DNA from: Octopus vulgaris | Taxonomy: Eukaryota | Reading direction: 5' to 3' | NCBI GenBank assembly: GCA_951406725.2 | Contig: OX597838.1 | Span: forward strand, 8,246,001 to 8,310,000 | Length of the DNA stretch: 64,000 nt | In this document: piece after piece, positions 1-64,000 of the stretch | How positions within the stretch are numbered: the first letter of the stretch is position 1 | How the letters are laid out: every line of letters begins with the position of its first letter | Translations under genes and position numbers: made by a program | Notes under the pieces: generated by a model | Database searches by the model: none | The model's input: the letters and a program-made list of their open reading frames with translations, nothing else | Told to the model about the DNA's origin: nothing

Positions 1-17
1 TTTTTCCGTTGCAATTA

Positions 18-237
18 CTGGTACTTATTCTATCGCTTTCTCTTGCCGAAGTGCTTCGTTACCTGGACATAAACACACCACACGCGACGGGCTCCATTTA
101 GTTTCCACATGACAATTCCAAACGGAAGGCTTTGGCCGGCCCGAGACACTAGAGCAAGGTGCCACGCACAGGGATTGCACCCGGATCCATGAGGTTGGGA
201 ATTCATTTTCTCGCTACACAATCATGCACGCGCCTGT
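18..237 (-). mobile_element. Degenerate SINE family A copy
   Basis: Diverged reverse-complement match to family A (aaggtgccacgc...gggattgcacccgga; gtacttattctatcg). Confidence 0.65.
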
Positions 238-271
238 ATATACATATACATACATACATATATATATATAC

Positions 272-369
<98 letters not shown>

Positions 370-455
370 GTGTATGCATATATACTTTTCTGCATACTTA
401 TGCATAGATTTCTGTGTGTATATATAATGTATATATATGTATGTATGAATATATG

Positions 456-535
<80 letters not shown>

Positions 536-776
536 TGTGTGTGTATGTTTGTACATATCCCTATATATGTATATATAAATATATATGCGTGCTTACTCAT
601 ATTTGTGGCAGGGTATATGTGAGAGCGTGTGTGTGTGGTTGTGAGAGTGTGTGTGTGTAACATCAGTATTTATACGAATTACTTTACTACAAGTAAATGT
701 TAGCAAAACTGTAAATAATTGATAATAGTAAATATTCAAGTAACTCTCTCTCTCTACATATATATATATATACATA

Positions 777-817
<41 letters not shown>

Positions 818-822
818 CTACA

Positions 823-861
<39 letters not shown>

Positions 862-954
862 GTGTGTGTGTGTCTGTGTGTGTATGTATGTTTGTGTATA
901 TATATACGTATATACATATATATATGGATATATATCTGTATACATATGTATATA

Positions 955-1002
<48 letters not shown>

Positions 1003-1271
1003 TTGAGCAGACATTATTTCGAAGTCGACCATTACCCTTTATAAAATTCACTAAGTGTTGTACTCTGTATAAATGGATTCTGTATTACAATTAATTTATG
1101 TTGGACTAGTTATACACACACACACACACACATACACACACACTCATATATACACACACATACACATGTATGTATAAAATATTCATAAAAGCATTCACGT
1201 TTTCGTACGAATAAACACATTCACACGCACATACACATATGTCTGCGCGTGCGTGTGTGTGTGTGTGTGAA

Positions 1272-1326
<55 letters not shown>

Positions 1327-1637
1327 CATGCGGAATGCGATGAGAAAGAATACTCGGGAAAGCACGGAAAATACAATGGAGACGGACGACTCCCTCATCA
1401 ATTATCGAATAAGTATCATCACAATTTTATACATATATATATATGTGTGTGTGTGTATGTGTGTCTGCGTGTGTTTGTGTGTGTGTGTGTGTATGTGTGT
1501 ACGTGTGTGTCTGTGTGTGTGTGTGTACAGACGCACATATATATATATATATCTGTATGTATACTTATGTATGTGCATATATATAACCATATATATCTGT
1601 ATTTATATTAACACATACATACATGTATATATGTATG

Positions 1638-1671
<34 letters not shown>

Positions 1672-1681
1672 TGTATGTATG

Positions 1682-1713
<32 letters not shown>

Positions 1714-1769
1714 ATTGTATTCATGTATGTATATATGTATGTATGTATGTATGATTGTATTCATGTATG

Positions 1770-1833
<64 letters not shown>

Positions 1834-2558
1834 TGTATGTATGTATGTATGTATGTATGTATGTATGAAGAGATGAAACAGAATACATTTCTGTGTTGTT
1901 CCAGTGACAGAAGACCAGGAACATTTCTCAATAAATGATAGATGAGTTGAACCCTACTTATAGGGGTCATAGCCTTAATGCAGTGAGTATTGATCCCCAA
2001 AGAACAAGAGTCAAAGAGGTGTTCGCCATGATTATTGTTATGAAAGTCAGGGTCAGCGTGTATAAGAGGGCAATTACAGCTGCGGAGTGTATATAGGGGA
2101 ACGCTTTACAGATTGTTACACGATTGTGTGTGTATATAGATATATGTATGCATGTGCGCGTAGAAATGTAATTGCGTGCTTATAGGAATGCACGCATGCG
2201 TATATATATATGTGTGTGTGTGTGTGTGTTTGTGTGTGTAGCAGGCTAATGTCACAAACAGGCAGACGAAGGGTTAACTAGTCAGATTATAACGTATTTA
2301 TATATTCAAATTTGGAGTTAGATGATGTTCTACAATGCAAACGTTATCTGTGTCACATATTTAATATCATCGGGTTGTTAAACCCCTTTTTTGCTGCGAT
2401 GTCTTGTCGCAGCAAAGTCCTTTTAAAAACGTGTGTGTATGTGTGGATGTGTGTGGATGTGTGGATGTGTGTGGATGTGTGGATGTGTGTGTCTGTAATG
2501 TTGGCAAATGGAATAAGTATAAAAATGAACATCGTCTATTTAATTCAAAAAATTCTAC

Positions 2559-2649
2559 ATGTGGCTGAAGAGTGCTCTACATTTTAATAGTGATGTAATA
2601 CTTACATTCTTTAAATTAAATGAAGTAGCATGAAACGATTGTAGTACAC
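2559..2649 (+). ncRNA. Hammerhead ribozyme-like motif with long stem II (Penelope pLTR remnant, copy 1 of 3)
   Basis: gtgg-CTGAAGA-gtgctctac...gtagcat-GAAAC-gatt-GTA-gtacac; same island at 20259 (+) and 56190 (-). Confidence 0.6.
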
Positions 2650-2719
2650 TACCTTCGATATCCCTGTTGCTTATTTTGATTATATATATATATAGATAGA
2701 TAGGGAGATAGATAGACAA

Positions 2720-2784
2720 ATAGCCTCGAGCCAACCCTAGCCTTGTGAGTGGATTTGGTAGACGGAAACTGAAAGCAGCCCGTC

Positions 2785-2874
<90 letters not shown>

Positions 2875-3045
2875 GTCACCCGATCATCGCTTGACGACCG
2901 ATGTTAGTATGTTCAGGTCCCCTAATTTTGCGAGCGATAGAATAAGTACTAGGTGTAAAAAGAATAAGTCTTGGGGGTCTACTTGTTCGACTAAAGGCGG
3001 TGCTGCAGCATGGCCGCAGTCAAATGACTGAAACAGGTCAAAGGT
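2720..3045 (+). mobile_element. SINE family A, 5'-truncated, with internal (TA)n(TG)n
   Basis: ccttgtgagtggatttggtagacggaaactgaaag ... ggcggtgctgcagcatggccgcagtcaaatgactgaaac. Confidence 0.85.
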
Positions 3046-3413
3046 TAACAGAATGTACTCATGTTCTCAGTTCCGTGTGTGTGTGTGCGTGTGTGTGCAG
3101 AGGCAGTGCGAGAAAGAAAGCGATGTGTGTATATATATGTATATATAGAGAGAGACTATCTGTATATATGCACGTATGTACGTATGCGTGTAAGTGGAGG
3201 ATGGGTGTGTGTAAGTATAGATGTATGTATGTGTGATATACATATGCATGTTGGTATATTGGTATGTTTAGAGAAACGTAAGAAGTATAAGCTAAATACA
3301 GATATATATATATATATATATATATATCTTTTGTATATATGATATATATATATATATTTGTATCGCACCACTGTTTTAGAATTGTATTCTTCAGTGACAA
3401 TCTCCGGCTAGAT

Positions 3414-3480
<67 letters not shown>

Positions 3481-3765
3481 TAGATATAGATATAGATATA
3501 GATATAGATATATAGATAGATAGAGAGAGAGAAAGAGAGAGAGAAAGAGAGAGGAAGGGAGAGAGAGGGAGAGAGACAGTACTGCTATTTAGAAAGTTCA
3601 GCAGAGTGCGAAGTAATTCTATTTTTACGAGACGACTCTCGAAGCAAATAAAATTATGAATATTAGCGTTTCAATATTCCTTTTCTGGGAGCCGAACTCA
3701 CATCTGGAAATATGAGAGGTGCCCTAACATATATGTGTGTGTATGAGAGAAAGATTTTGATAGAT

Positions 3766-3902
<137 letters not shown>

Positions 3903-4270
3903 CATGTATCTAAATATACACAGTGTGAAACAGATTAATGTTATACAAATATATACAAATATATTGTATACACACGTATACACGCACGCACACGCACACT
4001 CACATATATGCGTGTGTATACGTATATAATTGGATAACATTTACCCCTCCATCACTGTATATGTGTGTGCGTGTGTACGTGTGTGTGTGTGTGTGTGTAC
4101 AGAAATGCAGAGATGCGACCTTGTGTCCTTTGAAGTTGTATTTCTGACATATCGAAATACCAATTGTGTTGTTGGCTTTCACAAATAAAACAATATTTAA
4201 TCGCCTGATACTTTTTTCGCACTTCATAAACGTATGCATACATATATGCATACATTTATATAATTACATC

Positions 4271-4301
<31 letters not shown>

Positions 4302-4429
4302 GTATGCATACGCAGATGCACACGTATGTGTTTACATATACATACACAGACACAGACACACACATATATATATATATATATATGTATGTATACGGTTATA
4401 TGTAATACATTATCACACGTACATATACA

Positions 4430-4525
<96 letters not shown>

Positions 4526-4671
4526 CAGATAGATAGATAGATTGATAGATAGATAGATACATACATACATACATACATATATACATACACACATACATAC
4601 ATACATACATACATACATACATACATACATACATACATACATACAATCATACATGCATATATACATACATA

Positions 4672-4830
4672 TACGAAGGGCTTCTGTCGGTTTCCGTCTA
4701 TCAAATCCACTCACAATGTTTTGGTCAGCTCTAGGCTGTAGCAGAAGACACTTGCCCAATGTGCCACGCTGTGGGACTGAACCCGGAACCATGTGGTTGG
4801 TAAGCAAACTTCTTACGGTTCAATCACACA
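4672..4830 (-). mobile_element. SINE family A 5' half
   Basis: Reverse complement of tRNA-like head and CORE-like (cttgcccaa) segment. Confidence 0.85.
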
Positions 4831-5368
4831 TACATATTTACATATTTATAGGTGCACGCATATATCTGTATGTGTAGACACAAGTACCCTGAAATATATC
4901 TGCATGGACGTACATACATAGATATGTGAGTGTACCTGCCCTCGACTTTTCTCACCCAGAATTGTTTTGAAGATTGACATGCTGTTATTTAAAGCTGTAA
5001 GTACTTCGAGATAAAAGTTCCAAAACACAAAAGAGGTTTCATATATCCGGGCGCACACATACATACAGATATACATAGACGCTTAAAACTGGTCTAAATG
5101 CATCACTTCATTTAAAATTTCAGCATTTAAATGTTTACAATATGCCAATATATCAAGTTTTTATATACATCGCACCTGCGCACGTGTGTGTGTAGATTGA
5201 TAGATATTTGTATGTATATCTATACAAATATATATATGTGTGTATATAACTGTGTGCATATATATATATACACATATATATATATATATATATTTTATAA
5301 AGGTACATACATTATGATGCCACCAAATGTATATATATGTATACACTAACTTGTACAGGACAAGAACG

Positions 5369-5442
<74 letters not shown>

Positions 5443-5570
5443 ATAGATAGATTTGCCAGGTGTGAATGTAAAATCCTAGAGCAGCTCCGTCCAACTCACT
5501 TCTTCACCAAAAACAGTATAGAAGGGAGACGCATGGCCCCTGTCTCTGGCTTCAGTAAACCAGTAAAGTA

Positions 5571-5676
<106 letters not shown>

Positions 5677-5771
5677 ATATGTATGCATGTATGTATATAC
5701 ACATAAGTAAAAAAGAAAAGGAGCTAATATATATATATAAATAAGGATACATACATACATACATACATACA

Positions 5772-5807
<36 letters not shown>

Positions 5808-5914
5808 TATAATTAATTAAGATTCAGTGGAATTAGGTAGTTGAGTTGAGGCATCAGGTCAGTCGGGTAATATCCGCACACCACGAATTGGGGTGGAGAT
5901 AAAATCAAAATAAC

Positions 5915-6010
5915 AGGAGTTGTGCATTGGGGTTGTAACTATACATTATAAAGCTTACTAAACTTTATTTGCTTCATAATGTATAGTTTCAATCCCAGTG
6001 CACAGCTCCT
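5915..6010 (+). other. 40-bp imperfect hairpin with 16-nt loop (pre-miRNA-like or MITE remnant)
   Basis: 5915-5954 pairs with 5971-6010: 35 Watson-Crick pairs, 3 G-U, 2 mismatches on + strand. Confidence 0.7.
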
Positions 6011-6699
6011 ATGTGTAACGTTTACCATTCCAGTAAGATCTGTTGTCCAGTAAGATCTGATTTAAACGTAAAAAAGTAACAGTTTTTTGAAAATCCTATT
6101 TACATAATTGTCGCGTATGTTTAGGTGAACTGTGATCAAAGTTTTGTCGTGTGGTTAACTGATCGATAATTAGAAGTCGTTGCATAAAATACTGCCCTTA
6201 AATCACTAATCAGGGCGATAGAATTATCCTTAACGTTGAAACCTGGTGGTCCCGTATGACCAATTGATGGTTGCCGTAAATGCAATGCTATTAAAGTATA
6301 TATCAATTATAATTTTTATGTGTGCAGGTCAGACACGCACACATGTATGACTGTGTGTGCGTGTTGGTGTGTGTGTGTATACACTCATATACGTAGATAG
6401 ATACATATATACCGCATATAGATGGACATATATATTATATACGTATATACATGTATAATATATACGTATATATATTATACATTATATACTGTAAACATAT
6501 ATACATATATATATTATACACACACATATATATTATATGCGTATATATGTACGTTAATGCATATACATGTATATTATATAGCTATAGGCTGCATATATAT
6601 ATCATATACATGCATATATATATACATATATTATATATATGTCTATATATATATATATATATACGCACATATATATTATCTATATATACAAATATATTA

Positions 6700-6730
<31 letters not shown>

Positions 6731-6732
6731 AT

Positions 6733-6791
<59 letters not shown>

Positions 6792-7049
6792 GACATGTAT
6801 ATTATATGTATACATCTAAATGCATTTTAATATGTATATATATATGTATATAAATACATGTATATATATATATTAATATATATATATATATATGTACATG
6901 CATTTGTATATGTATATTATATGCATATTATATATATATGTGTGTGTGCGTGCGTGCGTGTGTGTGTTTGTATATATGTGTATGTATATATGTATGCATG
7001 TGTATATATTACATACATATATAGACATATCTGTTTATCATATACATAT

Positions 7050-7106
<57 letters not shown>

Positions 7107-7119
7107 GAATGATAAATAA

Positions 7120-7151
<32 letters not shown>

Positions 7152-7152
7152 G

Positions 7153-7238
<86 letters not shown>

Positions 7239-8114
7239 TACGTATATATCGCTCTATCGAGCAGCTTGTAAGTTCTTTCTAAGTATTTCTAGCCTCGATG
7301 TCTTCGTTATGGCCTTCTCTTTCATAGGGACAGGGATTCATTCCATTTATCATCTCATTATGTTGAAGGTTTGCCAACCGGTTCCTTTCGACCTCTTCTT
7401 TAACACTCGACAACAGCAGATCACCACCTGTTCTCTGTGCTTCTTGAGAAGGGTTTGAAGCAGCCAACCCTATGCTTTCCGGATTCTAAAATCACACCAT
7501 TTCTTTCCTGGATTTACACTTTTCGTATGTGCTCCTGCATGTTGAAGTGCCTGGATTCCTTAGCACGATTCTTTCTATGATGTGCGAAATCTGAAGCAAA
7601 GTTAAAGACATTTCTCTAAACTGTGGGTTTCTTAAAATGACAGTGTGAGAAGAAAATCTCTTCATGCCTGTCTATTCAAGGGTACCGTCCTACATGCACC
7701 CGTGTATGCGTGGCACTTGTGGACTTCAAACATTCACACACACACACATATATATATATTCTTTTATCCTTTTATTCTTTTATTCGTTTCAGTCATTTGA
7801 CTACAGCCATGGTGGAGCACCCAGGACTTATTGTTTGTAAGACTGGTACTTTTCCTATCGGCCACTTTTACAAGAAGACACAAGGGAACGAAAAGTGTCA
7901 CCGAAGAGGTCGCAGACGTGCGACGAAAGATTTCCGAACAATGGACAGGCATAACTTGACATAAAAATTCCGTTCATATATACACTCGATATATATATGT
8001 GTGTGTGTGTGTGTGTATGTATATATATATATATCTATATATATATACATAGACATGTATGTATATACATATGTTTGTGTATATATATATATGTATATAT
8101 ATGTATATATATAT

Positions 8115-8157
<43 letters not shown>

Positions 8158-8818
8158 TATAAACGCACATATAAATGCTTTATGCGTGTATGTATGTGTG
8201 TAAGTATTTGAAAGTTTAGGTGGAAATCTATATATACATACATATATATATATATATACATGCATACATACATACATACATATATATGTATGTATGCATG
8301 CATGTATGTATGTATGTGTGTATGAATGAATGCATGTTTGTTTGTATGTATGTATGTATAGAATATAGGAAATATGTACAAATCTGCAATAAACTACACA
8401 TTGACACCAAGTTAGTTTTGTGCCGCTCTTTTTGTAAGCCTCTCTGAGAAGGGGAGGGTTGCAACATATAAGATAACTATATACAATCTCACTGCAGACA
8501 AACGCTTCATTATTCACAAAATTTATATCAGCTTCACCCGAAAAGAGAAAAAAAAGAAAACCAGCGCCGGCAAAATTGCATAATTATATAATGCGTGTGT
8601 GTGTATGTCCGTGTGTGTATATATATGTTTACATTAGCATATAGACGTAAATATATGTATATATATATATTAGTGTGTGTTTTTGCATATATGTATGCAT
8701 GCCACCTATATACACAGCTCTGGCAATATCCATATATTTAGGTGTGTATGCATATATCTGGATACTAAGATGGCTGCACGTATGTTTTCTGCGTTGGTGC
8801 ATCTATCTGTAATGTGTG

Positions 8819-8925
<107 letters not shown>

Positions 8926-8936
8926 CATACATACAC

Positions 8937-8971
<35 letters not shown>

Positions 8972-9023
8972 CATATATATATATATAATTTATTTATTTA
9001 AAGGTCACAATACATGTATTAAA

Positions 9024-9075
9024 GCGGCTAGTAATAGTTTCATATGTTGAGAGACCTCAAACATATTCTTCAGGC
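9024..9075 (-). ncRNA. Degenerate hammerhead-like motif
   Basis: Minus strand gc-CTGAAGA-atatgtttgaggtctctcaacatat-GAAA-cta-ttac-tag-cc-gc; strong stem II, U16.1 replaced by C. Confidence 0.5.
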
Positions 9076-9182
9076 ACAAACTGCAAACCATAACGAATTG
9101 AAGAAATTGGATAATAAAAGAAGTTTTTTATCTCTCACCAGATGGAGTACTTCGTTGTTAAATTTTCTATTACGGCGGACCA

Positions 9183-9280
<98 letters not shown>

Positions 9281-9322
9281 ATATATGTATGTATGTATGT
9301 ATTTATGTATGTATATATTTAA

Positions 9323-9398
<76 letters not shown>

Positions 9399-9619
9399 TA
9401 ATTTAGAGATAAAACTCAATATATATATATGTGTGTGCGTGTATCTATACATAAATAATATGTATGCATATATATTTATATATATATATATATATACATA
9501 TATATGTGTGTGTGTATATATATATATAAATACACTCACATATACAGTTGTGTGTGTTATATATTTTAATATAGAATAACAAATGCTACGAGTGTAATTT
9601 TCGTTTTTTTCTATTCACC

Positions 9620-9668
<49 letters not shown>

Positions 9669-9888
9669 AGAGCGAGAGAGAGAGAGAGCTGTTGCTATCC
9701 AGAGGACCCTAAAGTTAGGTAAGACCATGTAAATGCTACGGAAGGACCGCCGTTAAACTCACGGTTCGATAATAGTATGAGTGAGGTGTCTAACGCGGGT
9801 CGTGTGTGAGTGTGTATAGGTTAAATATAATTAAACAACAAAGCCAAAGCAGTGTGATATTTCTAGGATATTTTTAAAGAGTAAGGTA

Positions 9889-9936
9889 GTCTTACAGCTG
9901 TTTCGGGAAGATAAAGCATATCCCATCACCAGAGAC
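9889..9936 (-). ncRNA. Minimal type-I hammerhead motif, core variant CTGGTGA (probably inactive)
   Basis: Minus strand gtct-CTGGTGA-tgggatatgctttatcttccc-GAAAC-agct-GTA-agac; same family as 59667. Confidence 0.7.
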
Positions 9937-9983
9937 GATATGAGAAAGATAAATAGAAGCACATAGTGGAGTTCAAACATACA

Positions 9984-10025
<42 letters not shown>

Positions 10026-10264
10026 AAATTAGAGATAAAACCACTATTAGGCAAATCAAACAGTGAAAAACATAAACCAAAACATGCAAATAAATATAAT
10101 TAATATAATATACAAAATGTATAAAATATAAAATTTAAAATTAAATTATTTAAATTTAAAATTTTTAATTTATATTTATAAATTTTTATATTTATTTTAT
10201 TTTATTTTATTTTTTGAATTTTTTTAAAACATATATATATATATATATATATAGATATATATAT

Positions 10265-10297
<33 letters not shown>

Positions 10298-10796
10298 ATT
10301 ATGGTATATTCTGTTAAGAACGTATTAGAGTACAGTATAAATCTTGACCACCTTCAGATGTCACCCTGTACTCTCCAGTTGAAGTACTATACGTACTTCA
10401 AGCTTTGAGTTTGTGTTTCTGTCGTCTCAATTTTTCCAATTATATGTATACACATACACACACACACACATACACGCGCACACACACACACACACATACA
10501 GACACATACACGCACACACACACACACACGCACACACAAGTATACATACAGAAACAGGAATATATCAATGTATGTGTTTATGTCGAGTTGTAACGAAAAC
10601 AATTTTGCGATAAACTGAATGTAACTATATTTTTTTTTTATTCTTTTTACAAAAATTAATGCTGAAAATGCCTTCGAAGTTTAGGGCTGTGTACAGAAGA
10701 ATTAAAGCTAAACAAGTCAAAACTTCGAAGTCACTGTCGAAACTATCCTTGTTACAGACAGACATACCGATAGATAGAGATAGAACAGGGCTACAC

Positions 10797-10839
<43 letters not shown>

Positions 10840-10917
10840 GGACAGGTGAGGTTTACCCGTGCAAAGAAAAGCCTACGGAAAAGACCACGGTAACCTCGGT
10901 CAATGATGTCACATTTT

Positions 10918-10970
<53 letters not shown>

Positions 10971-11313
10971 GAGGAAGAGGTGGGGGGGGGTCCCCGTCTG
11001 CTGGACCACACGCGTGCCAGGAAAGTCTAAACCTGTCAATTGAAATGTTTATACTGCCTTGTCCCCTTTCACCGATTCTCCTCAGACGAATGGCCTTCCC
11101 ACCCCATTCGTTCTCTACCAAATATAAAAGGAAGGAAAGCAAAGAGAACAAGTCTACGGATGTTTATTTTAAACAGAAATAATTCTCCACAATCATTTAT
11201 TATCCATGTTTTGCAAATCTTTGTAGATTTTACCGAAGACTATGCCTTCCGAGTTTTTATGGTCATTATTATTGTTATTATTATTGTTATTATTATTATT
11301 ATTATTATTGTTA

Positions 11314-11457
<144 letters not shown>

Positions 11458-11547
11458 TACATTTAATCTACACGTTTGTCACTGTCACATGCCGAGACAC
11501 ACCTAGTGTCCTGGGGCGATGTCTTTATTATTATTATTATTATTATT

Positions 11548-11735
11548 AGGGCGGTGAGCCGTCAGAATAGTTATTATGCTAGGCGAAATGCTGAGCAGCC
11601 TTTCGTCCGTCTTAGAGACGTTCTGGTTTCAAATTCCGCCGAAGTCGACTTTTCGTTTCTTCCGTCGAGGGTCGATAAAGTAAGTACCAGTTGAATCCTC
11701 CCCCAAAATAGCTGCCCTTGTGGCAAAATTTGAAA
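11548..11735 (+). mobile_element. SINE family B copy
   Basis: ggcggtgagc...caaattccgccgaagtcgactt...gggtcgataaagtaagtaccag. Confidence 0.8.
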
Positions 11736-11809
11736 CCATTATTATTATTATTACCATTGTTATTGTTTCCTTTTTTTACTGAAGAAGTCTAAGACTTCAA
11801 TAATCCTGA

Positions 11810-12200
11810 CATTTTGGGGAAGGGGCGAGTTGGTTAAATTGACCCCAGTGTATAACTGGTACTTATTTCATTCTTCCCCGAAAGGATGAAAGTCAAGGCT
11901 GGTCACGGCGGTATTTGAATCCAGAATGGTAAAAGCCGGAAGAAAAACCGCTAAGTGTTTCGTCCGGCGTGATAACGATTCTGCCAGTTAATTCTTTAAT
12001 AGATATAATTCGTTGCACAAGGGAATGAAATTTGTGGGAAGGGGTCTAATTGCGTACATGGACCCCAGTGTTCGACTGATACTTATTTTGATCGACCCCG
12101 AAAGGATGAAAGGCAAATTGGATCTCGGCGGAATTTGAACCCAGAACGGAAAGCGTTTTATCCGGCGTTCTAACGAGTCTACCAGCACGCCACCACCGTG
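11810..12200 (-). mobile_element. Two tandem diverged SINE family B copies
   Basis: Two reverse-complement matches (cgaaaggatgaaag...atttgaa..cagaa). Confidence 0.75.
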
Positions 12201-12239
12201 GCCAGCTTGATATTTAGATTTTTAACATCGGTAGATGTA

Positions 12240-12495
12240 ACCTTGTGAGTGGATTTGGTAAACGGGTGTGTCTTTGTGTCTGGGTTTGTGAGGGCGTTTG
12301 TTGCCCCCGCCATCGCTTGGTAACCGATGTTGGTGTGTTTATTTCCCAGTAGCCAAGCGATTCGACAAAAGAGGCCGATAGGATAAGTAACAGGATTACA
12401 AATAATAAATCCTGGGGTTGATTTCTTTGATTAAAACGAGGTGCTCCAGCATGACCGCTGTTAAATGACTGATACAGCTACAAGACTAAAAGAAT
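12240..12495 (+). mobile_element. SINE family A, 5'-truncated
   Basis: ccttgtgagtggatttggta ... ggtgctccagcatgaccgctgttaaatgactga. Confidence 0.75.
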
Positions 12496-12776
12496 ACCGT
12501 GCCCTAACGCTGCCCTTCAACATTTTCCACCCTCTTTTTTTTAGAGTTCATAACACCATCGCCACCAGTTCCTAGAGTAAGGCCTTAGCGGCAGAGTATC
12601 TAAGCGACAGGGTCAGTTTAATATATTTTGTCCTGACGTTCGTGGGATATTCGCTTGTAAGTATGCATGTCTATGTGTCTGTGATCATATATATGAGTGT
12701 GTGTGTGTGTGTGTTTGTGTGTGTGTGTTTGTAGATATATATATACAGACATATATAAATGTATATATATATATAA

Positions 12777-12874
<98 letters not shown>

Positions 12875-12931
12875 ACATATATATATATATAGAGAGAGAG
12901 AGAGAGTGTGTGTGTGTGTGTGTGTGTGTAT

Positions 12932-12964
<33 letters not shown>

Positions 12965-12970
12965 CATATA

Positions 12971-13177
12971 CGAGGGTGTGCTAAAAGTTCCTGGCTGAAA
13001 AGGGTGTCGCGAAAGGCCTGTTTGCAGGTTCTTTTAGAGGGCTGAGAAAAACTGAAGGACCGCTGCAATACCTGTGTGTGTGTGAATCTGAGAGGGGAAC
13101 CACTTCAATAAAATCATAATTAACCGATCCTCTTGTAGTTTCTTTCACCCAAAGCCAGGAACTATTCAGCATCCACT

Positions 13178-13179
<2 letters not shown>
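12971..13179 (+). mobile_element. Mariner-derived MITE
   Basis: TA|cgagggtgtgctaaaagttcctggct ... agccaggaactattcagcatccactcg TIR pair; internal remnant [17 protein letters not shown] resembles the mariner transposase C-terminus. Confidence 0.75.
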
Positions 13180-13216
<37 letters not shown>

Positions 13217-13234
13217 GAAGGTTTGGAGATGATG

Positions 13235-13385
13235 TACAGGTATTATATATTAGAAAAATTGAGGTAATCAGATCAGATGGTTCATATTTGTAGATATTTA
13301 TTTATATATTACATTTTTTACATATATATCATATCATATCATTCGGATTTCGGATTAGCGCTTGCTCCCATTCTAGTGGGCTTTT

Positions 13386-13390
<5 letters not shown>
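13235..13390 (-). mobile_element. Repeated island (Penelope pLTR-like) with U3-A8 hammerhead-like motif at 13354-13390
   Basis: Homologous to 37905-38045; minus strand TTGAAAA-gcccactagaatggga-GCAA-gcgc-TA. Confidence 0.55.
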
Positions 13391-13458
<68 letters not shown>

Positions 13459-13918
13459 GCATATATATGCACACACATATATATATATATGCACACACAT
13501 ATATATATATATGCGTATTCTGTGACCAGGGTACACTGTGTCCGTGTGTTTGCGTGTCTATGTACGAGTATGAAGATTAGTGAAACCTCAGTGCTGCATT
13601 GGTCATAAGAGGCTGCCTAATGTCCGGGGAAACTCTCGAACCACTTAGCTTACAATAGGTTCGGTTTAATTGAGAATCAATTACTCTTAGTGGTGATGAT
13701 GCTGATGACGATGACAATCATGACGATGATGATGATATGAGTTAAGTAAAGGTGGTGTCGGTGATGGTGTTAGTGGTAGCTGTTATGGTAGTGTTGCTGT
13801 GGTTGTGCTGTGGCTGGCATGCATGTTTGCTGGCATCAATAATAATTCCTACTTATGTTACACTGATAGATTGATATATATATATATATATATATATACA
13901 GATAGATATATACCCAGA

Positions 13919-13959
<41 letters not shown>

Positions 13960-14205
13960 GTATATATATATATCTATATATATATATATATATATACATG
14001 TTTGTATGTATTAACATATAATACAGGATATGAATATAATATATACGCATACATATTTACTTATTTATAAGAAAATGTGAGTGTGTATATGTTTACATAT
14101 ACATGTGTATATATATGTATACATTGTATACGATATATGATTACGTGTATATGACACTCTGTCTATGTCTATCTATCTATCTGTTTATATATCTCTCTCT
14201 CTCTC

Positions 14206-14241
<36 letters not shown>

Positions 14242-14258
14242 AATATATACACCCTCAC

Positions 14259-14311
<53 letters not shown>

Positions 14312-14348
14312 TATATATATATGTATATATATATATATATATAAAAAC

Positions 14349-14392
14349 GGCGGTGCATCAGCATGGCCACCGCTCTGAGCTGAAACTAGAGA

Positions 14393-14400
<8 letters not shown>
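14349..14400 (+). mobile_element. Extreme 3' end of the CR1-type LINE inserted in (TA)n
   Basis: ggcggtgcatcagcatggccaccgctctgagctgaaactaga + A-rich tail; matches the LINE terminus at 56586-56625. Confidence 0.75.
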
Positions 14401-14423
<23 letters not shown>

Positions 14424-14719
14424 TGATGTGTGTATGTATCGATATGTATGTGTATACACACACATATATATATATATATATGATGTGTATGTATATATAT
14501 GATGTGTATGTATATATATATATATGCGTTCGCGTGTGTGTTTGTAAGAACTGCGTTGTATTTCATGTACTGAATAAACATTTGTATTCTTAATAGTTTT
14601 ATTTCATCACAGATGTCAACTTGTTAACGACATATGTTAACATTTTTTATTATTTCCTTTCTTAAAGTCGTTTTATAACATCAAAACCCAATATTTTGCT
14701 CTCGATAAAAGATTACATG

Positions 14720-15154
14720 AATAGGCGTAGGTGTAGTAGAGTCGATTATCAAAGAAGTGCTTCCGTGTTCAATCCAGGGACTCAATTTTTTGGACAGGTA
14801 CACATATACCTTCTATTACAACTCCTGATGGGCCAAAGATTTGTGATTGAACTTGATAAACGGAAACTGAAAGAAGCTTTCGGGCATTCAAACGTACACA
14901 CACGCACACACACATTCAGTTATATTGGTTAGTTTTTTCAGTTTGTGCCTGTAGACTTTTTTTTGTTGTTTGTCCCAATACAATCACTGGTGACCAATGT
15001 TGGTTTGTTTAAGACCTCACAACTGAGCAGTTTAGCGAATGAAACAGAACAAGTACCAAATTTAAAATATGTACATGGATGGAATTTAGTGGGAATGATT
15101 TATTCAGCTTAAATCTTAAGGGCTGTATTTCACCATGGCCGCATTCCAATGACT

Positions 15155-15160
<6 letters not shown>
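14720..15160 (+). mobile_element. Old diverged SINE family A copy
   Basis: aacggaaactgaaagaagc, tgttggtttgttt, caccatggccgcattccaatgact. Confidence 0.55.
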
Positions 15161-15204
<44 letters not shown>

Positions 15205-15297
15205 TTTTATACATCGGTCATTCAGTACAATGTTTGATTCATATATATATATACATATATACATATAGTTACAGATGTACATGTGAAGGAGAAATAT

Positions 15298-15339
<42 letters not shown>

Positions 15340-15370
15340 ACATATTAATATATATGTATATATATATGTA

Positions 15371-15408
<38 letters not shown>

Positions 15409-15423
15409 CATATACATACTTAC

Positions 15424-15496
<73 letters not shown>

Positions 15497-15619
15497 TATT
15501 TGCACGGTAACAGATCTGGACATCATCTGAAACCACACAAAACTTAATTCTTGTTATATAACATATTTATTGCTAAAATATATTTGTGTGTGTAATGTGT
15601 GTGTGTAATGTGTGTGTTT

Positions 15620-15688
<69 letters not shown>

Positions 15689-15980
15689 TGCACGCGCGCA
15701 CACCTGAGCATCCACAGTACCCGCTCGTCTCTCAGTCATTCCCAGCTGCTGGCTGATTGCCTAATAATGTATATAGCTGTCAATGTTTATATTTTTTATT
15801 TGCAGTGTGAGCGCTTGTATTGATACGTTATACACCCACCTTTATACACACCGCATCTTTTAAAATATATACACAATATAAACGCCCATATACTCATACA
15901 AATCAGACATATAAAATACACACTTAAGATTACATAATCAGAGGTGATTGTGTGAAATATGTAGGTATAAAGTATCTGCA

Positions 15981-16058
<78 letters not shown>

Positions 16059-16082
16059 TGTATATATATATATGTATGTATG

Positions 16083-16113
<31 letters not shown>

Positions 16114-16131
16114 GTGTGTATATATATATAT

Positions 16132-16208
<77 letters not shown>

Positions 16209-16406
16209 AATATTTCGATGGGTGAATGAACTATCCTATGTTTACCGTGTTAACATGGAAAATTCAATGAACCGTTACCAGGGTAGCAAATTCACGTCAG
16301 AAACACGGTTGAAGCGATCTATCTGAAGGTAGAAAGTCCGGGTTAATGTGCATTAATTTGTGTGTTATAGATGAATAAATAAATAAATAATATATATATA
16401 TATATG

Positions 16407-16513
<107 letters not shown>

Positions 16514-16777
16514 ATATATATGTATGTATGTTTTTAAATACACACACGCACAAATACTGCTTGAATGACCGTTAGTTCCTGACGAAATGAGTTCATACTC
16601 TGGGTGGATGTGATGTAATCAATGGTCATTGGAACGGTAATCTTTTATGCCAATGTATCTCGTTCTCGAGCGCTGTACTAATCAGAAAATTCTACTGTCG
16701 CAAATATAATTAAATTCATAAGTTGTAATATGAAATGTACGTATGAGTATTTTACGTTATATTTATATATTTATAAT

Positions 16778-17195
16778 CGCAGGAGCGGTTGTGTGGTAAG
16801 GGATCAGCTTCATAACAACACAGTTCCGGGTTCAGTCCCACTCTGTGGCACCTTGGGCAAGTGTCGTCTACTATTATCTTGGGCCAACGAAAGCTTTTTG
16901 AGTGGATCTGGTAAAAGAAAACTGAAAGAAGCCCGTCGTGTATTAGTCTGTGTGTGTGTGTGTGTGCAATTGTGTGCGTGTCTTTTTTCTCTGTCCGGTC
17001 AAACTGCTTGACCGCTCTAGATATGTTTACGTTTCCTTGACTTAGCGGTTCGGCAAAAGAAACCAAAAGAAGAGGTATCAGGCTTAAAACGTTAAATAAA
17101 AAAAATCTACTGGGAGGATTCATTTGTTTAAAATTCCTCAAGACGGTACACCAGCATGGCCGCAGTCTAATGACTAAAGCAGGTAACGGTTAAAA
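16778..17195 (+). mobile_element. Full-length diverged SINE family A
   Basis: A-box-like tgtgtggtaag, B-box-like ggttcagtccc, ccttgggcaagtgtc, tail ccagcatggccgcagtctaatgact. Confidence 0.85.
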
Positions 17196-17270
17196 GCTAA
17201 ATGTCTTGTTTGACTGTGAAGTTCAGAAGGAATCGATAATAAATTACAATTACATATATATATATATATA

Positions 17271-17470
<200 letters not shown>

Positions 17471-17539
17471 GTTGGAATTTACAGAAAAACAAAAGACGAA
17501 GACAGATGTATAAACAACAAACAGGTATATATATATATA

Positions 17540-17572
<33 letters not shown>

Positions 17573-17737
17573 GAATCTATATGTGCGTATATATATTGAG
17601 GGAGAGCTACACATATAGAAGCATACATGGATACATCAATCGATATATGCACACCGCCATCTTCACACCCATTCATATATATATATACATGAGTGTGTAT
17701 AAATATATATACATAAATGTGTGTATGTATGTATATA

Positions 17738-17965
17738 CAGCAATCCCTCGACTATCACAGGTGTTACGCTCCAAAACACCGGATGATAGGTGAAAATCCA
17801 AGAAGAAGAAACAGTACTGTACTGTATATATTATTTTTTATTATTATTTTTATAATCTGTATATATTTATTTTATTATAAACGCAAAACAACACCACAGA
17901 GGAATCGACATAAGCTTAAATAATAAACCGCGATAGGTGAACCGCGATGTTGCGTGGAATTTTAC

Positions 17966-17967
<2 letters not shown>
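17738..17967. mobile_element. pogo/Tigger-like MITE
   Basis: TA|cagcaatccctcgactatc ... gatgttgcgtggaattttactg imperfect TIRs; second copy at 62702. Confidence 0.7.
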
Positions 17968-18010
<43 letters not shown>

Positions 18011-18202
18011 CCGCACATTCACTCTTCCGTGTGTAGCTTCTGGTGTGTATACATACAGACGTATATATACACACACAAAACGTTCAGAAGATATTGGTAC
18101 GGGGGTAGAATGTCGGATCTATAAAAGTAATATTATTTCGTATTCTTTCGAAATATATAACTCTTATGTCTTCAATATATATATATATATATTTATATAT
18201 TG

Positions 18203-18293
<91 letters not shown>

Positions 18294-18461
18294 TACATAT
18301 ATATATATATTCATACATATATACATATATACATACATTCAAACATACATACATACATACATACATACATAGGGTCTTTTCTGTTTGGTTGCACATTTTG
18401 AAATTTTGAAGTAAAAATTTTCAAACTTGGTATATCGATGTAACTTTTCACAGCGAATCTC

Positions 18462-18495
<34 letters not shown>

Positions 18496-18545
18496 GTAGA
18501 TGTAGGTACGTACATATATGTATGTATGCATATATTTTATTTCTT

Positions 18546-18590
<45 letters not shown>

Positions 18591-18975
18591 AGGTTTTGTG
18601 ATCGTAGAATTTATTTCATAAGTTTGTATTCTGAATCTGTGTTCCGGGGATCGAATCAATCAAGCTATTGATGAGTTCACCCCTCTCACCATCTAGATTT
18701 CTCTTCCCTGTTTTCCAATACTTTAGGGGCTAGAAGATCAAACTTTCGTTTTTTGGAACTTGCAAATACTCGGTCCCCTAAAACAATTATCTACGAACTC
18801 CCTCTCGACAGCAAATGAAGGCTCTCTTTCTTTTTCCCTTATTTTTCTTCATTTCCTTTTGTGATATTTTTCTATAGTTTAGTTGTTTGTATGTACGTAT
18901 GTATGTGTGTGTATATACATTTGTGTATATATATATACACTCACGTTTATGTATATTTAAGTGTGTATATGCGTG

Positions 18976-19026
<51 letters not shown>

Positions 19027-19243
19027 TATATACACACACACACACACATTTATATATATATATATACACGCATTATATACATGCTCACACATATATGTTG
19101 ACATGTGTGTATATATATATATGGGAATATATGCGTTTATAAACATATACATAAACATATGTATTTATATCTATATATATATATATATATTTATATATAT
19201 CCATTATTGATATCTATGTAGGTATGTTTATTTATATATGTAC

Positions 19244-19297
<54 letters not shown>

Positions 19298-19350
19298 ATA
19301 TGTATATATACATATATATGTACGTATGTATATATATGTATATATATATG

Positions 19351-19384
<34 letters not shown>

Positions 19385-19519
19385 AAGAGAGAGAGAGACA
19401 GATAGATATATAGATATAGATATACAGATATATGTAATCAAGACGTTTTACATGCGTATCTTCCCCTGTAATGTTTGAACTCTAACATTAATTGACAAGG
19501 ATAATAAAATCTGGGACTA

Positions 19520-20100
19520 ATAGCCAGCAATGTTAGGGCGACGGGCTCGTCGAATTCTTTGATCCGCACCAGAACTCACCTTGTTCACCTTTTAGCGTCT
19601 CCAAAAGGATGAAAGTCAACTCGACAGAGTTTTGAACTCAGAACGTATAGACGGACGAAATAATCTCTCAGCATTTCGTCCGGCGTGCCATCGATTTCTG
19701 TCAGCTCATCATCTATTTAGAAAATCAAAAATATTTGTTTCCGCCATTTCGGACATTTGATCTCCGTCGGTTACATCTTCTCCTTTGCTCAACCGGTGCT
19801 TATTTTGTGACACCGAAATGATGAACATGTAAATAATGCGGAGTTTGAACTCAGAACGCAGGATGGCAAAAACAAAACAAAAAGCATTAAAATATCTGTT
19901 TGTAACTGTGGCACAATGCCAATAATTTTGTGGGGTGGGGTGTGCTTCGATAATTTCGAGCGAAATATTATGTTTTATCAGCAACGAAAAAATGCAAGGC
20001 AAAGTCATCCTCCGACATATTTCAGTTTAAAATAGACAGAGCCGAAACATATGTCACAGGTCATTTTGTTCGACGCTCTACCGAATCCGCCTCAGCAAGA
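19520..20100 (-). mobile_element. Cluster of degenerate SINE family B fragments
   Basis: aaggatgaaagtcaa, tttgaactcagaacg (x2), gcatttcgtccggcgtg. Confidence 0.6.
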
Positions 20101-20167
20101 CAAGCTTTAGAAATTAAAATGACTGACAGCAAATGAGAAAGACACACACACAATTCCGTGTCTACGC

Positions 20168-20240
<73 letters not shown>

Positions 20241-20258
20241 ATATATAATATATATAAT

Positions 20259-20346
20259 ATGGCTGAAGATTGCTCTACAATTTAAAACTGATGTAATACT
20301 TACAGTGTTTAATAAAATGAAGTAGCATGAAACGATTGTACTACAC
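20259..20346 (+). ncRNA. Hammerhead-like motif with long stem II (copy 2 of 3)
   Basis: atgg-CTGAAGA-ttgctctac...gtagcat-GAAAC-gatt-GTA-ctacac; island continues to about 20378. Confidence 0.6.
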
Positions 20347-20389
20347 TACCTTGGATATCCTTGTTGCTTATTTTGATTAATAATAGATA

Positions 20390-20426
<37 letters not shown>

Positions 20427-20799
20427 TGCATGATGTATAGTTGCATATAAGTACGCACATATATATGTATAAACACACACTCACACCTGTATGTTCACAA
20501 ACGTAATGTATACACACGCGCGCGCAACCATTTTCATATATTTACTTAATGTATGTGTATGTGTATATATAAATATATATAGAGAGATATAGACAGATAG
20601 ATATGAACAGGCAAATATTATTTACAATATATTTACACACACACACACACACACACATATACGCATGTATTAGAAATGTGTATTTATTGATATAAATACA
20701 CGTATGTATATATGTATATATGTGAATAAATATGCATATGTATTCACATGTGCATATGTATATATATGTATATACACACACATACACATACGCACATAA

Positions 20800-20837
<38 letters not shown>

Positions 20838-21394
20838 ACATGCACGACTATATATAACGTGAATGCTCAAAAACACTGCAACATGGAACACTTACATGGA
20901 ACACTTACATGCACACTCACATATCTATATATAGACACACATGCATACATACATGCATACATACATGTATACATACATGCATACATACATGTATACATAC
21001 ATACATACATACATACATACATACATACATACATACATACATACTTCTGTGTAGGAGCGGTCAAGGCATGTGCTTCTGGTTTTGGTAGCAACGCAACATT
21101 TGGCCTACTACCGCTTACTACCTCAGCAGACTGACCAATAACATATGATCAATATGTGAGAGCGGAAACTGTGCGGAACCCAATTGTGAGGGGGAGAGCG
21201 GGGTGTACATATATATGTGTATACACAAACACACACGTACTTGTGTGGGTATATACATGAGATGATCAGTGACAAAATCGATACGATGTGCTCATGATCA
21301 TAAGCATTGGTTCGATTCCTAGACTAGGCTGTGCCTTGTCCCCTTATCTCCATATGTTTATAGAAATCTCTCTCTTTCTCTCTCACACTCAGGT

Positions 21395-21446
<52 letters not shown>

Positions 21447-21708
21447 CATATATACATATATCTATGTGTGAGTATATATATATGTATATGTATATATATA
21501 TATGTATATGTATATATGAGTCACACACACAGATAGATACGAAAAAGCAAATACTATCACTAAGGAAACAAAAGTTTCTAAGTTTGGTGGCGCACCTGTG
21601 TGACAACTCAGAAAGCATTCCAATTGGTTTGAGTCATCCTGAGGAAAACACTTGATGTCCTATATACATACATACATACATACATACATACGTGTATACA
21701 TATATATA

Positions 21709-21799
<91 letters not shown>

Positions 21800-22129
21800 A
21801 TATGTATGTATATACAAACATATATATACCTACATACATACATATATCTGTATATATATATATATATATGGTGTATTTATACGTTTTGTGACATAAGACA
21901 GAACATTTTTTACCTGGTGAACTCTAATGAAATTGCGAAAATATTGCGCAAACATATTTGAAGAACATAAAGTTTATTTCTTACGACTGCATCGCGCTTC
22001 AGCGTCTGTATGTATGCATGTATGTATGTATGTATGTATGTATGTATGTATGTATGCATGTATGTATATATGTATGCGTGTATGTATAGATAGATAGGTA
22101 GATAGTAGGTAGATAGATAGATAGGCAGG

Positions 22130-22220
<91 letters not shown>

Positions 22221-22420
22221 GCATTCGGCAATGTAGTGGTTGACACAACAGAAAATAATGTTTAAAGCAGCGCCCACCCTCATTCTACCCTTGGCTGAAG
22301 GGTTGGCAAGGTCGAGAATGATTTCCTCTACTTCTGATCGTTGAACAACATAAAACAATTAGCGAAAGCGTTGTGTGAACCACCAGGATCCACACGCCGC
22401 TTATCTCGGCTTTAGATCCT

Positions 22421-22511
<91 letters not shown>

Positions 22512-22805
22512 AAACTCACACACACAAATACACACATACTATGTATGTGTGTGCGTGCCTTTCTGTTGTCTGTGTGCATCTGTTTCCGTTGTACAGATTG
22601 ACAACCGGTGGTCGTCTGTTTATGTCCCCGTAACCAAGCTGTTCGGCAGTGACCCACAACAGAATTATTCCCAAACAAACGACGGATTCTGGGATCGGTA
22701 TATACAGATGAAACACTTCAAGAGTAAATGCCACAAATGCAACATTTTAAAAACATAACAAGTTCGAGAATTAGAGTGGAATGAATACACACACCCACCC
22801 ATACA

Positions 22806-22847
<42 letters not shown>

Positions 22848-23174
22848 AAGACATGTGTGTATATGTATCTATGTATGTATGTTTGCATTATATGTATATA
22901 TAAATATATATAGACCAAGGCATGTGTGTATATGCTTCTATGTATGTTTGCATTATTTATATATATATGTACATATATATTTATATATATATATGTATAC
23001 ACACACACACACACACATCAACACACGCACACATATACACACACACGCACACACACACACAGATATATATATATATATATGACGATGTACCAGTTTATGT
23101 GACTGTGTGCGTGTATTTATGTATACATGTATGTATATATATGTATGTGTGTGTGTATATAGCTAGCTAGCTAA

Positions 23175-23224
<50 letters not shown>

Positions 23225-23480
23225 GTGCCAGTTTTTATGACTGTGTGCGTATATTTATGTATACATGTATGCATATATGTAAGTATGTATGAATGTATGT
23301 ATATATGTATGTATATATATGTATGTATGCATATATACATATATATATATATATTAGAGTATATATATATTCGTATGTGTATGTATGCTTATAATTATAT
23401 ATGTATATATACATACATATATGCATTAGCGTATATATATATATATATATATACATATATACGTATGTGCATGTATGTAT

Positions 23481-23522
<42 letters not shown>

Positions 23523-24029
23523 CCACAGTGGTATGTGTATGTATATATATATATAACGTGGCCATAGCTATATACATACGTGCAAGCGGACCCATCCTCA
23601 TACAACTCTAACACATGCACGCGCACTTTGCCGAAAATCTAATTTAGAAAATGCCAACCGGAATAAAGAGTTCAGTCATTTACTTAATGTTTTGGTTTAA
23701 ACCGAAAGGAATCATGGAGTGTGTGAGTGTATGTATGTATGTATGTATGTATGTATGTATGTATGTATGTATGTATGTATGTATGTATTTATGTATGTAC
23801 GTATGTACGTATGTACGTATGTATGTATGCATGTGTGTATGTATGTATGTATGTGTGTATGTATGTATGCATGTATGTATGTAAGTGTGTGTATATATGT
23901 ATGTATTTATATATGTATGTGTATAAATGCATGTATATTTATACATATATATGTATATGTATATATGTATATATATATTTATATATATATATATATAGCT
24001 ACATTTATATACGTATCTTTGTCTATAGG

Positions 24030-24067
<38 letters not shown>

Positions 24068-24115
24068 TATAAATACAGTTATATGCGTACATTTGTGTAT
24101 AGGCTTATAGATATA

Positions 24116-24237
<122 letters not shown>

Positions 24238-24776
24238 TAGATAGATAGATATAGATATAGATATACATGTGTACAAGTACCTACTACTTCTTTTACTCAA
24301 AAGACACTTTACCCATGCTGTAGCATCTCCTTGAAGGTTTTATCTTGGTCGGAAAAATGGACGCTAACATTTATTTTACTAAGCGTGGCACTTGTTTTAG
24401 ACTATTGCCTAAGGATCGAACTCGGAACCATGTGTTTGGCAAGCAAGCTCCCTGCAACACGGCACAGTTGCATGCCTATTTATGTGTAAAATGTACGTGT
24501 TGTGTGTGTATATATAAATGTGTGTGTGAATGTATGTATGTGTGTATGTATATGCATATGCAAGTGTGCACATGAATAATTATGTACGTATAACATAATT
24601 GTGTCTATTTACACACACACACACGTATATATGTAAATATGTATGTATACATGTATGTAGATAAGAGTGTTCTTTGTGTACGTGTGCGTGTGAATGTTTG
24701 TATACACATACATTTTGTGTCTGGATGGTCATTTATTCATTTAAATATGTATATATAATTTTATATATACAGACAT

Positions 24777-24818
<42 letters not shown>

Positions 24819-24820
24819 TG

Positions 24821-24857
<37 letters not shown>

Positions 24858-24951
24858 GCATATAAAAATAATATATATAGAAATATATATTCATATGTAT
24901 ATGTATATATATATGTATATATATAAATATATGTCTACATATATATATATT

Positions 24952-25012
<61 letters not shown>

Positions 25013-25409
25013 TTATATACACACACATATATATATATATATATACATATACACATACATACAAATATATATATACATATACACACATACACTCTCTCCT
25101 CTCACACACACATATATATATATATTCAATATTTTCTATTTTGTGTGCATATGTAAATATATTTGTGCATGTAAGATACACACACACACCAAGGTTAAAT
25201 TTCAACAAATTTCCTTTCCAGTGGTCCTGACTAGGTATACTACATACCAGTTATACCATAGCGTGAGAGCGGAAATCGGTACCACTACAACAAAGGTATC
25301 GCTTCATTCATAGCAAACATACGTGTATGGTTGGGACATGATTTCATTGATTAAATATTGAATGGAATATAAACACAGATGCATGTACATAATATACAAT
25401 ACATGTATT

Positions 25410-25460
<51 letters not shown>

Positions 25461-26174
25461 ATGTATGTATATATATATATATATATATATTTGTTTGTAT
25501 GTATGTATATACGCATATATATATTTGAAAATATATGTTATGTAATAGGATACTCACACATAAATATTCATATTTATATACAAAATAATATGTATATTTA
25601 TATAAATAGGTATATATAATGATATATATATATAATTTTATATACATACATTTAAATATATGTTATATATATATATAGTTATACATGCATGTGTACACCA
25701 ATATGTAATAATATATTATATATATTCAATATATATGATGTGTATATACTCATATATGTAATGATATATATAATACATATATAATACATATATAATACAT
25801 ATGTAAAAAATATATAATGTATATGTACTATACATACGTACACATTTGCATATATATGTGAGTGTGTATATATATATATATATACAATTACTTACAGTTA
25901 TATATATATATATATATATATTCATGTATAATTATGTTTGTCTGTACACTAATACATTATACATATATATATATATTTTATATACATATATACATTTATA
26001 TACATATATATACATATATATATAATTACATATATGTATATATATTCATGAGTATATATTATATACACATACATACGTATATTACTATCATTATACATTC
26101 ATACATATATTCAAATAATAATTTACAAATACATATTTAGACGCAGGTATATTTATGAATACACATTTTGCATG

Positions 26175-26251
<77 letters not shown>

Positions 26252-26492
26252 TTATGTATGTATAAATATATATATATATATATATGTGTATATATATACT
26301 TATATCGAAACACTAATAATTGTTTTTTCGTATATTTATAAATAGTACAAATATATGGTATATATTATATATAGATACATCCATATAACTATATACACGT
26401 GTGTGTATAGAGATATATCTAGATATAGATAGATATGCACTGACAAATATATGCAGATACATATAGATAAATATAAATACAGATGTGTATAC

Positions 26493-26547
<55 letters not shown>

Positions 26548-26764
26548 TGTATACACACACACACACATATATATATGACGTATGGTAAAAATTATTTACT
26601 TATACATATATATATATATGTATATATATATGATATACACACTCTTTATGTATCTATGCCGTATATATAAATATAAGTATATATTCGCTTTTACATGCAT
26701 ACACGCATATATATATATATATTTACATATATTTATAAATATATATATATTATTTTATATATAC

Positions 26765-26797
<33 letters not shown>

Positions 26798-27150
26798 TGT
26801 ATGTATGTATGTATGTATGTATGTATGTATGTATGTTTATATATACATATGCACAGATACACTCATATATTCAATTGGCTGTTTGTGTATCGGAACAAAG
26901 TATGTTGATATTTTCATTGTTGCTTTTTGGGGTCTTTTGTTATTGTTTTTCTTTCTTTTTCTTTTCTTTTTTTTTTGTTATATAATTTATTCTCGGAAAG
27001 CGAGAAGGAGTTTCGAGGTAAAAAAATAATTTAACCAAATGAAAATAGAACGAAAGAAAACAGGATGTTTTTTTTAGCAACACCAAAGATATCACCATGT
27101 TTTCCGTCAACAACAAGAACGTGTCTATATATACATATATATATATATAC

Positions 27151-27189
<39 letters not shown>

Positions 27190-27428
27190 ATATGTGTGTG
27201 TGTATATATATTGGAATATATATATATATATATAAATATAGACACACACACACACATATACACACACATATATATATAATAAATATGAAGTATTTAATAT
27301 CACAATTAATATCATACCACAATAGAATGAATTATGTTCAATAATAATAATGATAATAATAATAATAATGGAAACAATAATAATAATAATATGCATTACA
27401 TAATTGCTTTTATTATTCATTGTCATCA

Positions 27429-27496
<68 letters not shown>

Positions 27497-27648
27497 TCTA
27501 TGAAAATAAACAATAAAAGCTGCTGCAATAACATCAGATAACAGGAAGTTCTTCTTGCATGAGGTTTGTCAGTATGCTAGATGTAACAGCTAGCACCGCT
27601 TTGAAAACAGAGTTTTAGATAATGATATTGATAATGATAATAATGATG

Positions 27649-27708
<60 letters not shown>

Positions 27709-27830
27709 TCTCTCTCATGCACCAAATGGCAATTGCTAAAAAGCACTCGTGAAGTAAAATCATGTAGCAACACCAAATGGCGTTGCCCCAGCATGGCCAC
27801 AGCTTGTGAGCTGAAACTAGATAAATAAAA
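27709..27830 (+). mobile_element. About 120-bp 5'-truncated copy of the CR1-type LINE 3' end in an (AAT)n tract
   Basis: Near-identical to the reverse complement of 56586-56697. Confidence 0.9.
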
Positions 27831-28020
27831 AAATAAAAATTTAAAAAAAAATAATCGTAATAATAATAATAATAATAATCATAGAGGTCGTATATTTTAT
27901 TTGATAAATATTGTAGTTTTCAGATTAATTGCCTACCCAAACATGAACATCCCGTCGTATGACTGGTTGTTTACATTCGTGTAGGAAATTCCGATCGTGA
28001 GTGATCTATTATTATTATTA

Positions 28021-28082
<62 letters not shown>

Positions 28083-28321
28083 GGGAAAGGGTGAAATGTG
28101 AACGATGGTAAACAGGAACATGATGTAAGTGTAAATTTTAAAGGAACACGAAAGAAGAGAGAAGAGGAAGATAGGTGACATGTAATCGATGTTTGACTTA
28201 AATTAGGGTAGAAAAAAATATCCAGGGTGGATGTAGAAACATTTTTACAGTTAATAAACGCGGTTTCCTTTGCCTTTGTTGTCGTTGTTGTTGTCAATGT
28301 TTTAGTTTTTTTTTTATTACT

Positions 28322-28380
<59 letters not shown>

Positions 28381-28399
28381 GATAGATAGATAGATAGAG

Positions 28400-28435
<36 letters not shown>

Positions 28436-28437
28436 GG

Positions 28438-28490
<53 letters not shown>

Positions 28491-28507
28491 TAGATAGATA
28501 GATAGAT

Positions 28508-28582
<75 letters not shown>

Positions 28583-28776
28583 GAGAGATAGATGGAGATC
28601 GAGATAGAGAGATAAAATGACGGATATAGACTTATACATGTATGTAAAAACATAGATATACGTAGACTCATAAATGTACATAGAAAGAGATAAATATACA
28701 TATATAGTTATATATAGCTATATATTGATGTATATATGTAAAATATATGTATACATACACACATAGCTATATATAC

Positions 28777-28839
<63 letters not shown>

Positions 28840-29053
28840 CATGTATGTGTGTGCGTTTGTATACATATATACAGATAAATAGATATAGAAAATATATACA
28901 TACACAGGTATTGGAACGCAGATATTGATACGTATGTATGTAAAATATGTACGTACATTGCTCATACAGATTGTTAGACAAACAGAAGTATATATGTAGT
29001 AAAACTGTACACATACGTACACACAATGATAGACATATTTAGAAACATATGTG

Positions 29054-29088
<35 letters not shown>

Positions 29089-29633
29089 TTATAGATATGT
29101 TTGTGATTGTGGATATATGTGGATATGTTTGTATATACAGAAGAGGAACGGGTACTCACAAGGATGGTTTGGCGTACAGTTGAAATCCATCCCGAGTCGG
29201 GTAACTGGATGTATAGTCGGTGGACAGTGGAAACAAAACATTGTCGTATATAATAAATAAATAGATTGATGTGTGGAGGAGAAACTGGTAATGAAAGACC
29301 AGCTTGGTTCCGGATTCCAAACCGTAAGAAGAAATGTTGGCTGTTTGGTAGCTGTAGTGTAGAGAGAGAGAGAGAGAGAAGGGGAGAGAGAAATAGTGAG
29401 GGAGTGTGTCGGAGATAGAAGGAGATAGAAGGAGAGAGAGAGAGAGATTGTTAGTGAGGGAGGGGTGAGTAATCGTGTGAAAAGGGGAGGCTCGGCGTGT
29501 GCTTGTGTTGTCTGAATGAGCGTGACGATGGATAGATAAAGAGGGAGAGATAAAGGGCGAAGCACAGAGAGAGAGAGAGAAAAAGAAAGAAAGGAAGAAA
29601 GAAAGAAGTGTGTGTGAGTGTGTGCGCGCACGT

Positions 29634-29669
<36 letters not shown>

Positions 29670-29746
29670 CTATGTATTTATCTGTATCCGTGTGTTGGTC
29701 ATACTACTATTACGTGCATACACGATGAATACATAAATATACATAC

Positions 29747-29778
<32 letters not shown>

Positions 29779-29873
29779 GTATGCATGTATGTATATATAT
29801 ATATGTGTGTATATAGTGCGTCTTTGTATATATGGTTGATGATGAGGATGTTGATGTTCAATAATTATGTATA

Positions 29874-29918
<45 letters not shown>

Positions 29919-30124
29919 TTACATATATGTGTGTGTTTGTATATATGTTCCTGTGGTGCGTGATGCATGTATAACATATACACACCACAGAACAGAATAA
30001 CAGGAATTGGAGTCTATCAGCTGAAGGGTGTATACATGCTTTAAATATATATATATATATACACACACTGCTCTGTCTATCTGCGTCCGTGCTGTATGCG
30101 TAACGTATATTTGAATGCTTGGGC

Positions 30125-30180
<56 letters not shown>

Positions 30181-30380
30181 GTATGTATGTATGTGTGTGT
30201 GTGTATAAATTCTCGTGTATAAAGTTTATTATATCCCCATACGTATATGTTCTCGAGAAGAGAGCGTGACTGTGTGTCCGTAGGTTTATCTTGGTGTATT
30301 TGTCCGTGTATATAGATAGCTATACGGGTGTATAGCTACACGGATATATTTTCACGCGTGTATATATATATATATATATA

Positions 30381-30435
30381 TGACGAAATGCCGGAGCAGG
30401 TTTCTGCCCCGACATCCGAAACTCGGAGTTTTATT
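30381..30435 (+). ncRNA. 5'-clipped hammerhead motif (same family as 43966)
   Basis: (TA)n-TGACGA-aatgccggagcaggtttctgccccgacatcc-GAAA-ctcggag-TT-ttatt; C3 and the stem I 5' strand are missing. Confidence 0.6.
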
Positions 30436-30475
30436 ATGGCAACCGAATAATTGTCACTTATAATTTTTACGGATA

Positions 30476-30508
<33 letters not shown>

Positions 30509-30677
30509 AGGTGAGCATGTACGTATGTGTGTGTGTGCACGCCGTTGAGATGTGTGTGAATGTATGTGCATGTGTGTGTATGTGTGTGTGTGTGTGCGTG
30601 TGTGTGTGTGTTGACGTTTTATGTTGACTCCAGAAACCGCTGCCCACTTCTCCACTCTGCTGCTGACGTTGTGATGG

Positions 30678-30714
<37 letters not shown>

Positions 30715-30812
30715 GGTGCTGTCGGTGTTGTTTCGTTCTATTGCAGCTGCTGATGGTAATGCAATGATGCACCGACAGCAACAGCAGCAGCAGCAGATGC
30801 TGCTTTTGCTGC
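30678..30812. repeat. (CTG)n followed by (CAG)n trinucleotide tracts
   Basis: Direct reading. Confidence 0.85.
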
Positions 30813-30929
30813 TCCTGATGGTGCTGTTCTTTCAGAGTGCCTGTCACGACAGTTCTTCAATTCAATGTTATTCTTGCCGTTAATGTGTATGTATATATAT
30901 ATATAAAAATAATATATATATACATATAC

Positions 30930-30983
<54 letters not shown>

Positions 30984-31039
30984 CTATATATGTATATGTA
31001 TATATATATATATAAATATATATGTATATATATATATTC

Positions 31040-31500
<461 letters not shown>

Positions 31501-31726
31501 TATGTATACTTTTTCAAACTTATTTCAGTCATTAGTCTGCGCCCTGCTGGAGCACCACCTCGAAAAGTGCAATAGAACACCAGCACTAATTTCTGTTTTT
31601 TTTTTGTTGTTTCTTTTATAGGGAAATTATTCAATCAGTTGATTTTACTGGGCTGTTACCGTAGGGGGACATAAATAAACCAACACCGCAACCAGTGGGG
31701 GACATCACAAATACATACACACACGC

Positions 31727-31799
<73 letters not shown>

Positions 31800-32026
31800 T
31801 ATATATATATATAATTCTATGACAAAGATAGTGTCGATAATGACTTTAAACTTTCGGCCTGCTTAACCTTCGTTTGACTAAACGCTATGCAGGCTGCAAC
31901 TTCGAAGTCACTATTCTTGATGAAGAATAATGTATACGAGTCTGTACTCTACGACAATTATTGAGTTAATTATTCAATTTAATATAATTTAATTTAAATT
32001 GTATGTATATGCATACATATACATAC

Positions 32027-32116
<90 letters not shown>

Positions 32117-32258
32117 CTATATATATGTATGCGTATATATATATATATGTATGTATGTGTAGGTATATATGTATGTTATGTAATATATATATATGTATGT
32201 ATGTGTAGGTATATATGTATGTTATATAATATATATATACATATGTATGTATGTATAC

Positions 32259-32292
<34 letters not shown>

Positions 32293-32367
32293 TATATAAC
32301 ATACATAGATACCTACACATACATACATACATATATATATATACGCATACATATATATATACATATA

Positions 32368-32416
<49 letters not shown>

Positions 32417-32446
32417 ACATATATATTTATATATATATATACATAC

Positions 32447-32522
<76 letters not shown>

Positions 32523-32717
32523 TTATATATATATGTATATATATACATATATATACATATAAATACATATATATATATATATATATAAAAGGCGCTAAAC
32601 GCAGGTGTTATGTGTGTGTGTGTGTGTGTGTGTTTGTGTGTGCAATGGATGAAAGGCAAAGGCGACCTGAGCGGAATTTGATCTCAGAACGTAACGACTG
32701 TGAAACACTTATTATAG

Positions 32718-32772
<55 letters not shown>

Positions 32773-32799
32773 CAACAACAACAACAACAATAATAATAA

Positions 32800-33221
32800 T
32801 CTTTCTGTTATAGGTACATGGCCTGGATTTTTGTGGGGCGTGGGACAATTGAGCACATCGATCCCAGTACTTGACAGGTACTTATTTTATCAACCCCCAA
32901 TGGATGAAAGGCAAAGTCGACCTCGGTGGAATTTGAACTCAGAACGTAACGACTGGCGAAATACGGCTAAGCATTTCGTCCACCGTACTAACGATTCTGC
33001 CAGCTTTCTTGCCCACAGGGATCTAAACATAGAGGGGACAAACAAGGACAGTCAAAGGGTTTAATTCGACTTTATCGACCCCAGTGCGTAACTGGTACTT
33101 ATTTAATCGACGCCGATAGGATGAAAGGCCAAATCGACATCGGCGGAATTTGAACTCAGAACGTAAAGATAGACGAAATACCGCTAAGCATTTCGCCCGG
33201 CGTGCTAACGATTCTGCCAGC
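32800..33221 (-). mobile_element. Head-to-tail SINE B dimer (B1-tail copy then B2-tail copy)
   Basis: Two consecutive reverse-complement B copies, junction near 33003-33010. Confidence 0.85.
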
Positions 33222-33346
33222 AATGATGATGATGATGATGATGATGAAGATAATTTTAGCATATTGCCAGCAAGTCGAAGGCGGGGTAAGTCGAAAACAT
33301 CGATCCGCAGTCCTCCGCTGGTACTTATTCCATCGACCCTGACAGG

Positions 33347-35470
33347 ATAATAATCACGATGGCCACTCCCATCGATTTTGGCACACAAGTGTTTGAAGGA
33401 ACGGATTTAAAAAAGTAGGAAGTTGTGTTTATTGAGTCCAAGTATGGATTTTGCTATGATTTTACAATGGCGACCGTGACGACCTTGATTTTGTCTGGTA
33501 TTGGACAGATGCGTCCGCTGATTGCCGGATAAAGTTTCTTTTATTCTCCTGTTTTATTCCAATCTAAGGGGAATAAGTTTCCCAAAATGTTACATTAAGC
33601 TGTTAGCGATCTTAGTGATTGTTTCAATTTATTCTCACCCCTTAGTAGGGATCTTCCTTTACCACGGAGCCCCTCTACTTGTTGGCCATACAAAACAATC
33701 ATCGGAATGCAATCTTTTCGCATTCAAACAACATATCCAGCCCGTCTACACTGAACTTTCGACTGTATGCTTTCAATACTGGAGATCTATCTCATTTATT
33801 AAAATGTTGGCATCGGATATCTTATCTTGCCATTTTATGTTGCAGATATTGCGCAGACACCACATGTGAACGATTCCAAGTGCCTTTAAATGTATTTAGT
33901 AGGAACTCCATGCTTCTGTTCCATACAAAAGTATATTCAAACTACAAAATTTGTCTGAAAACTACTATTTCCAAATCTCACAACGAGAGATATTCACCGA
34001 CAGTACATTGGAGTAAAGATTTTGGCCAACATAACATGGCAGTCCTGGTATAGGACGAATGTTGCTGTAATTTAGCCCGAGGAGACATCGTCTCCAGCTG
34101 GCTATAAGACACGATCTGTGTTCTTATATTTTTGAACAAGGGAATCTAGCATCCCCACTCAGCTCAAAAAAATATCTGCGTATCGCGATTTTCTGGTTAT
34201 TCTGTACTGATGAAGGGAAATAACCCTGTTTCCCCTTCATATTCTAAAGTTTGGATTTTAGATGTGCTTCAAAATTTTGTATCATTTCGGGTTTTTTTGC
34301 TTGTTTTTTTTTTTAATGCAGACACATTTATTCCCGAAGGAATATTGGATCTTAGTCGTTTCTTGATATATGGTTTAAAAACAAAAAAAAAAGCTTTCTT
34401 GCGAACTTTTCTCTATTCCGAGGAACACTCGCAAGTTTGTGAGCTCTGATTAAACCTCAATGCAATCCTTGCTCTTTACTTATGACAGTCAGCCTGTGCC
34501 AATTCCCATATCGAGGATGCTTCCGGATGTTTTTATATCTATCTGCATGCTGAAACTCTGCGTTTGCAATTGTTAAATGAAATTGTTGGCAAAAAGACAA
34601 CAGTCGTAAACCATTTCCATCCGTTTTTCCTTTTCCAAGCTTTCCTGTTACTTTTGTCAACACACTGTATGCTTCTTACTTATTCTGGCATTAAGATCCA
34701 CCATTAATACGATTTTGTTATGATACCGAGTTTTACTGATAACTATTTGCAATTTAAAGTAGACAATGTTATATTCTTGCCCAGACGTTGACAAAGTAGG
34801 TACATATGCACTGAAAATGTGCACAAATGAAGAATTACCTATGGGTAGGCGAAAGGTCACGAGAAGCTCATCAGCAACTTCAGGTGACGGATGGCAGCTT
34901 ACGAAGTAAAGTCGATTTAATGGCAAATCCAACACCAGGAATTCTTGGTTCCCCTGCCAGCTTTCCACTCCAAGAAAACAAATGTGTAATCACTCCAAAC
35001 TTCTAATTCACCAGGATCAGCAAGCTTGGTTCCTCTTAGAGTAACAATATCAATATTGTATGAGCCGATTACCTGCAATTAATGCTGCTTTTCCTTCTAG
35101 ACTGTCTTTGTAGTTTCGCAAAGTTCTTACATTCCAACAACCAAAGATAATGTTTCTCTTCTTTTCTTTCTATCTTTAATCTCGATTGCAATAAACTGGA
35201 TGGCCAGACATTTGCAGTTTATAGCAATCTTTTTGAAGACAGGAATTTTTCCTTTTTTTTTTAGTGTTCTTTTTCTCCGAAATCAGAGAAGCAGTGTTAC
35301 ATAGGACTGCTTGCCTAATTAAAGGAGAAGACGAATGAAGCAGGTGCTTTTGGATTCTACAGGGACACGGGCCTCATCCTCTTTGCTTTATGCATGTCCA
35401 ACTCTGGCTAGATCCACAATGACTTTCTTTTAAGGGGCACGGTCTTGTGTTACCCGTCATACTCTCTCGA
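33347..35470 (-). mobile_element. Decayed RTE-clade LINE: APE endonuclease and C-terminal region present, RT core missing
   Basis: Minus-strand remnants GCWNVRTL, SAYVPT, DLNAR, NGLRLLSFC, KHPR..WH (34450-35150); CLRNICNIKWQDKI, RAGYVV*M...LYG...GR and KSILGLNKH (33430-33890); many stops and frameshifts. Confidence 0.85.
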
Positions 35471-35509
35471 TCAAAAACCTTAGATTACTGTGCATATTAA
35501 GGCCCCATC

Positions 35510-35576
35510 AAAGAAGAAGAAGAAGAAGAAGAAGAAGAAGAAGAAGAAGAAGAAAAAGAAGAAGAAGAAGAAGAAA

Positions 35577-35608
<32 letters not shown>

Positions 35609-35713
35609 GAAGAAGAAGAAAAAGAAGAAGAAGAAGAAGAAGAAGAAGAAAAAGAAGGAGGAGAAGAAGAAGAAGAAGAAGAAGAAGAAGAAGAAGAAAA
35701 AGAAGGAGGAGGA

Positions 35714-35748
<35 letters not shown>

Positions 35749-35802
35749 AGAAGGAGGAGGAGAAGAAGGAGGAGAAGAAGAAGAAGAAGAAGAAGAAGAA
35801 GA

Positions 35803-35834
<32 letters not shown>

Positions 35835-36079
35835 GAAGAAGAAGAAGAAGAAGAAGAAGGAGGAGGAGGAGGAGAAGAAGAAGAAGAAGAAGAAGAAGAA
35901 GAAGAAGGAGGAGAAGGAGGAAGAGGAAGAGAAGAAGAAGAAGAAGAAGAAGGAGGAGGAGGAGGAGGAGGAGGAGGAGGAGAAGAAGAAGAAGGAGAAG
36001 AAGAAGAAGGAGAAGAAGAAGAAGAAGAAGAAGAAGAAGAAGAAGAAGAAGAAGAAGAAGAAGAAGAAGAAGAAGAAGA
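35510..36079. repeat. (GAA/GGA)n polypurine tract, about 570 bp
   Basis: Direct reading. Confidence 0.95.
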
Positions 36080-36610
36080 ATACAGTACCAGGCAGTGGAT
36101 CTCATGACTTTTGATCTTAACTGATTGGAAGTGTTATCATGAACATTGCTTTGTTTTGATACAAAAGATGGGCTACAGCAAATATTCTGCTCGATAGATT
36201 TGCTTGTCAGTTGCTTGACCTTAAGCAATTGAGCATGTCCCTTGGTGACAGACGATATGTGCATCCCCGATCACAAGCAGGAGCAGTTGAGGAGCATCAT
36301 AGCCATGTGTTGAGAGGAATTCTTTGGGATTTGGATAATTCACCTCTTCAAAACTGAGTGCTTTGTTCATTATCCTTAAACAAACCTTATTCAGAGACCT
36401 TTTCAGCGGGATGGGTTACTCAATCTGAAGAAAATTCTAACTGGGCCCCCACCAGCAAGTTCGTGAGCTGTTTATCTTATAATATCACCATATTGTTGTG
36501 ATGCATGTGTCTGGTGTACCCTTATAAGAGGGGTAGTGATGATCGGTACACTGGACTTCGTATATTTGTACTCCAGAGTTACTTTGATGGCATGCGCTGC
36601 TCTTTCACTC
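36080..36610 (+). mobile_element. Probable 3' portion of a non-LTR retroelement ending in (AAT)n (possibly R4/Dong-like)
   Basis: Complex 530-bp island running directly into (AAT)n at ctttcactc|aatgataataat; no ORF; family assignment is inference only. Confidence 0.35.
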
Positions 36611-36652
36611 AATGATAATAATAACAACAACAACAACAATAATAATAATAAT

Positions 36653-36723
<71 letters not shown>

Positions 36724-36854
36724 TAATAATAATAATAATAACAATAATAATAATAATAATAACAATAATAATAATAATAATAACAACAATAATAATAACA
36801 ATAAAAATAAAAATAATAATAACAATAATAATAACAATAATAATAACAATAATG

Positions 36855-36903
<49 letters not shown>

Positions 36904-37036
36904 TAATAATAACAATAATAATAATAATAATAATAATAACAACAACAACAACAACAATAATAATAATAATAATAATAACAATAATAATAATAATAACAAT
37001 AATAATAACAATAATAATAATAATAACAACAACAAC

Positions 37037-37074
<38 letters not shown>

Positions 37075-37109
37075 TAATAATAATAATAATAATAACAATA
37101 ATAATAATA
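36611..37109. repeat. (AAT/AAC)n tract, about 500 bp
   Basis: Direct reading. Confidence 0.95.
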
Positions 37110-37393
37110 GTCTCACCACATAGTCATTCCTGTGTCTAGGCTTATATATTAATTTAATATGGCTGGTAATTGTTACACATTGTTCTGTTCTCAATATGTC
37201 AGGGATCCTAAGTCTCGGTCAGTTGGTGCTAGAAATAGAAAGAAGAAGAAAAAAACGGTGAATTTCAACCAATTGCTGTTCTTTGGACGACGGTTTGACT
37301 GTGTGGTAAGAAATTTGATTGGGAAGCAAGTGTCCTCTGTTATAACTTCAAGAAGACCAAAGCTTTGTCTGTGGACTTGGCAGACGAAAACTG

Positions 37394-37440
<47 letters not shown>

Positions 37441-37526
37441 TTCCCTACCGCCTGGCATCTGGTACTGGTTTGTTTACGTCCCCATTACAGCGTGTCAGTA
37501 AAAAAGACGGTAGAATGAGTATATAC

Positions 37527-37596
<70 letters not shown>

Positions 37597-37686
37597 CAAC
37601 AATTGAGGGTAAAATTAATTAATTAATCAATTTCACCAAGTATTCAGTATGCAAAGGGACCATTTAAGGCGAATTCAAATTATTAC

Positions 37687-37886
37687 ATTATATAAAAGGG
37701 CTTAGTAAAATAAATTACTTTGCCGCATACTGAACTCATTAGAAATAGCAGCTAAAAAAAACTTTTTTAAAACTATTTCCAATACTTAAAGTGGAAATAG
37801 TTTTAAAAAAGTTTTTTTTAGCTGCTATTTCTAATGAGTTCAGTATGCGGCAAAGTAATTTATTTTACTAAGCCCTTTTATATAAT
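37687..37886. repeat. Perfect 95-bp inverted repeat with 10-nt spacer
   Basis: 37687-37781 is the exact reverse complement of 37792-37886. Confidence 0.95.
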
Positions 37887-38005
37887 ATATATATATATAT
37901 ATATATTAGAAGAAATGAGGTAATCAGAAATTCGGATGTTTTTATATTTACAGATATTTATTTGTATATTACATGTTTTTATATATCATATATCATATAT
38001 CATAT

Positions 38006-38043
38006 ATTAGCGCTTTCGTCCATTCTAGTGGAGTTTTCAAATT
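38006..38043 (-). ncRNA. Minimal hammerhead-like motif with U3-A8 core
   Basis: Minus strand aat-TTGAAAA-ctccactagaatggac-GAAA-gcgc-TA-at; palindromic stem III agcgct. Confidence 0.55.
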
Positions 38044-38990
38044 GAATATATATATATATATGAACACGCAAACATATTCATTCTATATATGTGCGAGTGT
38101 TTTTGTCCTTTAAAATGCTTTGCAACCGGTATTGGCTTGTTCACGTCCCTATAAATTAGCGATTCGGCAATAAAAGACGGATAGAATAAAGTGTCAGATT
38201 TAAAAATAGGTACTGCGGACGATTTGGTTCAAATGAATTCCAAAACCTGAAACAAAAAGACATGTAGTTCTCGTTCGGATTTCACATGATTACGATTCGT
38301 GTTGCATGTGTTCTTTTAGTCTTCAGGTTCCCAGAAGTTATTTTGGTAAAATATTTCTTTTTAATCTTCTTTTAATTATAGTTTTATCTCCCTTCTTCGA
38401 TTGTGCTGTAGTCCAATGCTCAACCCAGAAATGAAGAAACGTCTTATGTCATTGAGCACCACTTTTCTGCGAGCCGTTGATAAATTAGCGACCCGAATCA
38501 TATAAAGTTCTTTAGCAAAAATTGAAATGCATAAATTAAAAAATTGAAATGCATAAATTAAAAAAATTGAAATGCATAATTAACAAAAACATTCTTGATT
38601 TAAAAACAATATTTTTTTCTTTTTTTTTTTTGCTTTGATTTGTTTTGTTTGTGTCATTACCGATTCTTAAAAAGAAATATTTAAAGAAATTTAATGAAAA
38701 TACTTGAAATTAATAAAAAAAAAAAGTAAAAATTCAGTCATATTTTATTGATATTGTCGGAACTTTTAATATAAAATACACATTTGATGAATACAAGTTA
38801 ATATAACATCGAAATTAATGAGTTTTAGCTTTAAATTAGCCTTGCTCTTCCAGATTCAGCTTGCTCAAAAACATTCCAGATGTTTATCAAACCCTTAGAT
38901 GGCCACATAAACACCCACGGGGTCAATATTGACGGTTTTATTGAACCCTGGTCAAAATTGACACTGGGGTTACAATTATCTTAAATGGTC

Positions 38991-39328
38991 CGGTATTTCG
39001 TCTGCCGTTACGTTCTGAGTTCAAATTCCGCCGAGTTCGACTTTGCCTTTCATCCATTCGGGGTCGATCAAATACGTACCAGTTACGCATCGGGGTCGAT
39101 GTAATTGACCTAATCCCGTTACTCTTTTACTTGTTTCAGTCATGTGACTGTGGCCATGCTGGAGCACCGCCTTTAGTCGAGGAAATCGACCCCAGGACTT
39201 ATTCTTTGTAAGCCCAGTACTTATTCTATCGGTCTGTTTTACCGAACCGCTAAGTTACGGGGACGTAAACACACCAGCATCGGTTGTCAGGCGATGTTGG
39301 GGGGACAAACACAGACACACAAACATAT

Positions 39329-39419
<91 letters not shown>

Positions 39420-39616
39420 TACGACGGGCTTCTTTCGGTTTCCGTCTACCAAATCCACTCACAAGGCTTTGGTCGGCCCAAGGTGACACGCAGTGGGACT
39501 GAATCCAGAACCATGTGGCTGGTAAGCAAGCTACTTACCACACAGCCACTCCTACGCCTTTGTCTGTCCTTGTTTGTCCCCTTTATGTTTAGCCTTTTAT
39601 GGGCAATAAAAAAATA
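38991..39616 (+). mobile_element. SINE B (B1 tail) interrupted by a SINE A insertion
   Basis: B sequence stops at 39120 (taatcccgtt) and resumes at 39560 (ttgtctgtcc). Confidence 0.9.
39121..39559 (-). mobile_element. Near full-length SINE family A nested in SINE B
   Basis: Head to tail present on the minus strand, with a short deletion over the CORE-like segment. Confidence 0.9.
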
Positions 39617-39819
39617 ATTATCTTAAATAATTACAAGATTCCAGAAATGCAAGGAAAGTGGAGTTCTCTGGGGATGAGGATGAATATATTTTTACCCAGC
39701 GACTAGGGTTCAATAGAAAGTGCGAAGCCAATGATACGATATTTAAAGGGGTCACTGACAAAGACGAGTGGGAATGCTGGACTTTCAGTAACTTGTAAAC
39801 CTATACAATATATACAGAG

Positions 39820-39970
39820 ACGTGGCTGAGTGGTAAGAAGCTTGCTTTCCACCCATATGGTTCCGGGTTCAGTCCCACTGCATGGCACCTTGGGCAAGTG
39901 TCTTCTACTATAGTCTCCCAGCAACCGAAGCCTTGTGAGTGGATTTCAGAAACGGAAAGAAGCTTGTTGT
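39820..39970 (+). mobile_element. SINE family A 5' half
   Basis: gtggctgagtggtaagaagcttgc...ggttcagtccc...ccttgggcaagtgtctt. Confidence 0.85.
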
Positions 39971-39982
39971 GTATGTGTGTAC

Positions 39983-40070
<88 letters not shown>

Positions 40071-40135
40071 TTGTGTGTGTGTGTAGGTTTGAATCAATTC
40101 TAACAAACTTTTGCATATGTAATATCAATCTGCTT

Positions 40136-40349
40136 AAGGCGGCAAGATAGCAGAAACGTTAGCACGCCGGACTGAATGCTTAGCGGTATTTCGCCAGTCT
40201 TCAAGTTCCGAGTTCAAATTTCGCCGAGGTCGACATTGCCTTTCATCCTTTCGGGGTCGTTGAAATAAATGCCAGTTGTGTACTGGGTTTGATCTAATCG
40301 ACTGGCCCCCTCCCTCAAAATTTCGGGCCTTGTGCCCAGAGTAGAAAAG
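40136..40349 (+). mobile_element. Full-length SINE B (B2 tail) with 15-bp TSD
   Basis: aatatcaatctgctt at 40121-40135 and 40350-40364. Confidence 0.92.
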
Positions 40350-40607
40350 AATATCAATCTGCTTCAACACAGACACATGTATGTATATATATATAACTGT
40401 TTACTATGAGAGACGATGTTGAGATATAATATATACATACACACTTGACATACATACCTTGATATATGTGTAAGTGTATCGAGGTAAATGCATATTTATG
40501 TGCATGGCTATTCTTCACATTCTTGCGCTTTCATATGCATTTTAAAATTCATTCGAGATGCACATACACAAATACAAATACACACACACATACACACACA
40601 CACACGC

Positions 40608-40653
<46 letters not shown>

Positions 40654-40726
40654 TTACACATATATGCCGATACATTTGTATATATATATATATAGATAGA
40701 TATATATATATATATATATATATAAC

Positions 40727-40795
<69 letters not shown>

Positions 40796-41926
40796 AAAGT
40801 GCGCGCACACATACATGCAGACATGTACTTAGATAAACACACTCACAAATACAGAGGCACCTATGTATATACTCCACAAATTGTATGATTGTATGTACAA
40901 ACAATAACCATTATAACACACACACACACACACACAGCACATTCTGCACATGCGCAGAACAGCCAATCTTTGTCACAATTATGCGGATATGAAGTTTTTG
41001 CCTTTCTCTACAGAAACCGAAATATCTCCTAATGAAATACATAAAGAAATCTGGATTATTTTGGCTTCAGTTTCAGAATACAATTCCTGTTTGTCTTAAG
41101 GAAGAGCTCTTCAAGTTGGTTTTGGATTTGTTTCAAACAATTTTTCATTAAACGAATCTTTATTCTGCACTCATCTACGTCAGAAGCGGAACGGGGTCCA
41201 CCTTCCCTGCTTCTTGATAAGTACACGCTGCCTACAATGGCCAGACGGGATTTTAATAGCTTCTGATTCATTGCGAGGTTACTTTCGCTTTCGTTTCCAA
41301 ATTGACTTTAGTGTTTTTGGAGGGAATATAAAGGGAAAAAAAACAAACATAAAACAATTAATATATATGTGTGTGTGTGTGCATATGAATATATGTATAT
41401 GTGTATATGCATGTATATATCTGCATATATGCATATAGGTGTGTGTGTGTGTATCTATGTGTGTGCATATATATATATATGCATATATATATATATATAT
41501 GCATGTATGTGTGTATATGCACATATATATATAAATACACACATAAAAGCATTAAACAGGTGTAAAAAAGTTATGTAGATTATTCTTAGTTAGACACACA
41601 CACACACACACACACATACATACGCACACATACGTGTTCATTGTGTTTGCAACGCGCGTATATTATATATCAGTATATATATGAGAATATAAATATATAC
41701 ATAGCGTATACATACCTATCTATATATGCATATTTAGCATACGTATATGCATGTCTATATATATATGTCTGTGTGTGAGAATATTAATATGCATATTTGT
41801 GTATATATCTATATTATATATATATATATATATATATTTATACATACAAATCTATAGATGTATATATACACACAGATATAAAACAAGTATATACATACAC
41901 AAATATTTTCTCTCTCCTTCTCTTCC

Positions 41927-41968
<42 letters not shown>

Positions 41969-42216
41969 ATATATATATATATATATATATGAAAACCATT
42001 ATGCGTGTGAGAGGGAGCTATAGGTACAGTCATACGAAGTGTAAGTAATTAGCAAGTGTATATGCACATACATATACATATACATGTGTGCACGTGCTTC
42101 CGTATGTAGAATATGCGGGTATAATTCTCGACACACACATATATACATACGTGTCCAGAGGTGTGTATGAATAATTACATAAATGCAATTATATTAAACA
42201 TGTTTCTAAATAAACA

Positions 42217-42250
<34 letters not shown>

Positions 42251-42292
42251 ATGTAGATATATATATATATCTACATACGCACCTAAGAATAT

Positions 42293-42332
<40 letters not shown>

Positions 42333-42364
42333 CAATTATATAATTGTATAATCACATAAGCATC

Positions 42365-42445
<81 letters not shown>

Positions 42446-42938
42446 TCCTAGTTTTCCACGACATACGTACAGACACACACATGTCTATATGTGTGTGTAT
42501 GTAGCTATATACAAGTATATGCCTATATGTAAATATGTATTATATATATATATATTTATATATACACACACACATATATATACGTCCAAATATGACACAT
42601 TATATTGCAATAGTTTCTATATGTATACACACATATGTATGTACGTATATATCTGAATATATATATATATATATAAATGTCATTATATATATACATGAGC
42701 ATATATATATATGGCAATAATGTGCGCGTGTGGTGTAGATTATCGAAAATCTTGTCTTTCCGATTATTGATATTCGCGATAAAACCGAAGATGTCAAGGA
42801 ACAGAAATAATTTAAGCTTCCGCTAATTGAGCCTATTAGAGAAAGGGAATGGAGGGTCGGTCGTTATTATAATGACGTCATACAATATTCAAACCCTTTT
42901 TAAACACACATACACACATACATACATACATACATACA

Positions 42939-42970
<32 letters not shown>

Positions 42971-43209
42971 AACATACATACATACGTACGTACAAATATA
43001 CTATATATATGTATGTATATATGTATATACGTGTGTGTGTGTGTGAATGAAATTCGTGAATGTCATAACACGTATATGTAATTACTATCACCCAATTAAT
43101 TATGGATAATGACATAAAATTGTTATATTTATTTTAATGTATGCGCAAGAAAGCGGTAACTTATTCACTTCATATTCTCACACACATACGCTCACGCACG
43201 CACGCGCGC

Positions 43210-43294
<85 letters not shown>

Positions 43295-43388
43295 CGTGAG
43301 TTATATTAAACACAAAAGTGTGAAAAATAAGGAAGGAAATGAAAAGGGTTCGATTTATATTATTTAAACATTATCATATGTATATATC

Positions 43389-43423
<35 letters not shown>

Positions 43424-43444
43424 ATCTATCTATCTATCTATCTA

Positions 43445-43488
<44 letters not shown>

Positions 43489-43553
43489 CACTCAATATAT
43501 TCACATTTATACATTTACGTATTTATATATATATATGTACATGTGTATGTATG

Positions 43554-43621
<68 letters not shown>

Positions 43622-43832
43622 CATATTTATAGTCATATATATTTGTATGTACATATACATGTATATAATAATGAAAAATAAAGATTGATACATAGACTAA
43701 TAGAGACATATACACTTCTGTATGTATATATAAAACATATGTATGTGCTTATTCATTAGTTATATATATCAGTATATATGTGTGAAATGTATATGGGTAC
43801 GCCTGAGAATATATATATATATATATCTACAT

Positions 43833-43866
<34 letters not shown>

Positions 43867-43965
43867 TGATAGAAATAGCAAGAAAACAAAAGAATGAAAG
43901 ATACCTCCATATTATGTAAATAGAGGTATGTATCTATAAATATATATATGACATTCGGTAGCCAT

Positions 43966-44026
43966 GATAAAACTCCGAGTTTCGGATTTCGGGGCGGAAA
44001 CTCACGCCGGCATCTCTTCAGTTATC
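43966..44026 (-). ncRNA. Type-I hammerhead ribozyme motif, intact core
   Basis: Minus strand gataa-CTGAAGA-gatgccggcgtgagtttccgccccgaaatcc-GAAA-ctc-g-gag-TT-ttatc; 5-bp stem I, GUU site. Confidence 0.7.
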
Positions 44027-44305
44027 GCGCCATCATCATATATATATATATATCTTATTTAATTTGCTTTGCAGGAGCACCTGTTTTATCGAAAGCGTAT
44101 CTTGTTAAATACTCGAAATACCAGAGTAGAAAGACAGCCAACAACTGATGAAGGGTCGTGTTTTTGTGTTGTTTGTCTTGTTTTCCTTTTGTGCCTTTCG
44201 TTGTTCCAAAAAATAGTTTCATATTCCATCTACTCGTACTTTGTATTTTCTGTTGTACACGCTTCGTGACGTCCTGTGCTCAGATATGCATATATATATA
44301 TATAC

Positions 44306-44385
<80 letters not shown>

Positions 44386-44466
44386 GTATAGATACATGTA
44401 CATATACGTATGTATTTATATATATATATACATACATATATGTATATATATATATATATACAGACA

Positions 44467-44508
<42 letters not shown>

Positions 44509-44691
44509 GAGACTGCGGTATCAACATCGAAAGGTAATATTTCTCGCCAATTAAAAGTGGTTGTATTCTGTTTTCAAACTCAACATCCTCTTCTAAATGG
44601 GGATAAATTCATTCTGAACCCCGTTCCCCCATCTTCTATCATTTCAGCACTAACCAGCGAACCTTTCTTAAGATAACACTATGCGTGCGCG

Positions 44692-44724
<33 letters not shown>

Positions 44725-45222
44725 GATTGTCGTTCGCTGAAGACCACCCTGGGGCATTCGGTTCATGACCGTCTATTGATACTTAATACCTTGTTAGATT
44801 TCATCAATTGCCCCTACAAACTTCCTAGATACCCACTAACACTAATTCTCCTTCAAATATTTCTAGGGCTCTTATTATTACCCTAATGTTGATTCGCAAG
44901 GATCTTTGTGTTTGGTTTTTAGCTCCAGGCGAAGTTGAATGAGTTTTGTTCTGTTTTCGTTTTCGCTTTTCCGTGTTTTTTTTTTCATTCTCTTCGTGAA
45001 GCTTCAATTTCTTTTGCAAATTTAAACAAGAATTATTCTTCGCCTGGCATTCAGGTACCGTTGGCCAATGGTGAAGATGTTGATCTTTAACATATATTTT
45101 ATGTAAGGAAAAACGTAAAGAAGCATGAAACAATTCAACGTAACGTAGCGAGAATATATATTCATACATATATATATATATTTATGTGTGTGTGTGTGTG
45201 TGTGTGTATGTATATGTATATA

Positions 45223-45314
<92 letters not shown>

Positions 45315-45427
45315 ATTTATATATAAAGTTAATCCAAACATGAAAACACAAAGAGAAAACAACAACGCGAGGACATGGAACAAATATAGTATTATTGGAC
45401 GCTCAGGAAGGAAGGGAAGAAGGAGGA

Positions 45428-45460
45428 TCTAACGTTTCGAGCGGAGCTTTTCGTCAGAAA
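45428..45460 (-). ncRNA. Minimal hammerhead motif in Penelope pLTR-like island (about 45325-45525)
   Basis: Minus strand ttt-CTGACGA-aaagctccgctc-GAAACGTT-aga; palindromic aacgtt. Confidence 0.65.
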
Positions 45461-45787
45461 CATAGGAAAAGGAAAGATCCAGATGAGGGAAGACGGAGAG
45501 GAAAAAATCGCCAACGGTACACACGATGTATATATACAGCAATAAGAAAATGGAGGGGATTAAGAGGTGGTATTCTTCAACGTTTAAACATTATATCATG
45601 TCCATTTATTTATGTAAAAGAAAACAATTATAACAATATACATACATGTATAACATATTATGCTTTACATATATAAAAATACCAGTAATTATTGAAATAT
45701 ATAACGTAGAAGATAGAAAGTACAATATATTTACATATATATGTATGTATATATATATATAAGTATATATATATATGTATATATGTG

Positions 45788-46135
<348 letters not shown>

Positions 46136-46954
46136 AATACATATATATATATATACATAAATACATACACTGCAAATCTATATAATGCGGCAGGTTTAAG
46201 ATTGATGTATACACAAGCAAGCATGGACAATGAGAAACATTATATGGAGCTCGTTTGTAAATGTAATACCTGGATAAAAATGAAAAAAAAACCTTTATAC
46301 TATTATATACATACATATATACATATTCTATATACACACACACACACACATATATATATGTATATATATATATATATCACATTCGCACACACACCCTCCG
46401 ATATTTCTATGGCAACAAGTCCACAGGACACACGCTGAAGCAAGCACGAGTCACCAGGGGGCAGCCAAGTCTTTCAACACACCAACCCACAGTTCCCCCC
46501 CTACTCTTATAAGCTAATTATCAATCAGTAAATCTTCTAACTCCTTAGTTTCACCTCTTCACCCGAACCCTGTGTCACTCACCCATCCCTATATGCCTTA
46601 GATCTCTTCACATAAGCGCTTCGTCCAATCTACTTCCTTTGCAATAATCTACTAAACACCCGCCGCCATATTGTCGTCCCCTTCCAAGCCTCTCTCGCTT
46701 TTGTGTATTTTAATTATAGTTATACATTTTTTTAAGTATTATTATTATTGTTGTTGTTGTTATTATTATTATTATTATTATTATTTTATTTAATTAAATT
46801 AGATCATTGATTAAAAGCAAAAACAAACATACTGCGGTGTTTACGTTGTCTAGCACAGACGTTAACGACTGCAGTCACGAAGACGAAACAAAAAACAAAA
46901 AATGAAGCATAACAACCACAATTACAATTACAACAGAACAACAAAAACGATAAT

Positions 46955-47310
<356 letters not shown>

Positions 47311-47420
47311 TTTTCTTACTGCCGTATACATTTAGTCAGGAGTTTCAGAGAGTACACTAAACACGGCAACTCGGAGGAATACTTTATAATGAGTAAACTC
47401 TACTTTATATATATATGCAT

Positions 47421-47550
<130 letters not shown>

Positions 47551-47736
47551 GAGGGTCTTCATTCAGTTTCCGTCTACCAAATCTACCTACAAGGCCATGG
47601 TCAGCCCGAGGCTATAGCAGAATACACGTGCTCAAGGTGCCACTATATATATATATATATATAAATATATACTCAAACAAGTTGTGAGATTGGGTGGGTG
47701 TATTTCTATTTATGTATGTATATAGATGCAAACGTA

Positions 47737-48472
47737 CGTGACCTGAACAATAAGTATCTGGACTGTCGCCATAGTAACGAAGCTTAAGCATGTAGAATGA
47801 AACCGCTTGGCACAGGCCTCTACTGGCCTCTACTGTACATTTACTGTAGGTCCTTGGCCTCTACTGTACATTTACACTAACTTTTAACGTTCTAGCAGTG
47901 CTTGGAAGGAAGGTGTGTAGCGTGTGTTCGTCGCATTGACCATGACAGAGAAAGCTGAGTAGAGAATCTACATCAAATCTTGCCAAAAGCTTGGCGATAC
48001 CTGCTCAGAGCTCTATCAATAGTTTTCAAAATGTTTTCATCGTTCTCGACCCAATCAAGGAAATCTTGCGCAACTGAAACCCGAGTGTCTTTCTGATCAG
48101 CTGAAAATAGTTTTGGCACAAACTTGACAGACACGCGTCTCATACCCAAATCTGCTGTGGTAATGGATTTAACTGAACCAAAACTAAGCTGCACATCCTC
48201 TGATAAATTACAGATGCTGATTCGACGGTTTGCCCTCACAGCTGCACGCGCATCTACTCTTTTACTCTTTTACTTGTTTCAGTCATTTGACTGCGGCCAT
48301 GCTGGAGCACCACCTTTAATCAAGCAACTCGACCCCGGGACTTAGTCTTTGTAAGCCCAGTACTTATTCTATCGGTCTCTTTTGCCAAACCGCTAAGTTA
48401 CGGGGACATAAACACACCAGCATCGGTTGTCAAGCAATGCTAGGGGGGCAAACACAAACACACAAATACACA

Positions 48473-48522
<50 letters not shown>

Positions 48523-48932
48523 CATACGACAGGCGTCTTTCAGTTTCCGTCTACCAAATCCACTCACAAGGCTTTGGTCGGCCCGAGGCTGTAGTAGAAG
48601 ACACTCGCCCAAGGTGCCACGCAGTGGGACTGAACCCGGAACCATGTGGTTGGTAAGCAAGCTACTTACCGCACAGCCACTCCTACGCCTGCGATGTTTT
48701 TTTTTTCAATTCTGCTTGATGCATGTTTCCCAGAACGTTCGTCAATAACGACACTTTTTCGGTCGTCATGGAAAGGTCTGAACCACTTGAACACATGTGT
48801 GTGGTTCATACACTCCTCTCCATACACTTTCTGCCACTTTGCGTAGGCCTCTGAGCAGGTATCGCCATGACAACTTTCTCTGTCATGGTTAAGGCGACAA
48901 TCACACGTCACACACCTTCCTTCGAAGCACTG
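47737..48932. mobile_element. Rearranged mariner remnant: two 5' ends in inverted orientation, transposase pseudogene
   Basis: TA|cgtgacctgaacaataagtatctggact TIR-like; + strand MTEKAE*RIYIKSCQKLGDTCSE at 47942; - strand GDTCSEAY...VFKWF...ERSG and RRISI...LGMRRVSVKFVPKLFS. Confidence 0.85.
48256..48690 (-). mobile_element. Full-length SINE family A inserted in the mariner ORF
   Basis: Splits the transposase reading NIA|D.RAAVR. Confidence 0.92.
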
Positions 48933-49060
48933 CCGTAAACAGCGGATGATCCGGTCCTTGACTGAAGATTAAAGGCTTCGAATGACCTGTCCGTGTTTTT
49001 TGTATCGTCTTCTGGATGGTTTGCGTTCTTGTCCCATTTTGTATATATATATACATGAAG

Positions 49061-49436
49061 CAGTGGAGGTGCTATAGCTCAGTGGTTAGGGCAGAGTACT
49101 CGTGGTTTCGATTCCCAGACAGGGCGTTGTGAATGTTTATTGAGCGAAAACACATAAAGCTCCACGAGGCTCCGGCAGGGGGTGGTGGCGAACCCTGCTG
49201 TACTCTTTCACCACAACTTTCTCTCACTCTTTCTTCCTGTTTCTCTTGTACCTGTATTTGAAAGGGCCGGCCTTGTCACACTCTGTGTCACGCTGAATCT
49301 CCCCCGAGAACTACGTTAAGGGTACACGTGTCTGTGGAGTGCTCAGCCACTTACACGTTAATTTCACAAAGCAGGCTGTTCCATTGATAGCATCACCTGG
49401 AACCCTCGTCGTCGTAACCGACGGAGTGCCACGACG
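49061..49436 (+). mobile_element. tRNA-derived SINE family D (possibly Ceph-SINE-like) with about 10-bp TSD
   Basis: A box tagctcagtggt, B box ggtttcgattcc; atacatgaag (49051) / atatatgaag (49437). Confidence 0.75.
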
Positions 49437-49980
49437 ATATATGAAGTTATAAGGGTTATTCCATTATTTCGTAACTGAACAACATTCAAATTCCCCACCC
49501 CTAAGACTTTCCACCATTAACCCCACCCACTCCACCCACACTCCGTCCTTCTTACACAACACACTTCTTTAACCTCGGCAACACAACCCTCTACCAACCC
49601 CCCGTCAACCCTTACTGCCGACGCCGCCACCACGACCGCCACCAGCAGCATCACCACCACGTCACAGGTGATTAAGTTTAGCCACCTGATAAAAGAACCG
49701 GGAAATACTAATCCTTCTTTGTTTACCTTTAATTAGAGCAGCTTAATAAATAAATAAATAAATAAATAGATAAATAAATAAATAAATAAATAAATAAAAA
49801 TGCAGGATGTGGTGGCTGGCAATCTCCACCCATCCCCACCCTTTTTCTTATTGTAAACTGTGTCCCGGACATATTGTATTGATCACAGAGAGGGAGGGGT
49901 GGGAAAGAAGGATCCACTAGGGGACTGATCCCTCATCATATCTGGTCACTAGTTCACGTTGAAACACCATAATACTGCTA

Positions 49981-50038
<58 letters not shown>

Positions 50039-50235
50039 AACTAATAATAATAATAATAATACTGCTACTACTATCACTCCTATTTTTACTACCACCATTG
50101 CTATTAGTATTACTACCACTACCACCATTACTACTACTACTACTCCTACTACTACATTAAGGGACTAATCCTTCCTGCTGTATGATCCACGTCTTTTGAC
50201 GCACCTCTATACTGGCGGCCGTGGTAGACTTGATA

Positions 50236-50306
50236 GTGGTGATGATGATGATGATGACGATGATGATGATGACGACGACGATGATGACGATGAAGACGAT
50301 GATGAC

Positions 50307-50357
<51 letters not shown>

Positions 50358-50513
50358 CACGACGATGACGACGACGATGATGATGCCGATGATGATGATG
50401 ATGATGTTGATGATGACGACGACGACGAAGATGATTACGACGATGATGATGATGACGATGATGATGATGATGATTATGATGATGACGACGACGATGATGA
50501 CGACGACGACGAC

Positions 50514-50549
<36 letters not shown>

Positions 50550-50590
50550 AGTCGTGGTGGTGGTGGTGGTGGTGGTGGTGGTTGGTGGTT
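50236..50590. repeat. (GAT/GAC)n-(GGT)n microsatellite
   Basis: Direct reading. Confidence 0.95.
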
Positions 50591-50654
50591 GGGTGGGATG
50601 GGGATGGTGACGGAACTCCGTCGGTTGTCAATGACGATTCAGAGGTTCGATCAA

Positions 50655-50991
50655 CGGATAGACAAAGCCTACTTTTTCGTGATCCTTTGATATATCGAGT
50701 GCTTGTATCATCAGTGTCCCGTTTTATTCCCATAAATTTCATTCTTCGGTCTTTGAAATTTGAGACTAACTGAGACAAGGCTAAAGTATTTTTCCATGTA
50801 TTTTAATCTGCCTGAGTATAATTGCTGGTTGTAACAACCGGTGAAACTGTTTGCAATGTTTTGTAAAGCTTATTGTTTGTTAAGCTTGAATTGCTCTCCC
50901 TTGGTCCTGTATAATTCCTTTCAAAGCTGTCTGGAGGTTTTGTAAATGCTTATATCACATCTATAGAAAGACAGGGTCTCTTGTGATTGCC
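50655..50991 (-). pseudogene. Decayed Penelope-like element GIY-YIG endonuclease remnant
   Basis: Minus-strand pieces CLSIDVI*A, RNYTGPRE, ENTLALSQLVSNFKD...IKR...RYIKGSRKSRLCLS, colinear with the PLE pattern CL..VIY.A / YIG / T.LS..IW.LKD / Y..GS..C.LCL. Confidence 0.6.
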
Positions 50992-51007
50992 GGTACTGAG
51001 AATTCAG

Positions 51008-51119
51008 AAGGCGGCGAGCTGGCAGAAACGTTAGCAAGCCGGGCGAAATGCGTAGCCGTATTTAGTCTGCCGTTACGTTCTGAGTTCAAATTCCGCCGAG
51101 GTCGACTTTGCCTTTCATC
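51008..51119 (+). mobile_element. SINE B 5' half
   Basis: aaggcggcgagctggcagaaacg...gcctttcatc. Confidence 0.9.
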
Positions 51120-51466
51120 TGTAGTGGTATTAGTCTTGCGTTGCGGTGGCGATGCATAGATGTCGGAGTAATATGGTGGGGAAACGTATGGTGGCAAGAG
51201 TGGTAGCATGGTGGTGGTGGCAGTACTCTGTTCATAGTGGAGCTGTGCATTTTTGGTACGAAATATTACCTACCCCACCACCACACGTCATTCGAGGCAT
51301 CATTTTGTTTATCGATAGCCTCAGGCCACCGGCACATCTCCCTCATCTTTTACATGTTTCTCTCGTTGGCCTCATATTTATTTTATCGTTCTCGTTTGTC
51401 GAATATTTACCTTACAGAACTTAAATAAACCAACGTCGGTTGCTAAGAGGTGTTAGGGACAAATAA

Positions 51467-51698
51467 AGGCGGCGAGCTGGCAGAATCGTTAGCACGCCGG
51501 GCGAAATACTTAGCGGTATTTCATCAGCCGCTACGTTCTGAGTTCAAATTCCGCCGAGGTCGACTTTGCCTTTCATCCTTTCGGGGTCGATAAATTAAGT
51601 ACCAGTTACGCACTGGGGTCGATGTAATCGACTTAATCCGTTTGTCTGTCCTTGTTTGTCCTCTCTGTGCTTAGCCCCTTGTGGATAGTAAAGAAATA
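51467..51698 (+). mobile_element. Full-length SINE B (B1 tail)
   Basis: Complete head, gcctttcatcctttcggggtcgataaattaagtaccag domain, tail gccccttgtggatagtaaagaaata. Confidence 0.92.
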
Positions 51699-52217
51699 GG
51701 TATTGAGAATTCAGCACTTATAAACCTAAGATAGGGTCTATAAGGGTACATGTTTGCAGTAATATTCAGTTGTGAGAAATGGTGTTGTCCAGGTAAGATG
51801 AGTGAATCCCGAAAGCAAGAATGTAAAACGTGCTGTCTTTGTGTGTCGGTAAGATATGTTGGTTTATTGATGGAAATCAAAATTGAGCGATGTCTTAGAC
51901 CAGGTTACGATTGCTTTTCTGGGGTTTTCTTTCTGTGACATGAGAGTCTGCGTGTACGAACACATGCCTGTGTGTGTAAAAAAATGTAAAAGTTACCAAA
52001 ATGGTAAGATATTCAACTATATAAACATAACGTTTTGCGTCGTCATTAAAACAAAACGAAAAATACGTACATACATGCATACATACATACATACATACAT
52101 ACATACATACATACATACATACATACATACATACATACATACATACACATACACATACACACACATACATACATACATACATACATACATACATACATAC
52201 ATACATACATACATACA

Positions 52218-52253
<36 letters not shown>

Positions 52254-52323
52254 CGTTTATATATTTGTTGTGCAAGATTTTTTATTGGCTAAACTGGCAA
52301 AATGACCATTCCGAAATACAACA

Positions 52324-52407
<84 letters not shown>

Positions 52408-52764
52408 CATAATGTGCAGATATACACACATATCTACCTTTTTAGAATCACATACGTTCTGTAAGGTTTGTTGCTTTCTTTCTATGTATTTCAATTTGTG
52501 TTGGCTTCCTCTCTCTCCTCTTTGCTACTCACACACACACACACTCACACACACACACATACATACATACATGCATGTATATATATATCATGTACAGTTT
52601 TTACATTTCTTTCTCATTACCCAAGTCTTTGGTCTCCTGAGATATAAAAATCTTCACCTGGAATATTTTTTTCACTAATGTCCAAACTACATCTTGAAAA
52701 TATCCATTTTGATGTCATCAACTATTATTGTATTTATCATCATCATCATTATTATTATTATTAC

Positions 52765-52864
<100 letters not shown>

Positions 52865-53576
52865 GTAACAAGATAGGCAAGAAAGAAGACCTTACACTGC
52901 CCCACCCAGACCCCCAAATAGCAACTCTTGTCAACAACAACAATTCACATGAAATTTCGTCGACTTAAAATTTCTTGGAAAGTAAAACATGGAGTCGACA
53001 GAGAGTAATGGAATAAAATACAAAACATTTACAATATGGAGAGCATCAACCAACCACCACTTCCAAGGTGGTAGGAAAGAGTTTTGGGGCGTGTACAGCA
53101 CCGGTTGCCGACGTTTCGAACAAGTAACAGTCTGGGCTACGACTGCGCTGGTGTGTCCAGTTTATTTTAAACGTGTAGAAGTATATTGTGGTGTTAATCT
53201 GCGAAGAGAAATGGCACATTGGGCACACGCTGGAATTGTCTGTGTGGAGTCTATAAAAAGGAAGAGCTTTGAACCTTCGCAAAAATGCTCTATACCGACT
53301 GAATTAAGACTCACACGTGATTTCACAGAGGAGCCGTATGATATAATCCACTTGTTATCTATAAAGGTCCGATGATTGTACGTATTTTTCTTCAGAGCCA
53401 CTTAAGGGCTTTCTGTTACATGAAACCAACGACAACACGCTTTTGGACAATCTCTATACCCATCAATAAGCACAGAATTCGTTCATCATTTAAAATGAGC
53501 TCTCTCTCAACATTTGCGTATTTCTATGTACAATGTTTGCGCGAGTGTCTATATGTGTGTGAGAAAGAGTGTGTGT

Positions 53577-53619
<43 letters not shown>

Positions 53620-53770
53620 GTGCGTGTGTGTATAAACGTACACAAACTGTGCGCGTGTGTATGTCGGTGTATGTATGTATATGCGTATATACAATGATTA
53701 AGGCAATGAATGAACTATGTATGGACGTAGTTGTATGTACATGACATTTATGTATAATGTCAATATGTCA

Positions 53771-53858
<88 letters not shown>

Positions 53859-54019
53859 ATCACCGTTTCCTTGTCGTTAACTGAATAGACCGTGTGTCCT
53901 CTCATACGCCACTCCGATTTGAATGTTATTCCTTATAATATGGATTAATGGATAACAAGTTAATCTAATCCATTCCGCTGATAATCATTTGTTTGTCTTT
54001 AATTAGACTCACTCTTTGT

Positions 54020-54062
54020 ATTGACGCATGTTATCATCATCATCATCAACATCATCATCATT

Positions 54063-54100
<38 letters not shown>

Positions 54101-54177
54101 TATTATTATTATTAAATTACTATTATTATTATTATTATCATTATTATTATTATTATTATTGTTATTATTATTATTAA

Positions 54178-54227
<50 letters not shown>

Positions 54228-54289
54228 CATTATTATTATTATTATTGTTGTTGTTGTTGTTATTATTATTATTATTATTATTATCATCA

Positions 54290-54333
<44 letters not shown>

Positions 54334-54403
54334 GTTGTTGTTGTTGTTATTATTAATATTATTATTATTATTATTATTATTATTATCATTATTATCATCA
54401 TCA

Positions 54404-54446
<43 letters not shown>

Positions 54447-54448
54447 CA
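54020..54448. repeat. (ATC)n/(ATT)n/(GTT)n compound microsatellite
   Basis: Direct reading. Confidence 0.95.
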
Positions 54449-54612
54449 CTGTGGTCTTACCCTTTTCTTCATTGATCTTTTATGTAAACTCCAAACAAAC
54501 TCTAGATCGTCTTTGTGGTGTCCCCCTCACCCATGCCTCTGCGGTTGATATAAAAAAATCATCATCATTATCATGATTAATATAAATAAGTCTAGGTGTA
54601 TGCATATATGTT

Positions 54613-55050
54613 TATGTATGTATGTATGTATGTATGTATGTATGTATGTATGTATGTATGTATGTATGTATGCATGCATGTATGTATGTATGCATGCATG
54701 TATGTATGCATGTATGTATGTATGTATGTATGTATGTATGTATGTATGTATGTATGTGTGTGTATGTATGTATGTATGCTTGCGTGCAGGCATGTATGTA
54801 TGTATTATGTATGTATGTATGCATGCATGTATGTATGTAGGTATGTATGAATGCATATATGTATGTATGTATGTATGTAAGTATGTATGTATGTATGTAT
54901 GTATGTATGCATATATGTATGTATGTAATTTGTATGTATGTATGTATGCATGCATGCATGCATGTATGTATGTATGTATGTATGCATGTATGTATGTATG
55001 TATGTATGTATGTATGTATGTATGTATGTATGCATGCATGTATGTATGTA
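54613..55050. repeat. (TATG)n tract
   Basis: Direct reading. Confidence 0.95.
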
Positions 55051-55054
55051 CATA

Positions 55055-55230
55055 AGGCGGTGAGCTGGCAGAATTGTTAGCGCCCTGGGCGAAATGCTTG
55101 CGGAATTTCGTCCGTCTTCACGTTCTGAGTTCAAATTCAGCCGAGGTCGACTTTGCTGTTCATCCTTTCGGAGTCGACGAAACACGTACCTTTTGAGCAC
55201 CGGGATCGATGTAATCGAACCATTCCCTCC
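55055..55230 (+). mobile_element. SINE family B, 3'-truncated
   Basis: aaggcggtgagctggcagaattgttagc...catcctttcggagtcga. Confidence 0.85.
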
Positions 55231-55379
55231 CTCGGCGGAGGCGGCAGTGAAGGAGGCGCAGTTGATGCGGAGGAGGAGACGGAGCCGGTGCTGCTGGTGG
55301 CGTAAGTGACAGCAACAATCAGAAAAATAAAAATTAGAAACACCAAATGCATTTACAGTTAGAGTGTCGGCAACAGTTA

Positions 55380-55410
<31 letters not shown>

Positions 55411-56132
55411 GGCTGGAATAGTGACAACAACAAACGTTACAACATACACATCAGGTACAACAACAACAACAACAACAGTTATAACAACTGCAACAACAAA
55501 ACAAGAGCAATAAACCAACAGAGCATAATAAAGCACCTTGCTACATCCATAAAACCCCCTCCACACACACACACCCAGGCCACCCTTTTAAGGTACCCCT
55601 GCTTCACAGCACCATCTACACCCACCTGGCTCACGTAGAGTTAATCACTAGTCTCAACAAAAGACGAAGATGTGTGGCTTGCTGATCTGATTATACACAT
55701 TTTCAATTATACATACATGTTTTGAGCTACATATACACCGTAAGACAACAGCCTCCTTCCACACGCACACACATACACTCGTTAAACATATATACATATG
55801 TGTATGTGTGTGAATGTATTTGTGCGTTTGTGTGTGTGTGTGTGAGTACATATTGTTTTTTTGTGTCTTTGTTGCCGTACACATTCGCTAGCTTTCTTAC
55901 AAAGGATTCTAATGCCCTTAGCTTAGGCTTTTTTGGGGGGTGGGGGCAACCAGATCGAACCATCTCAAGTGTAACTGTCCGAAACAGTCGTGATTTCTGG
56001 TACTTGACTGAGGAAAAAAGGCCACGAACCCCTTTTTTCCCCTGTCCTTCTAATTGTTGTTTCTCTTGTCCGCCTTTGTATCGTCTATCTGTCCGAATGT
56101 TTTATTGTCCACTATTGCGTTTTTGTTCCATC

Positions 56133-56189
<57 letters not shown>

Positions 56190-56192
<3 letters not shown>

Positions 56193-56281
56193 TCAAAATG
56201 AGCAACAAGGATTTCCAAGGTAGTGTAGTACAATTGTTTTATGCTACTTCATTTTATTAAACACTGTAAGTATTACATCAG
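56190..56281 (-). mobile_element. Third, truncated copy of the long-stem-II hammerhead island
   Basis: Reverse complement of about 20288-20378; stem III is the perfect palindrome acaattgt; abuts a SINE A tail at 56282-56380. Confidence 0.75.
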
Positions 56282-56486
56282 AGAATAAGTCCTGAGGTCG
56301 ATTTGCTCGACTAAAGGGTAGTGGTGCTCCAGCATGGCTGCAGTCAAATGACTGAAACAAGTAAAAAAGTAAAAGAGTAACCTTTGAACGGTACATCACG
56401 TAATCCTAGCAGAAGAGAGATAAAAGTATGGTAACAGAAAACACTAGAATTTTATTAAGCATATATATATATGTATGTGTGTGTGT

Positions 56487-56525
<39 letters not shown>

Positions 56526-56561
56526 CGTGTGTGTGTTTGTATACATGTATACCTATACATA

Positions 56562-58021
56562 TATCTTTATCTTTCTTTATCTTTATCTAGTTTCAGCTCA
56601 CGAGCTGTGGCCATGCTGGGGCACCACAATTCGGTGTTGCTACATGATTTTACTTCACGAATGCTTTTTAGCAATTGCCATTTGGTGCATGAGAGAGTTC
56701 GATGCAGCTGCTCTCATCTGCACCTCCTGCCGTGAAGTTGGTTCATCTGGGACACCTGACAAGAAGAGATCCAGTTTTATTTTAAAGACATCTACATCCA
56801 CCCCATGCAGGTCTCTCAGGTTCTTCGGGAGGATATTGAAGAGCTGTGGGCCTCTGAAGCCCAGGCTATCACAGTATCTTGTCCTACATCGTGATGGCAA
56901 ACTTGGAGTCCTTGGCACTACGCAGTTGCGCCCAGTTCTGGCATTTGTGTAACTCTCGATGCCAAAGTTTGGGACAAGTCCTTCAAGGATCTTCCAGATG
57001 TATATTATGGCATATCTTTCTCGCCTACGCTCTAATGAATAGAGTCTTAATCTCTTGAGTCTTTCCCAGTAGCTTATATGCTGCACAGAGGCTATCTTCT
57101 TCGTGTAGCTTCGTTGGATCGCCTCAAGTTTTGTAATTAACTTGACACTGGATGGTGACCATAGCTGAGAGCAATAGTCAAAGTGACTTAGGACAAATGT
57201 CCTCCAGAGGACCATCATGGTTTCCTGGTCTCTTGTTCTAAAGGTTCTACTAATCCATCCGGTCAGCCGCCTACATTTCATTGCCAATTTAGCAATATGC
57301 ACATGAAAGGTTGCATCATCACTCATGTAAATACCGAGGTCTCGCACTGATTGTGCCCCTGGGATTGCAATCCCTCCAGGTCCAGTGTATTTATTGGGTA
57401 TTGCATTTAGTTTTGCATGCTGATAGCATAAAGCTTGAAACTTTTCAGCATTGAACTGCATGCTATTCTTTTCAGCCCACTTGTATATTTTTTCCAGCTC
57501 ACATTGCAGGTGCTTAGTGTCTTCAGGGTTCTGTATAGCCTGTGAAACTTTTGTATCATCTGCATAACTTGTGACCGTGGCTCTCTGCGTGGCTGAGGGC
57601 ATGTCTGAGAGAGCCATTATGAACAGTAGTGGTCTCAAAACAGTGTTCTGTGGAACACCGCTCGCTATTTGCGTGTTAGTGGAAGTGGCCCCATTGGCTA
57701 CTACCACCTGATTCTATCCTTCAGAAAGTCATGAAGCCATTCTCCCAATTTTCCAACTATGCCAAGATCACGCAGTTTTTGACATATCATTCCATGATCG
57801 ACTTTATCAAAGGCCTTTGCAAAGTCGAGATATATGACTTCCACATTTGAGTGGTTGAGCAGTCGTTTCAGCACCCAGTCATAGTGTTGTAGGAGCTGAG
57901 TTAAGCAGCTTCTTCCTTGTCGGAAACCATGTTGGGTGTCAGGCAGCAAGTTATTTTCTTCAAGGAAGGTGATTAGTTTCCTTCTGACTATTCGTTCCAT
58001 GACCTTGCTGATGTGTGATGT
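56562..58021 (-). mobile_element. 5'-truncated CR1-type (CR1/L2 group) LINE, reverse transcriptase pseudogene
   Basis: TSHISKVMER, QHGFR.GRSC, YLDFAKAFDKVDH, GVPQNTVLRPLLF, YADDT, YWERLKRLRLYSLERRRER; single frameshift near 57710; stop at 56655; short 3' UTR; (GATAAA)n tail. Confidence 0.92.
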
Positions 58022-58022
58022 A

Positions 58023-58405
58023 TCTCTCTCTATATAAACGGCAGTTTGTCTGTGCGTGTTTCTGTGTGTCTGTTTGCTTGTACCCTCACCCTGACCACGG
58101 CTTTCAACCGATTCTGATGAAACTTGACACACACATAGCCCAATGTCATAATTCAAAACTAACGCAGCGAAAATTTTGAAAAGTTCCCCCAGTTCGGAAA
58201 AAAATCAATAAATTCGACATGGGGTCGAGAATCAGAAACACAAACCGCAAACTGTCTAGGGGACGCAACTCTACCTTTTTTAACTAAAAAAAAAATTTAC
58301 CATAATTTTTTTCCATTTTTTTGCCAGTTTTTGGCTATAACTCTCTAAAAATGCTTTATAGTTATTTCCCTTACAAACCTGAGCAACGCCGGGCGATACT
58401 GCTAG
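58023..58405 (+). mobile_element. Non-autonomous Helitron
   Basis: A|TC 5' end (tctctctctatataaa), subterminal hairpin cctgagcaacgccggg, CTAG|T 3' end, no TSD. Confidence 0.8.
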
Positions 58406-58459
58406 TATATAAATAAATGTGATGTATATATAAATAAATGCTGATGTATATATAAATAA

Positions 58460-58558
<99 letters not shown>

Positions 58559-58884
58559 TACATACATACAGGTGTGTGTGTATGTATATATATATATATA
58601 TATATATATGTCATAAGTAACAGAGAAATAGATTGCGGAAATTTTATTTAACAAATCCGAATTTCTGGACAAATTGGAAGACTCTTTCATTGATTTATGT
58701 TGTTGTTCTCATTGTCTTCCATACTTTCTATAAAATTTTTTTAAATATTTACTTATATCTTCAAATTTCTAAGTTTTAAAAATTTCATATCTTTCATATT
58801 TTATTGTTAATACGTATCAATCCCTATATTTCATAAATATTGTCTCTAAATACTTTTAATTCTATTTTGTTATTGTTATTATTG

Positions 58885-58943
<59 letters not shown>

Positions 58944-58949
58944 TTATTA

Positions 58950-59046
<97 letters not shown>

Positions 59047-59052
59047 TTATTA

Positions 59053-59094
<42 letters not shown>

Positions 59095-59666
59095 ATTATT
59101 ATCATTATTATTATTATCTTTTTACTCTATATTTATGATCTTTTATTTTCTATATTTCTAGTAATAAATACCTCTTTTCTTTTATTGTACAAATAATATC
59201 AACTAGTTACATTTTAATTATATTACTAAAATTCCTTTCAATTTATGAGAAAATCCTCTAATTAATTTATATCCATTTTATCATTATCGGCTTCAATAAT
59301 CTTTTAAAATTTTCATCTTACGTGTCTATAATGTTACGTCGAGAATTTAGTATTTTACAAAGACTCTCTTTCACCTGAGAACGTAGCGTAAATTCTCCAT
59401 TATTTTGAAAGATTTTTTTTTTTTTGTATTTCACATTAATGCAGTCATGTAAGTAATTTACTCATTATTAAATATAATAATATAAATTATTTACATGCTT
59501 TTACGTGAAACAATTCGTCATGAAGTTGAATTTTCTGGCCGTTAAATAGAATTTCATCAAACTAGTTCTCTGACATCCTTGATTTATACATTCCTTATTT
59601 ATTCATTCTTTATCTGTATTTCATATCTTCTCTATAATAACAATTACTTAAACATTTTCTCGCACC

Positions 59667-59714
59667 GTCTCTGATGAAGGGACATATAAAATATCCCGGA
59701 AACAGCTGTAAGAC
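59667..59714 (+). ncRNA. Minimal type-I hammerhead ribozyme, intact core
   Basis: gtct-CTGATGA-agggacatataaaatatcccg-GAAAC-agct-GTA-agac: stem I gtct/agac, stem II ggga/tccc, palindromic stem III acagctgt, GUA site. Confidence 0.8.
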
Positions 59715-59775
59715 CTCTTTATAAATGTTCTGAAAACTATTCAAAACCTTAGATTTTTTTTATCTCATTCTGTTA

Positions 59776-59859
<84 letters not shown>

Positions 59860-60006
59860 TTAGGATTTGGTTTGCAAGATTCTTTATGCGAGTTCGTGTG
59901 TTGAAGTATATTCTGTTGTGTATGGGGAAAGTCATTTTCATTTTGTGCCTTATAATATAACACACTTACTGGTAAAATCTCCAGTTTTTTTTCTTATTTT
60001 TATTTT

Positions 60007-60044
60007 CCTACATTTTTCGTTGCGTCTTGCAACCTTTTCAATAG
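60007..60044 (-). ncRNA. Hammerhead-like motif with U3-A8 core, degenerate stem III
   Basis: Minus strand cta-TTGAAAA-g-gttgc-aagac-gcaac-GAAA-aatgtagg. Confidence 0.45.
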
Positions 60045-60161
60045 TTTTGACTCTGCCCGTTATTTACACGGTAAATTCATATGTGTGTCTGTGTATGTGT
60101 GTGTGTGTGTGTGAGTCTCTGTGTGTGTGTGTGTGTATGTGTGTACGTGTGTGTGTGTATA

Positions 60162-60326
60162 CAGGCGCAGGAGTTGGTGTGTGGTAAGTATCTTGCTGAC
60201 CAACCACATGGTTCCGGGTTCATTCCCACTGCATGGCACCTTGGGCAAGTGTCTTCTACTATAGCCTCGGGCCGACCAAAGCCTTGTGAGTGGATCTGGT
60301 AGACGGAAAGTGCAAGAAGCCCATCG
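60162..60326 (+). mobile_element. SINE family A 5' half
   Basis: caggcgcaggag...ccttgggcaagtgtctt...agacggaaag. Confidence 0.88.
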
Positions 60327-60450
60327 TATATATGTATATGTATATAAGAATATGTATATATCCATATATACGTCTATGTATATTTGTAATTATATGTATA
60401 CATATATCCATGCATGTACATATGTGTATATACACATATACATATAGCCT

Positions 60451-60610
<160 letters not shown>

Positions 60611-61422
60611 TACACATATACATACATATACACGCATATATATGTATATATGTATGAGTATGTGAGCGAGTACGCATGCGTCTAGGCGTCCGGTTCTAAA
60701 GTCATTCAGTTACTACCACCATCACTACCACCACCATCTTCTTTTTCTTTTCCCTCCTACCATTACCACTCAGCTACTCTTGACCCAAATCTTGTCTGTG
60801 TGTCCCACCCCCGCTCCCATAATCGTCACCCTCCACCCTCTCCTCGCCCCCCATCCCAAATCCTTCCGATCGCCTGCAGCCGTATTATGACATGTTAGGT
60901 GAGAAAGGTTAATGACGCTGTCTGCACTGAAGGATCACGGGAAGGCCGTAATCCGTCACGTGTCAGTCAGCCTTACGCAAATGAACATGGCGGACTTTCG
61001 ACGGAAAACAGGGAGAGTGTGGGGAAACCAGAGCTGGTGGAGCATCCGTAATGGTTGTGCTGCCACCAATGATATCGCTGTTGCTATTGTTGTTGTTGGT
61101 GGTGTTGGTGTTGGTGGCGGCGGCGACGAGGGCGGTGGCGGTGGTAGTGAATAGGTGGTGTCATGGTGGTTGATGTTAATGATGGCTTAAAAGGAGGCAA
61201 AAACCATGTGCTGTTGAGGTGGTAGTTTCGGTCATTATTTTGAATGTATATCGTATAGGTAGAAGTAGTCATGGTGTTAGTAGTGGTGTGAAAGATGACA
61301 AGAACTAAGAGTCGTGAGGGAATGCATGATTCAGCTAGCGACTGTCGTTGCTTAGCGCCAGTCATCGACGATTCAGCACGATCACCATTTAAGATGTCCT
61401 TAATATAATATGTGTGTATGTA

Positions 61423-61852
61423 AAGGCGGCGAGCTGGTAGAAACGTTAGCACGCCGGGCGAAATGCCTAGCCGTATTTCGTCTGCCGTTACGTTCTGAGT
61501 TCAAATTTCGTCGAGATCGACTTTGCCTTTCATCCTTTCAGGGTCGATAAATTAAGTACCAGTTACGCACTGGGTCGATATAATCGAATTAATCCATTTG
61601 TCTGTCCTTGTTTGTCCCCTCTATGTTTAGCCCCTTGTGGGCAATAAAGAAATAAGAAATGTTATCACGCCGGGCGAAATGCTTAGCGGTATTTCGTCTG
61701 CCGTTACGTTCTGAGTTCAAATTCCGCCGAGGTCGACTTTGCCTTTCATCCTTTCGTGTTCGATAAATTAAATACCAGTTGCGTGCTTGAGTTGATCTAA
61801 TCGACTGGCACCCTCCCCCAAAATTCCCGGCCTTGTGCCTAGAGTAGAAAAG
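61423..61852 (+). mobile_element. Head-to-tail SINE B dimer (B1 then B2)
   Basis: Full B1 to about 61657, second copy starting gaaatgttatcacgccggg and ending gccttgtgcctagagtagaaaag. Confidence 0.9.
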
Positions 61853-62023
61853 TATATATAAGTTTCAAAATTTGGCACTAAGCCAGCAATTTCGTGGGCC
61901 GTGGGGCGGGTGAGCTGCTAGCCGATTACATCGAATGCTTTATGTGGTTAAATAAATATATTCACCTTTTATATCTCATCACGTTTTACGATATATGTGT
62001 GCGTGTGTGTGTGATATTCATGT

Positions 62024-62430
62024 AGTGGCTCTGTGGTAAGTAGCTTGCTAACCAGCCACATGGTTCCGGGTTCAGTCCCACTGCGTGGCATCTTGGGCAA
62101 GTGTCTTCTGCTATAGCCTCGGGCCGACCAATGCCTTGTGAGTGGATTTGGTAGACGGAAACTGAAAGAAGCCTGTCGTATATATGTATATATATATATG
62201 TGTGTGTGTGTATATGTTTGTGTGTGTCTGTGTTTGTCCCCCTAGCATTGCTTTACAACTGATGCTGGTGTGTTTACGTCCCCGTCACTTAGCGGTTCGG
62301 CAAAAGAACCGATAGAATAAGTACTGGGCTTACAAAGAATAAGTCCCGGGGTCGATTTGCTCGACTAAAGGCGGTGCTCCAGCATGGCCGCAGTCAAATG
62401 ACTGAAACAAGTAAAAGAGAGTAAAGAGTA
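62024..62430 (+). mobile_element. Full-length SINE family A (tRNA head, CORE-like domain, internal microsatellite, LINE-like tail)
   Basis: A box tggctctgtggt, B box ggttcagtccc, cttgggcaagtgtctt, tail ccagcatggccgcagtcaaatgactgaaacaagtaaaagag. Confidence 0.92.
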
Positions 62431-62701
62431 ATATATATCGCTGCTATGATGCAAAAAGGTTATAAGTCCAAAATTGTGTTTTTTTCAGAAAACGAAAAAG
62501 ATTATTTCACCATTCCATAGCAAAACTGTTGTACGACACTTTGACAATTTTCATATCTTGGCATCTGAAACAGCTGGAGATACGATAGTTTGAGCAAAAG
62601 AACCGACTATTGCAAGCAAAAATAAATATTGAAAACACCGCATTTGACCAAATTTGGACATACGACAGTTTAACGTAATAGCAAAGATATTATAAATATA
62701 T

Positions 62702-62882
62702 CAGTAATCCCGCGATAGGTGAAAATCCGCGAAGTGGAAACATTACTGTACTGTATTTTTTTTTTTTAATAATTTGTATATGTTTATTTTATCACAAATA
62801 CAAAAGAACAACACCGAGGAATTGACGTAAGCTTAAATAATAAACCGTGATAAGTGAATTGCTATATTCCGAGGGATTACTG
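62702..62882. mobile_element. pogo/Tigger-like MITE, second copy with internal deletion
   Basis: cagtaatccc ... gggattactg TIRs; body homologous to 17738-17967. Confidence 0.75.
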
Positions 62883-63011
62883 TGGCGTTCACGGTGACAT
62901 GGAGGATTTTGTGAAAGTCAGTCGTCGTAATTTTATTGTTACCCACTAGAATGGTGTTGAACAGACATATGGTTAAAGGCGTTCCACCCGTGATTATTCC
63001 TCCGTTTTATA

Positions 63012-63590
63012 TGAAGGGCGTTCAAAAAGTATCCGATTTTATTTTCTCCCGCTAAAACTAATGCCGTGTTGACAAAGTTCTTTGGACAAGAGGTCACACT
63101 AACCTTCCTGCACATGCGTGAAAATTTTCGTGCCTGTAGGTCGCGTTAGTTCCTGGCTGTTATAGGTGAGTAGGTCGCGCTCGTCGTGTTTTCGTTTTCA
63201 CGTAAGATGACCGGACGTATCAACCAGAAACATTGCATCAAGTTTTGCCAAAAGTCTGTTGATACCCAAACTCAAGCAAACTGGGACATTTAGCAGAACT
63301 TTGGGATGATGCCATGAGTAAAACTCAGATCAAGGAGTGGTACGACCGCTTCACACATGTTGCACCTCAGTGGAGAGCATAGGACACTGAGGCCCTCCAG
63401 GAGCCGAAACAGGGAGCCGATTGAGAAAGGTCGACAAATTGTCATGGAAGACCGTCGACTAAAGATCCAGGAAATTGCTTACAAAGTAGGAATGAGCACA
63501 GGTTCAGTGCTTTCCATTTTAATGGAGGATTTGTGCATGTGGAGAACGTCAGCAGAAAGATAAAGTCCGATACTTTTTGAACACAGCTTG
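63012..63590 (+). mobile_element. Internally deleted mariner with both TIRs and TA TSD
   Basis: TA|tgaagggcgttcaaaaagtatccgattttat ... ataaagtccgatactttttgaacacagcttg|TA; QKHCIKFCQK, MSKTQIKEWYDRF, RPSRSR...EDRRLKIQEIA. Confidence 0.85.
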
Positions 63591-63592
63591 TA

Positions 63593-63812
63593 ATCCAAGC
63601 TTTCCAGGTCAAGGACAACACACCTCTTGTTCAACAGGCTACCTGCTCTCCTGACTTGGCATTGTGGGACCTCTGGTCCTTCACCAAACTGAAACTACAC
63701 TGAAAGGGAAGCCAATTTGTGTTGCAAGAGGAAATTATAAGGAAAGCAACAGTGGAGCTCCATAGTATTCCAGAGAAGGCATTCCAGAGCTGTTACCAAC
63801 AGTGGCAGAACT
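63593..63812 (+). pseudogene. Mariner transposase C-terminal fragment
   Basis: CSPDLALWDLWSFTKLK (YSPDLAP.D motif), IPEKAFQSCYQQWQNCW. Confidence 0.85.
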
Positions 63813-64000
63813 GCTGGCAGAATCGTTAGCCCGCCGGGCGAGATGCTTAGCGGTATTTCGTCCGTCTTTCCGTTCTGAGTTCAAATTCCGCCGAGGTTGA
63901 CTTTACCTTTCATCCTTTCGGGGTCGATAAATTAAGTACCAGTTACGCACTGGGGTCGATCTATTCGACTTAGATCCTTTGTCTGTCCTTGTTTGTCCTC
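63813..64000 (+). mobile_element. SINE family B (B1 tail), runs off the window
   Basis: gctggcagaatcgttagc...catcctttcggggtcgataaattaagtaccag. Confidence 0.9.

Follow-up and report, generated by a model that had tools for sequence, protein, structure and literature searches.

The closest described systems are the minimal hammerhead ribozymes of Penelope-like elements (PLEs), which were surveyed by Cervera and de la Pena (2014, PMC4209133). These motifs share a type I topology and the consensus hammerhead core, and an extra nucleotide after A9 together with a G10.1-C11.1 pair is given as their hallmark. Helix I comprises 4-5 bp, helix II is long (7-8 bp), positions 15.2-16.2 and loop III form a palindrome, and the 5' flank is T-rich. 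The survey names 40 species, including two molluscs (Lottia and Crassostrea) and no cephalopod. Approximately 2,000 to 9,000 such motifs per genome were reported for many animals, mostly single, dispersed and belonging to several families per genome; most were elements without an ORF, probably derived from truncated PLEs. Monomers did not cleave, and dimers or trimers showed low cleavage.

In another work, the hammerhead of the Anolis Poseidon element PAc, a minimal motif in the pseudo-LTR of an intact element, was described to cleave only with the element's protein; it was dispensable for insertion in vitro, and no RNA-seq reads ended at its site in the reported data (PMC11167929). An insertion bias towards microsatellites has also been described for PLEs (PMC8557442). 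Perreault et al. (2011, PMC3088659) found 10.1-11.1 to be the most conserved pair after 15.1-16.1 and discarded matches that were mispaired there, the discards lying mainly among repeated elements, while active variants exist with U-U at 10.1-11.1 or with a U inserted in GAAA (U13a). The non-LTR retrozyme hammerheads of newt, axolotl and others have a helix III that is unstable in the monomer and rescued by the dimer, and they reside in tandem repeats of 150-450 bp with canonical helix sizes (PMC7229834). For the giant squid, the genome paper lists 235 Rfam hammerhead_1 loci (PMC6962438).

We analyzed a 64-kb stretch of Octopus vulgaris DNA (the window), in which a motif on the plus strand had been put forward as the best intact minimal hammerhead, with a core-mutant sibling on the minus strand. 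Read from the sequence, the motif is a 48-mer (59667-59714, plus strand) with a type I hammerhead-like layout, and its parts are the following.

59667-59670 (+), 5' arm of helix I, 4 bp with 59711-59714, identical in the sibling (sequence)
59671-59677 (+), core C3-U4-G5-A6-N7-G8-A9, matching the consensus (sequence)
59678 (+), additional A between A9 and G10.1, with U at this place in the sibling (MAFFT alignment; PMC4209133)
59679-59697 (+), helix II, 4 bp between 59679-59682 and 59694-59697 (RNAfold of 59678-59698, -4.4 kcal/mol)
59683/59693 (+), C-A mismatch in the remainder of helix II, then 2 pairs and a 5-nt loop (RNAfold)
59698 (+), unpaired G between helix II and G12 (MAFFT, pair count, descriptor scans)
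59699-59702 (+), core G12-A13-A14-A15.1 (sequence)
59702-59709 (+), 8-nt palindrome, helix III of 2 bp in the monomer and of 8 bp between molecules in the dimer (pair probabilities)
59708-59710 (+), GUA triplet, predicted scissile bond 59710/59711 if active (sequence and hammerhead numbering)
59711-59714 (+), 3' arm of helix I (sequence)

The coordinates, core letters, 4-bp stem I, GUA triplet and palindrome of the original prediction were all borne out, and its expected cut after A59710 agrees with hammerhead numbering. All 13 classic core letters are present, including U16.1 and H17, and the pairs 1.1-2.1 (U-A) and 15.1-16.1 (A-U) adjoin the core. With the surveyed PLE motifs, the locus has in common the extra nucleotide after A9, a helix I within the 4-5 bp range, the long helix II, the palindromic 15.2-16.2/loop III region and the T-rich 5' flank, and the window resembles their dispersed occurrence in several families. 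Small palindromic loops III are likewise seen in the PLE variants of Drosophila willistoni, Aedes and Saccoglossus (PMC4209133, Fig. S3); the 4-nt loop III of one D. willistoni motif is identical, with A17 as here, and the row Saccoglossus(2) also ends in A17. However, helix II closes directly on G12 in these variants, unlike here, and the sequences are otherwise unrelated. The locus further differs from the surveyed motifs in its unpaired G before G12 and in that neither a PLE ORF nor a pseudo-LTR partner was found.

The Rfam hammerhead families contain the same core letters, yet they gave no match, neither across the whole window at the gathering score nor at the two loci with E-values up to 10, where only unrelated weak matches were returned. 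Together with a folding z-score of -1.04, which is not significant, and the lack of covariation, this could speak for a chance match to a short consensus, but such a coincidence is scarcely credible. A relaxed descriptor matched once in the window and in 0 of 300 order-3 Markov simulations of its 37.5 kb of non-repetitive sequence (both strands), and a loose scan returned four full motifs, belonging to three families, where the null model gave 0.18 on average and none of the 300 simulations reached four. In prokaryotic genomes, the core-letter pattern was matched 10 times, with approximately 6 matches expected by chance, and a stem I of at least 3 bp accompanied none of the 10; thus, the core letters alone do not bring the stems with them. 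The sibling, which has a 16-nt exact block and flanks in common with the motif, and the null model together refute the chance reading.

No match to the motif was found in a plasmid collection, and a phage collection returned one weak AT-rich match outside of it. The GAAA region resembles what we presume to be a common sequencing primer site; vector contamination was rejected, as the sibling has the same block and flanks. The common 16-mer was found in no paper of the full-text literature searched, in which we also found no description of the repeat family (subscription papers and repeat databases lay outside the scope) and no paper titled on octopus and hammerhead ribozymes.

The sibling lies 49.7 kb away on the opposite strand and, as predicted, carries A6G, the same stems I and III and a different loop II. 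The features needed for the comparison are the following.

9889-9936 (-), sibling motif, stems I and III as in the plus-strand motif, core change A6G at 9929, additional U at 9925
59656-59762 (+), extent of homology with the sibling, comprising the motif, approximately 10 nt upstream and 48 nt downstream (about 110 nt)
59779-59854 (no strand), (TA)n tract bounding the remnant downstream
9987-10022 (no strand), (TA)n tract near the sibling (sequence)

Both motifs are 48 nt long, 37 of the 48 letters are identical, and the 8-nt palindrome is perfect in each. Self-BLAST aligned 59656-59735 with 9860-9947 at 72% identity over 88 nt (E 1.6e-4). The alignment score of the downstream flank was reached by 13 of 2000 shuffles, that of the upstream flank by 968 of 2000, so that the latter is not significant beyond approximately 10 nt. 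No third family member was detected in the window, as a profile built from the two copies matched only those two at E below 0.09.

The identity is unevenly distributed: the core and stems I and III agree at 26 of 27 positions, the stretch between A9 and G12 at 11 of 21 (Fisher p = 4e-4, for regions picked after viewing the alignment). Such a concentration in the core and these stems is what selection during the mobile period of the element lineages would be expected to leave, and the pattern fits two subfamilies that would have diverged under ribozyme selection before each decayed in place. The earlier view that structure is conserved while the loop diverges therefore holds for the sequence but not for compensatory change, which was seen at 0 of 10 pairs between the two copies. 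Activity of either genomic copy does not follow from this pattern. The sibling departs from the core consensus at A6 and, by analogy, is probably impaired as well: a mutational scan found low activity for single changes in the CUGA turn (PMC9901934), and with A6C, cleavage in Mg2+ drops strongly, while A6 variants can prefer Mn2+ (PMC7151607); a value for A6G itself was not found in the full-text literature searched. The proposed pair of an active and an inactive copy thus turns into a comparison of lesion with lesion.

With regard to the 59667-59714 copy, the lesion concerns the junction between helix II and the core. Both copies have 21 nt between A9 and G12, and no indel separates them. The junction of the sibling is normal, with the G10.1-C11.1 pair adjoining G12. 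At 59667-59714, the same stretch reads A, then a GGGA/UCCC helix, then G. Without a bulge, 10.1-11.1 would be an A-G mismatch (59678/59698), and reading A59678 as the extra nucleotide typical of PLE motifs leaves G59698 without a partner in front of G12. The MAFFT alignment is gap-free and places G59698 opposite the sibling's C11.1 (9905); by pair count, 2 of the 4 helix II pairs are broken in this register, and the helix therefore slips and leaves G59698 unpaired. A59678 facing G59698 would be a third purine-purine opposition beside G8-A13 and A9-G12, which, we presume, could stabilize an inactive ground-state fold. The second defect, C59683 (T in the sibling), breaks one pair, and helix II forms 6 of its 7 possible pairs. 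When the sibling's 5' arm is combined with the 3' arm of this copy, a perfect 7-bp helix II results, which is within the 7-8 bp given for PLE minimal motifs.

Because the pair 10.1-11.1 directly beside G12, present in the sibling, is absent here, we do not class this copy as an intact hammerhead but as a damaged derivative of the family motif, and a strict descriptor, which requires a helix II of 4 bp or more immediately beside G12, found 0 matches in the 64-kb window. The description as the best intact copy had to be given up in view of the unpaired G59698 at the C11.1 position and of C59683. From the sequence, G59698 appears to be the main lesion, with the limit that two copies do not allow a lesion to be separated from a subfamily trait at this position.

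If it were such a trait, G59698 would be fixed in an active cephalopod PLE subfamily whose helix II junction carries an additional purine on either side and which cleaves as a dimer or with the help of protein. We consider this unlikely. In its favor, the interval between A9 and G12 is exactly 21 nt in both copies, and once 7 bp of helix and a 5-nt loop are accounted for in the copy studied here, one nucleotide remains in front of G12; natural hammerheads tolerate some insertions as well as U-U at 10.1-11.1 (PMC3088659), while the Anolis motif is protein-assisted. By hand count of the machine-read Fig. S3 of PMC4209133, an extra A precedes the GAAA box in 1 of 56 motifs, although its row assignment is uncertain. 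Against such a trait, the same count found 10.1-11.1 paired in all 56 motifs (43 G-C, 8 G-U, 5 A-U or U-A) and directly beside GAAA in 55 of them. Furthermore, the sibling has a C at this position and a normal junction, all four full-length motifs in the window are defective, and the copy misfolds in the model. In the full-text literature searched, no cleavage rate was found for a G inserted or substituted at the 11.1 junction.

That the copy is intact in the animal, and that G59698 reflects a polymorphism or an error in sequencing or assembly, is very improbable. The nucleotide sits at the junction of a short C-run and a G-run, and the assembly is rich in repeats (40% masked). However, the second, independent defect C59683 and the 28% divergence from the sibling fit old decay, and even with a correct junction the motif would remain partnerless with a helix III of 2 bp.

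The consequences for folding were estimated with nearest-neighbor secondary-structure models, which contain neither tertiary contacts nor help by protein. In the monomer, the 2-bp helix III has a pair probability of approximately 0.015 and all three helices form jointly at approximately 2e-4, with similar values for the sibling. In the homodimer model, the palindromes of two strands pair at a probability of 0.93-1.0, which supports a dimer design; the retrozymes introduced above provide a parallel, as their unstable monomer helix III is rescued in the same way. In the homodimer of the 59667-59714 copy, however, a hairpin of 59667-59672 with 59678-59683 dominates (approximately 0.96) and occupies stem I and C3-U4, C59683 providing its closing pair. 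Helices I and II accordingly reach only 0.01-0.03, versus 0.3-0.5 in the sibling. The active dimer was calculated at -21.5 kcal/mol and the best dimer at -28.7 kcal/mol, a gap of 7.2 kcal/mol compared to 1.4 kcal/mol for the sibling. With 30-nt flanks, helix I was lost in both copies in the model.

The parent element was searched for in the surroundings. The window is AT-rich, 40% of it was masked as simple repeats, and it contains LINE and mariner remnants, while no recognizable host gene was found in the scanned parts. Upstream of the motif, 58640-59660 is approximately 1 kb of very AT-rich, non-repetitive DNA that is split by (ATT)n and is possibly the decayed body of the parent. Pfam searches of all six frames of 58600-59790 for PLE protein gave low-complexity matches only, phmmer with one minus frame gave 0 matches among 1.84 billion proteins, and a word search with one plus frame gave 0 of 112 candidates; the deep searches covered two of six frames in DNA that is AT-rich and full of stops. 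Frames beside the motif that resembled PLE protein ends by eye were supported by none of the three methods, and the ORF 44828-45151, used as bait for PLE proteins, yielded 0 of 53 candidates. Since these searches detected no remnant of a PLE protein next to the motif, the assignment to PLEs is based on the RNA architecture. The reading frames through the motif end after 16 codons here and after 31 codons in the sibling, whereas PAc is an intact element with an ORF that begins at stem II of its hammerhead. An ATG lies within the core of both copies in the same frame (59674-59676, plus strand; 9926-9924, minus strand).

A reverse transcriptase remnant at 56655-58204 (minus strand) is LINE-type, has a frameshift near 57710 and is truncated upstream; its best named relative, 62% identical, is from Argonauta hians, and from its motifs we take its clade to be CR1-like. 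It was rejected as the parent, being LINE-type, on the other strand and 1.5 kb away. Mariner-like transposase fragments were noted at 47976-48968 (minus strand) and 63318-63900 (plus strand), with a single weak match to the Mos1 HTH that falls below the curated cut-off (E 8e-5) and otherwise no match in Pfam. By eye, 34460-35078 (minus strand) resembles a decayed LINE endonuclease, and the two frames tested had no Pfam match.

The missing PLE ORF would also suit an origin from a non-autonomous non-LTR retrozyme or a SINE-like repeat, in which short tandem units give rise to circular RNA, and type I hammerhead retrozymes, often monomeric, occur in molluscs (PMC7229834; bioRxiv 10.64898/2026.07.22.740005). 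We regard this as improbable. Tandem units of 150-450 bp were not found, self-BLAST links the locus to the sibling alone, and the window holds no second copy on the same strand, so that the motif is a lone copy, unlike the tandem retrozymes. The shared sequence spans only about 110 nt, and the extra nucleotide and the 4-bp helix I are PLE-type, whereas the canonical retrozyme helix I has 6 bp (PMC4209133). A second motif in pseudo-LTR spacing (approximately 3 kb) was not found either; with the other copy on the opposite strand and no third copy in the window, no transcript can carry two sense copies.

Taken together, the motif is likely a lone, decayed PLE-type minimal type I hammerhead, a 5'-truncated remnant among microsatellites with little or no cleavage. 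Judging from published relatives, two motif copies on one tandem pseudo-LTR transcript of the parent element would have swapped strands, with their palindromes pairing into an 8-bp helix III, and the RNA would have been cut slowly behind the GUA triplet, probably assisted by the element's protein; PAc illustrates how the parent motif may have functioned. The present copy would later have lost the C11.1 junction (G59698) and gained C59683, which favors the competing hairpin, and it lacks a partner on the same strand. Owing to the junction defect, the predicted misfolding and the missing partner, its cleavage is most likely negligible.

What stands of the original prediction is a motif that resembles a type I minimal hammerhead, together with its self-complementary helix III and the existence of a diverged sibling. 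Its proposed refutation, absent cleavage as monomer or dimer, would be a weak one, because published PLE motifs cleave poorly (PMC4209133) or need protein (PMC11167929), and absent RNA-seq ends at the site would be uninformative, because the Anolis PLE hammerhead shows none in the reported data (PMC11167929). As it stands, the copy matters little, being ordinary repeat debris of a kind that is found by the thousands in animal genomes. It has modest value as a handle on cephalopod PLEs, which lie outside the species surveyed in PMC4209133 and were missed by Rfam here. If, on the other hand, G59698 were fixed and compatible with cleavage, the known catalytic core would be widened by a natural variant outside the published minimal-hammerhead consensus. 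Standard descriptors and Rfam would miss such a variant, which might be a ribozyme that is tuned down or switched by protein, and it would bear on why PLE hammerheads persist despite very low activity.

All four full-length motifs in the window carry a visible defect and a fifth is truncated; the defect in every full-length motif points to general decay. The second family is represented at 43966-44026 (minus strand) by a 5-bp helix I, a consensus core, a long damaged helix II and a helix III formed by a 9-nt odd palindrome, and by a copy at 30382-30448 (plus strand), 85% identical over 67 nt, whose 5' end has given way to a (TA)n tract. The third family, at 45427-45461 (minus strand), has the shortest PLE-type helix III (A-U and C-G without a loop); its A9 is followed by an additional A, and 10.1-11.1 is mismatched (A-C). 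In half motifs at 44145-44151 and 34207-34223 (both plus strand), A and GGG follow the 5' core as in the motif at 59667-59714, but a GAAA box within range is missing; the latter contains a hairpin of 3 bp and reaches only E = 1 with the family profile. Finally, a dispersed repeat at 2568-2678, 20266-20375 and 56201-56280, with copies 88-90% identical, starts with the hammerhead 5' core letters and has no hammerhead structure.
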